In this document: positions 1 through 64,000 of the stretch, in pieces | Layout of the letters: every line of letters starts with the position of its first letter | How positions within the stretch are numbered: position 1 is the stretch's first letter | Origin: Thermoproteota archaeon | GTDB taxonomy: Archaea; Thermoproteota; Thermoprotei; Gearchaeales; Gearchaeaceae | Assembly: GCA_032249235.1 (NCBI GenBank) | Contig: JAVVGF010000001.1 | Location: 416,001-480,000, forward strand | Direction: 5' to 3' | DNA: 64,000 bases | The notes under the pieces: generated by a model | Told to the model about the DNA's origin: nothing | Seen by the model: the letters and a program-made list of their open reading frames with translations, nothing else | Database searches by the model: none | Translations under genes and position numbers: made by a program

Positions 1-1
1 G

Positions 2-130
2 ACAACAGGTAAAGTTTCAGTCAACATCGGAATAGTTTATTCCATGATCGGAAAAGAATTCAGACGTGTTAGTGGTTTCTCAGTAGGGATTTCAGACGCT
101 CTTGCAAACTTGATCTTAGCTCCTTATTGA
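2..130 (+). CDS. 3' end of a CDS entering from the left edge, possibly a PhoU-like helical domain
   Basis: Frame 2 is open to TGA at 128-130 (TTGKVSVNIGIVYSMIGKEFRRVSGFSVGISDALANLILAPY*) and abuts the stop of the convergent gene at 131. The PhoU resemblance is weak. Confidence 0.5.
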   Translation, partial: TTGKVSVNIGIVYSMIGKEFRRVSGFSVGISDALANLILAPY

Positions 131-634
131 TCAACTTATATAAGTAATACTAGATCTATCGAAGTCTTTAATGATTTCCGTTTTTCTACTCTTAACAGTT
201 ATCTTAACATTGGCTAGCTCGGGGAACACTTCAAATATTCCTTTATCTATCATTTTCGCTGTTAAATGATCTTCTCCGAAGAATTCTTTACAAATTTTAT
301 ACTGGAGGCTTCTTAGTAGTCTTTCATCGTAAATTCCCAATGAATGCAAGTATTCATGTGTAAGCACAACGAAAATATAGGAATTTACATATTCTTTACC
401 TTTATTCAACGAATAAATAGCTTCCAAGACGGCTCTATTTATTACGATCGTATTCGAGCCCATGATGTGATATGCTAGAACGTATTGATTTAAATCCTGC
501 AAATATAAGGATAAACCTGCTCTTCGCATCTTTGTAGCTTTATAAATTATCTCTCTTCCTAATTCGAAAATATCGCCAAAATTTTCGCATCTATTCAACT
601 TTTCAATGTAGTAATAATGAAGCTTATCTGACAC
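131..634 (-). CDS. Conserved archaeal HExxH zinc-metallopeptidase-like protein
   Basis: 167 aa, GTG start, motif VLTHEYLHSLG; TATA-like TTTATA about 25 nt upstream. Confidence 0.7.
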   Translation of the reverse strand: MSDKLHYYYIEKLNRCENFGDIFELGREIIYKATKMRRAGLSLYLQDLNQYVLAYHIMGSNTIVINRAVLEAIYSLNKGKEYVNSYIFVVLTHEYLHSLGIYDERLLRSLQYKICKEFFGEDHLTAKMIDKGIFEVFPELANVKITVKSRKTEIIKDFDRSSITYIS

Positions 635-675
635 GATGAAGGATTAAAACATGAGGAATATAAACTTTAGTTTAA

Positions 676-728
676 ATTCAGCCGAGCCAGGATCATCATT
701 ATTCAGATTGTGCGATCTACTTCATCTA
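676..728 (-). ncRNA. Box C/D 2'-O-methylation guide sRNA
   Basis: Minus strand reads ATGAAGT (C-like) - AGATCGCACAAT (12 nt) - CTGA (D') - ATA - ATGATGA (C') - TCCTGGCTCGG (11 nt) - CTGA (D). This is canonical archaeal box spacing and lies in an intergenic gap. Confidence 0.8.
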
Positions 729-750
729 TGATAATAATAAATTGAACCAA

Positions 751-1095
751 TTAATTTCTTCTTTCAAGAATTTTTAATTTAGCTATTACTTTTCTAGCTA
801 GCTCCAACGCTTTTTTAGCATCTTTTTCCTCAATACTTTCATCTGCATAATCTGCCTTCTTTCTCAACTCATATAATTTCATAAATATCAGCGCTTCTTC
901 ATCGAAACCTAAGTGTTTAATTATATTAGCTAGTTTATCATCTCTTCTAGGTAGCTGGAATCCTAATTTTTGTATAATTATTTCAACTTCTTTTCTTAAT
1001 GAGAAGTATATTGCAGATACTGCTTTATTATAATTCCTAATTGCTAGATCGTTTTCTGCTTCACTTAACAATATATCTTGCTTTCTCGAACTCAT
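751..1095 (-). CDS. HEPN domain protein (COG1895-like, RxxxxY type)
   Basis: YNKAVSAIYFS helix and LYELRKKADY motif; overlaps the upstream MNT-like gene. Confidence 0.85.
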   Translation of the reverse strand: MSSRKQDILLSEAENDLAIRNYNKAVSAIYFSLRKEVEIIIQKLGFQLPRRDDKLANIIKHLGFDEEALIFMKLYELRKKADYADESIEEKDAKKALELARKVIAKLKILERRN

Positions 1096-1630
1096 TTATT
1101 AACCTGATATTTGTTTCTTCAACAATATAATAACTTATTGTACAATTATATTTATCATTTATATCAAGAACAATTTTAGCAATTTGTTCTCTTATATAAT
1201 CATTTATTTCTTTTACGACGATTAAAGTATTGCTATCATAAATATAATAATCTCCTAAGAAAATCATCTTTGTAATTGGTAACGTCTTAGCTTTTTCTTT
1301 CAATTCTTCGAAAGCCGGTTGGCAATCATTCATTGCTTCTTTTTCGCTCTTGCTAAATAATTCTATTAAGTCTTTATCTTTCTCCTCGGCAATATAATAA
1401 CTTATTGTACAATTATATTTATCATTTATATCAAGAACAATTTTAGCAATTTGTTCTCTTATATTATTATCAATCTTTTTTACAACTATCAAAACATTAC
1501 TATCATAGATATAATAGTTTTCATCTAATGCTATAATCGAAATAAAATTTTCTTTCAAATTTGTAATGAATTTACTAGTCAGTTCATATATTGCCCTATC
1601 CCATTCTTTTCTTAAATCTAACTTATACAC
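1061..1630 (-). CDS. Degenerate minimal nucleotidyltransferase (MNT)-like protein, internally duplicated
   Basis: Two copies of YYIYDSN(V/T)LIVVK...IREQIAKIVLDINDKYNCTISYYI; sits directly upstream of a HEPN gene. Confidence 0.65.
   Translation of the reverse strand: MYKLDLRKEWDRAIYELTSKFITNLKENFISIIALDENYYIYDSNVLIVVKKIDNNIREQIAKIVLDINDKYNCTISYYIAEEKDKDLIELFSKSEKEAMNDCQPAFEELKEKAKTLPITKMIFLGDYYIYDSNTLIVVKEINDYIREQIAKIVLDINDKYNCTISYYIVEETNIRLINEFEKARYIVK
1123..1464. repeat. 75-bp perfect direct repeat (1123-1197 and 1390-1464), period 267 bp
   Basis: caatataataacttattgtacaattatatttatcatttatatcaagaacaattttagcaatttgttctcttatat occurs twice, in frame (89 codons apart). Confidence 0.95.
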
Positions 1631-1673
1631 AAGATTAAATGTTATCTTAACTTAAATTAATCTTAGTTTGATG

Positions 1674-2075
1674 TTATACAGTAAGTAATCTTTCAGCCAG
1701 GGGATGTCCTTTAACTTTCAATTCAAGTGATTTATTCCATCCAAAAGGTGCACTGTATAGTTCGCTTATTTTTGAGATTTCTTCTCTAATCTTAATCAAT
1801 AGCTTCAGCGCTTCGCTTGGTTTCTTCAAATCTTTGCTCAAATGCGCAAAAGGATAAAGTAAAATCCTTTTTGCACCTATTTCTTTCATCACCCTTTTAA
1901 TCTCTTCAATCATCTTTTTAATAGTATCTTCATTATCATTTGATTCAATTGTTGTTAGCAAAAGTAGGACCTCTTTTACTTCATACTTTTTCTTCTCTAC
2001 TTCTTCTGCAAATTTAATCTCTTTTTCTATAGGCTCATATCTTACGTAGTCACAATGTAAGGCTAATATTTTCAT
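1674..2075 (-). CDS. Free-standing archaeal threonyl-tRNA synthetase editing domain
   Basis: MKILALHCDY, YPFAHLS and SAPFGWNK...KGHPLAE motifs. Confidence 0.9.
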   Translation of the reverse strand: MKILALHCDYVRYEPIEKEIKFAEEVEKKKYEVKEVLLLLTTIESNDNEDTIKKMIEEIKRVMKEIGAKRILLYPFAHLSKDLKKPSEALKLLIKIREEISKISELYSAPFGWNKSLELKVKGHPLAERLLTV

Positions 2076-3643
2076 GTCTTATTCTTTAAGTCATTCAATA
2101 TTTTCATCGCTGCATTATATCCAGGAATACCGCTAACTCCTCCTCCTGGATGCGTTCCTGCACCACATAGATACAAATTCTCTATTATAGTTGCATAATT
2201 ACTCATTTTAGGATGAGGTCTTAGATTGTAGATTTGATCCAATGTCATATCGACATGGAATATGTTTCCTTCTGTAGCACCAAATCTTCTTTCTAAATCA
2301 AGAGGAGATAGGGCTAAGTATTTCAAGGGTTTGAAGTTAGGAGCATATTCTTTAATAGTTTCTAGGATGAGTTCAGTATATTCTTCTTTCCTTCCATCCC
2401 AATCTTTATCATAAGGCGCATATTGTGCATAAATTGAAAAAACATGTTTATCATCAATAGTAACGGTTCTATCTACAGAGGACTGAATATTTATAGATAA
2501 TACAGGTTCTTTTGAAGCTCTATTTTCGAGAGCATCTCTAAATGCTTTTTCCGCATATTCAACACTGGGTAATATTAAAGTAGAAGAAACATGATGAGGA
2601 CCTAACTTTTTACCTAAGCCTACATAATCAGGTAATTCTTCCAGAATTCCTACAATTTTGAATGCTATACCCTTAGTTTTTAGCAATTTGATTCTTTTTA
2701 TTATCTCTTCAGGCAATACGTCTTGATCTATGAGTTTTAAAAATGTAGTTTTAGGATCGGCATTTGAAACAACAACTCTGCTTTCAATTCTCTTACCATT
2801 TTCAAGTTCTACTCCTATCGCTTTATTGTTTTTAATCAATATCTTCTTAACAGGTGTAGAAGTATAGATTTCGACTCCTAAGCTTTCAGCTGCTCTCTTT
2901 AAGGCTTGAGTTAATCCTCCCATCCCTCCTTCTACATAACCCCATGCTCTTTTAACACCATTCACTTCTCCAATTTCATGATGAGCCATTAAGTAAGCGC
3001 TTCCAGGAGTTGAAGGTCCAAGCATGGAGCCAATTATTGCATCTTCAATCAGTGCTGCTTTAACTTCATCACTTTCGAAATACTCATCTAGCAATGTTTT
3101 GGCATCAGTGAAGAAAACGCGTTGAATTTCATCTAATCCGAATTCCTTTATATGTTCTTTTATTGCAGGATAATAGTTTTTCAAAAAAATTAAAAGATCT
3201 TCTAATTGATCCAAAGAAAATGGAGGATTTAACATGAGAATCTCAATTAGATCTGCAAACCTACTGAAGAATCTATCATATTTTTCATAAGCTTTAGCAT
3301 CTTTTTTAGAAAATTTCTCAATTTCTTCTTTCGTTTTTTCTAAACTGCTCCATAAATAGAAATACTTTTTGTTTTTGAAAGGAATGAATATCATTGGATC
3401 CTTCAAATATGCTTTGAAACCGTATTTTTCTAGATCTAATTCTTTGATAAATTTTCTCTTAAATAGGCTAATTACATATGCTCCTGTTGAAAGTTTATAG
3501 CCAGGCCATATTTCTTCTGAAACACACATTCCTCCTACTATTTCTCTTCTTTCGAATACCGCAACTTTTAATCCTTCTTTAGCAAGATATGAAGCACAAA
3601 CAAGTCCATTATGTCCAGCTCCTATTATTATTGCATCATACAT
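2072..3643 (-). CDS. Phytoene dehydrogenase-like FAD-dependent oxidoreductase (COG1233)
   Basis: N-terminal IIGAGHNGL dinucleotide-binding motif; C-terminal LYLCGAGTHPGGGVSGIPGYNAA. Confidence 0.88.
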   Translation of the reverse strand: MYDAIIIGAGHNGLVCASYLAKEGLKVAVFERREIVGGMCVSEEIWPGYKLSTGAYVISLFKRKFIKELDLEKYGFKAYLKDPMIFIPFKNKKYFYLWSSLEKTKEEIEKFSKKDAKAYEKYDRFFSRFADLIEILMLNPPFSLDQLEDLLIFLKNYYPAIKEHIKEFGLDEIQRVFFTDAKTLLDEYFESDEVKAALIEDAIIGSMLGPSTPGSAYLMAHHEIGEVNGVKRAWGYVEGGMGGLTQALKRAAESLGVEIYTSTPVKKILIKNNKAIGVELENGKRIESRVVVSNADPKTTFLKLIDQDVLPEEIIKRIKLLKTKGIAFKIVGILEELPDYVGLGKKLGPHHVSSTLILPSVEYAEKAFRDALENRASKEPVLSINIQSSVDRTVTIDDKHVFSIYAQYAPYDKDWDGRKEEYTELILETIKEYAPNFKPLKYLALSPLDLERRFGATEGNIFHVDMTLDQIYNLRPHPKMSNYATIIENLYLCGAGTHPGGGVSGIPGYNAAMKILNDLKNKT

Positions 3644-3687
3644 AAGACAAAATCTTTATCTAAAATTAGACTTTTAAATGTTAAACA

Positions 3688-4341
3688 ATGATCAAAATCA
3701 CTAACTTATGGAAATCCTATCGTGTAGGTGATAGAAAAATTGAAGTTTTGAAAGGTATAAATCTTGAATTCGAGAAAGGAGATTTTGTAACTATAACAGG
3801 TCCTTCAGGCTCAGGTAAGACAACTTTATTATCTTTGATTGCAGGTATTGATTTACCTGATGAAGGTAACATTGAAATAAATGGTATTATAATAAATAAA
3901 ATGAATGTAAGCGAAAGAGCTTTATGGCGAAGAAGTAATATTGGATACATTCCTCAATTTTTCTTTTTAATACCTTACTTGACCGCATTAGAGAACGTTG
4001 AATTAATGGCTAGATTAGCAAAAGTTAAAGAATCTAGGAAACAGGCAATGAAAGCACTTGAGAAAGTAGGATTGGAAGACAAAATGTTCAAATTTCCTTC
4101 AGAATTGAGCGGCGGCGAAATTCAAAGAGTTGCAATAGCCAGAGCAATAGTACATAATCCTCCATTGATAATAGCAGACGAGCCTACGGCTTTCTTAGAT
4201 AGTGAAAACAAAAAGAAAATCGTCGATATACTAGAGGATATCTGGAAAGAAGGAAGAACAGTGATTTTGGCTACGCATGACTTTTTCTTGGCTAGACATA
4301 AGATCGTTGAAATATGGGATGGAAAAATAAAAAATAAATGA
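3688..4341 (+). CDS. ABC transporter ATP-binding protein (LolD/MacB type)
   Basis: GPSGSGKT, LSGGEIQRVAIARA, ADEPT, ATHD. Confidence 0.95.
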   Translation: MIKITNLWKSYRVGDRKIEVLKGINLEFEKGDFVTITGPSGSGKTTLLSLIAGIDLPDEGNIEINGIIINKMNVSERALWRRSNIGYIPQFFFLIPYLTALENVELMARLAKVKESRKQAMKALEKVGLEDKMFKFPSELSGGEIQRVAIARAIVHNPPLIIADEPTAFLDSENKKKIVDILEDIWKEGRTVILATHDFFLARHKIVEIWDGKIKNK

Positions 4342-6521
4342 GCAGTTACATAATTAAAAAATTCTATAGACGTAAAGGATTTTTATTATTTTTATTTTTA
4401 ATTCTTGTAGTTAATATTCTATTTTACTCTATTAATAATGCTACTTCAAATTTAGAAGATTTCGCTAAAAATAGTTGGATAAATTATGTAGGCGATATAA
4501 GAATATCAGGAAATTTAAATGAAGAATTTTTGAACGAATTATCATCTCAGAGTTATATTTCATCTGCTACAGGACTTGCTTTGGTATATTCAACCATTAA
4601 ATTCAATAATCAAAGTTATTCTGCACTATTTGTATATTGTTCAAATCCTAAGGGTTTGATGGGCTATGAAATTTTAGAAGGCAATAACAATTCTCTACTC
4701 TATTTGAAGGGTGGCAAAATCAATCTTAAAATAAACGATGAAATATTCATCACTACTTTTAATCATACCGTAAAAGTTTCAGGTATTGCATCTGCATTTT
4801 ATAACTTCGGTTTAGTTGATCTTGAGTTTGTTGTGAATAAAGATTTCATGCATAAATTGGGAAAGAATGATTATACGTATATATTTGCAAAGCTAAAAGG
4901 AGAGATCAGTGATTTAGAAAATAAGTTAAAATCAATAGCAAACGAAACCAATTCCAAGATCGATTCAATAATAGCATTAGATCCTAATGCCTTTCCTGGA
5001 AAAGAAGATATTGAAGCCGCAAAGAATGTCTTCAACATTTTCGTAATCATACTCTTGTTAGTAATATTCGTAGCACTTTCTGCCTATCAATTCATTTATT
5101 TAGAAACAAATGATAAAGAAATAGATTATTTGAGAGCTATCGGTCTTACGAATAGACAAATAATATTCGTTCATGCATTACCATTAATATTAATATTTGC
5201 AGTCGGTTCTATAGCTGGAACTTTGATAGCATTTCCTCTTTCTAAGATTCTCTTTGATAGTGCATTGAGATCAACACCTATAACTTTTTCAGAAATATTA
5301 CTCAACAGATTTGTGTTCCATGCTAAAATTGAAGCACTTCTTTATTCCTATTCTGTTTTACTCATGATCTTTTTACTCACTTTAATTCCCGTAACTATCT
5401 ACATTTCAAGAAAAAAAGAATCGATAGTTAAAGGAGGTTCGAAATTTTTAAGAAGAACAAGTTTGATTCCTAAACTTGTTTTATTTTCAAGTTCAACAAG
5501 ATTGTGGAGAATATTGCTTATCATATTACTATTTGCTTTATTAATTGCTTCAAATGCAGCTGTAGCTTCTATAATCAATAATTGGGATTCTTCAGTAAAA
5601 GAACTCAACAACTTTTATGATTATTTTATATATGCAATCGGATATTCTGAACTACCAAAAATAAACAACGCAACCATATTGGTTGCAACTTTTCATTTAG
5701 CAAAAGTTTATGATAAAAGTGTGGTAACTGCTTCATTTATACAACTAAGCAATGTTAGTCCAAAACTTTTAGAAGGAAGATGGCCAAGCAAAGCAGGCGA
5801 GGCGACTGTTAGTATTACATTAGCAAAAGATCTTAACTTAAAGTTAGGAGATGAAGTTCTTTATTCAATTGGTTTGAAGAATTATACATTTAAAGTAGTA
5901 GGCATCGCATTTATTCCTTTATTTTATTTATATACAAGAGAAACAGAATCTATAATTCTAAATTATGATGATTATGCAAAAATATTTGGAAGAAGTGAAG
6001 CTTTTGCTATTTACTTGAAAGGAAATGTTGAACAGGTTTTAAATGAACTCAAATCTAAAGGTTTCTCTACGTATTACAGAACAAAAGATGAATCGATTAA
6101 GATAGCTAGCGAAGGAGGAAGGATTGCGCTTATTTTTCTCAATTTTCTAACAATTACTTTGACTTTATCAAGTGCATTGCTTATATCTATCATTATCTTT
6201 TCTGAACTTTATTCTAGAAGTAAAGAATACGCTGTCTTCATACTTATTGGTTATAGAATTAAGGATATTTTGTTTTTAATAGCATTTTCTCTACTTATTT
6301 TAGCAATAATATCTTTACCTATATCATATTTTATGTTAATTTTTTTATCTATTTTATTGAAAAATCAAATAATAGCTTTTACAGGTTATTTCGATATTAG
6401 CATTAATTTTATTGACATTTTAATAAATCTTCAATACATAATTTTACCTATTTTAATTGTTTTTATAGCCAACTACAGATATCTAAAGAGATTAAATATC
6501 TATAAAATATTATTGCAATGA
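4338..6521 (+). CDS. ABC transporter permease, FtsX/MacB family (duplicated)
   Basis: Two TM clusters with large extracellular domains; KEIDYLRAIG and KEYAVFILIG motifs; ATGA overlap with the ATPase gene. Confidence 0.85.
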   Translation: MSSYIIKKFYRRKGFLLFLFLILVVNILFYSINNATSNLEDFAKNSWINYVGDIRISGNLNEEFLNELSSQSYISSATGLALVYSTIKFNNQSYSALFVYCSNPKGLMGYEILEGNNNSLLYLKGGKINLKINDEIFITTFNHTVKVSGIASAFYNFGLVDLEFVVNKDFMHKLGKNDYTYIFAKLKGEISDLENKLKSIANETNSKIDSIIALDPNAFPGKEDIEAAKNVFNIFVIILLLVIFVALSAYQFIYLETNDKEIDYLRAIGLTNRQIIFVHALPLILIFAVGSIAGTLIAFPLSKILFDSALRSTPITFSEILLNRFVFHAKIEALLYSYSVLLMIFLLTLIPVTIYISRKKESIVKGGSKFLRRTSLIPKLVLFSSSTRLWRILLIILLFALLIASNAAVASIINNWDSSVKELNNFYDYFIYAIGYSELPKINNATILVATFHLAKVYDKSVVTASFIQLSNVSPKLLEGRWPSKAGEATVSITLAKDLNLKLGDEVLYSIGLKNYTFKVVGIAFIPLFYLYTRETESIILNYDDYAKIFGRSEAFAIYLKGNVEQVLNELKSKGFSTYYRTKDESIKIASEGGRIALIFLNFLTITLTLSSALLISIIIFSELYSRSKEYAVFILIGYRIKDILFLIAFSLLILAIISLPISYFMLIFLSILLKNQIIAFTGYFDISINFIDILINLQYIILPILIVFIANYRYLKRLNIYKILLQ

Positions 6522-7414
6522 AAATCGGAGTATCTATTGTTCCAACAAATTTTTACGAGGATATTGAAATAATCTCAAAGCTTGTTGAAATAGGTTTGAA
6601 ATTTATTTCTTTAAGCGATTATCACAAGGCTAAAGATCCTTTTCAATTATTAGAAAAAATTTCGCAAACTTTTATGGGTTTAAAAATAGGTACTGCTGTT
6701 ACGAATTTTTTAATAAGAGAACCTGAATTCGTTGCAGATTTCTTTCTTAGACTATACAAAGAAAGTAGAAATGAATTTTTTATAGGTATCGGAGCTGGAG
6801 ATTGGTTTTTATTGGATATAAGGAATATATCTGCGAAAAAAGCTATAGAGAAGCTAAAAGAAGGCATTTTTAAGATAAAAGATATATTCGAAAAAGAAAA
6901 TGCCAAAATTAAAATATACGTAGGAGCTCAAGGAACATCAACATTAAAGTTAATCGAAATGGTAGATGGTTTGATAATCAACTTAGCTAGTTATTCTGAT
7001 TTGAAGAAGGCATTAGATTATCTTAAAGAAAACAAAAGGAAGGAGATTTTTGCCATAGCTCAAACTTCTTTGAATATTAATGAAGCAAGGAAGTCTGCGA
7101 CGATTATATATGCAGGTCTTTCAGATTCTAGCTTAAAACTTTATGGTTTCGATAAAAGTAAAAGAGACAAAATAAGAGAATTATTAAAACAAGGAGAATT
7201 AGAAAAAGCTAGAGCTATATTAAATGAAGAAGAAGTTAGGAGGGTCACATTATGTGGTTCTAATGAAGAAATTTTTAACAGAATTAAGAAGATTTTGGAA
7301 TTGGGAATTGATGGTTTTATAATGGGTCTTCCTATGAGCAAAGAGAAATATGAGGTAATAAAATTTCTAGAAGAATATTATTTGCATTTTTCTCATTCTT
7401 TTTTAAAATTCTAA
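6518..7414 (+). CDS. Luciferase-like (LLM/Mer-like) flavin/F420-dependent oxidoreductase
   Basis: KIGTAVTN, IGIGAGD, IYVGAQG; ATGA-coupled to the permease. Confidence 0.8.
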   Translation: MKIGVSIVPTNFYEDIEIISKLVEIGLKFISLSDYHKAKDPFQLLEKISQTFMGLKIGTAVTNFLIREPEFVADFFLRLYKESRNEFFIGIGAGDWFLLDIRNISAKKAIEKLKEGIFKIKDIFEKENAKIKIYVGAQGTSTLKLIEMVDGLIINLASYSDLKKALDYLKENKRKEIFAIAQTSLNINEARKSATIIYAGLSDSSLKLYGFDKSKRDKIRELLKQGELEKARAILNEEEVRRVTLCGSNEEIFNRIKKILELGIDGFIMGLPMSKEKYEVIKFLEEYYLHFSHSFLKF

Positions 7415-7424
7415 TTTTGGTAAA

Positions 7425-8570
7425 TTATCGAATCAATACTAAAGTAACAATAATTACTGAAGCAGGAGCAAGTAAATCACCAAGTGAAGATATCATAGGA
7501 AAGGTGTATGTATCAGGATCAAAACCTTTTTTAAATTCTGCAATTGAAACGTAATAAGAGATTAACGAAATAACTATGCATGTAAAAAATGAAGCTATTA
7601 AAGCTATTGAAATTCCTATTGGATTGGTAAACAACGCAACTATAGTTATTCCAGCAAAAAATGATGCGTATGCAAGAATTGTATCCCTAAAGATCTTCAA
7701 TAAACTATTGCTCGTTCCTAAATGTAAAGATACAGAAACCTTTGATGAAAGAATACCGCCTAGACTTCCTAATAAAGCATTGTATGCTGGTACAATAACT
7801 AATAAAGATTGAATTTGACTCAAATCCAAGGTTCTTGCATAAAAAAGTCCTCCGAAGCCGCTTATAGATGCATAAAGGGTATGCATTAAACTAATGGTAT
7901 AGAAATTTTCCCTTATTTCAGAGAATTTGAATATACTGAAATAAGCTTCTCGGCTGCTTTTCCTTAAATATAGAATAGTTAAAAAAGTTGCGGTTAAAAT
8001 TAAGAGAAATGTTAAGAAAAATGTTTGAAAAATAATTGAGAAAGAAGGTATGATTGAAAGGAAAAGGATAACAGGTGTCACAATGTCTGCGAAGGAAGAA
8101 ACGAACGGTGTACCTATGAATTCTAATACTCTTCCTTTTTTGAAATAATAAAACATTGCTATCGAAACAGGGATTGCCACGATTAAGAAAGTAAGTAAAT
8201 TTGTAAGCAAGCTCAGTGTTAAAAGCATTCCATAACTTAAAGCTCCTTCAAAGAAAGATTTATCGAAAATAAAAGCTAAGGTAGCTAATATGAAAGAAGC
8301 GAACATAGATCTAAGAAAAGAGAAAAAAATCTCTATTCGTATTAAAGCATCCTTTAAACTAGGTTTAGCTTTACCTAAATATAGTAATGTTGTTATTCTT
8401 AAAGCCAAAACACCATATATCGCTCCTCTTAAGCTCATTAGTGCAGGAATTAGGAATAAAATAACTCGAAATTCTTTTAGACTTTCCAAATTAAAGACAT
8501 AGACAAATCCTACAAGGAGTTCAATGATTGCTTGATATATTAGACTGAACTTTTCGTGTGGTATTTTCAT
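7425..8570 (-). CDS. MgtE/SLC41-type divalent cation transporter (membrane domain only, duplicated)
   Basis: IPALMSLRGAIYG, VPAYNALLGSLGG and GFDPD...PMISSLGD motifs. Confidence 0.85.
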   Translation of the reverse strand: MKIPHEKFSLIYQAIIELLVGFVYVFNLESLKEFRVILFLIPALMSLRGAIYGVLALRITTLLYLGKAKPSLKDALIRIEIFFSFLRSMFASFILATLAFIFDKSFFEGALSYGMLLTLSLLTNLLTFLIVAIPVSIAMFYYFKKGRVLEFIGTPFVSSFADIVTPVILFLSIIPSFSIIFQTFFLTFLLILTATFLTILYLRKSSREAYFSIFKFSEIRENFYTISLMHTLYASISGFGGLFYARTLDLSQIQSLLVIVPAYNALLGSLGGILSSKVSVSLHLGTSNSLLKIFRDTILAYASFFAGITIVALFTNPIGISIALIASFFTCIVISLISYYVSIAEFKKGFDPDTYTFPMISSLGDLLAPASVIIVTLVLIR

Positions 8571-8649
8571 TATTTGATTGTCTTATGTTTTAGTCTTTAA
8601 ATAATTCAACTTTTTAAGCGAATTTAAGAATTAGATAGTTGAGCATCAC

Positions 8650-9864
8650 GTGCCTATAAATCCTGAAATTCATAAGAAATTTCATACAGCTCATTTAGAA
8701 GTAGAGAGAGAATATAGAGCAATTTCATTGCTTGAGCTTCTAAGAGAAGCTAGAAGGATATGCGATGTTATCATTGATTTATCTTTTTACGCTTATCTAA
8801 CTAAAGATCTCGAAACTGTTGATCATCTTTTATCAATGGTTAGTAAGGCAAAGTCAATGCTAGAAGTAGCTACAATGCATGCATCGCTGGTAATAAGAAG
8901 ATTGAAAGAAGCTAGAGATATCCTTGCTCTTTATCGTTACGCTGTAGCGATCGAAAAAATAATTGATGCAGCGCTTGATATAGCATATATAAGTTTATCA
9001 GATCATGCACCAGATAAAGAAGTAGCCGATTCCATTAGAAATCTAAGCGAAGAAATTGTCGTTAAGATAAAAGCCAATGAAAATCTCTCTTCTTTCCCTG
9101 AGAATATCTCAGAGGAATTCCCTATCGATATAATTCTTCGTGTAAAGGATAGAAAATATGAACTTTTCTTTTCAGGCAAAATCGAAAAGGATGACATAAT
9201 TTATATTCGTGGTTATAGAAGCGCCGTTAATGAGTTTTTGAAAAGATTCGGATACAAACCAATTGAAGACGTTGCTATAAACGAACACTTAAAGGGGATT
9301 TTAAATAAAATAGTATATCTCTTCGATACCACCAAGGTTCTTCTTGATCTTTCCCAACTAACTACTTTAATGGCTGATGAAAGCTTAGCTAAGGAAGTTG
9401 ATGAAATCGAATCCACCATAGATCAATACCATATTGAGTTGCTTGAAGAAATGGTCAAAATACCACCTACTCCAAATAATATCACAAATTTGTCTTTAAT
9501 TTGGTTAACTACTAAACTTGAAGAAATTACAGATAGCATCGAAGAAATCGCGTTACTAAGCTTTTCTGATAAGGATGTAAAAGAAGTTTTTAAAAGATTG
9601 CAAGAAGCAACCGGCGAGAAATATAATATGGTAATGATAAACAAGGAAGTTTCTTTACGCAATGCTATCGAAAAAGTAAAGAAATATGGAGGAAACGTAC
9701 TAGCAGTGAAGAAGAAAAATAACTGGATATTACAAACTCGTTTATCATACGGTGATCATATTTTATTGACAAACGATTGTATAATTATTCTATATCCTAA
9801 GGAATTTGAGAAAGAGATTGTTGAAGAATTAGAAAAAGATTCTGTAATGAAATGTAAATATTAA
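8650..9864 (+). CDS. PhoU + TrkA-C domain protein (COG3273-like, duplicated)
   Basis: Two PhoU-like helical bundles (EKIIDAALDIA, EEITDSIEEIA), each followed by a TrkA-C-like domain; divergent from the MgtE-like gene. Confidence 0.75.
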   Translation: MPINPEIHKKFHTAHLEVEREYRAISLLELLREARRICDVIIDLSFYAYLTKDLETVDHLLSMVSKAKSMLEVATMHASLVIRRLKEARDILALYRYAVAIEKIIDAALDIAYISLSDHAPDKEVADSIRNLSEEIVVKIKANENLSSFPENISEEFPIDIILRVKDRKYELFFSGKIEKDDIIYIRGYRSAVNEFLKRFGYKPIEDVAINEHLKGILNKIVYLFDTTKVLLDLSQLTTLMADESLAKEVDEIESTIDQYHIELLEEMVKIPPTPNNITNLSLIWLTTKLEEITDSIEEIALLSFSDKDVKEVFKRLQEATGEKYNMVMINKEVSLRNAIEKVKKYGGNVLAVKKKNNWILQTRLSYGDHILLTNDCIIILYPKEFEKEIVEELEKDSVMKCKY

Positions 9865-9865
9865 A

Positions 9866-10000
9866 GAGGTAGCCTTCCGGCTTAGCTACCTTCGCACGCC
9901 TTTCGGACTGTGCTAAAGGTAGCTACGGTGGGCGGTTTAACTTCCGAGTTCGGAATGGGATCGGGTGGGACCCGCCCCCTATGGCCGGAATGGCTACCTC
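9866..10000 (-). rRNA. rrf: 5S rRNA (solitary; span includes an extended terminal stem)
   Basis: Minus strand contains CCGATCCCATTCCGAACTCGGAAGTTAA (5S helix III/loop C); complementary ends GAGGTAGCC(A)TTCCGGC / GCCGGAAGGCTACCTC; GC-rich island. Confidence 0.97.
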
Positions 10001-10075
10001 AAAATTACTTTATGAAGGATGTATTTAAACTTTAACATAAAGCCAAATTTATAAGTATAGTAAAACAAAAAATCT

Positions 10076-11239
10076 TTGATAGAAATGCAAGTATATGGAT
10101 CAAAAGAAATAATATTTCAAGGGTTATTTGATCCTACACAAATAAGTCTACTTTGGCTCATAATATTTCTTGCTTTTATGGTAATGCAATTATTTCCAAA
10201 CATTCCTCTAAATTGGATGACTTTAAGAACTTTGAGTAAAATTGCAGATAGACTTAGAGTATTAAATGAATTCGATATGCGTGGAAGAAAAGCTTTGGCT
10301 GAGCAATTGAAGAAATATGGAGGAAATGTAGAAAAGATGAATGAGTATGTTCAAGAGATTGTTGAGTATTTCGATATTGGTCCTGTTGAAAGAGATCCGT
10401 ATGGAATTTTAAATAGATTAGAATATATGCTGGATTTATCAAGATATAGATTTAGATCGCTTTTGAAGAATTATGCTCCTAATGCTGATGAAGAAAGCTT
10501 GTCAACTTTAGAGAACACAGCTGCAGTTGCAAATGTATTGCATTTGATAAATAAAATAGGTAGACATTATTACAATCTAGCCAAGAAGTTCAAAAACTTC
10601 TACATTGCTCAGCAAATCGAATTTATAATGCCTATGTTGATTGATTTGGCTAAGAATTATTATAAAGCTTTACCTGCTACTACTCAGCAAATTCCTATAG
10701 GAGATGCTATAGGTCCTATGGTAATAGCGAATATGTTTAAGAAATATGGTGTGAAAGAAGTAGTTGATGTTGGAAATGAAATGATAATGGGCGAAGCTTT
10801 ATTTGAAAATAGGAAGTTATTATTGCTTAAGGCAAAAGGACCTGCTGGAAGAGTTGGTAAGCCAGGTGCTGCTGTTAGGCAAATCGTTGAAAGTCATAAA
10901 GATTTAATAAAAGTTATAATAACGATTGATGCTGCTTCAAAACTTGAAGGTGAGGAAACAGGTTCTATAGCACAAGGTATAGGAGCAGCTATTGGTGATC
11001 CTGGTCCTGAAAAGTTTAAAATCGAAGAAGCTGCATTAACTTATAGGATACCATTAATAGCTATAATCATAAAACAAGGTTTTAATGAAGCAATTTCGCC
11101 TATGTTAAAGCAAATAGCTACAAAGGTGGATGAAGTGATTGATAGGGTTGAGAAATTAGTTAGAGAAATGGTTCCTGAGGGAGGAATTGCTTTAATAGTT
11201 GGAATAGGAAATACTTTAGGAGTAGGTAACGGAGCATGA
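10076..11239 (+). CDS. DUF1512 family protein
   Basis: N-terminal TM; PIGDAIGP, KAKGPAGRVGKPG, TIDAASKLEGE, GIGNTLGVG. The start may be ATG 10085. Confidence 0.85.
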   Translation: MIEMQVYGSKEIIFQGLFDPTQISLLWLIIFLAFMVMQLFPNIPLNWMTLRTLSKIADRLRVLNEFDMRGRKALAEQLKKYGGNVEKMNEYVQEIVEYFDIGPVERDPYGILNRLEYMLDLSRYRFRSLLKNYAPNADEESLSTLENTAAVANVLHLINKIGRHYYNLAKKFKNFYIAQQIEFIMPMLIDLAKNYYKALPATTQQIPIGDAIGPMVIANMFKKYGVKEVVDVGNEMIMGEALFENRKLLLLKAKGPAGRVGKPGAAVRQIVESHKDLIKVIITIDAASKLEGEETGSIAQGIGAAIGDPGPEKFKIEEAALTYRIPLIAIIIKQGFNEAISPMLKQIATKVDEVIDRVEKLVREMVPEGGIALIVGIGNTLGVGNGA

Positions 11240-11451
11240 GTTTAAGAGAAATCGCTGAGACATTTAAAGAAATAGCAAACATGAAGCCATTATCTTTGCT
11301 AAAATGCCCTGTATGCGGTGAAAGTGTAGAAAGAAGCTATAAAGAAGGAGAATATGTAACTAAAACCGTAGAAGATAAATGTCCAAAGTGTTCCAATCCT
11401 ATGTATGTTAAATTAATCTATGTAAATATTCCTCCGCAACAGCCTAGTTAG
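11236..11451 (+). CDS. Small zinc-ribbon protein
   Basis: CPVC...CPKC; ATGA overlap with the DUF1512 gene. Confidence 0.75.
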   Translation: MSLREIAETFKEIANMKPLSLLKCPVCGESVERSYKEGEYVTKTVEDKCPKCSNPMYVKLIYVNIPPQQPS

Positions 11452-11453
11452 CT

Positions 11454-12140
11454 ATTAACGAAGCTATTGAAATAAGAAAAAGCGTTAAGAATTTTTATGA
11501 AATTTTTTCTAAAGATTTTAGTTATACTAGAACTTATCCATGGAAAGATGTTGTAAAATATTATAGCCTATTTACTGGATCAAACGTTGTTTGCGACTTA
11601 GGTTGCGGTAATGGTAGGCATAGCGAAGATCTTTTCAAATATTGCGAATCAGTTATAGGTTTAGATATATCTTTTAATTTGCTAAAGATCGCTAACAAAA
11701 GATTTAGAGGAAAATTTTTATTCTTTCCAATTAATGCAGATGCTTCTTATTTACCTTTAAGAAATTCTTCAATTTCAGGAATCGTGAGTGTAGCTATGAT
11801 TCATCATATTCCAACAAAAATATTGAGAATTAAATTTATTGAAGAATGCTTTAGAGTCTTGAGTAAAAGAGGCATAATAATAATGACAAGTTGGAGCATA
11901 ATCAAGCCTAAGCATTTCCTTTTAAGTTTATGGTACTATGTATCGAGTTTTGTTAAAGGAGAAAGGATTGAATTTGGTGATGTATACATATCTTGGGCTA
12001 AAAAATACAATCGCTTCTTCCATCTTTTTTCAGTTAATGAAATGGTGTCTTTATTCAAAAAATTCAAAATACTTGGTTATTTTTTGTTCGGAAAAAGCTT
12101 TCTAAGAGAAAACATATTATTAATTGCTTTAAAACTCTAA
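11454..12140 (+). CDS. Class I SAM-dependent methyltransferase, Trm9/ALKBH8-like; true start lies upstream of the ORF-track start
   Basis: The frame is open from 11448 and encodes FYEIFSKDFSYTRTYPW and motif I VCDLGCGNGR upstream of TTG 11679; VAMIHHI and RFFHLF lie downstream. The start position is uncertain (ATT 11454 or 11466). Confidence 0.8.
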   Translation: MNEAIEIRKSVKNFYEIFSKDFSYTRTYPWKDVVKYYSLFTGSNVVCDLGCGNGRHSEDLFKYCESVIGLDISFNLLKIANKRFRGKFLFFPINADASYLPLRNSSISGIVSVAMIHHIPTKILRIKFIEECFRVLSKRGIIIMTSWSIIKPKHFLLSLWYYVSSFVKGERIEFGDVYISWAKKYNRFFHLFSVNEMVSLFKKFKILGYFLFGKSFLRENILLIALKL

Positions 12141-13396
12141 TCTTTTTTCTTTATTACATCAAAGCCCGTATACTTCCTCAAAACTTCTGGAATTACAATT
12201 GAGCCATCTTCTTGTTGATAGTTTTCAATTAAGGCTGCTAAAGTTCTACCTATAGCTAGTCCCGAACCATTTAAAGTATGTACATATTCTGGATTTCTTC
12301 TTCCACCTCCAACAAACTTTATATTTGCTCTTCTAGCTTGAAAATCTCCGCAATTACTGCATGAAGAAACTTCAATATACTTATTTTGAGAGGGGAACCA
12401 TGCTTCTATATCGTAAGTCTTGGCTGATGCAAAGCCTAAATCGCCTGTGCAAAGCAGAACTACTCTATATGGAATTCCTAATAACTTTAATATATCTTCT
12501 GCATCGTTTACAAGCTTCTCTAATTCTTCATAGCTTGTCTCTGGAGGAGTTATTTTTACTAATTCAACTTTATTGAATTGATGAACTCTTAATATTCCTT
12601 TTAAATCTACGTGTCTTCCTGCTTCTTTTCTAAAGCATGGCGTATATGCTGTATAATACAAAGGAAGATCTTTGTAATTAAGGGTTTCATTTGCATGTAT
12701 GTTAACCAATGCAAGCTCAGCTGTAGGTAATAACCAAAGGTCTTCATTTTCTATTTTGTACATGTCTTCAGCAAATCTAGGAAGATGTCCTGTGCCAAAT
12801 GCTCCTGTGCTCAAGATCAAAATAGGAGGGAATATTTCTTTATATCCTTTCTTTTTGTGGGTATCTAACATGAAGTTGATTAAAGCTCTTTCAAGAATAG
12901 CTCCTTCTTCTTTTAGCATATAAAAGCCAGATCCTGCTAACTTCGTTCCTCTTTCAAAATCTATAATATCTAATTCTTCTGCAAGTTCATAATGTGGCTT
13001 AGGTTTAAAACTAAATTTCCTAGGTTCTCCTACAACTCTCACTACTACATTATCCTCTGGACCTTTACCATATGGCACACTTTCATGCGGAATGTTGGGT
13101 AGTCTATGCAACAAATAATCCCTTTTATTCTTGATCTCATCCACTTCTTTTTCTAATAATCTTATTTTTTGGTCAAGCTCATCGATGTTTCTCTTTAATT
13201 TTTCTTTATCTTCTTCTTTTGGGAATTTTAGAGTAAGTACGTTTTTCTCATGTCTTAGCTTATCTAATTCCTTTAATTTTGCTCTGTATTGCTTGTCATA
13301 TTCGATGAGTTCGTTTAAAGGAAAATCTATATTTCTCTTTCTTAGCGCTTCAGCAACGATCTCAGATTTCTTTCTAATTATTTCTAAGTCTATCAT
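12137..13396 (-). CDS. serS: Serine--tRNA ligase
   Basis: LPTAE, FRKEAG, RVHQFNKVE, EVSSCSNC, HTLNGSGLA. Confidence 0.98.
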   Translation of the reverse strand: MIDLEIIRKKSEIVAEALRKRNIDFPLNELIEYDKQYRAKLKELDKLRHEKNVLTLKFPKEEDKEKLKRNIDELDQKIRLLEKEVDEIKNKRDYLLHRLPNIPHESVPYGKGPEDNVVVRVVGEPRKFSFKPKPHYELAEELDIIDFERGTKLAGSGFYMLKEEGAILERALINFMLDTHKKKGYKEIFPPILILSTGAFGTGHLPRFAEDMYKIENEDLWLLPTAELALVNIHANETLNYKDLPLYYTAYTPCFRKEAGRHVDLKGILRVHQFNKVELVKITPPETSYEELEKLVNDAEDILKLLGIPYRVVLLCTGDLGFASAKTYDIEAWFPSQNKYIEVSSCSNCGDFQARRANIKFVGGGRRNPEYVHTLNGSGLAIGRTLAALIENYQQEDGSIVIPEVLRKYTGFDVIKKKD

Positions 13397-15009
13397 TTTC
13401 TCTTTGTCTCGTATTTATATTCTAAAGCTGCTTTTAAAAAATGATAATAAGGTCTTGAAGGTCTATTTGGTCTAGATTTGAATTCAGGATGTGCTTGAGT
13501 CAGGAAATAAAATTGTCCATTAATTTCAGCAAATTCTGCTCTTCCATCTTTACTAAAACCTGAGAATATCATTCCATGCTTTGAAAGGATATCTATGTAT
13601 TTAGGATTCAATTCATATCTATGTCTATGTCTTTCATAGACAATTTTTTGTTCATAAATTCTATAAGCAAGAGTATTTTCTTTTATCTCTATTTCATAAG
13701 CCCCTAATCTCATTGTTCCGCCTTTCATGGTAATGTTTCTTTGTTCAGGCAATAAATCGATAACAGGATGCGGCGTATATGGATCTATCTCTGTACTATT
13801 TGCATTTTCAAGCTTGCAAACGTTTCTTGCAAATTCTACTATTGATAATTGAAAGCCGAAACAAATACCTAAAAGAGGTATTTTGTTTGTTCTTGCTATT
13901 TCTGCTGCTTTTATTTTACCTTCACTTCCTCTTGCACCAAAACCTGGCAAAATTATTATACCATCTGCTTCAAGTAAGCTATTTAGTGCTTCGTTTTCAT
14001 TTCTCTCAATATTCTCAGCCTCGATGAATAGATATTCGACTTTACTCCTCAAATGAAAACCTGCATGTTTTAAGGCTTCATTTATACTCACATATGCATC
14101 TGCTAGCTTCGAATATTTACCAACCATAGCGATCTTTAAATTATGTTTGGCATTGCTTGCTAAGTTTAGAATATTATTCCATTCATTCCAGTCAGGATCT
14201 CTTCTTTCTAATGCTAAAAGTCTTAAAAGTGCCTCAGACATCCCTTGTCTTTCCAATACTAAAGGTAACTCGTAAATATTCTCAAGCTCGAATGAATTGA
14301 ATACGAATTCTTCTTTCACATTTCCAAACAAGGCAATTTTTCTCTTAGCCTCTTGTGTTATGGGTTTTTCGCTTCTAGCAACAATTATATCAGGCTGAAT
14401 TCCTATTCTTCTTAATTCATTCACACTATGTTGCAAAGGTTTAGTTTTTTGTTCACCTGTAGCTTTAAGTGTAGGAACTAATGCTACATGAACGAATGCA
14501 ACATTGAATATGGGTTCTTCTAATTTCATTTGTCTTGCAGCTTCTAGAAAAGGTAGTCCTTCTATATCTCCTACCGTTCCACCTATTTCCACAATAGCAA
14601 TTTCTGCACCAGATTTGTAGCTACATTGCTTTATCCTTCTCTTTATTTCATCTGTAATATGAGGAATAATTTGTACACATTGTCCTAAGTAATCTCCTCT
14701 TCTTTCTTTGGTTATAACAGTTTCATAAATTTGGCCTGTAGTTATGTTATGTTCCCTAGTTAAGTTTATATCTAAAAATCTTTCATAATGCCCAATATCC
14801 ATATCTGTTTCGGCACCATCTTCAGTCACGAACACTTCACCATGCATATAAGGATTCATAGAACCGCTATCCATGTTTAAATAAGGGTCAATTTTTATAG
14901 CAGTTACTCTATACCCTCTAACTTGAAGAATTTTACCTATGGAAGATGTGATGATTCCTTTTCCTACAGAAGAAAGAACTCCACCTGTTATGAATATGTA
15001 TTTAGTCAT
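13393..15009 (-). CDS. pyrG: CTP synthase
   Basis: MTKYIFITGGVLSSVGKG (start moved to ATG 15009), GICFG glutaminase Cys, HPEF. Confidence 0.98.
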   Translation of the reverse strand: MTKYIFITGGVLSSVGKGIITSSIGKILQVRGYRVTAIKIDPYLNMDSGSMNPYMHGEVFVTEDGAETDMDIGHYERFLDINLTREHNITTGQIYETVITKERRGDYLGQCVQIIPHITDEIKRRIKQCSYKSGAEIAIVEIGGTVGDIEGLPFLEAARQMKLEEPIFNVAFVHVALVPTLKATGEQKTKPLQHSVNELRRIGIQPDIIVARSEKPITQEAKRKIALFGNVKEEFVFNSFELENIYELPLVLERQGMSEALLRLLALERRDPDWNEWNNILNLASNAKHNLKIAMVGKYSKLADAYVSINEALKHAGFHLRSKVEYLFIEAENIERNENEALNSLLEADGIIILPGFGARGSEGKIKAAEIARTNKIPLLGICFGFQLSIVEFARNVCKLENANSTEIDPYTPHPVIDLLPEQRNITMKGGTMRLGAYEIEIKENTLAYRIYEQKIVYERHRHRYELNPKYIDILSKHGMIFSGFSKDGRAEFAEINGQFYFLTQAHPEFKSRPNRPSRPYYHFLKAALEYKYETKRK

Positions 15010-15065
15010 AATAATGACTGAAATAAAACCAACAAATATATAAAATTTCAAATAAATAAAAAAGC

Positions 15066-16214
15066 ATGAAACTCGCTATTATTATATTCATTATCACTTT
15101 ACTCTCATATCCAATGCCAATCTCAGTCGTTGCTTCTGATTCGAATTCAATATTCTTCAAATATCTTGCTGATTTTCATTTCAGCGGGAATGTTACTTCA
15201 TCTCAGTACGGTTTTATAATCAAAACCCCATACGAAGGCAATTTATCTGGCTTATTAATGATTGAATTAAAACCAATAAATACGAGTTGTTATCAAGCTC
15301 TCTACAGATTTTCAGGTAAATTACATGTTAATTATAAGTTGCTAACCCCAAAAGAACTCTCCAGAGACTTGAATTTCTCAAATTCAACTATTTTATGCTC
15401 AATCAAAGATATTTGGAAGATAGTCACTTCGACAAGCCCAACAACTCAAACTTATAACTTCACTCGTTTCAGCTATAATTATGTTGTAAATTATAAAGGT
15501 GTAGTTACTAAAAACAATGTTCCTTCAGTATATCTTGCATCTTTCTTTAACTCTTCAGGAACTATTTTTGATAATAAATCTAAAACAGATTATTCAATGA
15601 TTTCTCTAGGAGATTATTATTTCAGCCTTGTTGAAAATATACCAATAGAATTCAAAATTAAGACATCAATTTACTTAAATTATACAACTCCACAATCAAA
15701 GAATGTGATCTTTTTAGATAGTCTTTCTTACATAACTTTAAATCAAACAAATTATAACCTAGAACAAATAAATAATTATAATGTATTGAATTTTAAGACA
15801 AATTTAGGAGTGAATTTTACGATTATAACAAATTCAACTGTACAAAGAATTTCAATCTCAGGGAGTAAATTAAGCATGCAGACTAACGGAACAGGCAAAG
15901 CTTTTCTAAGCATATTTTACGGAAAGCCAAATTTGGCAATTAGCTTAAAAAATATAGATGTTAAGATTAATGGCAAAAGCACGCAATATAATCTTCTATA
16001 TTTGTTAGATTATTCAATGATTAATTTGAAATATACTCAATCGGTAAATGAAATCGAGATTGATTTAGGTTCAAATGTTGGATTCTATAACTATACAGCT
16101 ATAAAATCTACCCAAGCTACTTCTCAACCTTTTGATTTCAGCATAATCATTATAGCGATCATTGCTTTCATACTCGCTCTGCTTGCTATATTCTTTTTAA
16201 GAAGAAGATATTAG
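15066..16214 (+). CDS. Secreted, C-terminally membrane-anchored surface glycoprotein
   Basis: Signal peptide, many N-x-S/T sequons, S/T linker, C-terminal TM followed by RRRY. Confidence 0.7.
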   Translation: MKLAIIIFIITLLSYPMPISVVASDSNSIFFKYLADFHFSGNVTSSQYGFIIKTPYEGNLSGLLMIELKPINTSCYQALYRFSGKLHVNYKLLTPKELSRDLNFSNSTILCSIKDIWKIVTSTSPTTQTYNFTRFSYNYVVNYKGVVTKNNVPSVYLASFFNSSGTIFDNKSKTDYSMISLGDYYFSLVENIPIEFKIKTSIYLNYTTPQSKNVIFLDSLSYITLNQTNYNLEQINNYNVLNFKTNLGVNFTIITNSTVQRISISGSKLSMQTNGTGKAFLSIFYGKPNLAISLKNIDVKINGKSTQYNLLYLLDYSMINLKYTQSVNEIEIDLGSNVGFYNYTAIKSTQATSQPFDFSIIIIAIIAFILALLAIFFLRRRY

Positions 16215-16247
16215 CTTTAAATCGTTCTAAATTTATCTTATTGTGGA

Positions 16248-17264
16248 ATGCTCAGTGTAGTAGTAGGAGGAATGTTCGGAGACGAAGGTAAGGGAAAAAT
16301 AGTATCTTATTTATCTTTAAAAGACGATATTGATGTTGCAGCAAGAGCAGGTGTCGGAACAAATGCGGGTCACACTGTATCATACAATGGAAAAATCTTT
16401 AAGCTAAGACAAGTTCCTTCTGCATTCATAAATCAAAAAACATTATTATATATAGGAAGCGGTGTTCTTGTTGATCCTACAGTTTTTTTAAGCGAAGTTG
16501 AAAATTTGAAATTAAAAGGAAGGATTTGGATCGACTATAATTGTTCTGTCATACTTGAAGAACATAAAAATAGAGATAAAGGAGATCCACACCTATCTAA
16601 GACAATTGGTACTACTGGAACAGGATGCGGCCCTGCAATGGAAGATAGAGTAAAAAGAGTTGCAAAATTATGTAAGGATATTGATGTTTTTAAGGAATAT
16701 TTAGAAGATGTAGCATTGAGGATAAATGAAGCTTTAGATCAAAAAAAGAAAGTATTGATTGAAGGGACACAAGGAACATTTCTTTCCTTATATCATGGTA
16801 CATATCCTTATGTAACTTCTAAAGACACCACCGCTTCTTCTGCTTGTGCAGATGTAGGAGTAGGTCCTAAAAAAGTTGATGAGGTAATAGTTGTTTTCAA
16901 ATCATATATAACGCGTGTTGGAGGAGGGCCTTTAGAAGGAGAATTACCTTTTGAAAAAGTCAAAGAATTAAATCTTCTTGAATATGGTACCGTTACCGGA
17001 AGGCCTAGAAGAGTAGCGCTTTTCAATAAAAAATTAGCAAAAAGAAGCGTAATGCTCAATAGTGCTACTCAAGTTGCTATAACAAAAATTGATTGGTTAT
17101 TCAGAGAAGCATATAAGGTAAAAGAATATGAAAAATTGCCTTTGGAAGCAAGAAAATTTATTGAAGACATTGAAGCAGAAATAGGAGTACCTATAACTTT
17201 GATAGGTACAGGCGAAGATGTTTTCGACATGATAGATTTGAGAGATAAAAAATTGAGAAGATGA
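16248..17264 (+). CDS. purA: Adenylosuccinate synthetase (short archaeal type)
   Basis: GDEGKGK, NAGHT, EGTQG, GTYPYVTS, GTVTGRPRR. Confidence 0.97.
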   Translation: MLSVVVGGMFGDEGKGKIVSYLSLKDDIDVAARAGVGTNAGHTVSYNGKIFKLRQVPSAFINQKTLLYIGSGVLVDPTVFLSEVENLKLKGRIWIDYNCSVILEEHKNRDKGDPHLSKTIGTTGTGCGPAMEDRVKRVAKLCKDIDVFKEYLEDVALRINEALDQKKKVLIEGTQGTFLSLYHGTYPYVTSKDTTASSACADVGVGPKKVDEVIVVFKSYITRVGGGPLEGELPFEKVKELNLLEYGTVTGRPRRVALFNKKLAKRSVMLNSATQVAITKIDWLFREAYKVKEYEKLPLEARKFIEDIEAEIGVPITLIGTGEDVFDMIDLRDKKLRR

Positions 17265-18418
17265 AAATTCTTCACTTAACATGGGAATACCCTCCACGAA
17301 TCGTAGGAGGATTAGCAAGACATGTTTATTATCTTTCAAAAGAGCTAGCTAAGTTAGGTAATGATGTGTATGTGATTACTTTAGAATTTCCAAATGTTAC
17401 ACTTGATGAATATAAAGATAACTTGAGAATTCACAGAGTTAAAGTTGAATTAGCTTCGTATGACTTTTTAACATGGTGTTATGCCTTTAATCATTTCTTC
17501 GAGAAAAAAATTGCTTCGATAATACAAGATATAGATGTAATTCATGCTCATGATTGGCTTGTAGCTATTTCTGCGATAAGTGCTAAGTATTTTTTGAAGA
17601 AACCTCTTGTTGCTACAGTTCACAGTTTAGAGATTGGAAGAGTAGGATCATTATCTAATCCTTTATCTATAGTTATTGATAACATTGAATGGTGGTTAAC
17701 GTATGAAGCAAAATTTGTAATAACTACTTCAAATTTCATGAAAAATCAATTAATTGAACACTTTAGATTACCCTCAGATAAGATTTTTGTAATAAGCAAT
17801 GGAATTGATGAAGATGAATTCAATATAGAAATAAATAAAGATGAAATAAAAACTTCGCTAGGCTTCTCGAAAGAAAACAAGCTGGTTGGCTTTATAGGAA
17901 GAATAACAGAACAAAAAGGAATAAGATATTTCATTCAGGCCATTCCTCATATTCTTAATTATCATAAGGATGCTAGGTTTATTATAGTAGGAGATGGTTG
18001 GCAAATAAACGAAATGAAAGATCTTGCTAAGAAATTGAACGTTGACTGGGCAACAAAATTTACAGGTTATGTTAAAGATGAAGAACTTAAAAAAATACTA
18101 AAAAGCTTAGACGTAATAGTGATACCGTCAGTATATGAACCATTCGGAATAATTGCTTTAGAAGCAATGGTTTCAGGTGTGCCAATTGTAGCGAGTAATG
18201 TAGGAGGCTTAGCAGAAGTGATCGATGATGGTATTGATGGTTTAAAAGTTCCTCCAAGAAATCCTGAAGCAATAGCTCATGCTGTTAATGAATATCTTAC
18301 AAATGAATCTTTGAGAAATAAAATAATCGATAATGCAAGAAATAAATCAAAATTATTTAGCTGGTTTGAAATTGCTAAAAAAACTTTAGAAGTTTATTAT
18401 AAACTGAAAGATGTATAG
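17261..18418 (+). CDS. Glycosyltransferase family 4
   Basis: WEYPPRIVGGL, HAHDW, EPFGIIALEAM. Confidence 0.93.
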   Translation: MKILHLTWEYPPRIVGGLARHVYYLSKELAKLGNDVYVITLEFPNVTLDEYKDNLRIHRVKVELASYDFLTWCYAFNHFFEKKIASIIQDIDVIHAHDWLVAISAISAKYFLKKPLVATVHSLEIGRVGSLSNPLSIVIDNIEWWLTYEAKFVITTSNFMKNQLIEHFRLPSDKIFVISNGIDEDEFNIEINKDEIKTSLGFSKENKLVGFIGRITEQKGIRYFIQAIPHILNYHKDARFIIVGDGWQINEMKDLAKKLNVDWATKFTGYVKDEELKKILKSLDVIVIPSVYEPFGIIALEAMVSGVPIVASNVGGLAEVIDDGIDGLKVPPRNPEAIAHAVNEYLTNESLRNKIIDNARNKSKLFSWFEIAKKTLEVYYKLKDV

Positions 18419-18647
18419 AGAACTATCGATTCATGAAAAAATATTAATGATACTAAATTCAAGGGGGGCAATACAATCAAATAAAGCGATGTCTTTTGAT
18501 GATTTGATCGGTGTAATAAAAGAAGATACTAGGATTATAGAAAAAGCAATTTTAGAGCTTATAAATGAAGGTTATGTCAATAAAGAAAATGATAGATTCT
18601 ACATAACAGAAAAAGGTATAATAAGATTGATGAGATCATTTAGCTAA
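18411..18647 (+). CDS. Small winged-helix protein
   Basis: ILELINEGYV...RFYITEKG winged-helix tail; within an operon. Confidence 0.7.
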   Translation: MYRELSIHEKILMILNSRGAIQSNKAMSFDDLIGVIKEDTRIIEKAILELINEGYVNKENDRFYITEKGIIRLMRSFS

Positions 18648-19144
18648 TGGCAGTCATACCAGTTGACGAATTAAAAAAATATATTAGCTGCGAGCTAGGA
18701 ATGGATGATAAGCAATATCAAATAAATGGCATAGATTTACGTGTTCATAAAATATATAAATTTGTTAGTTTCTCTTCATTTTTTAGCGACGAAGTTAAGC
18801 TTCCGTCTCTTGAAGAATTGAAAATAGAGTCTATTGAAGGACGTGAAGTTTTTGTTCTAGATAAAGGAGCATATTTAATAGAATTTTTCGAAACGATAGA
18901 AGTACCAAGCAATGCAGTAGGAATATGCTTCCCTAGATCTTCTTTATTGAGGTCAGGATGTGATTTGAGGACTGCACTATGGGATAGCGGATATAAAGGA
19001 AAGTCAAGGGCTTTATTAGTCGTTTATAATCCAATAATTATAGAAAAAGGTTCGAGAGTTGCGCAAATTATTTTTATAAGGACGGAAAAACCTGTTGAGC
19101 GTTCTTATTCAGGTCAATATCAACTTGAAGGAATTAAGAAATAA
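18647..19144 (+). CDS. dut: Trimeric dUTPase / dCTP deaminase family protein
   Basis: GIDLR, PRSSLLRSG, WDSGYKG, RVAQI, YSGQYQ. Confidence 0.88.
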   Translation: MAVIPVDELKKYISCELGMDDKQYQINGIDLRVHKIYKFVSFSSFFSDEVKLPSLEELKIESIEGREVFVLDKGAYLIEFFETIEVPSNAVGICFPRSSLLRSGCDLRTALWDSGYKGKSRALLVVYNPIIIEKGSRVAQIIFIRTEKPVERSYSGQYQLEGIKK

Positions 19145-19185
19145 AACTCAAAGTTTATTTAGAAGATATAGCATGTTTTAATGAA

Positions 19186-23365
<4,180 letters not shown>

Positions 23366-23427
23366 TCAATCTTACTTCTCTTATCATTTATTTATACTTA
23401 AGTAAAAGTTAAATTGATCTTAATCTA

Positions 23428-23901
23428 TTGGAGATTATGACAAAAATAACAGAAGGACAAATAGCTCCTGATTTCACAGCAAAATCAATTAGGCGTGAAA
23501 ACTTTAGATTGTATGATGTATTGAAAGAAAACAAGTATACTATACTTTATTTCTATCCTAAAGATTTCACTATGGGTTGCACAAAGGAAGCTTGTAGCTT
23601 TAGGGATTATTATTCCTTAATAAGGAATCTTGGAGCAGAAGTTATTGGCGTAAGCTTAGATGATATAGAAACTCATAAATCGTTCGCAAAAGAGCATAAT
23701 CTTCAATTCGACTTAATTTATGATGAAGGTGGAAAGATTTCAGAACTTTATGGTGTTTTAAGGAGCATGTTTGGCAAGAAATTCGCTTCAAGGGTGACCT
23801 TCGTAATAGATAAAGACGGAAAAATAATCAAAGTATTCAATAAGGTTAATGCTGCTGATCACGGAAGAGAGATATATGAATTCTTAAAAAGCTTAGGATA
23901 A
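23428..23901 (+). CDS. bcp: Peroxiredoxin, BCP/PrxQ family
   Basis: YFYPKDFTMGCTKEAC; the start may be ATG 23437. Confidence 0.93.
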   Translation: MEIMTKITEGQIAPDFTAKSIRRENFRLYDVLKENKYTILYFYPKDFTMGCTKEACSFRDYYSLIRNLGAEVIGVSLDDIETHKSFAKEHNLQFDLIYDEGGKISELYGVLRSMFGKKFASRVTFVIDKDGKIIKVFNKVNAADHGREIYEFLKSLG

Positions 23902-23934
23902 AATTTTAATAACTACATTAAGAAATATTCGTCG

Positions 23935-24411
23935 ATGTACGTTGAACAGGCGTTTCAAGAATTAGAAAAAGTACTCGCAGATTATGGAGTAAAGATCAAG
24001 AGCTCTAATGTCAATAGACATGTAGTCAATGATGTGTATCATGAAATGCTCAAAATAAAAGATGAATTAAAAGATGAAATAAAAAAATTAAATATTGTTA
24101 GAAGAAACATAGATAAAAAACTAAATTCAAAAGAGTTTATTTTTATAAAGAATAATTTTGAAATAACAGAAAAAGATCTTGACCCAGAAAGATATAAAAG
24201 CTTTGAGGAAATAAAATTTATTCTCGAAGCAAAGACCTATCATGCATACAATTGGGATAGTTTTTTAGAATATTGGTATTCATATTACGAAATAATGAAT
24301 AAAATAAAATATTTATTAAGTGAATTTAAAAATAAATTAAAATTAATAAATTATTATATGAATATAAAAGCTGATCCAACGCCTTTCATTGATGCTATCA
24401 TTAAAGAGTAA
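23935..24411 (+). CDS. Hypothetical helical protein
   Basis: 158-aa ORF filling the gap between bcp and the aldehyde dehydrogenase gene; no recognised motif. Confidence 0.6.
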   Translation: MYVEQAFQELEKVLADYGVKIKSSNVNRHVVNDVYHEMLKIKDELKDEIKKLNIVRRNIDKKLNSKEFIFIKNNFEITEKDLDPERYKSFEEIKFILEAKTYHAYNWDSFLEYWYSYYEIMNKIKYLLSEFKNKLKLINYYMNIKADPTPFIDAIIKE

Positions 24412-24446
24412 TTCAAATATATTTATGGCTTCAGATATTAAAGTAT

Positions 24447-26018
24447 ATGAGTGAAAAAATAACCTATGTTACTTTGCTTGCAGACGAGCGAATACATCCG
24501 AATTATGAAAAAGCTTTAAAAGAAGTTGAAAAAGAATTCGGAAAGCATCATCCCTTATATATCGGTGATGGTGAAATTTATTCATCTGAAGAATTTGAAA
24601 AAAGAAGTCCTATCGATACTAGAATTTTATTAGGATATTTCCAACAGGCAAATGTCAATCATATAAAGGAGGCTATTGAAGTAGCTAAAAAAGCATTTAA
24701 AGATTGGAGCTCATACGATTATAAAGAAAGGATAAGAATATTCAGAAAAGTAGCAGATACGATTGAGAAAAATCTCTATCATATCGCTGCATGGATAACT
24801 TATGAAGTAGGTAAAAATAGGTTAGAAGCAATTGCAGAAGTATATGAAGCAATCGATGCTATTAGATATTACTGCAAATTATATGAAGAAAACGAAGGTT
24901 ATGTTAAAAAAATGGGGCCTGGTGCTCCTGGTGAAATATGCTATAGCGTAGCTAAGCCATATGGCGTATGGGTTGTAATTTCTCCATTCAATTTCCCCTT
25001 TATGTTGGCAAATGGTATGTGCTTAGGTGCGCTATTAACAGGCAATACTGTAGTTTTTAAACCTACATCTGAAGCTCCGGTGGGAGGATTATTATTATAT
25101 AGAATGTATAGGGAAGGAGGCATTCCTGCTGGAGTCATTAATTATTTAACTGGACCAGGTTCTATTTTCGAAGATGAAATAACAAAGAACCAAGATATAG
25201 CAGGTATTGCTTTTACTGGGTCTAGAGAAGTAGGTATGAAGCTTTATCGTAAATTCACAGCAAATGCTCAATATCCAAAGCCTATTATACTTGAAACAGG
25301 AAGTAAAAATCCAGTAATCGTTACGAAGCATGCTGATTTAGATAAGGCTGTAGAAGGAATTGTTAGAGCTGCTTTCGGTTATTCAAATCAAAAATGTAGT
25401 GCTGCATCAAGGGTTTATGTGCAAAACGAAATAAAAGATATTTTCCTTCAAAAACTAATAGAAAGGACAAAGAAAATAGTTGTCGGAGATCCAAGGAAAA
25501 GAGAAACTTTCATGGGGCCCGTTATAAATAAAAGGGCGGTAGAAAATTACTCAAGATATATCGATGATGCAATTGTAGCTGGAGGAAAAATAATATATGG
25601 AGGAAAAGTTTTAAAAGAAGGAGATTTCGCTTATGGTTTTTATGTAGAACCTACAATAATTACCGATTTACCTCATAATCATTACTTATTTAAGCAAGAA
25701 CTATTCGTTCCTATTCTTCTAATTGATACCTTCAATACTCTAGATGAAGCGTTAGCTAAAGCAAATGATACAGAATATGGTTTAACTGCAGGAATATTTA
25801 GCGAAAAGGAAGAGGAGATAAAGTATTTCTTCGATAACATACAATTCGGAGTTGTTTATGCTAATAGAAGAGGTGGAGCAACGACAGGTGCATGGCCAGG
25901 AGCACAAACTTTTGTAGGATGGAAGGCTTCTGGTGCTACAGGAAAAGGTGTAGGAGGTCCTTATTATCTCTTGCAGTATTTAAGAGAGCAAGCTCAAACA
26001 GTAGTTAAAGAAAGTTGA
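24447..26018 (+). CDS. Aldehyde dehydrogenase, 1-pyrroline-5-carboxylate dehydrogenase-like
   Basis: ISPFNFP, FTGS, LETGSKN, QKCSA (catalytic Cys), NRRGGATTGA. Confidence 0.88.
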   Translation: MSEKITYVTLLADERIHPNYEKALKEVEKEFGKHHPLYIGDGEIYSSEEFEKRSPIDTRILLGYFQQANVNHIKEAIEVAKKAFKDWSSYDYKERIRIFRKVADTIEKNLYHIAAWITYEVGKNRLEAIAEVYEAIDAIRYYCKLYEENEGYVKKMGPGAPGEICYSVAKPYGVWVVISPFNFPFMLANGMCLGALLTGNTVVFKPTSEAPVGGLLLYRMYREGGIPAGVINYLTGPGSIFEDEITKNQDIAGIAFTGSREVGMKLYRKFTANAQYPKPIILETGSKNPVIVTKHADLDKAVEGIVRAAFGYSNQKCSAASRVYVQNEIKDIFLQKLIERTKKIVVGDPRKRETFMGPVINKRAVENYSRYIDDAIVAGGKIIYGGKVLKEGDFAYGFYVEPTIITDLPHNHYLFKQELFVPILLIDTFNTLDEALAKANDTEYGLTAGIFSEKEEEIKYFFDNIQFGVVYANRRGGATTGAWPGAQTFVGWKASGATGKGVGGPYYLLQYLREQAQTVVKES

Positions 26019-26236
26019 AAAAGAAGTATCCTAGAAACGAAGATATTAGAGAAGCAATAAGGAAATCTACATTTTATATAGGGCATCCTCACGATTTTCC
26101 TGATCATATAATGCAAACTCTAATTGATGAAGGATTTGATGTCTCATTTTTGAATAGAAGAAGAATATGGAGATTATATGAAGAAATGGTCAAAAAGAAG
26201 CAAATCGAAGATTTCCTAGACGTTGTGCTAAAGTAA
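26015..26236 (+). CDS. Small conserved hypothetical protein
   Basis: 73 aa, TTGA overlap with the upstream stop; RIWRLYEEMV...DFLDVV. Confidence 0.65.
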   Translation: MKKKYPRNEDIREAIRKSTFYIGHPHDFPDHIMQTLIDEGFDVSFLNRRRIWRLYEEMVKKKQIEDFLDVVLK

Positions 26237-27319
26237 TCATCTTTCTCTTTTTCCTTCTATAAACTCCTCTAACATTGTTCTTGCTATCTCATCTGGATAT
26301 TGAATAGGAGGCGATTTCATAAAGTATGCACTTGGACTGATTAAAGGTCCTCCTATTCCTCTGTCTAAAGCTAGTTTCATGCATCTTATAGCATCTATTA
26401 CAATGCCTGCAGAATTAGGAGCATCCCATACTTCTAATTTTAGTTCAATATTTATAGGAGCATCGCCAAATCCTCTTCCTTCAATTCTTATATATGCCCA
26501 TTTCCTTCCTTGAAGCCATTTAACATAATCGCTAGGACCAATATGAATGTTATCTTCCCCAATATCATATGGGATTAAAGAAGTAACAGCCTGAGTTTTA
26601 GATATCTTCTTAGATTCTAATCTTTCTCTTTCAAGCATGTTTAGAAAATCAGTATCTCCGCCTATATTCAGCTGGAATGTCCTATCTATTTTTATACCTC
26701 TATCAACAAACAATTTAACTAAGGTTCTGTGTAATATTGTAGCTCCCAATTGCGATTTAACATCATCTCCGATAATAGGAACATTTCTTTTATAAAATAT
26801 TTCTTGCCATCTTTTTTCTCTTGCAATGAAAACAGGTATGGCATTTATAAATCCTACTCTTGCTTCCAAGGCTTGTTCAACATACCATTTAGTCGCTGAT
26901 TCGCTACCTACTGGTAAGTAGTTGATTACGAGATCAGCTTGTGAACTCTTCAATACATCTGCAACATCTACTGTTGGTGATGGATGTTTCTCAATAATCT
27001 TTTGCAAATATTTTCCCAAACTATCATGTGTCATACCTCGCATAACTTCAACTCCTAATTTTGGTACTTCAGCAAATTTTATAGTACAATTAGGAGGTTG
27101 AAAAATAGCTTCGCTTAAATCCTTTCCTACCTTGTTCTTATCGATATCAAAGGCTGCCACAAATTCTATATCCCCAACATGATATCCTCCAAGTCTAACA
27201 TGCATCAAACCTGGTACGAACTTGTCATCATCAACGTTCTTGTAATAATGAACACCTTGAACTAAGGCGGAGGCAGAATTACCTACCCCGATAATTGCTA
27301 CTCTTATTTTTCTTTGCAT
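26237..27319 (-). CDS. ino1: myo-inositol-1-phosphate synthase
   Basis: [41 protein letters not shown]. Confidence 0.96.
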
Positions 27320-27397
27320 AGGATAGTAAGTGAATATGCCTTTTTAAGTTTTTGAAGGTATAAAAATTCATATAAATAGATACAAAAAATTTAATTA

Positions 27398-27685
27398 GTG
27401 GTAATGCACTTCATTTTAAGAATGTCAAAAGATAAGAGTAATGGATTTAATATAAAGGACTACATATTATACTTTGCAACGGTCGTTTTGTTGCTATTAT
27501 TATATTTGTATCTAGGAAATTTCGGCAACATCTTCGAACCAGTATCGCAGTCCACTGAAAAAATTGCTTTCATATATAAGGTAACGTATTATGCTGCAGG
27601 AGTTATCTTTTCTCTTTTCGTAGGGGCTTTAATATATTTTACTTTAAGATTTTGGGATAGAGGTGAGAAAGATGGGGTTAGCTAA
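27398..27685 (+). CDS. Two-TM small protein, probable membrane part of a split oxidase subunit II or an accessory subunit
   Basis: Two hydrophobic helices; first gene of the oxidase operon and overlaps the next gene; likely start ATG 27422. Confidence 0.65.
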   Translation: MVMHFILRMSKDKSNGFNIKDYILYFATVVLLLLLYLYLGNFGNIFEPVSQSTEKIAFIYKVTYYAAGVIFSLFVGALIYFTLRFWDRGEKDGVS

Positions 27686-28115
27686 GATATTTGAATGGAC
27701 TACGATAATAGGAGCTTCTGCATTATTCTTAGCTCTATCAATCATTTCTGCTATAATACTATATCAAATAAATTATCCTTTGGCGTCTGCATCGGGCAAT
27801 AATAACAACAATAACTTTGAAACTATTAAGGTAGTTGCACATCAATTCTATTGGGAATTCAAGTATCCTAACGGTACTACAGCACCGAGTCTTAAGATAA
27901 AAGCTAATCAAATGTATTTGCTCGAAATAACTTCTGCAGATGTAATACATTCATTTTTCATTCCAGAATTAGGTTTAAAGCAAGATGCTTATCCTAATTA
28001 TACTACAAGAATATGGCTTAATATTACGCAACCAGGTATATATCATGTGTATTGTACTGAATATTGCGGTACAGGGCATCATACTATGATTACGATAATA
28101 ACTGTGGTGAGTTAA
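27663..28115 (+). CDS. coxB: Heme-copper oxidase subunit II, CuA domain
   Basis: AHQFYWEF, DVIHSF and CTEYCGTGHHTM CuA ligands; single TM. Confidence 0.93.
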   Translation: MRKMGLAKIFEWTTIIGASALFLALSIISAIILYQINYPLASASGNNNNNNFETIKVVAHQFYWEFKYPNGTTAPSLKIKANQMYLLEITSADVIHSFFIPELGLKQDAYPNYTTRIWLNITQPGIYHVYCTEYCGTGHHTMITIITVVS

Positions 28116-28116
28116 G

Positions 28117-30477
28117 ATGGAACACGAAAACTTTAAGTTTTATAAGAATTGGCGAACTCTCCTATCAACAACGCATCATACTGAAATAGGAATATTATAT
28201 CTCTGGACAGCTTTCATCAACTTTTTATTAGCAGGAGCTTCGGCATCGATAATGCGTCTCCAATTAGGAGGGTTGAACGGTATTGTGACTCCTGATACTT
28301 ATTACAGTTTAGTTACTTTGCATGGATTAGCAATGCTATTGTTCTTCGTTCCTCCTGCTTTCACTGGATTGGCAAACTATGTTTTACCTAAAATGATAGG
28401 TGCACCAGATTTATATTGGCCAAAAATAAATGCTCTTGCTTATTGGATGTTCGCTTCAGCTTCAGCATTATTATGGTCAAGTTTGCTCATTGGCTATGCA
28501 CCCTTAGGCTGGACACTCTATCCACCTAATTCAATAATAATTCCCGATCCTGGCGTTGATATAGTTATCTTAGCAGTAGTTTTAGTGGGTATAAGTACGG
28601 TAATCAGTGCTATAAACTTCTTGATGACTATAATAAGATTAAGACATCCTAGTGTTAAATTCTCACTTTCAACATTACCTTTATTCGTTTGGGCTTTTTT
28701 GGCAACCATATTATTAATGATAGTTGCACTTCCTCCACTAGCTATCGGAGGAATTATGCTTGTATTGGAAAGGCACTGGGGTGCTCAATTCTTCATGGGT
28801 ACGGGCGACTCTTTATTATGGCCGCATATTTTCTGGTTCTTCGGTCATCCTGAAGTTTACATATTAGTTTTGCCTGCATTTGGTGTTGTTTCTGAAGTAA
28901 TACCAAGAATGGCAAGGAAGCCAATATATGGTAGAAGAGCTATAGCATTATCTTCAATACTCATCGCTTTCATATCTTATTTTGTTTGGGTTCATCATAT
29001 GTTCACTACCCCAACCTCCTTAGCTATTGATATAGCTTTCATGGTAACTACCGTAGCTGTAGCCGTTCCAACAGGTATAAAAGTCTTTAACTGGGTTGCA
29101 ACGCTTTATGGAGGTAGAATAAGAGTTTGTTCACCCATGGTATTCTCATTAGCTTTTGTGGGAATATTCATCATAGGAGGAATAACTGGTGTATGGCTCG
29201 CATGGATTCCTTTTGATTATGCTGTTCATGGAACTTACTTTGTATTAGCACACTTCCACTTCGTTGTATGGCCTATTGTTTTTGCATTCATATCAGGCAT
29301 ATATTATTACTTCCCATACATGACAGGTAAAATGTTCAGTGAAAAATTAAGTAAAGTTAGCTTTGTTTTATTAGTAATTGGAGTCTTAGGGACTTATTTA
29401 CCATGGATTCAATTAGGACTTCTAGGAATGCCAAGAAGATATTATTCTTATCCTTCAGAATATGATTTCTGGCAACAAATATCTACAATCTTTACATTCT
29501 TCATAATAACTGGAATATTAGTTTTCATTGTTGATATACTAAGGAGCATAAGGAATGGTAAGCCTGTTGCAAACAAAGAAGACCCATGGGGAGCTGCGAA
29601 GTTAGGAATTCCCGATTTCGCACCTGTGAAGCATACAATAGCTTTGAATGGTTCAGCTTTTGAATATCACTATCCTCATCCATATCCTGCAATTGTAGGT
29701 TTACTTTCTTCTGTGGCAACAGTAGGAGGATATTTCCTCTTAATAGGTAATTATGCATTTGGTTTCATGGCTATTACTGCATTCTTAATAGCTCTTGTAT
29801 ATTGGTTCGCAAAAGATTATCTTAGCAGCTTCTCAAAGCTAGCAAGATACTTAGCAGAGTTATCATTAGAAAAGCTTGAAAGAGCAAGAAGGAGCGATGC
29901 TTTAGTTGGTACTTTATGGTTTATATTCTCAGAAGCCATGATTTTCGGTACAGCTTTCACTGCATATTTCTTCCTCCGAGCATCCTACGTTGCGAGATTT
30001 GGTCAATGGCCTCCTGTAGGTGTTCATTTGGTTGAAACATTCCCAGTACTGGTAAATTCCATTTTCTTATTCACAAGCGGATTTACGATGCATTTTGCTT
30101 ATCTCAGCTTCTCTAAAGGCAATATTAAGAGATTCAGGATTTTGTTATATTTAACCTTTATACTAGGCTCAATATTCATAGCAGGACAAATAAGAGAATA
30201 TATTACTTCTGGTCTATCGATATCTGATACAATTTATGGAAGTACCTTCTATCTAATAACAGGTTTACACGGTTTCCACGTAATAATAGGTTTAGTATTC
30301 ATGGTAGCGCTAATTGCTATGTTGTTAAAAGGATTTTTGAGCTTAGAAAGGAAGGCAATGGTCGAATCTGCTACAATTTATTGGCACTTTGTAGATATAG
30401 TTTGGGTTTTCGTATTAGCTATAGTTTACTTCAACTTAGCAGGAGTAATAGCAAGTTATTGCGGTATTCACTTCTAG
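28117..30477 (+). CDS. Heme-copper oxidase subunit I/III fusion (A1 type, SoxM-like)
   Basis: FGHPEVY, WVHH, HFH, D-channel Asp (APDL), K-channel Lys (PTGIK); C-terminal subunit III motifs TGLHGFHV and YWHFVD. Confidence 0.95.
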   Translation: MEHENFKFYKNWRTLLSTTHHTEIGILYLWTAFINFLLAGASASIMRLQLGGLNGIVTPDTYYSLVTLHGLAMLLFFVPPAFTGLANYVLPKMIGAPDLYWPKINALAYWMFASASALLWSSLLIGYAPLGWTLYPPNSIIIPDPGVDIVILAVVLVGISTVISAINFLMTIIRLRHPSVKFSLSTLPLFVWAFLATILLMIVALPPLAIGGIMLVLERHWGAQFFMGTGDSLLWPHIFWFFGHPEVYILVLPAFGVVSEVIPRMARKPIYGRRAIALSSILIAFISYFVWVHHMFTTPTSLAIDIAFMVTTVAVAVPTGIKVFNWVATLYGGRIRVCSPMVFSLAFVGIFIIGGITGVWLAWIPFDYAVHGTYFVLAHFHFVVWPIVFAFISGIYYYFPYMTGKMFSEKLSKVSFVLLVIGVLGTYLPWIQLGLLGMPRRYYSYPSEYDFWQQISTIFTFFIITGILVFIVDILRSIRNGKPVANKEDPWGAAKLGIPDFAPVKHTIALNGSAFEYHYPHPYPAIVGLLSSVATVGGYFLLIGNYAFGFMAITAFLIALVYWFAKDYLSSFSKLARYLAELSLEKLERARRSDALVGTLWFIFSEAMIFGTAFTAYFFLRASYVARFGQWPPVGVHLVETFPVLVNSIFLFTSGFTMHFAYLSFSKGNIKRFRILLYLTFILGSIFIAGQIREYITSGLSISDTIYGSTFYLITGLHGFHVIIGLVFMVALIAMLLKGFLSLERKAMVESATIYWHFVDIVWVFVLAIVYFNLAGVIASYCGIHF

Positions 30478-30908
30478 ACATCTAAAATAACTCTAGCAAA
30501 CCAATTTCCATTTTTTTCTTTTAGTTCAAACATATGCATCGTTACAGCTTTAACATCTACAAGCGTATCATGTTTTTTTGGATCCAATTTTTCTCCATAT
30601 GCTTTAACCTTTGCAATTTTTTTATCATTTGTATAAATTTTTATTTCAAATTCAGAAAATAAGATGTTTTCAGTATCTTTATAATAAATTAGTTCTTGAA
30701 GAAAATTAAATAGCAATAATTCTAAATCTTGTGCTATGACTTCAAATTCCCTTACTTCTTTCCTTTCTATAGAATCTAAATTCAATACCATTGCATTTGT
30801 TATTGCTTTTCCCGCATATCTGAATAGATCTTCAATACTTCTTGCATTAACTTCAAAAGCTAAATCTGCAATCGCTATATCTTCCAAAAATTTATAGCCT
30901 TCGTTCAT
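30474..30908 (-). CDS. Archease
   Basis: YKFLEDIAIAD, DVKAVTMH, C-terminal VILDV. Confidence 0.93.
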   Translation of the reverse strand: MNEGYKFLEDIAIADLAFEVNARSIEDLFRYAGKAITNAMVLNLDSIERKEVREFEVIAQDLELLLFNFLQELIYYKDTENILFSEFEIKIYTNDKKIAKVKAYGEKLDPKKHDTLVDVKAVTMHMFELKEKNGNWFARVILDV

Positions 30909-31800
30909 TTATGATGCACTCTTTTAAATTATTCTCAATTTCTTTCTCAAATTCCTTAATTTTCTCTCCTACAAACAGTATTCTGTTTGAACTATAATCA
31001 AATTTTTCATAGCTTATCCTTCCTGCTACGTAATTGAATAAGTAGCTTCCTTCTTGAAATATTACAAAACCTTTACCTCTATATACTCTTTTTGGTAAAC
31101 CTAATAAGAAATTTTCAAATTTTTCTTTATCTAAAATTCCTTTGAATTCAATGTATATGCTATCGTATATTTCATCATGAACTATAAATTCTCTTTTTTT
31201 AACTTCTTTTTCAATGAAATAACCGAAAAACATTGAATAATCAAGATCACCATTACAATATTTAGTTTTAAATAACACCGCTCTATCGTTTATTGATCTA
31301 ACTTTAGATTCAACAATTTTTAAATCATCTTCGCTAACTAAATCTATTTTATTAATCAATATGAAGTCAGCCATTTCTATTTGTATCCTTCCTGTATATC
31401 CTATTTCAGGAAATCTTACCATGCTATCTGCGTCAACAATAGTTATGATGTTATCTAGAATGACTTCTTGGATGTTTTCTAAATTCACTAGGAGAGCATC
31501 TGGTTCTGCAATACCTGTTGTTTCTACGATTATATAATCTGGCTTAACCTTTTCTTTAATCTCTTTTATTGCATATTCGAACTCGCCTGTTAATGAACAA
31601 CAAACACAACCTCCTTGCAACTCAATCATGTTCACAGCTTTTCCTTTTATTACTTCTGCATCTATAGCTATTTCCCCAAATTCATTCATTATTATAGCTA
31701 TTTTTCTGTTTATTCGATCTAAGTTATCTATTATTCTTCTAAGAAAAGTTGTTTTACCTGCACCTAGATATCCAGAAACAATTATGATTGGTATCCTCAT
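30892..31800 (-). CDS. COG0523 (CobW/ZNG1/YjiA family) G3E metallochaperone GTPase
   Basis: SGYLGAGKTT, NEFGE, GCVCC (CxCC), VETTG, NKID, CobW_C-like RVYRGKG. Confidence 0.93.
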   Translation of the reverse strand: MRIPIIIVSGYLGAGKTTFLRRIIDNLDRINRKIAIIMNEFGEIAIDAEVIKGKAVNMIELQGGCVCCSLTGEFEYAIKEIKEKVKPDYIIVETTGIAEPDALLVNLENIQEVILDNIITIVDADSMVRFPEIGYTGRIQIEMADFILINKIDLVSEDDLKIVESKVRSINDRAVLFKTKYCNGDLDYSMFFGYFIEKEVKKREFIVHDEIYDSIYIEFKGILDKEKFENFLLGLPKRVYRGKGFVIFQEGSYLFNYVAGRISYEKFDYSSNRILFVGEKIKEFEKEIENNLKECIINERRL

Positions 31801-31804
31801 GAGC

Positions 31805-33256
31805 TTATCCTTTTATGTTACCTATAGGCACGAGCCTTACAACTTTCTTAGATAATTCAGCTCTTGCTACAGCATCTACCACTTCATCTATGGATTTGTA
31901 TGCACCACCAAATTCTTCTGCTACCCCAGAATAAGATACACTTCTTACTATTATTCCTCTTTTTTCCATATCTTTAATCAATTGTTCTCCTCTAACTAGC
32001 TGTCTTGCTTTTGTTCTACTCATTGTTCTTCCGCTTCCGTGACATGTTGTTCCAAATGTTTCCTGCATTGCTTTATTCGTTCCTAATAAAAGATATGAAC
32101 CTGTCTCCATGCTTCCTCCTATTATTACTGGTTGTCCAATTTCTTTATACATTGCAGGAATGTCTTCACTTCCAGGTCCGAATGCTCTTGTAGCTCCTTT
32201 TCTATGAACTAAAACTTTCATCCTTTTTCCATCAACGATGTGTTCTTCAAGTTTTGCAGTATTGTGTGCTACATCATAAACTTGGTGCAATCCTAGTTTT
32301 TCAGGATCGCTGTTGAATATTTTAGAAAAGACTTCTCTGATTCTATGCAATATTACTTGCCTGTTAGCAAAAGACATGTTTATACCACATTTCATAGCTG
32401 CGAAATAATCTTGTCCTTCTTTAGAGTTGAAAGGTGCGCATGCTAATTCTCTATCTAGTATTTTAATACCATATTTTCTTTCCATTACATTCAAGAATAC
32501 TTGTAAATAGTCTGTAGCAACTTGATGACCGAAACCTCTGCTTCCGCAATGAAACATGATTACAATTTGATTTTCAAATATTCCCAATCTTTTAGCCATT
32601 TCTGGATCGGCGATATTTTCAGGCTTAACCCATTGGATTTCCAAATAATGATTTCCTGAACCAAGTGTTCCGATTTGATCAATGCCTCTATTGATTGCTT
32701 TTTGGCTTATCTTGGATGGATCTGCTCCTTTAATGCAACCATTTTCTTCTGTTCTTTCAAGATCCTCTTCCCAACCATATCCTTGTTCTACGCACCATTT
32801 AGCTCCTGCTTGTAATACTTCAATGAATTGTGAATGAGTTAACTTAAGAAATCCTGTTGCGCCTACGCCTGCTGGAACGCGTTGAAATAGCATATCTACG
32901 AGTTCTCTTAATTTTGGTCTTACTTCGTTGTATGTTAAATTTGTTAATACCATTCTCATTCCGCAGTTTATATCAAAACCAATTCCTCCAGGTGATATTA
33001 CGCCGTTTTCTGCATCCATTGCTGCTACACCTCCTATTGGAAAGCCATATCCTGAGTGTCCATCAGGCATTACATATGAATATTTTAAGATACCTGGTAA
33101 AGTTGAAACGTTCAATGCTTGTGTGAATACCATTTCATCCATTTCTCTTAGTAATTTTTCAGTAGCATATATTCTAACTGGAACACGCATGTCGCTTCTA
33201 TATCCTTTAGGTATTTCCCAAACTACTTCAGAAATTCTCTGAATTTTAGGTAACAT
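31805..33256 (-). CDS. rtcB: RNA-splicing ligase RtcB
   Basis: MPDGHSGYGFPIGG, DINCG, GSGNHYLE, HCGSRG, HN, CHGSGR. Confidence 0.98.
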   Translation of the reverse strand: MLPKIQRISEVVWEIPKGYRSDMRVPVRIYATEKLLREMDEMVFTQALNVSTLPGILKYSYVMPDGHSGYGFPIGGVAAMDAENGVISPGGIGFDINCGMRMVLTNLTYNEVRPKLRELVDMLFQRVPAGVGATGFLKLTHSQFIEVLQAGAKWCVEQGYGWEEDLERTEENGCIKGADPSKISQKAINRGIDQIGTLGSGNHYLEIQWVKPENIADPEMAKRLGIFENQIVIMFHCGSRGFGHQVATDYLQVFLNVMERKYGIKILDRELACAPFNSKEGQDYFAAMKCGINMSFANRQVILHRIREVFSKIFNSDPEKLGLHQVYDVAHNTAKLEEHIVDGKRMKVLVHRKGATRAFGPGSEDIPAMYKEIGQPVIIGGSMETGSYLLLGTNKAMQETFGTTCHGSGRTMSRTKARQLVRGEQLIKDMEKRGIIVRSVSYSGVAEEFGGAYKSIDEVVDAVARAELSKKVVRLVPIGNIKG

Positions 33257-33317
33257 ACTGCAGAATATAATTCCAAAGAATGATATTTAAATCTAAGTTT
33301 ATAACTTAATAGCTTGA

Positions 33318-35951
33318 ATGTTTGGTATGAATAAGGAACGGGTACTATTTATCGCATGTCTTCTAGTTTCAATTATTTCATCTTTTGTAATCTTTTTACA
33401 ACTTTATAACGAGGCAACAGATCCTACATTAATAGGGAATCAAGGTTATGTTAGTGATGAAATTTGGTATGTTAATTCAGCTAGAAATATTTTTAGAGAT
33501 TTTTTTGGCTTAAATCCTACTTATGTAGATAAAGATGGATACGTTTATTATACAATTCTATTTACCAATGATTCTTCAAGATTCGCACAATTCGATAAAA
33601 TACTTAATTTCGTTCAAGAAAGAAAGGGTTCGATAGATCATGTATATCTAGCAATACCTGCAATTTCAATAAAATTACCAGCTAATGAAAAATTTGATCT
33701 TGAGTTAAATGGCGTAACTGCAATTGCAAAGGGATATCCATATCCTGATGTCAATGCGATTATGAGTTATTATAATCTTGAGCACCCTCCATTGGGTAAG
33801 TTCATTATAGGTATTTCCATTCTTCTTGTTGGGGATTATCCTTTAGCATGGCGATTGCCTTCTATAATAACGAGTGCATCATTGCCAATCATTATATTCT
33901 TTATAGTAAGAAGATTTTCTAATAATCTATTTGCTGCTTTATCCTCTTTATTTATTTTATTTGATGCTCTTTTATTTAATGAGGGCTTTTTAGCATTATT
34001 GGATGTTTATTTAGCATTTTTTATTTCGTTATCTTTATTATTTGCATTATATAAAAAATATCTTTTAAGTTCAATATTTATTGGTTTAGCAGCATCAATT
34101 AAAATCAGTGGAGCTTTTTTAGTTTTTGCGATTCTAATATATCTATCTTTTTATACAAATTATGATAGAAAAAGAATAATATTGCTTTCTTACATAATTC
34201 CTTTCTTTACATGGTTTTTAGTAAATGTTCCAATCATTTTAAAATTAGGAATAAAGAACTGGTTTCAAAGTGTTTTAGGTGCTTTAAGTTGGCATACGAC
34301 ATCAAGACCTGTAGGGCCTCCAACATCACTTCCCTGGGAATGGTTATATAACAAAAATCCCTTTTATTTCCATTTCAACCCCACTTATTCTGCTTCTGTA
34401 ACTGTTCCGATCTATATAATGACTTTCATTTTCCTAATATTTACTCCCTATTTAATAGCGAAGAAATCTCATGAGTTTTCATTGCCCTCTTTATGGTTAT
34501 TAGCAATGTTTCTAGGTTATTCAATTCTCCCTATTCTTGGTAACAACACATTATACAGTTTTTATGCATTTGCCTTAATTCCTATGGTATATTCAATATT
34601 TCCCGTGAATCTTCTGGAGATGTTGATTCCAAGTTTTAAACAGAACGCTTTAGATATGATAAAATATTATTCAGGATTTCTTTCAAAAAAATTTTCAAGC
34701 GATTGGTTTTCTCTGCGTTTCTTTTATGCACTAACGATGTTCGTAGGTTTTCTTTTACATTTGCCCTTTTCTGCGAATCCATTTGGATTCTCGCTATATA
34801 GCGATATCGTTTATTCCATTTATCCTAGATCAGGTATAGGAACAAATTATTTAGGTATTCCTTATATTGACTATCTTTATGAGTATCCTGTTCTCGATGG
34901 AATTTTAACATATATAGCTGCAGCTATTGCTTGGTCTTTACATCCAGCTTATGGTCCTTATATAAATCCGCAAGGTCAACTGACTTTCTATATAATTATC
35001 TCAATATTCAACTTTGTTGCAGGATATTTCCTAATAAAAGACATGTATGAGTTATCTAAGAAGACATATGCAGATTTTTCTCGAATATTACTTTTCCCTG
35101 CATTACCTACTTTATTAGTATACGGGATTTACAATTGGGATCTCATAACTATAGCTCTAGCTTTGCGTTCAATCAAATACTTTGTAGATAATAGATTTAT
35201 TCTAAGTTCTATAATGCTTTCATTAGCTATTATAGCCAAATTATATCCATTGTTGTTATTGTTTGTTTTAGCCAGGGAATTTATTGTGAATATTAATAAA
35301 CAATCGTTATTGAAGTTTTTCTCATATATTTCTCTTACTATTACTCTTGTTATATTATATAATTTGCCTTTCATGATAGTAAATTATAAGGTTTGGTACG
35401 ATAGTTTAATAAATTATCATATAAATTGGTATATTGAAGGATCATGGCTTGTTTTATTATATGGGAATCCATTTAATCATAATGCACAGATTTTGTCATT
35501 ATCTTTAGTTACTTTTTTTTATCTTTTAACTATATTTTTTACTCAAATTAAAAATTACGTAAATAGAGAATATAGAATAATTGAGTCATCATATTTAATA
35601 ATGGCTTTATCGATATTTTCAAGCTATATTCATACTCCTCAACAACAACTTTTATTTTTACCCTTATTATTATTACTTAGATCGATATCTTTAATAGTTA
35701 TATACATTATGGACTTTTTAAATGCTCTTGTCATATTGACTTGGTTTAAATATAAAGAAATAGGTTTATTGTTATTTGGCTATTATCCTCCAGACGAATT
35801 AGGTGGTTCTTTGTCATATTATGCTTTTCCAACTATGTGTGCAATAATAAGAGATTTTATAATGCTTGGCATTTCAATTTACATCTTACTAAAAAGTAGC
35901 TCGGGTGGGATTCGAACCCACGTCTTGGGGTCCAGAGCCCCAAAGGATTGA
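33318..35951 (+). CDS. Fused GT-C glycosyltransferases: PMT/GT39-like N-half plus GT87-like C-half
   Basis: YVSDEIWYV and EHPPLGK in the N-half; YSDI, EYPVL, NWD and KLYP in the C-half; about 20 TM helices. Confidence 0.8.
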   Translation: MFGMNKERVLFIACLLVSIISSFVIFLQLYNEATDPTLIGNQGYVSDEIWYVNSARNIFRDFFGLNPTYVDKDGYVYYTILFTNDSSRFAQFDKILNFVQERKGSIDHVYLAIPAISIKLPANEKFDLELNGVTAIAKGYPYPDVNAIMSYYNLEHPPLGKFIIGISILLVGDYPLAWRLPSIITSASLPIIIFFIVRRFSNNLFAALSSLFILFDALLFNEGFLALLDVYLAFFISLSLLFALYKKYLLSSIFIGLAASIKISGAFLVFAILIYLSFYTNYDRKRIILLSYIIPFFTWFLVNVPIILKLGIKNWFQSVLGALSWHTTSRPVGPPTSLPWEWLYNKNPFYFHFNPTYSASVTVPIYIMTFIFLIFTPYLIAKKSHEFSLPSLWLLAMFLGYSILPILGNNTLYSFYAFALIPMVYSIFPVNLLEMLIPSFKQNALDMIKYYSGFLSKKFSSDWFSLRFFYALTMFVGFLLHLPFSANPFGFSLYSDIVYSIYPRSGIGTNYLGIPYIDYLYEYPVLDGILTYIAAAIAWSLHPAYGPYINPQGQLTFYIIISIFNFVAGYFLIKDMYELSKKTYADFSRILLFPALPTLLVYGIYNWDLITIALALRSIKYFVDNRFILSSIMLSLAIIAKLYPLLLLFVLAREFIVNINKQSLLKFFSYISLTITLVILYNLPFMIVNYKVWYDSLINYHINWYIEGSWLVLLYGNPFNHNAQILSLSLVTFFYLLTIFFTQIKNYVNREYRIIESSYLIMALSIFSSYIHTPQQQLLFLPLLLLLRSISLIVIYIMDFLNALVILTWFKYKEIGLLLFGYYPPDELGGSLSYYAFPTMCAIIRDFIMLGISIYILLKSSSGGIRTHVLGSRAPKD

Positions 35952-35969
35952 CCGCTACCCCACCGAGCT
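35897..35969 (-). tRNA. tRNA-Gln (CTG), no intron, CCA not encoded
   Basis: AGCTCGG TG GGGT AGCGGTCA ATCC TT TGGGG CTCTGGA CCCCA AGAC GTGGG TTCGAAT CCCAC CCGAGCT A; the A1:U72 pair is typical of archaeal tRNA-Gln. Confidence 0.96.
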
Positions 35970-35981
35970 AATTATTTAATG

Positions 35982-36794
35982 CTATTTCTTTCTTATAGAT
36001 TTTAACCTATTCCTATTCGCAAATATCACAAGAGCCAAAATGATGCCTGTGAATGCTATTGTATAATAAAGGTTTTTAGTGCTCGTGTTGTTAGCATGTT
36101 CATTTATAGCTTTCATTAATATTGCATATAAAACAGAAGCTGTATAGCTCATTATTTGAGATATGAATTTTGAGTAACTGTCATCTCTTATGCTTTTAGC
36201 TAAAGCTGTTTTGTTTAAATTATTTGAAAGTTCAACAGCTTTAATTCCGATGCTTGCTAATGTCTTTGCTATATTTGTCACCGTGATATTTTTGCTAATT
36301 ATTACGTTATTAACATCATTTTCTAAAATAAGACTTTCAAACTTCTGGGCAAGTGTAACATTCTTTAAATTGTTAGTTCTAAATGGGTCTGATAAGTAAA
36401 TTACATAGCTCACAAGTTTTCCAAATTCGACGACAGCACTCTTAATATCGCCGTTATCTAGCTGTTTTATTAAATTGTTATAAGCCAAAACTGAATTATC
36501 GATCAATGGACCTGTAGCATTATCAGGGCTATAAAATAATGTAACGTTTTCATTCCTCGCAAGTGATATTCCAACATTTATACCTGTTGAATACGAATTG
36601 AAGCTATAATACCAATTATAAGGTAGTTCTTGGATGACTTTAAGAGCTAATTTGCTGTCGAAAGTAGCTGTATAGCCTTCTACATTAGGAATTGTAGCAT
36701 TGCTCAAGATTAAAATCATTGTTATCATGCATAATACTATAATTCCTTTCATTTTAGGCAACATAACATGAATAACCTTTTTAAGTTTTTTCAT
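35982..36794 (-). CDS. Secreted membrane-anchored protein, possibly a degenerate Zn-dependent phospholipase C/S1-P1-like fold
   Basis: Signal peptide, C-terminal TM with basic tail, FGKLVSYVIYLSDPFRT; start probably at 36764 or 36752. Confidence 0.55.
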   Translation of the reverse strand: MKKLKKVIHVMLPKMKGIIVLCMITMILILSNATIPNVEGYTATFDSKLALKVIQELPYNWYYSFNSYSTGINVGISLARNENVTLFYSPDNATGPLIDNSVLAYNNLIKQLDNGDIKSAVVEFGKLVSYVIYLSDPFRTNNLKNVTLAQKFESLILENDVNNVIISKNITVTNIAKTLASIGIKAVELSNNLNKTALAKSIRDDSYSKFISQIMSYTASVLYAILMKAINEHANNTSTKNLYYTIAFTGIILALVIFANRNRLKSIRKK

Positions 36795-36893
36795 TTATAA
36801 AGCTTTTCTATTAGCTAAAAATTTGATGATGAATTTTCATGATAGACCGAAAAATTTATATATTAGATGGAGTAGAAATAAAGGTGCTCTGCT

Positions 36894-37853
36894 ATGTCTA
36901 AAACCTCTATTAAAAAGGATATTGAAATTGTTTCTGCCGAACCTGAAGCATGCCCCTATTGTGGTAGTAGAAGGTTATTTTTCAGCTATGATAGAGGAGA
37001 AATTGCCTGCGTTGACTGTGGTTCTGTTGTATCCATAAATAGATTAGATAGAGGGCCTGATTGGAGAGCTTTCACTGCAGAAGAAAAGGAAAGAAGAAGC
37101 AGAACAGGTCCTCCAGTTAAACCTTCATTAGTAACACCTTCAGCAACCTCTGCTACTATTGACTGGAGCGGTAAAGATGCTTTTGGAAGGAAGCTCAGTA
37201 CAAAGCAAAGATTCGACATGATAAGATTAAGGAAATGGCATAAAGTTAGCATTAGTTCAAGTGTTGAAAGGAATCTTGTCCAAGCTGTTGAAGAATTAGA
37301 TAGATTAGCTAGCAAAATTGGATTACCTACAAATGTAAGAGATGAAGCCTTCTTAATCTATAAAACTGCAATAAATAAAGGTTTGGTGAAAGGAAGGTCA
37401 ATAAGTAGCGTTGTTGCAGCAGCTCTATATGCTGCATGCAGAAGGCTAAAGATACCTATAACTTTAGATGAATTTGCAAAGTATACAGAAGTAAGTGATA
37501 GAAAAGATATTGCAAGATGCTATAGATTTCTCATTAAAGATGCAAATATCAAAGTAGATATTGCAGACCCAATCGATTTCATCGAAAGATTAATTCATAT
37601 GCTAAATATCAAGCCAACTGTTTATCCGATGGCTAAAGACATCATAATGAAGGCAAAAGAAAGAGGGCTAACAGCAGGTAAAGATCCTGCAGGATTGGCT
37701 GCTGCAGCTGTCTATATTGCTGCTACATTACAAGGAGAAAAGATCACGCAAAAAGATGTAGCTAAGGCTGCAAATGTTACTGAAGTAACGGTAAGGAATA
37801 GATTCAAGGAGTTAATGTCTAAGTTAAACATAACAGGCATACCTGCTGAATAA
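36894..37853 (+). CDS. tfb: Transcription initiation factor IIB
   Basis: CPYC...CVDC Zn ribbon, GPDWRAF B-reader, two cyclin repeats, VTEVTVRNRFKEL. Confidence 0.97.
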   Translation: MSKTSIKKDIEIVSAEPEACPYCGSRRLFFSYDRGEIACVDCGSVVSINRLDRGPDWRAFTAEEKERRSRTGPPVKPSLVTPSATSATIDWSGKDAFGRKLSTKQRFDMIRLRKWHKVSISSSVERNLVQAVEELDRLASKIGLPTNVRDEAFLIYKTAINKGLVKGRSISSVVAAALYAACRRLKIPITLDEFAKYTEVSDRKDIARCYRFLIKDANIKVDIADPIDFIERLIHMLNIKPTVYPMAKDIIMKAKERGLTAGKDPAGLAAAAVYIAATLQGEKITQKDVAKAANVTEVTVRNRFKELMSKLNITGIPAE

Positions 37854-37854
37854 T

Positions 37855-38502
37855 ATGCATAGAATTTCTACAAAAGAGAAGGCTATCATCCTTGCAAAAG
37901 AGCTTACAAGAGGTATTGAAAGATTACAACTTCCTTATTCTACATTGAATGAAGCACTATCAATGGCTCAAGAAATAATAGGAAAAAAGTTAGGAAGAAA
38001 ATTTTCTCCTAAGGCTTTTGCAGCTTCAATTCTTTATATAGCCTGCAAAGAACAAGGTTATCCTATTTTATTTAAAGAAGTTTGTTATGCAATGGGTCTG
38101 AATAAAAAGGAAATTAAAAGAACACTATTAGTATACTCTACCATTGTTCAAAAGTTCAGAAAAACCTCAAAACCTTCAGTTAATAAGTATGTAGAACGTT
38201 TAGTAGATTTATTAGGTTTAAATGAAAGAATTAAGGAGAAGGCAATAGAGATTGTTGAAGAGGCTAAAAATAGAGGATTGGTAGCAGGTAGAAATCCTGT
38301 CAGCATTGCTGCAGCAGCCGTATATTATGCCAGTAAAAAGTTAAAAGTCGCAATAACTCAAAAAGAAATAGCTGCGAAAGCTTTCATAACTGAAGCCACT
38401 CTAAGAAATCGTTATAAGGAACTCAAGCAACTATTGGGCGATTCAGAATTACATAAACACAAATTTAGAGAAAGTGAAATTATTTTAAAGAAAACAAACT
38501 AA
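37855..38502 (+). CDS. TFB core-domain paralog lacking Zn ribbon and B-reader
   Basis: Two cyclin repeats (AASILYIAC; GRNPVSIAAAAVY) and TQKEIA...ITEATLRNRYKEL helix-turn-helix. Confidence 0.85.
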   Translation: MHRISTKEKAIILAKELTRGIERLQLPYSTLNEALSMAQEIIGKKLGRKFSPKAFAASILYIACKEQGYPILFKEVCYAMGLNKKEIKRTLLVYSTIVQKFRKTSKPSVNKYVERLVDLLGLNERIKEKAIEIVEEAKNRGLVAGRNPVSIAAAAVYYASKKLKVAITQKEIAAKAFITEATLRNRYKELKQLLGDSELHKHKFRESEIILKKTN

Positions 38503-38529
38503 TTTTAATTTAAAATTTTTATATTATCA

Positions 38530-39048
38530 ATGCCAGTTGAGAGAGCACTATACATTGGTAGGTTTCAACCTTTCCATAATGGACATTACAACGCTTTGAA
38601 GTGGATTCTGAGCCAATTTGATGAAGTAGTCTTAGCTATAGGTTCAGCGCAATATAGCCATACAAAAGAGAATCCTATGACTGTAGGAGAGAGAATTGAA
38701 TGCATTTGGAATCAATTAAGATATGATAACCTTTTACATAGGGTTATAATAACAGCTGTTCCAGACGTAGGAATTCATAGTCAATGGGTTGCAGTCGTTA
38801 AACAATATTGCCCAGAATTTAAAGTTGTTTTTTCTAATGATAATCTGACAAGATTGCTTTTTATAGAAAACGGTTATGATGTAAGAAGCATACCTTTTTT
38901 TGATAGAGATAAATATGAGGCGACAAAAATACGAGAAGCTATCTACAAAGGATTAGAATGGGAGAAATATGTACCTTTTAAAATAGCAGAATATATAAAA
39001 ATCAAAAAGATAGATGAGAGAATAAAATCTATATTTTCAAACTCCTGA
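38530..39048 (+). CDS. nadM: Nicotinamide-nucleotide adenylyltransferase
   Basis: GRFQPFHNGH, IGSAQYSHT.ENPMT.GER, ATKIR. Confidence 0.93.
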   Translation: MPVERALYIGRFQPFHNGHYNALKWILSQFDEVVLAIGSAQYSHTKENPMTVGERIECIWNQLRYDNLLHRVIITAVPDVGIHSQWVAVVKQYCPEFKVVFSNDNLTRLLFIENGYDVRSIPFFDRDKYEATKIREAIYKGLEWEKYVPFKIAEYIKIKKIDERIKSIFSNS

Positions 39049-39723
39049 TATTAATCTCAAAATTTCGTTTTTTACAAATGAAAAGAAATCTTCTATAGAA
39101 ATTTTATCAAAATGTACAACGATTCCATTTCTCGTTAAACCAACGGTTTTTCCAGTTGTTTTAGATACATACACTAAATACCAAATCTTTCCATGCTTTA
39201 AATACTCCTGATAAAGCTCAGTATCAGCAAGTTTTTCGCCATATAGCGAGAGTTTTTCTATTGAAGGTATATCTACGTCGTCGAAGAAAATCACTTTAGT
39301 ATTCTCTTTATTTTCTTCATGGTATTTTAACATTATTGAAGGTTCTATTCTAGCTTCAACTATTTTACCAGTTTTTATGAACAATAGCTTACTCAATTCA
39401 TTTGCTATGAAATTAGCCATTCTTTTCTTTTCGAAAATTATTAGAAATAGTTTCGTTTCTTGAATGAACTTGAAATTTGTCTCAAAAGTCCTTATTACAG
39501 GATTCTTAAAGCCACGTTGATTGACATAGATTACCATATCTTTGATGAAAATTCCTTCAAGTACATTTTCTTTTAAAGATAAATTCTCTATTTTAGTTTC
39601 TAATTTAAGAGCTTTTCCTTCATGCTCTTCCATTTTTTCTATTTTATAATCTTTCAATTTCCTTCTAATTTCATCAAGCGTAGTATCTTCATTCACTAAA
39701 AAGATTTTCGCCGAAACTACCAT
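39037..39723 (-). CDS. Conserved hypothetical alpha/beta protein
   Basis: 228 aa with genome-typical composition; head-to-head with the SMC-like gene. Confidence 0.7.
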   Translation of the reverse strand: MVVSAKIFLVNEDTTLDEIRRKLKDYKIEKMEEHEGKALKLETKIENLSLKENVLEGIFIKDMVIYVNQRGFKNPVIRTFETNFKFIQETKLFLIIFEKKRMANFIANELSKLLFIKTGKIVEARIEPSIMLKYHEENKENTKVIFFDDVDIPSIEKLSLYGEKLADTELYQEYLKHGKIWYLVYVSKTTGKTVGLTRNGIVVHFDKISIEDFFSFVKNEILRLISGV

Positions 39724-39763
39724 TGGTTAATTTTATTTGTTTATTCAAATATTTTTAATAGAA

Positions 39764-41458
39764 TTGAGCACATATATTAAAGAAATAATATTGGAAAATT
39801 TTCTTTCGCATCGCTATTCAAGAATACCTCTTAGTAAAGGTGTAAATTTGATAACAGGGCCCAATGGTAGTGGAAAATCGAGCATATTACTTGGCATATC
39901 TGTTGCACTAGGCCAAACTTATACTGAAAGATCAAGAAAACTTTCAGATCTGATTTATTTTGGCGAAGAAGTAGCAAGAGTAAGTTTGATAATGGATAAT
40001 ACACCTAAGGATGGTAAGAGACCGTTTCCTTCATCAAGCCTTAATCAAGTTTTGGTAACACGAATAATTAGAAAAGACGGGACTTACTGGTTTGAGTTTA
40101 ATCAAGAAATAATTGAGAAGTATCAGTTGCAAAGAATGCTGAAAAGATTAGGAGTAAATCCTGATAATGAAATGATAATAATGCATCAGCATATGATTGA
40201 GGAGTTCATTGCTAAGGATCCTATTGAGAGATTAAGATTATTTGAAGAAGCACTAGGCATTGGAGATTATAGAAAACATGTATTAAATTCTTTATCGAAA
40301 TTAGAAGAAATAGAAAAAGGTGCAAAGAGTATACATCAATCTCTACAAAGTGCAGAAGTTAATTTGAAATATTGGAAGAATTTATATCAAAAATATGAGA
40401 GAAAAATTAAATTAATTGAACAAATATCACGATTAAAAAATGAACTTTTCTGGTCAAAATATAATGAGATTAAAAATAAACTTCAGAAAATAAAATATGA
40501 AATAGATTTAAAAACAAACGAAAAAAATAAGATTGAAAGCTATGTATATGAATTAAAAGTTAAGATAAAAAATTTTTCAGACTATTTAAAAAATAAACTT
40601 AAAAGCAACTATATCCTTGATGAATTATTGCTTGATATTGAGAAATATTCTGACATGAAAGCAAATCTTGCAATTAACTTATTTAAGATACAGCTTCTGG
40701 AAGAAGAAGTAAATTCTAGGCTACCTATACTAAAGGAGTTAGAAGAAGAATTTGCAAAGATAGAAAAAAAGAAGAAAGGAGAATATGTAGAAACTAAAAA
40801 GAGTTCTCAAGAAATAGAAGAAGAAATAAGGGATCTTCAAGCTGAATTGAAAACATTGGAAGACATAAGTGAAGAAGTGCCTTTGAGATATAAAGAATAT
40901 TTACAAATATACGAGGATACTAAGAACAAATCTAAAGAAATTGAGGAGAATAAAGAAAAAACAAAGGAGGAGCTTAAAGTACGCACAGAAACTTGGAGAA
41001 AAATCATTACAGAAAGTGTGAGTAAAGTCAATGAAATCTTTCAAAATATACTTTCTAAGGTTGATGGCATAGGTTATTTATCATTAAGCAACTTAGAAGA
41101 TATCAATAAATCTTCTTTAGATATTAGCGTGGGATTTAAAGGAACTTCGCCAGTTACGCTAAGCAGCTTATTGCAAAGCGGAGGAGAGAAAACAGTAGCT
41201 GTGATGGCTTTCTTACTTGCATGTCAGCAATACATGAAATCAAGCATAAGGGCAGTAGATGAGTTCGATGTTCATATGGATCCCTTAAATAAAGAGAGAA
41301 TATCCATTTTGCTTTCTTCCTTACCTAAAGATAATCCTGAAGTACAATACATATTCATAACTCCTGATCCTATGATAAAGTATTTTAAAGATTCAAATAT
41401 CATAATTGTTACAAAACAAGAAGGTTCAAGCAATATAAGCAGAGTTATTCAAGATTGA
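39764..41458 (+). CDS. Short SMC-family ATPase, coalescin (ClsN)/Smc5/6-like
   Basis: GPNGSGKSS Walker A, short coiled coil, QSGGEK signature, RAVDEFDVHMD Walker B/D-loop; start set to TTG 39764 (ORF track gives 39737). Confidence 0.88.
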   Translation: MSTYIKEIILENFLSHRYSRIPLSKGVNLITGPNGSGKSSILLGISVALGQTYTERSRKLSDLIYFGEEVARVSLIMDNTPKDGKRPFPSSSLNQVLVTRIIRKDGTYWFEFNQEIIEKYQLQRMLKRLGVNPDNEMIIMHQHMIEEFIAKDPIERLRLFEEALGIGDYRKHVLNSLSKLEEIEKGAKSIHQSLQSAEVNLKYWKNLYQKYERKIKLIEQISRLKNELFWSKYNEIKNKLQKIKYEIDLKTNEKNKIESYVYELKVKIKNFSDYLKNKLKSNYILDELLLDIEKYSDMKANLAINLFKIQLLEEEVNSRLPILKELEEEFAKIEKKKKGEYVETKKSSQEIEEEIRDLQAELKTLEDISEEVPLRYKEYLQIYEDTKNKSKEIEENKEKTKEELKVRTETWRKIITESVSKVNEIFQNILSKVDGIGYLSLSNLEDINKSSLDISVGFKGTSPVTLSSLLQSGGEKTVAVMAFLLACQQYMKSSIRAVDEFDVHMDPLNKERISILLSSLPKDNPEVQYIFITPDPMIKYFKDSNIIIVTKQEGSSNISRVIQD

Positions 41459-42324
41459 AATGATCTCATTATATCTCTGAATTTCTTCATTCTTTCAATA
41501 TAATTATCTATTTTCACAGAACCGAAGTATGCAATTATATGATCGACATTAAGCCTGTAGTATTTTTCCAAATCCTCTGTGATATCCCTTATTGAACCGC
41601 TTAGATAGTAACTTTGATCAGTCTTGACTATTCTCAAACCATGCGTTACTTCAGGTAAAATACCTATTCTTAAGAACACCATTTTTCTTGTATCGCTTAC
41701 TTTTCTTAATAATGATATCTTTTTCTCTAATATTGAGGGAGAAAGAGCTACAGGATTCCATCCGTCTCCTAATTTAACTGCTCTTATAATTGCTCTTTTC
41801 GAATTACCGCCTATAAGTATTCTAGGTCCCCCTTTTTGCAAGGGTTTGGGTTCGAAATAATACTCGATTTCTTTTTCATTCTTTTGTTTTATTGTTCCTT
41901 CACTCCATAACTTCTTCATAAAAATTATATATTCATCCATTTTCTTGCCTCTTTCTTTAAAGTCTTTTTTTAAAAAGTCAAATTCTTCTTTAAGCCACCC
42001 AGCACCTAAGCCAACGATAAGCCTTCCATTGCTTAATTGATCAAGCGTTGCAAGTTGCTTTGCTACCAAAACAGGTTCTCTCAAAGGAAGAACAAGGATT
42101 GAAGTACCTAATTTCAGATTTTCTGTTTTGGCTGCTAAATAAGATAGTGTAATAAGTGATTCATAAATGTATCCATATGTTTTACCTTGGTAAACTGGAG
42201 TTATTATATGGTCAGAAACCCAAATTGAATCGTATTCAAGTTTTTCTGCTTCTTCTGCTATTTTATTGATTGATTCTTTATTTGCATATTCATCATGATG
42301 AAGTGATGCTACACCGAATTTCAC
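41449..42324 (-). CDS. LLM-class F420/flavin-dependent oxidoreductase
   Basis: SIWVSDH, LGTSILVLPLREP..AKQLATLDQLS.GR, GAGWLKEEF. Confidence 0.9.
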   Translation of the reverse strand: MKFGVASLHHDEYANKESINKIAEEAEKLEYDSIWVSDHIITPVYQGKTYGYIYESLITLSYLAAKTENLKLGTSILVLPLREPVLVAKQLATLDQLSNGRLIVGLGAGWLKEEFDFLKKDFKERGKKMDEYIIFMKKLWSEGTIKQKNEKEIEYYFEPKPLQKGGPRILIGGNSKRAIIRAVKLGDGWNPVALSPSILEKKISLLRKVSDTRKMVFLRIGILPEVTHGLRIVKTDQSYYLSGSIRDITEDLEKYYRLNVDHIIAYFGSVKIDNYIERMKKFRDIMRSFQS

Positions 42325-42400
42325 AACTTAAAACATTAGCTTATTAAAAATAAATCTTAAATGGAAAAATTTTTTAAGTAGTATAAGTAATGTAGGCAAA

Positions 42401-42598
42401 ATGAGAAGAGTTTGTCCTAGTTGCAGGAGAAGATTAAAAGCGAGTTATTATCAAATACATATTGCGGCTTGTAGAACACCTCCGCCTGCTCATATAATGA
42501 TAAGTAGCAAAGGTCCTAGAACGTTTATATGCAGGAAATGCGGTGCTAGAATTCAAGGAAGAAAGAACTATAGAAGGCATATGAAAGAAGCTCATTAG
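42401..42598 (+). CDS. Small basic tandem zinc-finger protein (C2HC + C2H2)
   Basis: CPSC-x11-HIAAC and FICRKC-x12-HMKEAH; TATA-like TTTAAG about 25 nt upstream. Confidence 0.75.
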   Translation: MRRVCPSCRRRLKASYYQIHIAACRTPPPAHIMISSKGPRTFICRKCGARIQGRKNYRRHMKEAH

Positions 42599-42599
42599 C

Positions 42600-43748
42600 T
42601 TATTTTGATCTTGCAAATTGCAAAAGTAGTAGTGAACTTAGTAAATAAATTGATAATAAAAGAAAAATGATGTGATCTGTTTCGAAAGTAGCTAATAAAA
42701 AGCCTCCTAAATTCGGTCCAATAAAGAAACTCAAATCTACGAATGTTCTGAAAATACCTAATGAAATAGGCAGATTTTCTTTTGTAGACAAGTCGATGAT
42801 ATATGCACTAACTGGTCCTGAAATACCTGTAGAAATTGCTAAACAAACAAGAATTATAATGAATTGATTAAAATCATGAACAAAATATAAAGCGAATAAA
42901 GAAAGAGATGAACCAATTAAGCATACTGATAATGTAAATTTTCTTCCTAATTTATCACTTAATCTTCCTGCTACAAAATTAGGTATTGTTGTTGCAAACC
43001 AAAATGAGGAAATTATTAAACCAATAGATCCTTCTTTTAAGTTATAAGTTTCAGATAATAAAAGAGGAAGTATAATATTTGTTAATGCCACTCTTACTAT
43101 GAAAAAGCTTGAAATTACATAGCTTACAATTAATATTGATCTGTCCTTTAACGTTTTCAAAAAAATTTCCTTAGAAAAATTCCTTGAAGTATTTTCATAT
43201 TTTATTTTCTTCAAAGCAAAAAATAAGATAGAGCTTGAAGCGCTAACTAATAGAGCATAAACAAAGAAAACCATCCTTGCCCCGAAATGTTCTGCGATGT
43301 AACCACCTGGAAGAGGCCCTATCGCTGCACCTAGCAATAAAGATGCGGTGTATATGCCCATCGTTCCTCCTCTTTCTTCTTTAGATGAAAATTCTGCAAG
43401 TATTCTTAATGCAGATATTACGTACAATATGATTCCTATTCCTTCAATAATTTTACCAATTCCAACCTCAATAGGTGTGAAGGAAAATCCCATGATTATT
43501 GCAGCTACAATAACTAGCATCAATCCTATAAGAGCAGAAAAAAATGGGTTTTTGTTTACGAGAAAAAAGCTTAAGGGTAGATTTAAAGGCGCTCTTATTA
43601 ATCCATATAAGGAGATGACTATTCCTATAAGAATGCTACTTGCATCTAAATAAGATAAGAAAATAGGTAATATAGGTGTAGTCATCGAAGAACCGATCAT
43701 TAAAAGGAAAATTACTGATGAAAGCAATGATATTACTCTTCTATTCAT
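42600..43748 (-). CDS. MFS transporter
   Basis: About 12 TM helices; GRLSDKLGRK motif. Confidence 0.92.
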   Translation of the reverse strand: MNRRVISLLSSVIFLLMIGSSMTTPILPIFLSYLDASSILIGIVISLYGLIRAPLNLPLSFFLVNKNPFFSALIGLMLVIVAAIIMGFSFTPIEVGIGKIIEGIGIILYVISALRILAEFSSKEERGGTMGIYTASLLLGAAIGPLPGGYIAEHFGARMVFFVYALLVSASSSILFFALKKIKYENTSRNFSKEIFLKTLKDRSILIVSYVISSFFIVRVALTNIILPLLLSETYNLKEGSIGLIISSFWFATTIPNFVAGRLSDKLGRKFTLSVCLIGSSLSLFALYFVHDFNQFIIILVCLAISTGISGPVSAYIIDLSTKENLPISLGIFRTFVDLSFFIGPNLGGFLLATFETDHIIFLLLSIYLLSSLLLLQFARSK

Positions 43749-43784
43749 CGAATAATTTTTTTTATTCGAGATAGTAAATAAACT

Positions 43785-44228
43785 TTAACCTTTCAGCTTG
43801 GAAGCTGCAATCCATGAATATAATCCTGAAGAAAAACCTAAGCCTATGAAAAAAGCTACATAATAAATTTCATAAAGTATTGCTAAGTCTAAGCCTAATT
43901 CAGGCGAAGATTGAAGTTCTAGCCATATACTTGCAGATATTAAGAAAATGAAAATAACAGACAATATTAAATTTATAATTCCTAAATTGTTCAATTCACT
44001 TATTGCTTTATTATAATTCTTTTCTTTTAATGAAAAATATATATTTCTTAGTAAATATATTTGGAATAATGCTACAATAAGCATTGCTACACTGACTGGG
44101 CTTATTTGCAGATTAACAATGGAAGATAGCCCAAAAGTAAACATGGCAAGAGCGAAGAAGGAAGCCAATGAAAAGGAAATAAAGATTTCTTTCGGTATTT
44201 CTTCCATACAAGCTTTTTTAATATTCAA
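43785..44228 (-). CDS. Four-TM hypothetical membrane protein
   Basis: Four hydrophobic segments; likely start ATG 44207. Confidence 0.6.
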   Translation of the reverse strand: MNIKKACMEEIPKEIFISFSLASFFALAMFTFGLSSIVNLQISPVSVAMLIVALFQIYLLRNIYFSLKEKNYNKAISELNNLGIINLILSVIFIFLISASIWLELQSSPELGLDLAILYEIYYVAFFIGLGFSSGLYSWIAASKLKG

Positions 44229-44243
44229 TACTTATAAGATTTA

Positions 44244-45554
44244 ATGAATGTTTTCGAGGCGTATAGAAATAAAACTATTAATTCATCTAAACTTTATGAG
44301 AGAGCTAAAAAATTCTTCATAAATGGCGTAAGCCATGACATAAGATATTATGAACCTTATCCGATTTTCTTGAAAAGAGGTAAGGGTTCTAGAGTATGGG
44401 ATGCTGATGGCAACGAATATATTGATTTCTGGTTAGGACATGCTAGTTTAATCCTAGGTCACTCGCCTGAATTTGTCATAGAGGAAATAAGAGAGCTAAT
44501 AAAAAACGGCACTATACTTGGTATGCCTAATGAGTATGCAATTGAACTAGCTGAGTTAATTAATAAATATGTTCCTAATGCTGAGAAAATAAGATTTTGC
44601 AACTCTGGTTCAGAAGCAACGATGTATGCAATAAGATTAGCTAGAGCCTATACAGGAAAGAAATTTATTTTAAAAACATCAGGAGGTTGGCATGGATATA
44701 ATACTAATCTTATCAAAAAAGTATGGAATAAAGAGATTCTTGGCTTAATTGAAGAAGAAACTAAGTATGTAAGCACATTCAAATTTAATGATATAGATTC
44801 TTTTGAAAGCAAAATAAAAGAAATTAAGAATGACATAGCTGGAGTTATAATTGAACCAGTATTAGGTGCAGGAGGCGTAATACCTGCAGAAAGAGATTTT
44901 CTCAGAATAGTGAGAGAGGAGACAGAAAAATACAATGCAATCTTGATTTTCGATGAAATAATTACGGGCTTTAGATTAGGACTTGGCGGTGCTCAAGAAT
45001 TTTATAAAATAAATGCTGATCTCATAACCTTAGGTAAAATAATAGGAGGAGGCTTTCCTATTGGGGCAATAGCAGGTAAGTCAGAAATAATGGAAATGGC
45101 TAATCCTAAAAGAGAGAAATCAGCAAGGATAGGAGGAGGCACTTTTTCTGAAAATCCTGTTTCCATGAGAGCGGGATATTTAACGCTAAAGTATTTAATC
45201 GAAAATTCTTCAAGCGTTTATAACAAAATAAACAGCTTAGGCGAAATAGCGAGAAAAAGCATCGATAAAATATTTTCAGAAGCTGGGCTTTTAACCCAAA
45301 CAACTGGTATCGGTTCTCTTCTCTTAACACATTTCTTAACTGAAAACGTAGAAGTAATAAAGAGTGCGGAAGATGCCCAACTATGTGATAAAAAGCTTCA
45401 ACATCTTTATTATCTTTATTTGATGACTTTTCATAATATTTTCTTTCTTCCAGGTCATGTTGGAACGATTTGTTATGCTCATACTGATTCAGAAATACAA
45501 AAATTGATTTCTGCTACGCTTGAATTTTCGCTTAATTATAAAAACCTATTATAA
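44244..45554 (+). CDS. hemL: Class III aminotransferase, glutamate-1-semialdehyde 2,1-aminomutase-like
   Basis: WDADGNEYIDF, NSGSEATM.AIRLARAYT, FDEIITGFR, LGKIIGGGFP; substrate not certain. Confidence 0.78.
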   Translation: MNVFEAYRNKTINSSKLYERAKKFFINGVSHDIRYYEPYPIFLKRGKGSRVWDADGNEYIDFWLGHASLILGHSPEFVIEEIRELIKNGTILGMPNEYAIELAELINKYVPNAEKIRFCNSGSEATMYAIRLARAYTGKKFILKTSGGWHGYNTNLIKKVWNKEILGLIEEETKYVSTFKFNDIDSFESKIKEIKNDIAGVIIEPVLGAGGVIPAERDFLRIVREETEKYNAILIFDEIITGFRLGLGGAQEFYKINADLITLGKIIGGGFPIGAIAGKSEIMEMANPKREKSARIGGGTFSENPVSMRAGYLTLKYLIENSSSVYNKINSLGEIARKSIDKIFSEAGLLTQTTGIGSLLLTHFLTENVEVIKSAEDAQLCDKKLQHLYYLYLMTFHNIFFLPGHVGTICYAHTDSEIQKLISATLEFSLNYKNLL

Positions 45555-45565
45555 TAATAAATTCA

Positions 45566-46954
45566 ATGGAATTTCAGACTTTTATAGAAAAAGGTTTGAA
45601 ACTAGGCGCTGAATTCGTAGAGCTTAGATACATGAAGTCTAAAGATACATCTATTCAATATACTGATGGAACATTGAAGAATTTTTCATCGAATAGCGAT
45701 GAAGGATTAGCTATAAGAATATTTTATAATGGTGCTTGGGGTTTTTCTTCAACATCCTCTTTAGCTTATGAAAGCATTTTGAATGCTATTGAGCAAGCTT
45801 ACAAAATAGCTCGAATTTCTTCAAATTATATAAAAGAAAGATATAAAATTAAAGAATCTAAATCTATTAAAGCAAATGTATCAACTAAATTTAAAATTAA
45901 TTTTGATGATATATCATATGAGCAAAAGATTAATTTAGTAAAATATTTAGATGATTCAATAAGATCTTTTGATAATAGAATAAAAAGCGATACAGTAAGA
46001 TATAACGAAAGTCAAGATGAAATCTTAATTATGAACTCTTTTGGTACTGAAGTATTCAAAAAAGAGATTTATGTGAGCGTTAGCGCGTTGTCGATTTCTT
46101 TAGAAGCTGGAAAAAGAGGAAGGGGTTATGTAGCAAGAGGAGGAACAGGAGGATATGAGTTGTTGAAGGAATTCAATGTAGAAGAAATAGGAATATTAAG
46201 CGCAAAAAAAGCTATTGAACAATTATATGCAACAAGTGCTAAAGCTGGGTCTTATACTTGCATAATGGATCCAATATTAGTTGGCGTATTTGCTCATGAA
46301 GGAATCGGACATCCTTCAGAAGCTGATAGCATTGTAGATAAAAACTCTGTACTAGAGGGAAAATTAGGAGAAAAGATTGCCAGCGAAAATGTCACGATTA
46401 TAGACAATCCGTTGCTTGAAAAATGCTTCGGCTCTTTTGATTACGATGATGAAGGATTTCCTGCAAGGCCAAGATATATCATAAAGAATGGCATCCTCAA
46501 TGAATATCTTCATAACATGGAAACCAGTTCAATCTTAAGACTAGAGAACAATGCAGCAGCTAGAGCTGATTCGTATTTAAATCCTCCATTAGTTAGAATG
46601 AGCAATATTTATTTTGATAAAGGTGATGCAAGTTTTGAAGAAATGCTTGAAGATATAGAACTAGGAATATATGCAAAAGGATTCGAATATGGTTACGTGA
46701 TGCCTAACAATGGTCAGTTCACTTTTAAATGTGAAAGCGGCTATTTAATAGAGAAAGGCAATTTAACAAAACCTCTAAGAGACTTATCGATAAGCGGAAT
46801 TATTTTAGAAACATTGAAGAACATCGATCTTGTAGGTAAGGATTTAGAAATAAAAAGTATTGGGCATTGCGGTAAAGATGGTCAGTGGGTAAGAGTAGGA
46901 GATGGCGGTCCGCATTTAAGAGTTAAGGGTGTTGTTGTAGGTGGAGTGGAATGA
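45566..46954 (+). CDS. tldD: TldD family metalloprotease
   Basis: AHEGIGHPSE, YDDEG, RMSN, GHCGKDGQ...GGPH. Confidence 0.93.
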   Translation: MEFQTFIEKGLKLGAEFVELRYMKSKDTSIQYTDGTLKNFSSNSDEGLAIRIFYNGAWGFSSTSSLAYESILNAIEQAYKIARISSNYIKERYKIKESKSIKANVSTKFKINFDDISYEQKINLVKYLDDSIRSFDNRIKSDTVRYNESQDEILIMNSFGTEVFKKEIYVSVSALSISLEAGKRGRGYVARGGTGGYELLKEFNVEEIGILSAKKAIEQLYATSAKAGSYTCIMDPILVGVFAHEGIGHPSEADSIVDKNSVLEGKLGEKIASENVTIIDNPLLEKCFGSFDYDDEGFPARPRYIIKNGILNEYLHNMETSSILRLENNAAARADSYLNPPLVRMSNIYFDKGDASFEEMLEDIELGIYAKGFEYGYVMPNNGQFTFKCESGYLIEKGNLTKPLRDLSISGIILETLKNIDLVGKDLEIKSIGHCGKDGQWVRVGDGGPHLRVKGVVVGGVE

Positions 46955-48273
46955 GTGAAGAAATTTGTAAAAAAGCTTTAAGAATTGCAGAAGGTCTAGG
47001 TGCTAATCAGGCTGAATGTTTCTATTACAAAGAAAAATCGATAAAAGCAGTGATAAGGAAAGGAGAAATTAAAAGATATGAAAACGTTATAGATGAAGGT
47101 ATTGCAATTAGACTGATAATCAACAAATCTTTAGGATTCTATTATACAACGAATTTGAAGGATATTGAGAAAGCTGTTTTGGAAGCATATAAGTTAGCGA
47201 AAGCGGGCGTCCCTGATCCTAATTTCATATCCTTAGCTTCTAAGAAGCCCTATCCTCATATAAATAATATTTACGATAAAAGAATTGAAGAAATTTCTCA
47301 AGAAGAAATTTCCGAAATTCTTAAAGAAATAATTAAAAGAGATTATGATAAAAGAATTAAGTCAGTAAATTCAGAGCTCGCCTTGTCAGTTTATGAAGAA
47401 GCTATAGCAAACTCTTTAGGTATACAAGCTAGTGAAAGAGCTACCATCGCTTCATTTTTCATCGAGCTTTCAGCAAGCGAAGGCGATAAATATAGCGGCG
47501 GTTTTGAAGCTTCAAGTTCTAGATTTCTTAAAGATCTTGAAATTTCTCTTCTAATAGATAAAGCGCATTCTTTTGCAATAAAAGGCTTAAACAAAAAAAT
47601 GATAGAGAGTGGTGAATATCCTATATATCTGGATCCATGGGCTTCTTTATATATAATAGCAATAGCTTTGAATAGCGCACTAAATGCAGATATGGTTCAA
47701 AGAAAGAGAAGTTTTTTAAGCGAAGCTCTTAATGAACAAATTGCAAGCGATAATCTTACTGTAATAGATGATGCTTTAATTGAAGGTGCTATTGGTAGCT
47801 TTAGCTTTGATGGTGAAGGCGTGCCATCTCAAAGAAATGTTTTGATAGAAAAAGGAGTGCTGAAAAACTTCATGTATGATGTCTATACTGCGAACAAAGA
47901 AAATAAGGAAAGTACAGGAAACGCTGTGAGAAATGGATTCAGAAGTTTACCTTCAATAAGCTCAAGAAATCTAGTATTTAGTACAGGAAAAAGAAAATCA
48001 GAAGATATAATTCAAGAAATCAAAAGAGGTATTTATGTCAGGAGTACATTCGATACTCCAAACGTCATAACAGGAGAATTTTCCGGCATGATAAATGAGG
48101 GCTTTTATATTGAAAATGGCGAAATTAAGCATGCGCTCATACAAACTGGATTAGCAACTTCTTTAAGAGATTTATTCAAGAATGTTGTTGAATTGAGTAG
48201 CGATCCTAGATGGATTTCTAATAACTGTATACCTTACATTTATGTCGAAAAAGCAAAAATAGCTGGTAAATAA
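46951..48273 (+). CDS. pmbA: PmbA/TldE family protein
   Basis: FDGEG, STGNA.R, TGEFS; lacks HExxxH; ATGA-coupled to tldD. Confidence 0.9.
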   Translation: MSEEICKKALRIAEGLGANQAECFYYKEKSIKAVIRKGEIKRYENVIDEGIAIRLIINKSLGFYYTTNLKDIEKAVLEAYKLAKAGVPDPNFISLASKKPYPHINNIYDKRIEEISQEEISEILKEIIKRDYDKRIKSVNSELALSVYEEAIANSLGIQASERATIASFFIELSASEGDKYSGGFEASSSRFLKDLEISLLIDKAHSFAIKGLNKKMIESGEYPIYLDPWASLYIIAIALNSALNADMVQRKRSFLSEALNEQIASDNLTVIDDALIEGAIGSFSFDGEGVPSQRNVLIEKGVLKNFMYDVYTANKENKESTGNAVRNGFRSLPSISSRNLVFSTGKRKSEDIIQEIKRGIYVRSTFDTPNVITGEFSGMINEGFYIENGEIKHALIQTGLATSLRDLFKNVVELSSDPRWISNNCIPYIYVEKAKIAGK

Positions 48274-48274
48274 T

Positions 48275-49261
48275 TTAATGAAATATTTTGAATTCAACGA
48301 TTAAAATTTGAATCAGAATAGCAACTACATATAAGACGAAAAGGATAAACCCATCTTTTTTGTCTAGTTTTCTATCTACAAAAGTTAACATAGATAATGA
48401 TGTTAAAATTGATGTCATAGCGACGAGTGTAAAAGAAATAGGTTCTGAAGGTATTACAGAATGACCATATGTCAATGCACCGAGTATGAAGAAAGTTATT
48501 AGCAATGTATTGTTCAATATTTTTGAGCCGAAGACATTTCCTATAGATATCTCAACGGATTTTCCTCCCTTTCTTGCAAGAAGCATCATAGAAAGCTTTT
48601 CTGGCATTTCTCCTCCGATAGGAGCAATAATGAGAGCTAGAATGACTGCTGGCACACCTATTTCTATTGAATATTTCTTTAAATTTTCTGTGAAAGGGCC
48701 TGCTCCAACAAATATTCCTAAAGAGCCAAAAATGATGAAAAGGCTATAAAGTAATATTTGTTTTCTAGTTAGTATACCTTCATTTATCGATTCTGTTCTT
48801 TCTTTATGTGACTCTTTGTAGCTTTGGTAAACATAACCGATATACAATCCTGCAAATATGATCGCATCATATATATCATATCCATTCATGAAAGTTATAA
48901 CTGCTACAACTGCAGTAAGGAGAAGATAATAAAAATCAAGTTTAAAGAAAGATACATTCAATTCTTTTGCAGGATTGAGACTCAGTTTTGTGGTAGCGAT
49001 CAAAACCATTAACGAAAGTCCAAGTGTTATCATTAAGACATTGCTTCCAAATGTAGCCCCTATTCCAACATCTAGTATACCTTTTGAAGCTGCTACGAAA
49101 ACAATTGCAATTTCTGGCAAGGTTGTAGCAATTCCTAATATTGTTCGGCCCATAAATCTTCTTCCTATTTTAAATCCTAGTCTATCAGCACCTTCAGCAA
49201 GAAAGTAGCTTGAAACAATGATAATAAAAAGCCAAAAAAGTAAAGTAATGAGAGTATTCAT
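48275..49261 (-). CDS. Sodium/calcium exchanger family antiporter
   Basis: Alpha repeats ATTLPE...GSN and GGEMPE...GNVFGS. Confidence 0.88.
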   Translation of the reverse strand: MNTLITLLFWLFIIIVSSYFLAEGADRLGFKIGRRFMGRTILGIATTLPEIAIVFVAASKGILDVGIGATFGSNVLMITLGLSLMVLIATTKLSLNPAKELNVSFFKLDFYYLLLTAVVAVITFMNGYDIYDAIIFAGLYIGYVYQSYKESHKERTESINEGILTRKQILLYSLFIIFGSLGIFVGAGPFTENLKKYSIEIGVPAVILALIIAPIGGEMPEKLSMMLLARKGGKSVEISIGNVFGSKILNNTLLITFFILGALTYGHSVIPSEPISFTLVAMTSILTSLSMLTFVDRKLDKKDGFILFVLYVVAILIQILIVEFKIFH

Positions 49262-49323
49262 TAAGCAATACTTTCATCAAAATTATTTAAATCTATTAAA
49301 AATTTTAGAAATAAAAGCGAAGC

Positions 49324-50994
49324 ATGCAAAGAAATACTATGCATAAAAAGTTAGTTTCGTTCTTATTTATTTTGATATTCACATTTTCAGTTTTAGCACT
49401 TATAAATGCTCAGACTGATTATTCAAAGACTCTTAAGCTTAACATCTTGACTGATGCGGATGAATATCCTCTTTTAAGCAATGTGAAGATTCTTATTGCG
49501 CTATTTAACTTGAGCAACGAAACACTAAAATTAGAATTTCAAAATTCTTTAACTTTCGATTTCCAAATAAAAGGTTTAGATAATAACTATACTTATGAAT
49601 ATTCGAAAAATGTCCCTATTCTTTGGTTTAATAGAGAGATCGTTTTAAAAGCATATGAGAATATTGCTGAAACATTCTATTGGAATGCTACGATACCAGG
49701 CAAGTTTTTAATCTATGCATATCTAGTAAATCATCCAGAAGTTTATTCGCAAAAAATGATTACAGTTCTACCTTTTACGTTGAAATTACAACTTAATAAA
49801 CCAATATATAAGGAGGATGAAGATGTATTTTTGAATGTAACTTTAATTGGTCAAAATTTAAAAAATGTCTATAATTCATCATTATATATTAGTCTTGAAG
49901 GAGCGTTGACAGGATACCATGACGAGAAGAAGTTTTCTTTTTTTATTAGAGGAGAAAATATTCTGAGAAATTTCAATCTTAAATATTCAAACTTAAAGCC
50001 TGATTCTTATAAAGTTTATTCGATCTTTGTTTTTGACCAAAGTAAAATAATTAATAGTCTAGATTTTTTTGTCATAAAGAAACCTATTTTAAAAATTGAA
50101 AATATTAATATATTTACAATATCAAATTACTACACCGATGAAAATATGGGTTATATTTATATTGTTTTAAAATCTAACTTAACTATATATGATTTTCTCG
50201 TTTCAAGTTTATTCAAAAATAGTACTTTTAGCTATTTCGAGGTTAGCAAAGTTAATCATCCATTGAACTTGAATCTCGAAGAAGGTAAATATTTAGCTAT
50301 AACTCTTTTATATAAGCTCCTTAATCCTTCGAATTTTGATTTATCTTCACTGAATCTTTCTGAAGCTTCTAAATATCCTTTTGAAATTGATTATGCAGGA
50401 TATGCTGAATTTTATGTAAACTCTACGACTAAGAATGTGACATTACAATTAAAGCCTGTAAGCGATTTCACATCTAAGCAAGTACAGATATTCATAAATA
50501 CATCGAATTTGGCTAGAATTCATCACTTATTTATTTTCAATCTAATTCAATGGAATAGAATGTTGATTGATTTGCAAGTAAGTTCAATAAGTATTTCCTT
50601 AGTTTCATTCCCTACATTGTTTGTGGTTTTTGAAGGAAATATTAGCCTTGAAACAATATCATTAAATAAATCAATTGAAGCATTGGGAGTAAGCTTAATA
50701 TCTGGTAATCAATCAAGTGTGAGTATTAATATGCAAAATTTAAGCGCTGAATTACCTCAAAGTTTTAGGGAATTCATATTGCAAGCAATCACTAAGGTGC
50801 CTTTTATTCAACCAACGATTACCATTACTACTACATCTCTTCGAACTATATTAGAATATTATGCAACTTCAGGTGCTCAAGTTCAATATACAAACTTATT
50901 TTCTAGCCAATTACGAAATCTTTTATTATCTATTGTACTTGCATCTGGTATAGCAATAACGATTTGGGTAATCATTAGAATGAAGACGAAATAA
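49324..50994 (+). CDS. Surface protein with an N-terminal BsuPI-like Ig-fold domain and a C-terminal TM anchor
   Basis: Signal peptide; NLSNETLKLEFQNSLTFDFQI...YEYS...FYWN resembles BsuPI; T-rich linker; terminal TM. Confidence 0.6.
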   Translation: MQRNTMHKKLVSFLFILIFTFSVLALINAQTDYSKTLKLNILTDADEYPLLSNVKILIALFNLSNETLKLEFQNSLTFDFQIKGLDNNYTYEYSKNVPILWFNREIVLKAYENIAETFYWNATIPGKFLIYAYLVNHPEVYSQKMITVLPFTLKLQLNKPIYKEDEDVFLNVTLIGQNLKNVYNSSLYISLEGALTGYHDEKKFSFFIRGENILRNFNLKYSNLKPDSYKVYSIFVFDQSKIINSLDFFVIKKPILKIENINIFTISNYYTDENMGYIYIVLKSNLTIYDFLVSSLFKNSTFSYFEVSKVNHPLNLNLEEGKYLAITLLYKLLNPSNFDLSSLNLSEASKYPFEIDYAGYAEFYVNSTTKNVTLQLKPVSDFTSKQVQIFINTSNLARIHHLFIFNLIQWNRMLIDLQVSSISISLVSFPTLFVVFEGNISLETISLNKSIEALGVSLISGNQSSVSINMQNLSAELPQSFREFILQAITKVPFIQPTITITTTSLRTILEYYATSGAQVQYTNLFSSQLRNLLLSIVLASGIAITIWVIIRMKTK

Positions 50995-51567
50995 TTATAT
51001 TTTGTAAATAGCAAGAAACTTCAATAGGTTTTCAATATTTATTTCTGCCATTGTCCTCCAACCTAGCTTAACGATGCCTTCATTATTTATTTCTAAATAA
51101 CCTAACTTTCTGAATTTTTCAATGTATCTTGATGCTTTTATTTTTCCTACTTTACTCTCTAGTAATTCTTTAAGTTCATTGAAGTTAGCATTGTTCGATC
51201 TTGCTAATATTTGAACAATGCATGCTGATAAACATGCTAGTTCTTCTATGTTGAAGTTTCCTTTCATGTTTAATCCCAGTATAGGTTCTTTACTCACAAT
51301 GTAATAATGAGCTCTAAGATAATCATCTTCTGAAGGATTTTTTGGATCTTTTATGTCTTGAGGTAAAACTATTTTCACCATCAATCCAAAACTATCTAGT
51401 TCGCTGTTAAGTAATTTAATGATATAAAGGTATTTCCTGCCAATGAATTTCTTTAATTCATAGCCTGTAGCTCCGGGTATACTTCTTCTTTGAATTAGGA
51501 TTAAATGGAGTGCTTTCTTCATCTTTTCATATAAAGTAGCTCTTCTTTTCTCTACTCTTTTGCCCAT
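50995..51567 (-). CDS. Kite (tandem winged-helix) SMC accessory subunit, ScpB/Nse1/Nse3-like
   Basis: Two predicted winged helices; LNSELDSFGL...HYYIV and LGYLE...KLGWRTMAEI; overlaps the kleisin-like gene. Confidence 0.7.
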   Translation of the reverse strand: MGKRVEKRRATLYEKMKKALHLILIQRRSIPGATGYELKKFIGRKYLYIIKLLNSELDSFGLMVKIVLPQDIKDPKNPSEDDYLRAHYYIVSKEPILGLNMKGNFNIEELACLSACIVQILARSNNANFNELKELLESKVGKIKASRYIEKFRKLGYLEINNEGIVKLGWRTMAEINIENLLKFLAIYKI

Positions 51568-52262
51568 TTTGATGCAGGGATTATAATTGAGCCTTTAATA
51601 TTTCCTCCTCCTTTCTTTAAAATCATTCCATCTTCAGTTTCTTCGATATAAAGCTTATTCAATGAAATCAAATAAGATATGAAGTAAAGAATTTCTATTT
51701 TCTCTTCAAAACTTTTATTTTTTAAAATTTCTGAAATCCTAATTGGAACTTTATTATTTAAATCGTTATATAAATTTTCAATTTTTTTCAATATTTCTTT
51801 TTCTTGAATTTGAAGATCTTCAGTTGTAATCTCCTTATAACTCAAGCTAGGTTTTTCTCTTAAGCGGTTTCTTTCTTTAATTGAAGACCAGTATTCAAGA
51901 GCATGATTCAAAGCCTCTATGTTTATAAAATTCGTATTCATTAAAGGATGCAGAGTTAGCAACGTCAAGTTAGATAGCTCTATCACATTCATTTTTTTAA
52001 CCTTCTCTAATAGTAAGTCTGGAGACGAATAAAGAAAAACTGCCTTATAGTTTAATTCATTAGTTTGTTCTTTTAAAACATTAGTTATACCATGCAATGC
52101 TTCAGCATCCATTAAAAATTCTTCTACATCTTTAATTTTGACAAATATTTTATTCAAACGTTCAAGCAATTCTTTAATATTTATCTTAAATGGGTCTATT
52201 CTTTTTTGAATAACAGAATTAGTAATTTCGATAATGTAGTTTAATTCCTCTTTAACATCCAC
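51552..52262 (-). CDS. Kleisin (ScpA-like) subunit
   Basis: N-terminal IDPFKINIKELL (compare ScpA IDPWDIDI) and C-terminal winged helix FEEKIEILYFISYLISLNKLYIEE. Confidence 0.7.
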   Translation of the reverse strand: MDVKEELNYIIEITNSVIQKRIDPFKINIKELLERLNKIFVKIKDVEEFLMDAEALHGITNVLKEQTNELNYKAVFLYSSPDLLLEKVKKMNVIELSNLTLLTLHPLMNTNFINIEALNHALEYWSSIKERNRLREKPSLSYKEITTEDLQIQEKEILKKIENLYNDLNNKVPIRISEILKNKSFEEKIEILYFISYLISLNKLYIEETEDGMILKKGGGNIKGSIIIPASKWAKE

Positions 52263-52293
52263 AGCTAAATTCTATACTATTCTTTATAAGATT

Positions 52294-53781
52294 TTATTCT
52301 CTCATAAGAGACAACTGCTTAACAAACCATAGGGTACCAACCTTTGCATCTTCAACTTCAATACCTAGTTTCCTTAGTTTTTCCCTTATTTTATCTGCCT
52401 CACTATAATTTGCTTGTTTTCTTAGTTCTTCTCTCTTTTTTATAAGTTCCTCGATGAATTTTTCGAAATCTTCGTTCAATTCAACACGCATTTCTTTTTT
52501 GTATAGATCGCCGAAGATGATTTCACCTATTGGATCTATCATGTTAAGTAATTTCTCTGCGATTGTGGAATCTAGATATCCGTTATTTTCCACATAAGTT
52601 ATAATAATTCTCGCCATTTCGTCTAGATGCTTTATTGCAAGCGGAGTATTCAGGTCATCATTCATAGCTTCTAAAAACTTAATGAAGTTTTCCTCGATAG
52701 TTTTCAATAAGTTGATGCTTTTCTCTTCTTTTATGTTCATTTTTCTCGATTTTATTAAGAACTGAACTGCCTTAGATACTCTTTCAACAATCAACTTAGC
52801 TTCTTCAATACCTTTTTCATCGAATAACAATTGTTTCCTATAATGCGTTGAAAGCAAGTATAATCGCAAATTTGTAGCGCCGTATTTCTTTATAGCATCC
52901 CGTAAGTAAATAAGTCTCTTATAAGATTTAGACATCTTTTCTCCTCCTAGCAATACATGTCTAGTATGTAGCCAGTATCTAACGAAAGGTTTTCCTGTAG
53001 CTGCTTCGCTTTGTGCAAGCTCATTTTCATGATGTGGAAAAATATTATCCTCGCCACCTGTATGAATATCGAAACTTTCGCCCAAATATTTCATTGACAT
53101 TGCTGAACATTCAATATGCCAACCAGGTCTTCCTTTACCCCATGGAGAATACCAGTATGGCTCATTAGGTTTGGTAGCTTTCCATAAAGCAAAATCTCCA
53201 ATATATTCTTTGTCATATTCGTCTTTTGCAATCCTTCCGCTTGCTCCAACTAATAATGCTTCCTTTTTTATTCCAGAGAGTTTTCCATAATCTTTAAATT
53301 TCTGTATGCTAAAGTAAACACCATCTTCAGCTACATATGCAAAACCTTTAGCTATTAATTTTTCAATCAGTTCAATCATTTCTTGTATATGCTGTGTAGC
53401 TAAAGGATGCACATTTGCTCTCTCTATTCCCAATGCAGCTCTGTCTTCAAAATAAGCTTTGGTATATTTTTCGATCAATTGCTGATAGCTTATCTTTTCT
53501 TCTTCAAGCCTCTTAAGTATTTTTTCATCTATTGAAATATCTGTTATATTAGAAACATGAAAGACTTCATAACCTAAAAATCTTAAATATCTAACTAAAA
53601 CATCCCAAACAGTATAAGTCCTAGCATGACCGATATGCATGTAGTCATTTACAGTTAAGCCACAGCTATATATCCTTACTTTATTGTCTTCTATGGGCTT
53701 GAATTTCTCTAAATCTTTTGTAAGTGTATTGTATAATCTTAAGTTTTCTCTAATTTCTTCTAGCTTAACAGGGATAATCAC
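52294..53781 (-). CDS. cysS: Cysteine--tRNA ligase
   Basis: YSCG, HIGH, GRPGWHIECSAM, FPHHENE, KMSKS. Confidence 0.97.
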   Translation of the reverse strand: MIIPVKLEEIRENLRLYNTLTKDLEKFKPIEDNKVRIYSCGLTVNDYMHIGHARTYTVWDVLVRYLRFLGYEVFHVSNITDISIDEKILKRLEEEKISYQQLIEKYTKAYFEDRAALGIERANVHPLATQHIQEMIELIEKLIAKGFAYVAEDGVYFSIQKFKDYGKLSGIKKEALLVGASGRIAKDEYDKEYIGDFALWKATKPNEPYWYSPWGKGRPGWHIECSAMSMKYLGESFDIHTGGEDNIFPHHENELAQSEAATGKPFVRYWLHTRHVLLGGEKMSKSYKRLIYLRDAIKKYGATNLRLYLLSTHYRKQLLFDEKGIEEAKLIVERVSKAVQFLIKSRKMNIKEEKSINLLKTIEENFIKFLEAMNDDLNTPLAIKHLDEMARIIITYVENNGYLDSTIAEKLLNMIDPIGEIIFGDLYKKEMRVELNEDFEKFIEELIKKREELRKQANYSEADKIREKLRKLGIEVEDAKVGTLWFVKQLSLMRE

Positions 53782-53817
53782 CTTTCATGCTCATCATGAT
53801 ATCCTCTTCAAATTTAT

Positions 53818-54855
53818 TTATAAACTTGCAAGCTCTCTGACTTTTTTAGCTATCGCATCTGCTACTTCATATGTTTTAGCATTGCCTCCAAGATCATAAG
53901 TTAATGTTTTACCTTCTTTTAGAACTTCAATAACTGCTCTCTCTATTATGTTAGCAACTTTATCCATTTTGAACCATTCAAACATCATTTTCATCGAAAG
54001 TATAGTAGCTATAGGATTTACTACATTCTTGCCTGCATACTTTGGTGCAGATCCATGAACAGGCTCAAACATTGCATAGTTATCTCCAATATTTGCAGCA
54101 GCAGCTAATCCTATTCCGCCAGCTACATGTGCTGCTTCATCAGATAATATATCACCAAACATGTTCTCGGCAACGATAACATCATATTCATGCGGTCTTT
54201 TTATTAAATTTACTGTCATTATGTCAATGTGAGCGTCATCTACAGTTACTTCAGGATATTCTCTTTTAGCCATTTCATAAATCGTATTCTTAAATAATCC
54301 ATCCGTGAGTCTTAGAATATTTGCTTTATGAACGATTGTTAAATGTTTCTTCCTAGATTTAGCAAGCTCTAATGCTACTCTGCCAATTCTTTCCGAACCT
54401 TTTTTAGTTATTACTCTCAATGCGGCTGCAGCATCAGGTAGTTTAAACTCGATACCTGCATACAGGCCCTCTGTATTTTCTCTTACTATTACAAGATCTA
54501 CATCTTCTCTTATAGGATTTGTTCGAGGATAAACCTTTGCAGGTCTAATATTTGCATACAAATCAAACATTTTCCTAATTTGAACTGCAACGCTTGGAGG
54601 AGCACCTTCTTCTTCTGGTGTAGTCATAGGTCCTTTAAGAACGCAATCACTTTTCCTTAAGATTTCTATTGTCTCTTTTGGTAAATTCGTGCCGTATTTC
54701 TCGATGCAATAATACCCAGCTTCGCCGAATTCATATTTTATCTGTAAGCCTTTTATGCTATCTTGTAAGGCATCTAGAACTCTTAGTGTAGCGTCAACCA
54801 CTTCTGGGCCTATGCCATCACCTTTTAGTACAGCTAGTCTAATTGGTTTACTCAT
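53818..54855 (-). CDS. Isocitrate/isopropylmalate dehydrogenase family protein
   Basis: GDGIGPEV, RENTEGLY, HKAN, NMFGDILSD, FEPVHGSAP. Confidence 0.92.
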   Translation of the reverse strand: MSKPIRLAVLKGDGIGPEVVDATLRVLDALQDSIKGLQIKYEFGEAGYYCIEKYGTNLPKETIEILRKSDCVLKGPMTTPEEEGAPPSVAVQIRKMFDLYANIRPAKVYPRTNPIREDVDLVIVRENTEGLYAGIEFKLPDAAAALRVITKKGSERIGRVALELAKSRKKHLTIVHKANILRLTDGLFKNTIYEMAKREYPEVTVDDAHIDIMTVNLIKRPHEYDVIVAENMFGDILSDEAAHVAGGIGLAAAANIGDNYAMFEPVHGSAPKYAGKNVVNPIATILSMKMMFEWFKMDKVANIIERAVIEVLKEGKTLTYDLGGNAKTYEVADAIAKKVRELASL

Positions 54856-54878
54856 CGTTTAGGATTCAAAATATTGAA

Positions 54879-55286
54879 CTAATAAAACTTTCTATAAGTC
54901 CTCCATCCTTCAATGAAGAAAACAATTCCAGCGCTTAAAAGAAAAATAGATGGCAAAAATAAAGTCAAGTTAAAACTCGTTGATAAGGAAAGGAAAATAA
55001 AATAAAACGATAGCGTAAGATAAAAGGCTGCAAAGAGAAATAATCGAGGAATTAAAATCTCACCTATTTTTATTAAATCTTTCACAATGTCTGGTTTAAC
55101 CTCTTTTACTAATTTATATCTCCCTAATTCTTCCTTTGCTAATCCCATTTCTTCGAGTCTTTTAAGATGATATTCAGCTAGCGAAGGAGATTTGAAGCCC
55201 AATGCTCTTTGAACCTCTCTAACACCTACTTCTTCTTTTTTTAATAAATAAAGGTAAACCTGTAATGTTTTACCCCTAAGCTCCAT
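54879..55286 (-). CDS. Winged-helix transcriptional regulator with two C-terminal TM helices
   Basis: GKTLQVYLYLL..GVREVQRALGFKSPSLAEYHLKRL, then two hydrophobic helices. Confidence 0.8.
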   Translation of the reverse strand: MELRGKTLQVYLYLLKKEEVGVREVQRALGFKSPSLAEYHLKRLEEMGLAKEELGRYKLVKEVKPDIVKDLIKIGEILIPRLFLFAAFYLTLSFYFIFLSLSTSFNLTLFLPSIFLLSAGIVFFIEGWRTYRKFY

Positions 55287-55352
55287 TTCTAGATTTATTA
55301 GGCATATAACCTTAAGTATATTAATGCTTCGTTTGCGGGTGAAACAATGTTC

Positions 55353-55381
55353 AAAAGTTTTGTAAGTTCGTAAAAACTTTT
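55353..55381. promoter_or_regulatory. 9-bp inverted repeat (AAAAGTTTT-N11-AAAACTTTT) overlapping a BRE/TATA-like element
   Basis: Perfect inverted repeat at 55353-55361 / 55373-55381 in the divergent gap; low complexity, so it may be chance. Confidence 0.3.
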
Positions 55382-55393
55382 ATTTTTAAAACA

Positions 55394-56527
55394 TTGAATT
55401 TTCATTCAAATATCGTGAATAAAATAGTATTGTATAGTGTAGCAGGAATATTGATTGCGCTAATGTTAGTAGCAGTGTTTGAACTTTATTCACCTCTGAG
55501 AGAAAATATTATCTCCACTACAACGCCAACCTCGTTTAACTACAATTTTGTACTATGCATTACGGATCCTCCATTAACAATAGGCGAAGTTGAAAACATC
55601 TATTTGAATTATCAGAATGTGTATATCCATTATGCAGATAAGGGCAACTGGTTAGTATTGAATAGTAGTGGAACGTTGGAGCTTAAAGGATTAGCCAATT
55701 TTGCCCAAGTGTTAGGCGTAGCTAAATTGCCAAGCGGTAAATACGATTTGTTGAAATTTACAAGCTTGAATGTTACTATTGATTATGAAGGAACGAATTA
55801 TACTGCGATACTACCAACGAATGATTTAGCAGTTACGATTTCTCCGCCTCTGGATATAAGCGATGAGAAATCTAAAGCCCTTTTAGTTCAACTCGTTCCA
55901 AGAGTTATCATGAATCCTACCAAAGAAAACGAGTTTATTTTCATACCTTATTCAAAAACTATTATAATCGACAATGTGAATGATCTAATATCTAACATTA
56001 CAAGCATAAATTTAAAACAAATAATTAAAGAGCAATTAAGAATCCCTATAAGAAATCCCAACATAATTAAGAATCTAATAAATATGAGCAAATATAATAC
56101 AATAGAAATATTTAATGCATCACTTTCTTCATCTTCCTTATCTTTCGCTTTAAATAATACTGGCAATGATTCAATAGAATTAAAGCTACTATTCGTTTAT
56201 TCAGAATTCAGCTTTAAAGGTAAGCAAAGATATTTCATTTCAGGTGTATTCAAGTTTTCACCGAATGGAGATTTAGAATATATTCCTGTATTTAATCCAC
56301 AGGTTTTTAAAGAAATCTACACTTTAAGTAAAGGTTTTGTATTAGAACCGCATGAGACCAAAACTTTCCATTATGAAGGCAAAATAAATTTATTTTATTT
56401 TATAAAAGAAGCGGGGAAGGGATTTTCTAAGTTAGGAAATAGAATGATTGAAAGTAATCTTAGCTTTACTTTAATAATTATAGGCGAGCCTTTAGTATTT
56501 GTTTCTATTACACTGGTTTCCAGCTGA
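55394..56527 (+). CDS. Membrane-anchored DUF4382-like extracellular protein
   Basis: N-terminal TM, T-rich linker, ITDPP motif, LPSGKYD; likely start GTG 55415. Confidence 0.7.
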   Translation: MNFHSNIVNKIVLYSVAGILIALMLVAVFELYSPLRENIISTTTPTSFNYNFVLCITDPPLTIGEVENIYLNYQNVYIHYADKGNWLVLNSSGTLELKGLANFAQVLGVAKLPSGKYDLLKFTSLNVTIDYEGTNYTAILPTNDLAVTISPPLDISDEKSKALLVQLVPRVIMNPTKENEFIFIPYSKTIIIDNVNDLISNITSINLKQIIKEQLRIPIRNPNIIKNLINMSKYNTIEIFNASLSSSSLSFALNNTGNDSIELKLLFVYSEFSFKGKQRYFISGVFKFSPNGDLEYIPVFNPQVFKEIYTLSKGFVLEPHETKTFHYEGKINLFYFIKEAGKGFSKLGNRMIESNLSFTLIIIGEPLVFVSITLVSS

Positions 56528-57235
56528 TTAAAACTCTATAGGTAGATCGGTATCTTTCAATATAACATCTCCATTTGGTTTTAAGCTCATTTTGATCGAA
56601 TGAACTTCTACCCCTTTTGAATAGGCTTCTTTTATGAGTTTTCCTAATATTGGATCTGCAACATGATTTGGCTTGAAAGCTTTAGCTAGAGGATGAGCTG
56701 CTATGAAAACAAGCATTGTTCTTTTGCCTTTTTCATTTAAAGAAATCAGCTCTTCAACATGCTTTCTTCCTCTTAACGAAGGACAATCTGGATACATAGC
56801 ATAGTATCCATCAAAAAATACTGCTGACTTTACCTCAAGATATAGCTCATCATTGTCTTTCTTAAACAAGTAGTCTATTAGTGAATTATTGACTCTTATA
56901 TTTCTTTTAATAAGCTTGAAATCCTTCAACCATGTGATTAAATTTTTTTGATGAGCTATTTCGAAGCATTCCATTTGTAGTCTTGTGTCAATTAAGCAAA
57001 ATTCATCATCGGTTACTTTAGTACCTACAAGCACATATCTTAACTTTTTAGGTTTTTCAATTTTTAGGCATAAACCAATATTGTTTTCGAATACTATTTC
57101 ATTAAGTCTTCCAGTATTTGTAAGCCAAACTTTTTCTTCTTTTTCCCCAATTTTCGTTAAAACTGTAAATCTATTTAATCTCTTTATGATAGTACAATAT
57201 TCAAGATATCCCAAGTTTGTTATGTAGGAATCCAC
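56528..57235 (-). CDS. sfsA: SfsA family DNA/RNA nuclease
   Basis: RLNRF, NTGRL.E, IDY...YLEVKS, YPDCPSLRGRKHV. Confidence 0.93.
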   Translation of the reverse strand: MDSYITNLGYLEYCTIIKRLNRFTVLTKIGEKEEKVWLTNTGRLNEIVFENNIGLCLKIEKPKKLRYVLVGTKVTDDEFCLIDTRLQMECFEIAHQKNLITWLKDFKLIKRNIRVNNSLIDYLFKKDNDELYLEVKSAVFFDGYYAMYPDCPSLRGRKHVEELISLNEKGKRTMLVFIAAHPLAKAFKPNHVADPILGKLIKEAYSKGVEVHSIKMSLKPNGDVILKDTDLPIEF

Positions 57236-57272
57236 AAGATACCTTAAAATATGAAAATAAAATTATAAGCTC

Positions 57273-57677
57273 ATGCCAAATGTTATAAGACATTTAGTTA
57301 AGGATTTAATGAGACATGATATACTAGTTACTGTTAGCTCTAAGACCCCAATTCTAGAAGCGGTTAAGAAAATGGCACAGCATAATATTGGAAGTGTGGT
57401 TGTAGTAGATGATAATAATAGAGTAATAGGTATTTTCACTGAGAGAGATTTAGTAAGGGTTGTAGCAAATTCAATCAATTTAAATGCTGAAATCGAAAAA
57501 GTAATGACAAAAAATCCCGTAACAATTAATTATGATGAATATGTTGAAAAAGCAATATTATTGATGAGAGAAAACAATATAAGACATCTGCCAGTAGTAA
57601 ATAAGGAAAATAAGTTCGTAGGGATGATTTCGTTAAGAGATGTTTCGAAACTTATAATTTCTGAAGTACTTGAATAG
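57273..57677 (+). CDS. CBS domain pair protein
   Basis: IGIFTERD, IRHLPVV, GMISLRD. Confidence 0.93.
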   Translation: MPNVIRHLVKDLMRHDILVTVSSKTPILEAVKKMAQHNIGSVVVVDDNNRVIGIFTERDLVRVVANSINLNAEIEKVMTKNPVTINYDEYVEKAILLMRENNIRHLPVVNKENKFVGMISLRDVSKLIISEVLE

Positions 57678-57710
57678 TTATTTTACCAATTTAATCTTTT
57701 ATTAAAATAA

Positions 57711-58748
57711 TTAATTAAACTTTGGTTTTAATAAGACTTTTATGCAATTTCCACTTTTTAGTGTTTCGAAAGCCTTATCAAAATTTAATAAATCAAATCT
57801 ATGGGTTATAAATTCCTCAAAAGGAAATCCAAATTTTTTAATTAACTTTTCTAACAAAAACCATGTTTCGAACATTTTTCTCCCAAATACACCTTTAAGC
57901 TCGATTTCTTTTAAAATTATATTCTCAGCAATCTCTATAGTAATTTCACGTTGTGGTATTCCAAATAAAATAGCAGTTGATCCAGATTTTAAAAGTTTAA
58001 GTCCTTTAGTAAATCCATCTTGTGAACCTGACATTTCAAACAAGATATCTACTCCTTCTTCAACCTCGCTTCTAATAATGTGCTCAACATTTTCTTTTTT
58101 AGAATTGATCACTGTATCTGCGCCGAAAACTTTAGCTACTTTTAATCTATAATCCGAAATATCAACCCCTATCACATGGCTTGCACCTAGTTTTTTCAAG
58201 AAATAAATCGTAGCTATCCCTATTGGCCCGCACCCATATACTAATATGTCTTTGCCTATAGGATTTGTTTCTGAAATTGCATGAACAGCATTGCCAAGTG
58301 GTTCTAAGGAAGAAGCATATTCATAGTTTAAATTCAAATTAAGCTTCCATAGCGAAATTTCCTTAGTTTTGCAATATTCTGCAAAGCAACCATCTATATC
58401 GACGCCAAGCACTTTAAGATTTTTGCATATATGCATTCTTCCTGTTTTACAATAATAACAATTCATGCAAGGGATATGAGATTCCCCTGCTACGATATCT
58501 CCTATCTCTAAACTTTTCACATTCTTTCCTTTTTTTATAACCTTTCCAACCATTTCATGACCTATTATTCTTGGTATTCCTATCCTATTTTTAGCCCAAT
58601 CATCCCATTCATAAATATGAATATCTGTTCCGCATATTGAAGAACTCAATATTTCAACTATTACCTCATCTTCCTCCTCAATTCTAGGTTCTTGAGCTTC
58701 AATAAGCGTTAAACCTTTTGCAGGTTGAATTTTTGCTAAAGCCTTCAT
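57711..58748 (-). CDS. tdh: L-threonine 3-dehydrogenase
   Basis: ICGTDIHIYEWD.W, GHE, CxxCxxC...C, EPLGNAVH; divergent from kbl. Confidence 0.92.
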   Translation of the reverse strand: MKALAKIQPAKGLTLIEAQEPRIEEEDEVIVEILSSSICGTDIHIYEWDDWAKNRIGIPRIIGHEMVGKVIKKGKNVKSLEIGDIVAGESHIPCMNCYYCKTGRMHICKNLKVLGVDIDGCFAEYCKTKEISLWKLNLNLNYEYASSLEPLGNAVHAISETNPIGKDILVYGCGPIGIATIYFLKKLGASHVIGVDISDYRLKVAKVFGADTVINSKKENVEHIIRSEVEEGVDILFEMSGSQDGFTKGLKLLKSGSTAILFGIPQREITIEIAENIILKEIELKGVFGRKMFETWFLLEKLIKKFGFPFEEFITHRFDLLNFDKAFETLKSGNCIKVLLKPKFN

Positions 58749-58797
58749 TGATGATTAAAGTCTTAACTTAATATAAATATTGAATATTATTTCCAAT

Positions 58798-59979
58798 ATG
58801 AGCACTAAAATATCCTTTATGAAAGAAACACTTGAACAAATGGAAAGGGATTATCTGATATGGGAGGAATTTGTCCTAGAAGGTCCTTCTGAAACATGGA
58901 CAATAGTAAATGGAAAACGCGTTCTAGTAATGTGCTCAAACAATTACTTAGGTCTTGCAAATCATCCTAGACTGAAGAAGGCTGCGATAGAAGCAATAGA
59001 AAAATATGGTGCTGGTTCTGGTTCAGTTAGACCTATTGCTGGAACGATGAAGATTCATCTAGAATTAGAGCAAGAAATGGCTAAATATAAAAGAAAAGAA
59101 GCTTCTATAACATTTCAATCTGGCTTCGCAGCAAACATGGGATCAATTCCTCAACTGGTAGATCAAGGCGATTTAATAATAAGCGATGAGCTTAATCATG
59201 GTAGTATCATCGATGGTATAAGGCTTAGTAGGGCTGAAAAGCGAATATATGGTCATAGAGACGTTTCTAGTTTAGAAAAAATATTGGCTACGGAAGCGAA
59301 GAAATTTAGAAGAATTCTAGTAGTTACAGATGGCGTATTCAGCATGGATGGCGATATAGCTCCTTTGCCAGAGATAGTTAAACTTTGTGATGAATATAAT
59401 GCTTTACTTTATGTAGATGATGCACACGGTGATGGTGTTCTTGGAGAAAATGGAAGAGGTATTGCTAATCATTTCCATTTGGAAGATAAAGTAGATATTG
59501 AAATGGGTACTTTTTCGAAAGCCTTTGGTTGTGTTGGAGGATATATCGTCGGTAGCAAATTATTATGCGATTATCTTAGAAATAAAGTTAGACCATATTT
59601 ATTAACTGGTTCTCAACCTCCTCCTGTAGCGGCTGCATGCCTTGAAGCAATAAAGATAGTTCAAGAAGATAGCTCGCTTTTCACAAAATTATGGGATAAT
59701 ACTAGGTACTTTAAAAAATCTCTTCAACAAATGGGTTTTGATATAGGTCAAAGCCAAACTCCTATAACGCCAATTATAATAGGCGAGAACAAAACAACGA
59801 AAGAATTTAGTAAAATGCTTTTTAAAGAGGGAGTATTTGGAGTTCCAATTTATTATCCTATGGTTCCTAAAGGTAAAGCAAGGATAAGAACTATCGTAAC
59901 AGCTGTTCATACAAAGGAAGATTTGGATTTTGCGCTAAATACATTCGAAAAAGTAGGTAAGGCTTTGAAAGTAATATAA
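58798..59979 (+). CDS. kbl: Glycine C-acetyltransferase (2-amino-3-ketobutyrate CoA ligase)
   Basis: SNNYLGL, NHGSIIDG, DGVFSMDGD, DDAHG, TFSKA; paired with tdh; ATG 58798 preferred to TTG 58780. Confidence 0.9.
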   Translation: MSTKISFMKETLEQMERDYLIWEEFVLEGPSETWTIVNGKRVLVMCSNNYLGLANHPRLKKAAIEAIEKYGAGSGSVRPIAGTMKIHLELEQEMAKYKRKEASITFQSGFAANMGSIPQLVDQGDLIISDELNHGSIIDGIRLSRAEKRIYGHRDVSSLEKILATEAKKFRRILVVTDGVFSMDGDIAPLPEIVKLCDEYNALLYVDDAHGDGVLGENGRGIANHFHLEDKVDIEMGTFSKAFGCVGGYIVGSKLLCDYLRNKVRPYLLTGSQPPPVAAACLEAIKIVQEDSSLFTKLWDNTRYFKKSLQQMGFDIGQSQTPITPIIIGENKTTKEFSKMLFKEGVFGVPIYYPMVPKGKARIRTIVTAVHTKEDLDFALNTFEKVGKALKVI

Positions 59980-60017
59980 TTTTCAAGTTTTTTAAACTAA
60001 GACCGACATATAATTAT

Positions 60018-60356
60018 ATGCCTACACTAAATATTGGAACTATAATCGCAGGAGCTTATGCAGATAAAGTTAGGAGGACTTTATTTGCAATTACCAAGAG
60101 CCTACAAGAGACAGGTCAATTAAAAAATGAAGATGTAGCATACGCTGCAGCAATGTTGAATCAAACTTTGTATAAGATAATTGTGGAGAAATTAAAATGT
60201 GATAAAGGAGACGTTGTTAGAATAGTTATTGATTTCGATGTAAAAGATGGTAAAATAGAATGGCGATATGATACTTTAAAAATCGAATGGTACGTTAAAA
60301 AAGATCAATCAATTGTAGATCAAGCAGTAAAAGAAGTTTTAGAAACAATAAAATAA
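60018..60356 (+). CDS. DUF2258 / ThermoDBP-related ssDNA-binding protein
   Basis: GTIIAGAYADKVRRTLFA and KGDVVRIVIDF motifs. Confidence 0.85.
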   Translation: MPTLNIGTIIAGAYADKVRRTLFAITKSLQETGQLKNEDVAYAAAMLNQTLYKIIVEKLKCDKGDVVRIVIDFDVKDGKIEWRYDTLKIEWYVKKDQSIVDQAVKEVLETIK

Positions 60357-60380
60357 AAAAATAAAATTATTTCTTTTATT

Positions 60381-60530
60381 TTACTTCTTTAATTTACCTA
60401 TTCTGAATACTGTTCCTCCGCAGATTGGACAAGTACCTTTTACAGCAGGTCTGCCGTTCTTTAATGTTACTTCGACTGGGTTCTTTATTTCTACTACTTT
60501 CTTATCCTTTACACAGTAGGCGGTTACCAT
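60381..60530 (-). CDS. 49-aa basic zinc-ribbon protein (DUF5679-like), below the ORF-track cutoff
   Basis: MVTAYCVKDKKVVEIKNPVEVTLKNGRPAVKGTCPICGGTVFRIGKLKK*; upstream AAAAACTTTATATA BRE/TATA. Confidence 0.88.
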   Translation of the reverse strand: MVTAYCVKDKKVVEIKNPVEVTLKNGRPAVKGTCPICGGTVFRIGKLKK

Positions 60531-60562
60531 GGCTTTTCTGAAATTAATTACCCTTGGATTAA

Positions 60563-60576
60563 TATATAAAGTTTTT
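60563..60576 (-). promoter_or_regulatory. BRE-TATA promoter of the 49-aa gene
   Basis: Minus strand AAAAACTTTATATA about 33 nt upstream of the ATG. Confidence 0.6.
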
Positions 60577-60675
60577 GCTGTTTATTGCAAAAATTACGAA
60601 TAGGAATTTATGCATAAAAAACAAAAATGAAAAAGAAAAATTTAAATACTAATTGTTCAATAACCTATATAATGT

Positions 60676-63474
60676 TCATCTTGAACTGAAATATTCAAAA
60701 ACTTTCTTCAATTTTTCTGTTTCAGCCTTTATTAAAGAGATATAAAATTCATCACTCTCTTCACTGTACTTGTTTAATAGTTTAAGAATATCTTTAAAGC
60801 TTGCATTCGAAGCGAAAGCTAGAATAGCGAGCAATTTTTTCTTTGATATTTCGTTAGCAATTCTTTCCCATTTCTTCTTCAATAGTAGTACTTTTCTATT
60901 CTTGCTTCCTGAGACTAACAATCTTAAGTATCTCAATACTTTTTGTTGTGGTAATTTAGAAATAGCAAGCTTACTAGATCCACAAAGTGGGCATTTCAAT
61001 TCTTGAATGTTCAAAACTATCTTAGTATCCACGTATTCAAGGCAATCAATGCAAAAGATGGTTATCATCTTACTATACAGTCGAGTTTTGAATGCTTCTA
61101 AGACAAATTTAGATGGATCTTTGCTAGCTGGAATAGCTGATTCATGAACTAAATATTTCAAAGCTTCCTTAGTAACGTTGCTCAATCTTTCTGAAATTCT
61201 AACTCCAATTTCTTTTTTAGCTAATTTCCTTGCAATCTCTTTAACGCCTACGATATCTAAGTCTTTATCAAAAAGTTCTTTAAGTGCTTCATCATAAACT
61301 GGAGTTCCCTTATATTGTCTAGCAAGTTCTATTAGTAGTTTTTTATCTATTGATGCATTTTTTCTTATAATTCCAAATCTTTTTGCTACATGTAGAAATC
61401 TAAATCTAAACAAACTATCGTTTTCATTAAAAATATTATTCATTAAATTATCTATATCCATATACGGTAATATTAACAATATATCTTTAATATCTTTTAC
61501 ATTAATTTCATTGCTTATTATAAAAACACGATATGCATCGTTATATATTCTGAAATTCCTTTTATACTTATCAGAAATAAGATAAGATAATATCTTTGCG
61601 AGTGCTTTATTAATTTTAGTACCGTAGCAAGAATTCAATATTATTGCTTCACTTGAATTCTCAATAAGGAATTCATTGAAATCTGCTATAGGAATGTTAT
61701 TTATACGATCTTCTTGCAAGATTTTTAATATTCGATGTTGTTCATCTGTATCTATTAGTGTATCATCAAGCAAATTTTTACCTTCATAAAGCTGCTTTCT
61801 CAAATACGATGCGTTATTTGCTATTTCTTTTTCAACAGGTATTTCTTCACCTACCCATGTTGGAACTATTCCAATCATATTTTCTGCTTTTTTACAAAAT
61901 AGTCTCTTTTTTTCTTCATCGATTTTAATAATTTCCCATGCTTCCCCTTTTAATATAAATTTAGTACCTTCTTCACCGTATTCAGCGATGAAATCTTCAT
62001 CAAGGACCCCAATAAATTCATTGTTATCAATATTGTATACTCCATACTGAACTTGATCAGGTATCATGCTTAAGTTTTCAAAATAATAAAGGTATGTGCC
62101 AGTAGCTTTTTGCAAAGTATCGACTTTTCTAAACAATATTCTTGGCTTCAAGTTTTCAAGAAATTCGATCAATCTCTCCAATTCTTCTCTCGTTAAATTC
62201 CTATAAGGATAAGCTCTTTTGACAAGCTCTAAAACATCTTCTATTTTAAGGCTACCGTATTCAAGTAGCAAACCTGTAATCTGATGGGCCAGTACATCCA
62301 TAGGCTTTTCAGGAATATTAATTTTTTCAAACTCTTGCTTTATCGCTTTCTCAGCTATAGCATATGATTCAAGAAAAGTATCAATCGTTGTTGCGATTAT
62401 TAACCCTTCTGCAATGCCTTTGAAATAATGTCCACTTCTACCTACTCTTTGAACTAATCTTGTTGCTTGTCTTGGTGAATTGTATTGGATTACATAATCG
62501 ATACTACCTATATCAATACCTAGCTCTAAAGAAGAAGTGCAAACAATTCCATTTATTTCACCAGCTTTTAATGAAGCTTCTGCATCTAATCTTGCTTCTT
62601 TCGATAATGAGCTATGATGAACAAATACGTTTAAACCGAGCAATCTTAGTCTGCTTGCAAGTATTTCTGCTTCGCTTCTTGTATTCGTAAATATAAGCGT
62701 AGATCTTTTTGATTTGAGCACTTCTTCAATCTTTTTTAGTCTAGCAAAGACTTCGGGATACGTTAAAATCTTTTCAGCTAATTCTTCATGTAGCTTATTA
62801 GGTTGAGGATAGGATATTTTGAATTTCATCAGTCTTTCTTCGTATGCTAAAATGATTTCACAATTTCTTCCTTTACCTACAAGAAATTCAGCTAGTTTTT
62901 CAGGTTCTCCTATCGTTGCAGATAATCCGATTAGCTGGAATTCTCCAGTCAGGAGCCTTAGCCTTTCTAAAGCTACGGCAAGTTGGGTTCCTCTTTTGCT
63001 TTCAGCCAATTCATGAATTTCATCTACTATTACATGCTTCAAAGTTCTGAGTTGTTCTCTTATGTTTTTGCTTACAAGAAGTATTTGAAGTGTTTCAGGT
63101 GTAGTTATTAGTAAATCAGGTGGCATCAATGATTGCTTTCTTCTCTCACTTGCAGGCGTATCTCCATGTCTTATACCGACTTTAAGATTTAATTTACCGC
63201 ACCAAATTGCGATCCTATCGAGTAAATTCCTATTAAGTGATCTTAAAGGAGTTATATAGAGAACCTTTATTCCTTTACTTTTATCATTTTTTATCATATC
63301 TAGAACTGGAAGAAGTGCAGCTTCCGTCTTACCTGTTCCCGTAGGAGAAATTAAAAGGACGTTTTTCTTGCTCAATATTACTGGAATTGCTTTTCTTTGA
63401 GGTTCAGTCTCTTCCTTATAGCCTAATTCATTCAACAATGCTTGCAACTCTTTAGAGAGCAATTTAAAACTCAT
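60676..63474 (-). CDS. lhr: Lhr-family ATP-dependent SF2 helicase
   Basis: PTGTGKT, TTPET, DEIH, SAT, ELGIDIG, QRVGRSGH; C-terminal CIDC...CPLC. Confidence 0.95.
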   Translation of the reverse strand: MSFKLLSKELQALLNELGYKEETEPQRKAIPVILSKKNVLLISPTGTGKTEAALLPVLDMIKNDKSKGIKVLYITPLRSLNRNLLDRIAIWCGKLNLKVGIRHGDTPASERRKQSLMPPDLLITTPETLQILLVSKNIREQLRTLKHVIVDEIHELAESKRGTQLAVALERLRLLTGEFQLIGLSATIGEPEKLAEFLVGKGRNCEIILAYEERLMKFKISYPQPNKLHEELAEKILTYPEVFARLKKIEEVLKSKRSTLIFTNTRSEAEILASRLRLLGLNVFVHHSSLSKEARLDAEASLKAGEINGIVCTSSLELGIDIGSIDYVIQYNSPRQATRLVQRVGRSGHYFKGIAEGLIIATTIDTFLESYAIAEKAIKQEFEKINIPEKPMDVLAHQITGLLLEYGSLKIEDVLELVKRAYPYRNLTREELERLIEFLENLKPRILFRKVDTLQKATGTYLYYFENLSMIPDQVQYGVYNIDNNEFIGVLDEDFIAEYGEEGTKFILKGEAWEIIKIDEEKKRLFCKKAENMIGIVPTWVGEEIPVEKEIANNASYLRKQLYEGKNLLDDTLIDTDEQHRILKILQEDRINNIPIADFNEFLIENSSEAIILNSCYGTKINKALAKILSYLISDKYKRNFRIYNDAYRVFIISNEINVKDIKDILLILPYMDIDNLMNNIFNENDSLFRFRFLHVAKRFGIIRKNASIDKKLLIELARQYKGTPVYDEALKELFDKDLDIVGVKEIARKLAKKEIGVRISERLSNVTKEALKYLVHESAIPASKDPSKFVLEAFKTRLYSKMITIFCIDCLEYVDTKIVLNIQELKCPLCGSSKLAISKLPQQKVLRYLRLLVSGSKNRKVLLLKKKWERIANEISKKKLLAILAFASNASFKDILKLLNKYSEESDEFYISLIKAETEKLKKVFEYFSSR

Positions 63475-63757
63475 GATTAATCAAAAGAAGTTTAGGAATA
63501 GAGGTCTCGCTCAGCCCAAAATATTTTTCTTCAGTAATGTTTGAAGACACTCTATTTCTTGATTCATAAATATCTATCTAGAATTAATACTTAATTCAGT
63601 TCGATTCTTAGAAATTATTTTTGTTAGCTCGGATTAAAGAAGATTGCCTTGAAAAAATAAGGTCTTCGTATTTATTGAAAGCCCATGTATTTTCCTTTTT
63701 GCTTTTATTGCATGCTCGCTTAAAAACAGGATATCTTACAAAGGATTTTATAATTTA

Positions 63758-64000
63758 ATGTATCAGAGATCAAGGTAGCTAAGCCTTGGATAGATGCTAA
63801 GAAATATCAAGCTGATAGATTGAGAGAGGCAAGATATGAGGCAGAATTGGCCGAACGTTTCCTAAACGATGGTCTTTTGAGAAATGCTGCAGCTAAAGCT
63901 TATCAGGCTGTGAAAGCTTTCATTGCAGGAATTTCAGTAGATTATAGAGAAGCCCTTTCAAAATACTATCCGGGTAAAAGAAGAATTTCTCCTACAAAAG
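63758..64000 (+). CDS. PaREP1 family (HEPN-like) protein, truncated by the window edge; start region out of frame
   Basis: KPWIDAKKYQADRLREARYEAELAERFLNDGLLRNAAAKAYQAVKA in the frame starting 63760; ATG 63758 is not in this frame. Confidence 0.8.

Follow-up and report, generated by a model that had tools for sequence, protein, structure and literature searches.

COG0523 proteins are widespread, and for several of them a client has been recognised. CobW handles cobalt for B12, Nha3 serves the Fe-type nitrile hydratase, and ZNG1 and ZagA are paired with METAP1 and FolE, respectively. In these proteins, the CxCC motif is a high-affinity metal site (PMC11672702), and RxKG is described as the sole motif that is conserved across all COG0523 C-terminal domains (preprint PMC13001444). 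According to the same preprint, the bona fide clients of the ZigA and MigC chaperones still await identification.

A second system concerns RNA ligation. In the two-gene “tRNA splicing operon” (Desai et al. 2014, PMC3973293), the ligase RtcB is co-transcribed with archease, its activator. RtcB depends on two or three metal ions whose identity is debated; Mn2+ is the best in vitro metal for the RtcBs that have been studied, and the reaction with Mn2+ is inhibited when Zn2+ or Co2+ is present in equimolar amount (PMC10630183, PMC10944509). The debate over the metal and the inhibition by Zn2+ and Co2+ point to a metal-selection problem that a chaperone could solve. The locus described here joins both systems, as a COG0523 GTPase gene lies between rtcB and the archease gene. 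This GTPase is very likely linked functionally to RtcB and archease, and the three genes probably form one module, in which a housekeeping tRNA-splicing and RNA-repair ligase is combined with a dedicated nucleotide-dependent metal-handling factor.

Organization of the Locus

In the window (the whole stretch of 64,000 nucleotides that was analysed), the listing of open reading frames places three consecutive genes on the minus strand in the order rtcB, COG0523 GTPase, and archease. The first (31805..33256) encodes a 3'-phosphate/5'-hydroxyl RNA ligase of 483 aa (PF01139, E 2.2e-171). The second (30892..31800) encodes a COG0523 (G3E) GTPase of 302 aa, with a G-domain (PF02492, E 7e-47) followed by a CobW_C domain (PF07683, E 7.1e-10), both above the curated Pfam cut-offs. 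The third (30474..30908) encodes archease, the activator of RtcB guanylylation, with 144 aa (PF01951, E 1e-36). A gap of 4 nt (31801-31804) separates rtcB from the GTPase gene, and the GTPase and archease frames share 17 nt (30892-30908). The original prediction had described this single-strand arrangement, and its coordinates and spacing agree exactly with those found here; likewise, the cobalamin, nitrile hydratase, and zinc-uptake genes that it had reported to be lacking nearby do not occur among the three flanking genes scanned.

Beyond rtcB, a divergent gene has its start at 33318, and on the archease side the unit meets a convergent gene for cytochrome oxidase, which ends at 30477. The intergenic region upstream of rtcB, which is common to the divergent gene, is 61 nt long. 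It carries the TATA-like TTTAAATA (33284..33291, minus strand), approximately 32 nt upstream of the rtcB ATG. Read from the sequence, this is a candidate archaeal promoter of the three-gene unit, with a geometry that we take to be the usual one.

The GTPase and Its Family

Judged by its domains and motifs, the protein is a canonical COG0523 member of the G3E P-loop GTPases, for which a metal-stimulated GTPase activity and an affinity for metal that depends on the nucleotide can be predicted. All of its signature motifs are encoded on the minus strand, and their key residues are invariant in 70 subfamily sequences. They comprise the Walker A or G1 loop GYLGAGKTT (31747..31773), the CxCC metal-binding motif CVCC within GGCVCCS (31597..31608; C65, C67, and C68), the G3 or Walker B motif ETTG (31513..31524; E93 and G96), and the G4 guanine-specificity motif NKID (31342..31353; K151 and D153). 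The C-terminal domain contributes the RxKG motif RGKG (residues 241-244, 31069..31080; R241, K243, and G244), which is proposed to provide an arginine finger in cis. A His-rich tail is absent, and the linker has one His, H208. The translation therefore bears out the earlier description of intact Walker A, CxCC, ExxG, and NKxD motifs in a protein that lacks such a tail.

The closest solved structure by sequence is E. coli YjiA (PDB 1nij, 4ixm; E 4.8e-27). YjiA is also the best Foldseek match of the AF2 model (pLDDT 84.1; E 8.9e-18), followed by HypB and UreG among the top fold matches. Three orthologies were ruled out. The protein scores 118.7 bits against an NCBIfam cut-off of 332.1 for CobW and 105.8 against 600 for ZigA; for the YjiA type, it reaches 114.3 bits with PRK11537 (cut-off 361), and its clade is separate from YjiA and YeiR. 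It is the only true COG0523 protein encoded in this genome.

The GTPases that are linked to rtcB or archease belong to a single clade. Its local support was 99 in a FastTree analysis of 150 rows, and its SH-aLRT value was 95 in an IQ-TREE analysis of 96 rows, where each of the 32 linked or fused rows fell inside it and the seven unlinked references all fell outside. The grouping for which the original prediction had proposed a search is present in two trees and excludes YjiA, YeiR, and the remaining sampled COG0523 proteins. The subfamily also includes a natural fusion of GTPase and archease, P0143, with 437 aa and the top score among 19,320 representative hits. Its domain order is cobW, CobW_C, and Archease, and since archease comes last, its C-terminus stays free. 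The fusion occurs on two contigs, one of 482 kb and one of 10 kb.

Recurrence and Rarity of the Module

The arrangement can be said to exceed chance because of the comparison across loci, for which the window alone would be insufficient. In public genomes, rtcB and/or archease adjoin the close relatives of the GTPase (at least 44% identical) in 22 of 22 loci, with both genes in 13, rtcB only in four, and archease only in five. Among other COG0523 genes (at most 38% identical), neither occurs in any of 19 loci. Metagenome contigs gave a similar picture, with 17 of 19 subfamily loci against 0 of 61 other COG0523 loci; the two remaining members (L096 and L103) lie on short contigs, on which neither neighbour is seen. 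Among whole genomes sampled from a DPANN phylum, rtcB and archease both lie close by in all five fetched loci at 41–48% identity, whereas a single locus at 37% identity lacks the two. The gene linkage that characterises a dedicated metallochaperone and its client is accordingly found across distant taxa. The trio recurs in archaeal and bacterial phyla alike, so the survey that the original prediction had proposed came out in its favour, and the arrangement is not unique to this genome, which would have spoken against it.

The gene order is not rigid. At six loci (L036-L038, L040, L178, L180), the genes are set apart by others or distributed over opposite strands. Besides rtcB and archease, neighbour genes vary from locus to locus, and the surveyed neighbourhoods show no recurrent genes for metal uptake, cobalamin, or nitrile hydratase.

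The module is also rare. It was present in 1 of 121 sampled Acidobacteriota genomes, 80 of which have RtcB, in 1 of 301 Thermoproteota genomes (this genome, G000), and, within the DPANN phylum, in 7 of 151 genomes. In two Acidobacteriota (G145 and G078), archease comes immediately after an rtcB of the same clade, and neither assembly contains a subfamily GTPase. Because these genomes have the pair only, RtcBs of this clade can work without the GTPase. Together with the rarity of the module, this gives the GTPase the appearance of an accessory component, which RtcB and archease probably need only under certain conditions.

RtcB and Archease of the Operon

The operon encodes the sole RtcB match in the whole genome, and introns are predicted in 7 of the 45 tRNAs predicted there, so the stakes of keeping this ligase active are high in this organism. 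The protein has D95, C98, N202, H203, H236, H331, H406, and K482. By alignment position, these residues would correspond to the metal ligands and the His nucleophile of P. horikoshii RtcB as given in PMC10630183. D95, C98, H203, H236, H331, and H406 are invariant in 18 linked RtcBs, which, with the PF01139 domain, marks the protein as an RtcB. Archease is recognised in the same way, by PF01951 and by D15, K120, and D143, which are invariant in 18 linked archeases; its C-terminus ends in ...LDV. In human archease, the residues of interest are D51 and D178 of metal site C with the C-terminal carboxylate, as well as K156 and I179 (PMC10944509). The alignment places D15, K120, D143, and the C-terminus at positions that appear equivalent to D51, K156, D178, and I179.

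Linked RtcBs from other phyla, bacterial ones among them, share 63–72% identity with the RtcB of this window, whereas RtcBs from its own order and class share only 51–57%. In a mixture-model tree, the partner RtcBs form a clade of their own that spans archaea and bacteria (UFBoot 95, SH-aLRT 94). This clade is unlike ordinary RtcBs at F94, M100, Y204, F235, C237, S408, E384, and N480, positions that flank the metal ligands and the nucleophile.

Proposed Function and Alternatives

The best reading of the GTPase is that it uses GTP to deliver metal to the RtcB–archease active site or to proofread the metal there. The mechanism is derived from how characterised COG0523 proteins work, and metal binding, partner contact, direction of transfer, and metal identity are what we infer in it. 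In its GTP-bound form, the GTPase would hold a transition metal at the CxCC site, while its divergent C-terminal domain may dock on archease and/or RtcB, a contact that the natural fusion supports indirectly. GTP hydrolysis, aided by the protein's own RxKG arginine finger, would then power transfer of the metal to the composite active site, that is, to RtcB site A (C98, H236, H331), to site B (D95, C98, H203), or to site C at the archease tip. The outcome would be that RtcB can be guanylylated even when the correct metal is in short supply or loses out to competitors.

The three-Cys site fits Zn, Co, Fe, and Ni far better than Mn2+. The poor fit of CxCC for the best in vitro metal of RtcB tempers the reading as metal delivery. 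RtcB or archease had been named as the client of the GTPase from the start, and this is still the best-supported reading of the comparative sequence evidence, because only rtcB and archease recur beside the subfamily GTPases. The recurrence, the clade, the fusion, and the specificity of the neighbours speak for it, and the rarity of the module, the pairs that lack the GTPase, and the mismatch of CxCC and Mn2+ moderate it.

A more specific version can be put forward only tentatively. The GTPase and archease may form a two-step GTP-powered relay, from CxCC through the acidic tip of archease to sites A and B, that sets the active-site metal of a distinct, horizontally mobile RtcB clade. The altered second-shell residues, including a clade-specific Cys beside the His236 ligand, would give these enzymes an in vivo metal need that differs from the Mn2+-only picture drawn from model RtcBs.

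It is also conceivable, though rather unlikely, that metal flows the other way. The CxCC site might strip inhibitory Zn2+, Co2+, or Cu from the Cys-His site of RtcB, or shield the catalytic Cys from metal-catalysed oxidation, and thereby keep the ligase Mn2+-competent, as a prokaryotic functional counterpart of PYROXD1. Such a role would suit the findings that equimolar Zn2+ abolishes and Co2+ diminishes the Mn2+-dependent guanylylation of human RTCB (PMC10944509), that the active-site Cys of RTCB is sensitive to oxidation and is protected by PYROXD1 in metazoa (PMC10630183, PMC12263435, PMC10653391), and that characterised COG0523 CxCC sites bind Zn or Co, not Mn (PMC7895991, PMC11052692). 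The host is aerobic, as a cytochrome oxidase gene adjoins the operon, and the evidence from synteny, clade, and fusion suits proofreading equally well. However, we know of no COG0523 protein that takes metal out of its client, and the sequence carries no sign of the direction of metal flow. The conserved GTP-hydrolysis apparatus, moreover, is usually read as driving the release of metal to the client (PMC13001444).

A role without metal transfer seems improbable. Here, the protein would act as a switch that senses GTP or metal and times the engagement of archease with RtcB, or it would recruit the ligase to RNA substrates or the ribosome. A mycobacterial COG0523 protein recruits a ribosome hibernation factor, and the GTPase weakly matches the NCBIfam model of such a hibernation-factor-recruiting GTPase, MRF (E 0.0017, far below the cut-off), but this is a generic G-domain hit. 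RtcB itself uses GTP, the RTCB–archease complex needs GTP and Mn2+ to form (PMC10944509), and the fusion would fit a regulator of archease as well as a metal donor. Nevertheless, the three Cys of CxCC are invariant across the 70 subfamily sequences, which argues for selected metal binding. The last alternative, that the GTPase has another client and was placed here by local genome history, could draw on the rarity of the module and on the same-clade RtcBs that occur without it, but it is close to refuted by the comparative data and has almost no likelihood left, given an adjacency in 22/22 and 17/19 loci over distant phyla against 0/80 for other COG0523 genes, flanking genes that are otherwise unrelated, a gene fusion with archease, and a single true COG0523 gene in this genome.

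Significance

A GTPase subfamily that is found almost only beside rtcB or archease, and is sometimes fused to the latter, names a specific, testable client pair, and the existing assays of RtcB guanylylation and ligation suit this pair. If metal handling for RtcB and archease is confirmed, a third component would be added to a ligase system that is conserved from archaea to humans, and it would be seen how cells keep a Cys/His metal site properly loaded against zinc competition. If the relay is correct, the COG0523 family gains a defined, genomically linked client, and this would be, to our knowledge, the first metallochaperone dedicated to a nucleic-acid-processing enzyme. The claim of the original prediction that the trio had not been described stands for the literature searched, in which no description was found; the 2021 COG0523 network review lay outside that search.

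Comparison with Known Systems

YjiA is the nearest relative of known structure, yet it is only 23–25% identical to the GTPase, and it has neither a known client nor linkage to rtcB. Superposed on the YjiA crystal form over the whole chain, the AF2 model fits poorly (TM 0.47, rmsd about 20 Å), so its domains are arranged differently. PYROXD1 resembles the GTPase in its proposed role, since as an accessory factor it preserves the function of the metal- and Cys-dependent site of metazoan RTCB (PMC10630183, PMC12263435, PMC10653391), but it is a flavoprotein oxidoreductase with no relation to G3E GTPases in sequence or fold.

The two-gene rtcB–archease operon shares the ligase and the activator with this locus, and the metal-site residues of archease and the catalytic residues of RtcB are kept in both. 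The difference is the GTPase gene in between, in the order rtcB, GTPase, and archease; the word “GTPase” is absent from PMC3973293. The relatives of this archaeon have archease upstream of rtcB and lack the GTPase, and the same holds for ordinary Acidobacteriota RtcBs with an adjacent archease.

The UreG–UreE and HypB–HypA nickel relays likewise combine a G3E GTPase with a small metal-binding adaptor, and the fusion and metal site C of archease suggest a similar relay, in which a small acidic protein with a metal site reaches into the active site of the client. Archease is, however, unrelated to UreE and HypA and has a role of its own in the catalytic cycle. The closest likeness in architecture is to CobW, Nha3, ZNG1–METAP1, and ZagA–FolE, which have the same two-domain build and the Walker A, CxCC, ExxG, NKxD, and RxKG motifs that are also present here, although the GTPase of this locus lacks a His-rich stretch and its client is predicted only. 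The proximity of the candidate client's gene is a trait shared with CobW and Nha3; unlike in all four, this candidate is an RNA ligase with its activator instead of a small-molecule enzyme.

The Operon and Its Host

The rtcB gene (31805–33256; 483 aa; Pfam RtcB, E 2.2e-171), the COG0523 GTPase gene (30892–31800; 302 aa; Pfam cobW, E 7e-47, and CobW_C, 7.1e-10) and the archease gene (30474–30908; 144 aa; Pfam Archease, E 1e-36) all lie on the minus strand. The original prediction had put the three genes, in this order and on one strand, within 30474–33256, and the ORF calls place them identically; the 4-nt gap between the rtcB stop and the GTPase start and the 17-nt overlap between the GTPase and archease genes were both verified. 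On the plus strand, the gene of a PMT_2-type membrane protein (33318–35951, 877 aa) diverges from rtcB, and a fused cytochrome oxidase I+III gene (28117–30477, 786 aa, COX1 and COX3 domains) converges with archease, the 3′ ends of the two overlapping by 4 nt. Because the trio is boxed in by these two genes, it is the entire same-strand unit. Upstream of the rtcB ATG, at a distance of about 32 nt, a TATA-like element, TTTAAATA, can be read; it is a candidate promoter and, from archaeal promoter geometry, is presumably that of the operon. A tRNA-Gln(CTG) at 35896–35969 (minus) overlaps the last 56 nt of the PMT_2-type ORF, so the true end of this ORF may come earlier.

The operon genes are partly covered by contigs of one hot-spring metatranscriptome run (55% of sampled words present). 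The word depth in this run is about 1–10 for the trio, with one rtcB bin reaching 49, and 30 for the oxidase contig. The gene junctions are bridged by at least 31 letters in no record of the run, these records being contigs, which cannot show a transcript.

The host assembly (1.43 Mb, 18 contigs, 91% complete) has uncultured Thermoproteota from hot springs as its closest public relatives. It encodes one RtcB, one archease and one GTPase of the subfamily described below. Four further PF02492 matches (ORFs of 310–456 aa) were considered as COG0523 paralogues and, being weak (22–27 bits), were not counted. ARAGORN predicted 45 tRNAs, 7 of them with introns. Since the RtcB is the only one and predicted tRNAs carry introns, the operon supplies the tRNA-splicing ligase of the cell and not a spare repair system.

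All three proteins look functional from their conserved residues. The GTPase contains Walker A (GYLGAGKTT), GGCVCCS, ETTG and NKID, as well as RGKG in the C-terminal domain, which fits the RxKG "self-GAP" arginine-finger motif; a 2026 preprint (PMC13001444) calls this the sole motif common to all C-terminal domains of the family. A His-rich tail is lacking, as the original prediction had noted: only a single His, with acidic residues after it, stands in the linker, and one or two His occur at this position in many relatives. RtcB retains D95, C98, H203, H236, H331 and H406, matching by alignment the metal ligands and nucleophile of P. horikoshii RtcB described in PMC10630183. Archease retains D15, K120 and D143 and ends in ...LDV; by alignment, these are the positions that form metal site C in the human RTCB-archease structure (PMC10944509).

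Conservation of the Gene Arrangement

The trio arrangement is conserved, and specifically so. A survey of gene neighbourhoods, as the original prediction had proposed, found it recurring across archaeal and bacterial genomes, so it is not unique to the host genome. When one genome per prokaryotic species was scanned, 41 loci emerged, and each was searched by tblastn with the three proteins of the window. Wherever the GTPase was at least 44% identical (22 of 22 loci), it was accompanied by rtcB and/or archease: by both partners in 13 loci, by rtcB only in 4 and by archease only in 5. Two of the four rtcB-only loci are on contigs that end inside the GTPase gene. The archaeal loci come from Thermoproteota, Woesearchaeota, Nanoarchaeia, Micrarchaeota, a "Thaumarchaeota" MAG and MAGs labelled Methanosarcinales, and the bacterial ones from four phyla, represented by Manganitrophus (Nitrospirota), Verrucomicrobiales, Acidobacteriota and Waddlia (Chlamydiota). 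In the 19 loci whose GTPase shares no more than 38% identity (from Bacillus, from Sulfuriferula and its relatives, and from Ruminococcus), neither rtcB nor archease was found.

Metagenome contigs, scanned independently with an alignment of sister-branch representatives as the query, gave 80 loci. A partner gene was present in 17 of the 19 loci with a subfamily-level GTPase, the two exceptions being short contigs (1.9 and 1.6 kb), and in none of the remaining 61. Among 151 whole genomes sampled from a DPANN phylum, 7 had a GTPase match at E ≤1e-40; one was the genome of an already counted locus, and the other six loci were fetched. In five of these (41–48% identity), both partners lie no more than 3.5 kb away, in some cases on the opposite strand; the sixth, with a GTPase 37% identical, has neither nearby. 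Within the family of the window, the GTPase gene adjoins rtcB in all five other genomes with a strong match, and the three genomes lacking a match are 67–81% complete and lack an RtcB match as well. Where archease is not adjacent, it is encoded elsewhere in all three linked genomes checked; where rtcB is not adjacent, RtcB is encoded elsewhere in three of five genomes, the other two being MAGs of about 1 Mb.

No fourth gene recurred across phyla among 60 ORFs that flank or interrupt the module, chosen by hand as its closest neighbours from 177 extracted at 41 linked loci. One group of soil contigs, closely related to each other, has HtrA and trehalose-phosphate synthase near the module. An RluA-type pseudouridine synthase gene (S4 and PseudoU_synth_2 domains; L036 1349–2086, L041 875–1609, L045 4581–5708) directly follows the GTPase gene in three related DPANN loci and, in two of the three, stands between it and archease. 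The Manganitrophus locus (L032) contains two archease genes (1983–2408 and 4932–5366): rtcB is preceded by one of them, and the GTPase gene is followed by the other. A possible selenoprotein or recoding event in two same-genus GTPases, flagged by one TGA each, was rejected, as shorter C-termini (299 aa) explain the flag without readthrough.

The GTPase Subfamily and Its Fusion with Archease

The linked GTPases group as one clade in both FastTree and IQ-TREE, a grouping that the original prediction had put forward for examination. In the FastTree analysis of 150 COG0523 proteins, all 19 linked rows fall within one 49-row clade (support 99). The IQ-TREE analysis (LG+G4, quick) covered 96 rows, namely all 63 putative subfamily members, 7 references and 26 other representatives, the last sampled as every third one less three long-branch rows. 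With an SH-aLRT of 95, the tree recovers the 63-row subfamily as a clade, which comprises every linked or fused row (32), both short-contig exceptions and 29 representatives without known context; two of its inner branches, around the representatives P0158 and P0154, include no member of known context. All seven unlinked references (YjiA, YeiR, one Bacillus, three Sulfuriferula-type and one Ruminococcus protein) lie outside it.

An exhaustive search of 1.84 billion representatives returned 19,320 GTPase relatives, 323 of them at E ≤1e-30. The best match, P0143 (437 aa, 51% identical), is a fusion of the GTPase with archease (cobW 6–176, CobW_C 211–290, Archease 297–437), and its 90% cluster has two members, one on a 482-kb NCBI contig and one on a 10-kb Logan contig. 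Because archease is the last domain, its C-terminal carboxylate is free in the fusion; in the human complex (PMC10944509), this group serves as a ligand of metal site C. The fusion surfaced only in the exhaustive search. Of the word-index searches, the one comparing the GTPase with proteins of 530–2000 aa gave 22 long COG0523 proteins, all lacking an archease domain, and the one comparing archease with proteins of 253–2000 aa gave no match. P0193, P0198, P0213, P0229, P0245, P0256 and P0265 are extended at the N-terminus by sequence that matches no Pfam family, and they contain no archease; the first five are COG0523 proteins of about 600 aa, with extensions of about 300 aa.

The Partner RtcB Clade

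For the RtcB of the window, identity is 83–92% within its own family but only 51–57% against RtcBs from 32 genomes that share its order and class and belong to other families; against GTPase-linked RtcBs from other phyla, bacteria included, it is 63–72%. All RtcB trees, rooted on a distant bacterial-type RtcB, give one group of 26 linked RtcBs and two unlinked Acidobacteriota RtcBs, the latter having been joined to the group after the first tree was seen. Its support is SH-aLRT 100 in the 53-row tree (LG+G4), and, in the 51-row trees (LG+C20+F+G4), SH-aLRT 94 in the quick run and UFBoot 95/SH-aLRT 94 in the careful run. A length filter removed seven partial or interrupted RtcBs, and the last trees also omit two long-branch rows. 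As for gene order, archease is downstream of rtcB in the linked-type clade and upstream in the class relatives of the window and in ordinary Acidobacteriota RtcBs with adjacent archease.

At 29 RtcB columns, conservation within the clade reaches 90% or more, while no more than 10% of the 22 other RtcBs, a comparison set drawn from two phyla only, share the residue. In the linear sequence, several of these columns flank predicted catalytic residues: F94 and M100 stand around D95 and C98, Y204 after H203, F235 and C237 around H236, S408 after H406 and N480 before K482. G380, E384 and G386 are also clade-specific.

In several RtcB genes, GTPase-linked as well as ordinary ones, there is an interruption at about residues 96–98, next to the catalytic Cys (L009 (G005:C28), L031, L045, G051 and G141; open frames of about 850–1070 aa). 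By sequence, they look like the intein-containing form modelled by NCBIfam NF038162, which was the top match in the NCBIfam search. Two RtcBs have one in-frame TAA each, the linked RtcB of a Verrucomicrobiales MAG (L039/G043:C16:26165–27607) and that of a DPANN MAG (G597:C20:961–2307), which may reflect a sequencing error, recoding or decay into a pseudogene.

Rarity and Spread of the Module

The rtcB-GTPase-archease module is rare. The subfamily GTPase was found only in the genome of the window among 301 Thermoproteota genomes sampled, and only in the index genome among 121 Acidobacteriota genomes, 80 of which have an RtcB-like match; the seven DPANN matches are the third such count. Two Acidobacteriota genomes (G145 and G078) have a clade-type rtcB with archease directly downstream and no subfamily GTPase anywhere in their assemblies; therefore, the GTPase is not obligatory for this type of RtcB. 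COG0523 proteins are often conditional helpers. The absence fits such a role, yet it also limits the functional claim. The patchy, taxonomy-crossing spread, together with the matching RtcB clade, suggests that the cassette moves horizontally as a unit, and it appears to have replaced an ancestral archease-rtcB pair in the lineage of the window.

Possible Role of the GTPase

PMC10630183 and PMC10944509 state that RtcB requires two metal ions, that archease adds a third site and that the identity and number of the RtcB metals are debated. The RTCB-archease complex assembles only with GTP and Mn2+ (PMC10944509). For COG0523 proteins, it has been proposed that the GTP-bound state holds the metal at CxCC and that hydrolysis hands it to a client (PMC13001444 and PMC11672702). 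The GTPase is probably a factor that uses GTP to deliver metal to the RtcB-archease active site: the GTP-bound protein would hold a metal at CxCC, and hydrolysis would release it into that site, possibly through archease.

The main rival reverses the direction, with the GTPase removing an inhibitory soft metal or protecting RtcB's catalytic cysteine. The Mn2+-dependent reaction is abolished by equimolar Zn2+ and diminished by Co2+ (PMC10944509), and removal or protection accounts better than delivery for the mismatch between a thiolate-rich site and Mn2+; overall, it is considered unlikely. Still more doubtful is a role as a switch or in recruitment, with no metal transfer, which is disfavoured by the invariance of all three CxCC cysteines. 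Set against the specific conservation of the arrangement, chance co-location of the GTPase with rtcB or archease is nearly excluded.

Comparison with Known Systems

A link between COG0523 and RtcB was absent from the full-text literature searched, and the family similarity network of Edmonds et al. 2021 may list an rtcB-linked cluster. Searches pairing archease with CobW and RtcB with metallochaperone gave unrelated matches only, and wider terms gave nothing joining the two topics among the matches listed. The word "GTPase" is absent from Desai 2014 and Desai 2015, "ligase" is absent from the text of Haas 2009, and RtcB, archease, UPF0027, COG1690 and COG1371 are absent from its searchable supplementary files. 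A 2024 Chem Rev article on metallostasis contains no "RNA ligase", "RNA repair" or "tRNA splicing" in the first 300,000 of its 605,994 characters.

Against the NCBIfam models for CobW, ZigA and YjiA-type proteins, the GTPase scores far under the cut-offs. E. coli YjiA is its nearest solved structure by sequence (E 4.8e-27) and the best fold match of its AlphaFold2 model (70 sequences, pLDDT 84.1, pTM 0.72), followed by HypB, UreG and MeaB-type G3E proteins. YjiA aligns with the model over both domains but poorly (TM 0.47, rmsd ~20 Å), so the domain arrangement of the model differs from the crystal form; the predicted placement of the C-terminal domain possibly corresponds to the "closed" state proposed in PMC13001444. 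Few positions (E73, P131 and mostly E99) set the subfamily apart from other COG0523 proteins. Judged by its residues, it is a canonical COG0523 group whose distinctive feature is its partner, and, as a probable chaperone subfamily within COG0523, it would have a candidate client of a new class.
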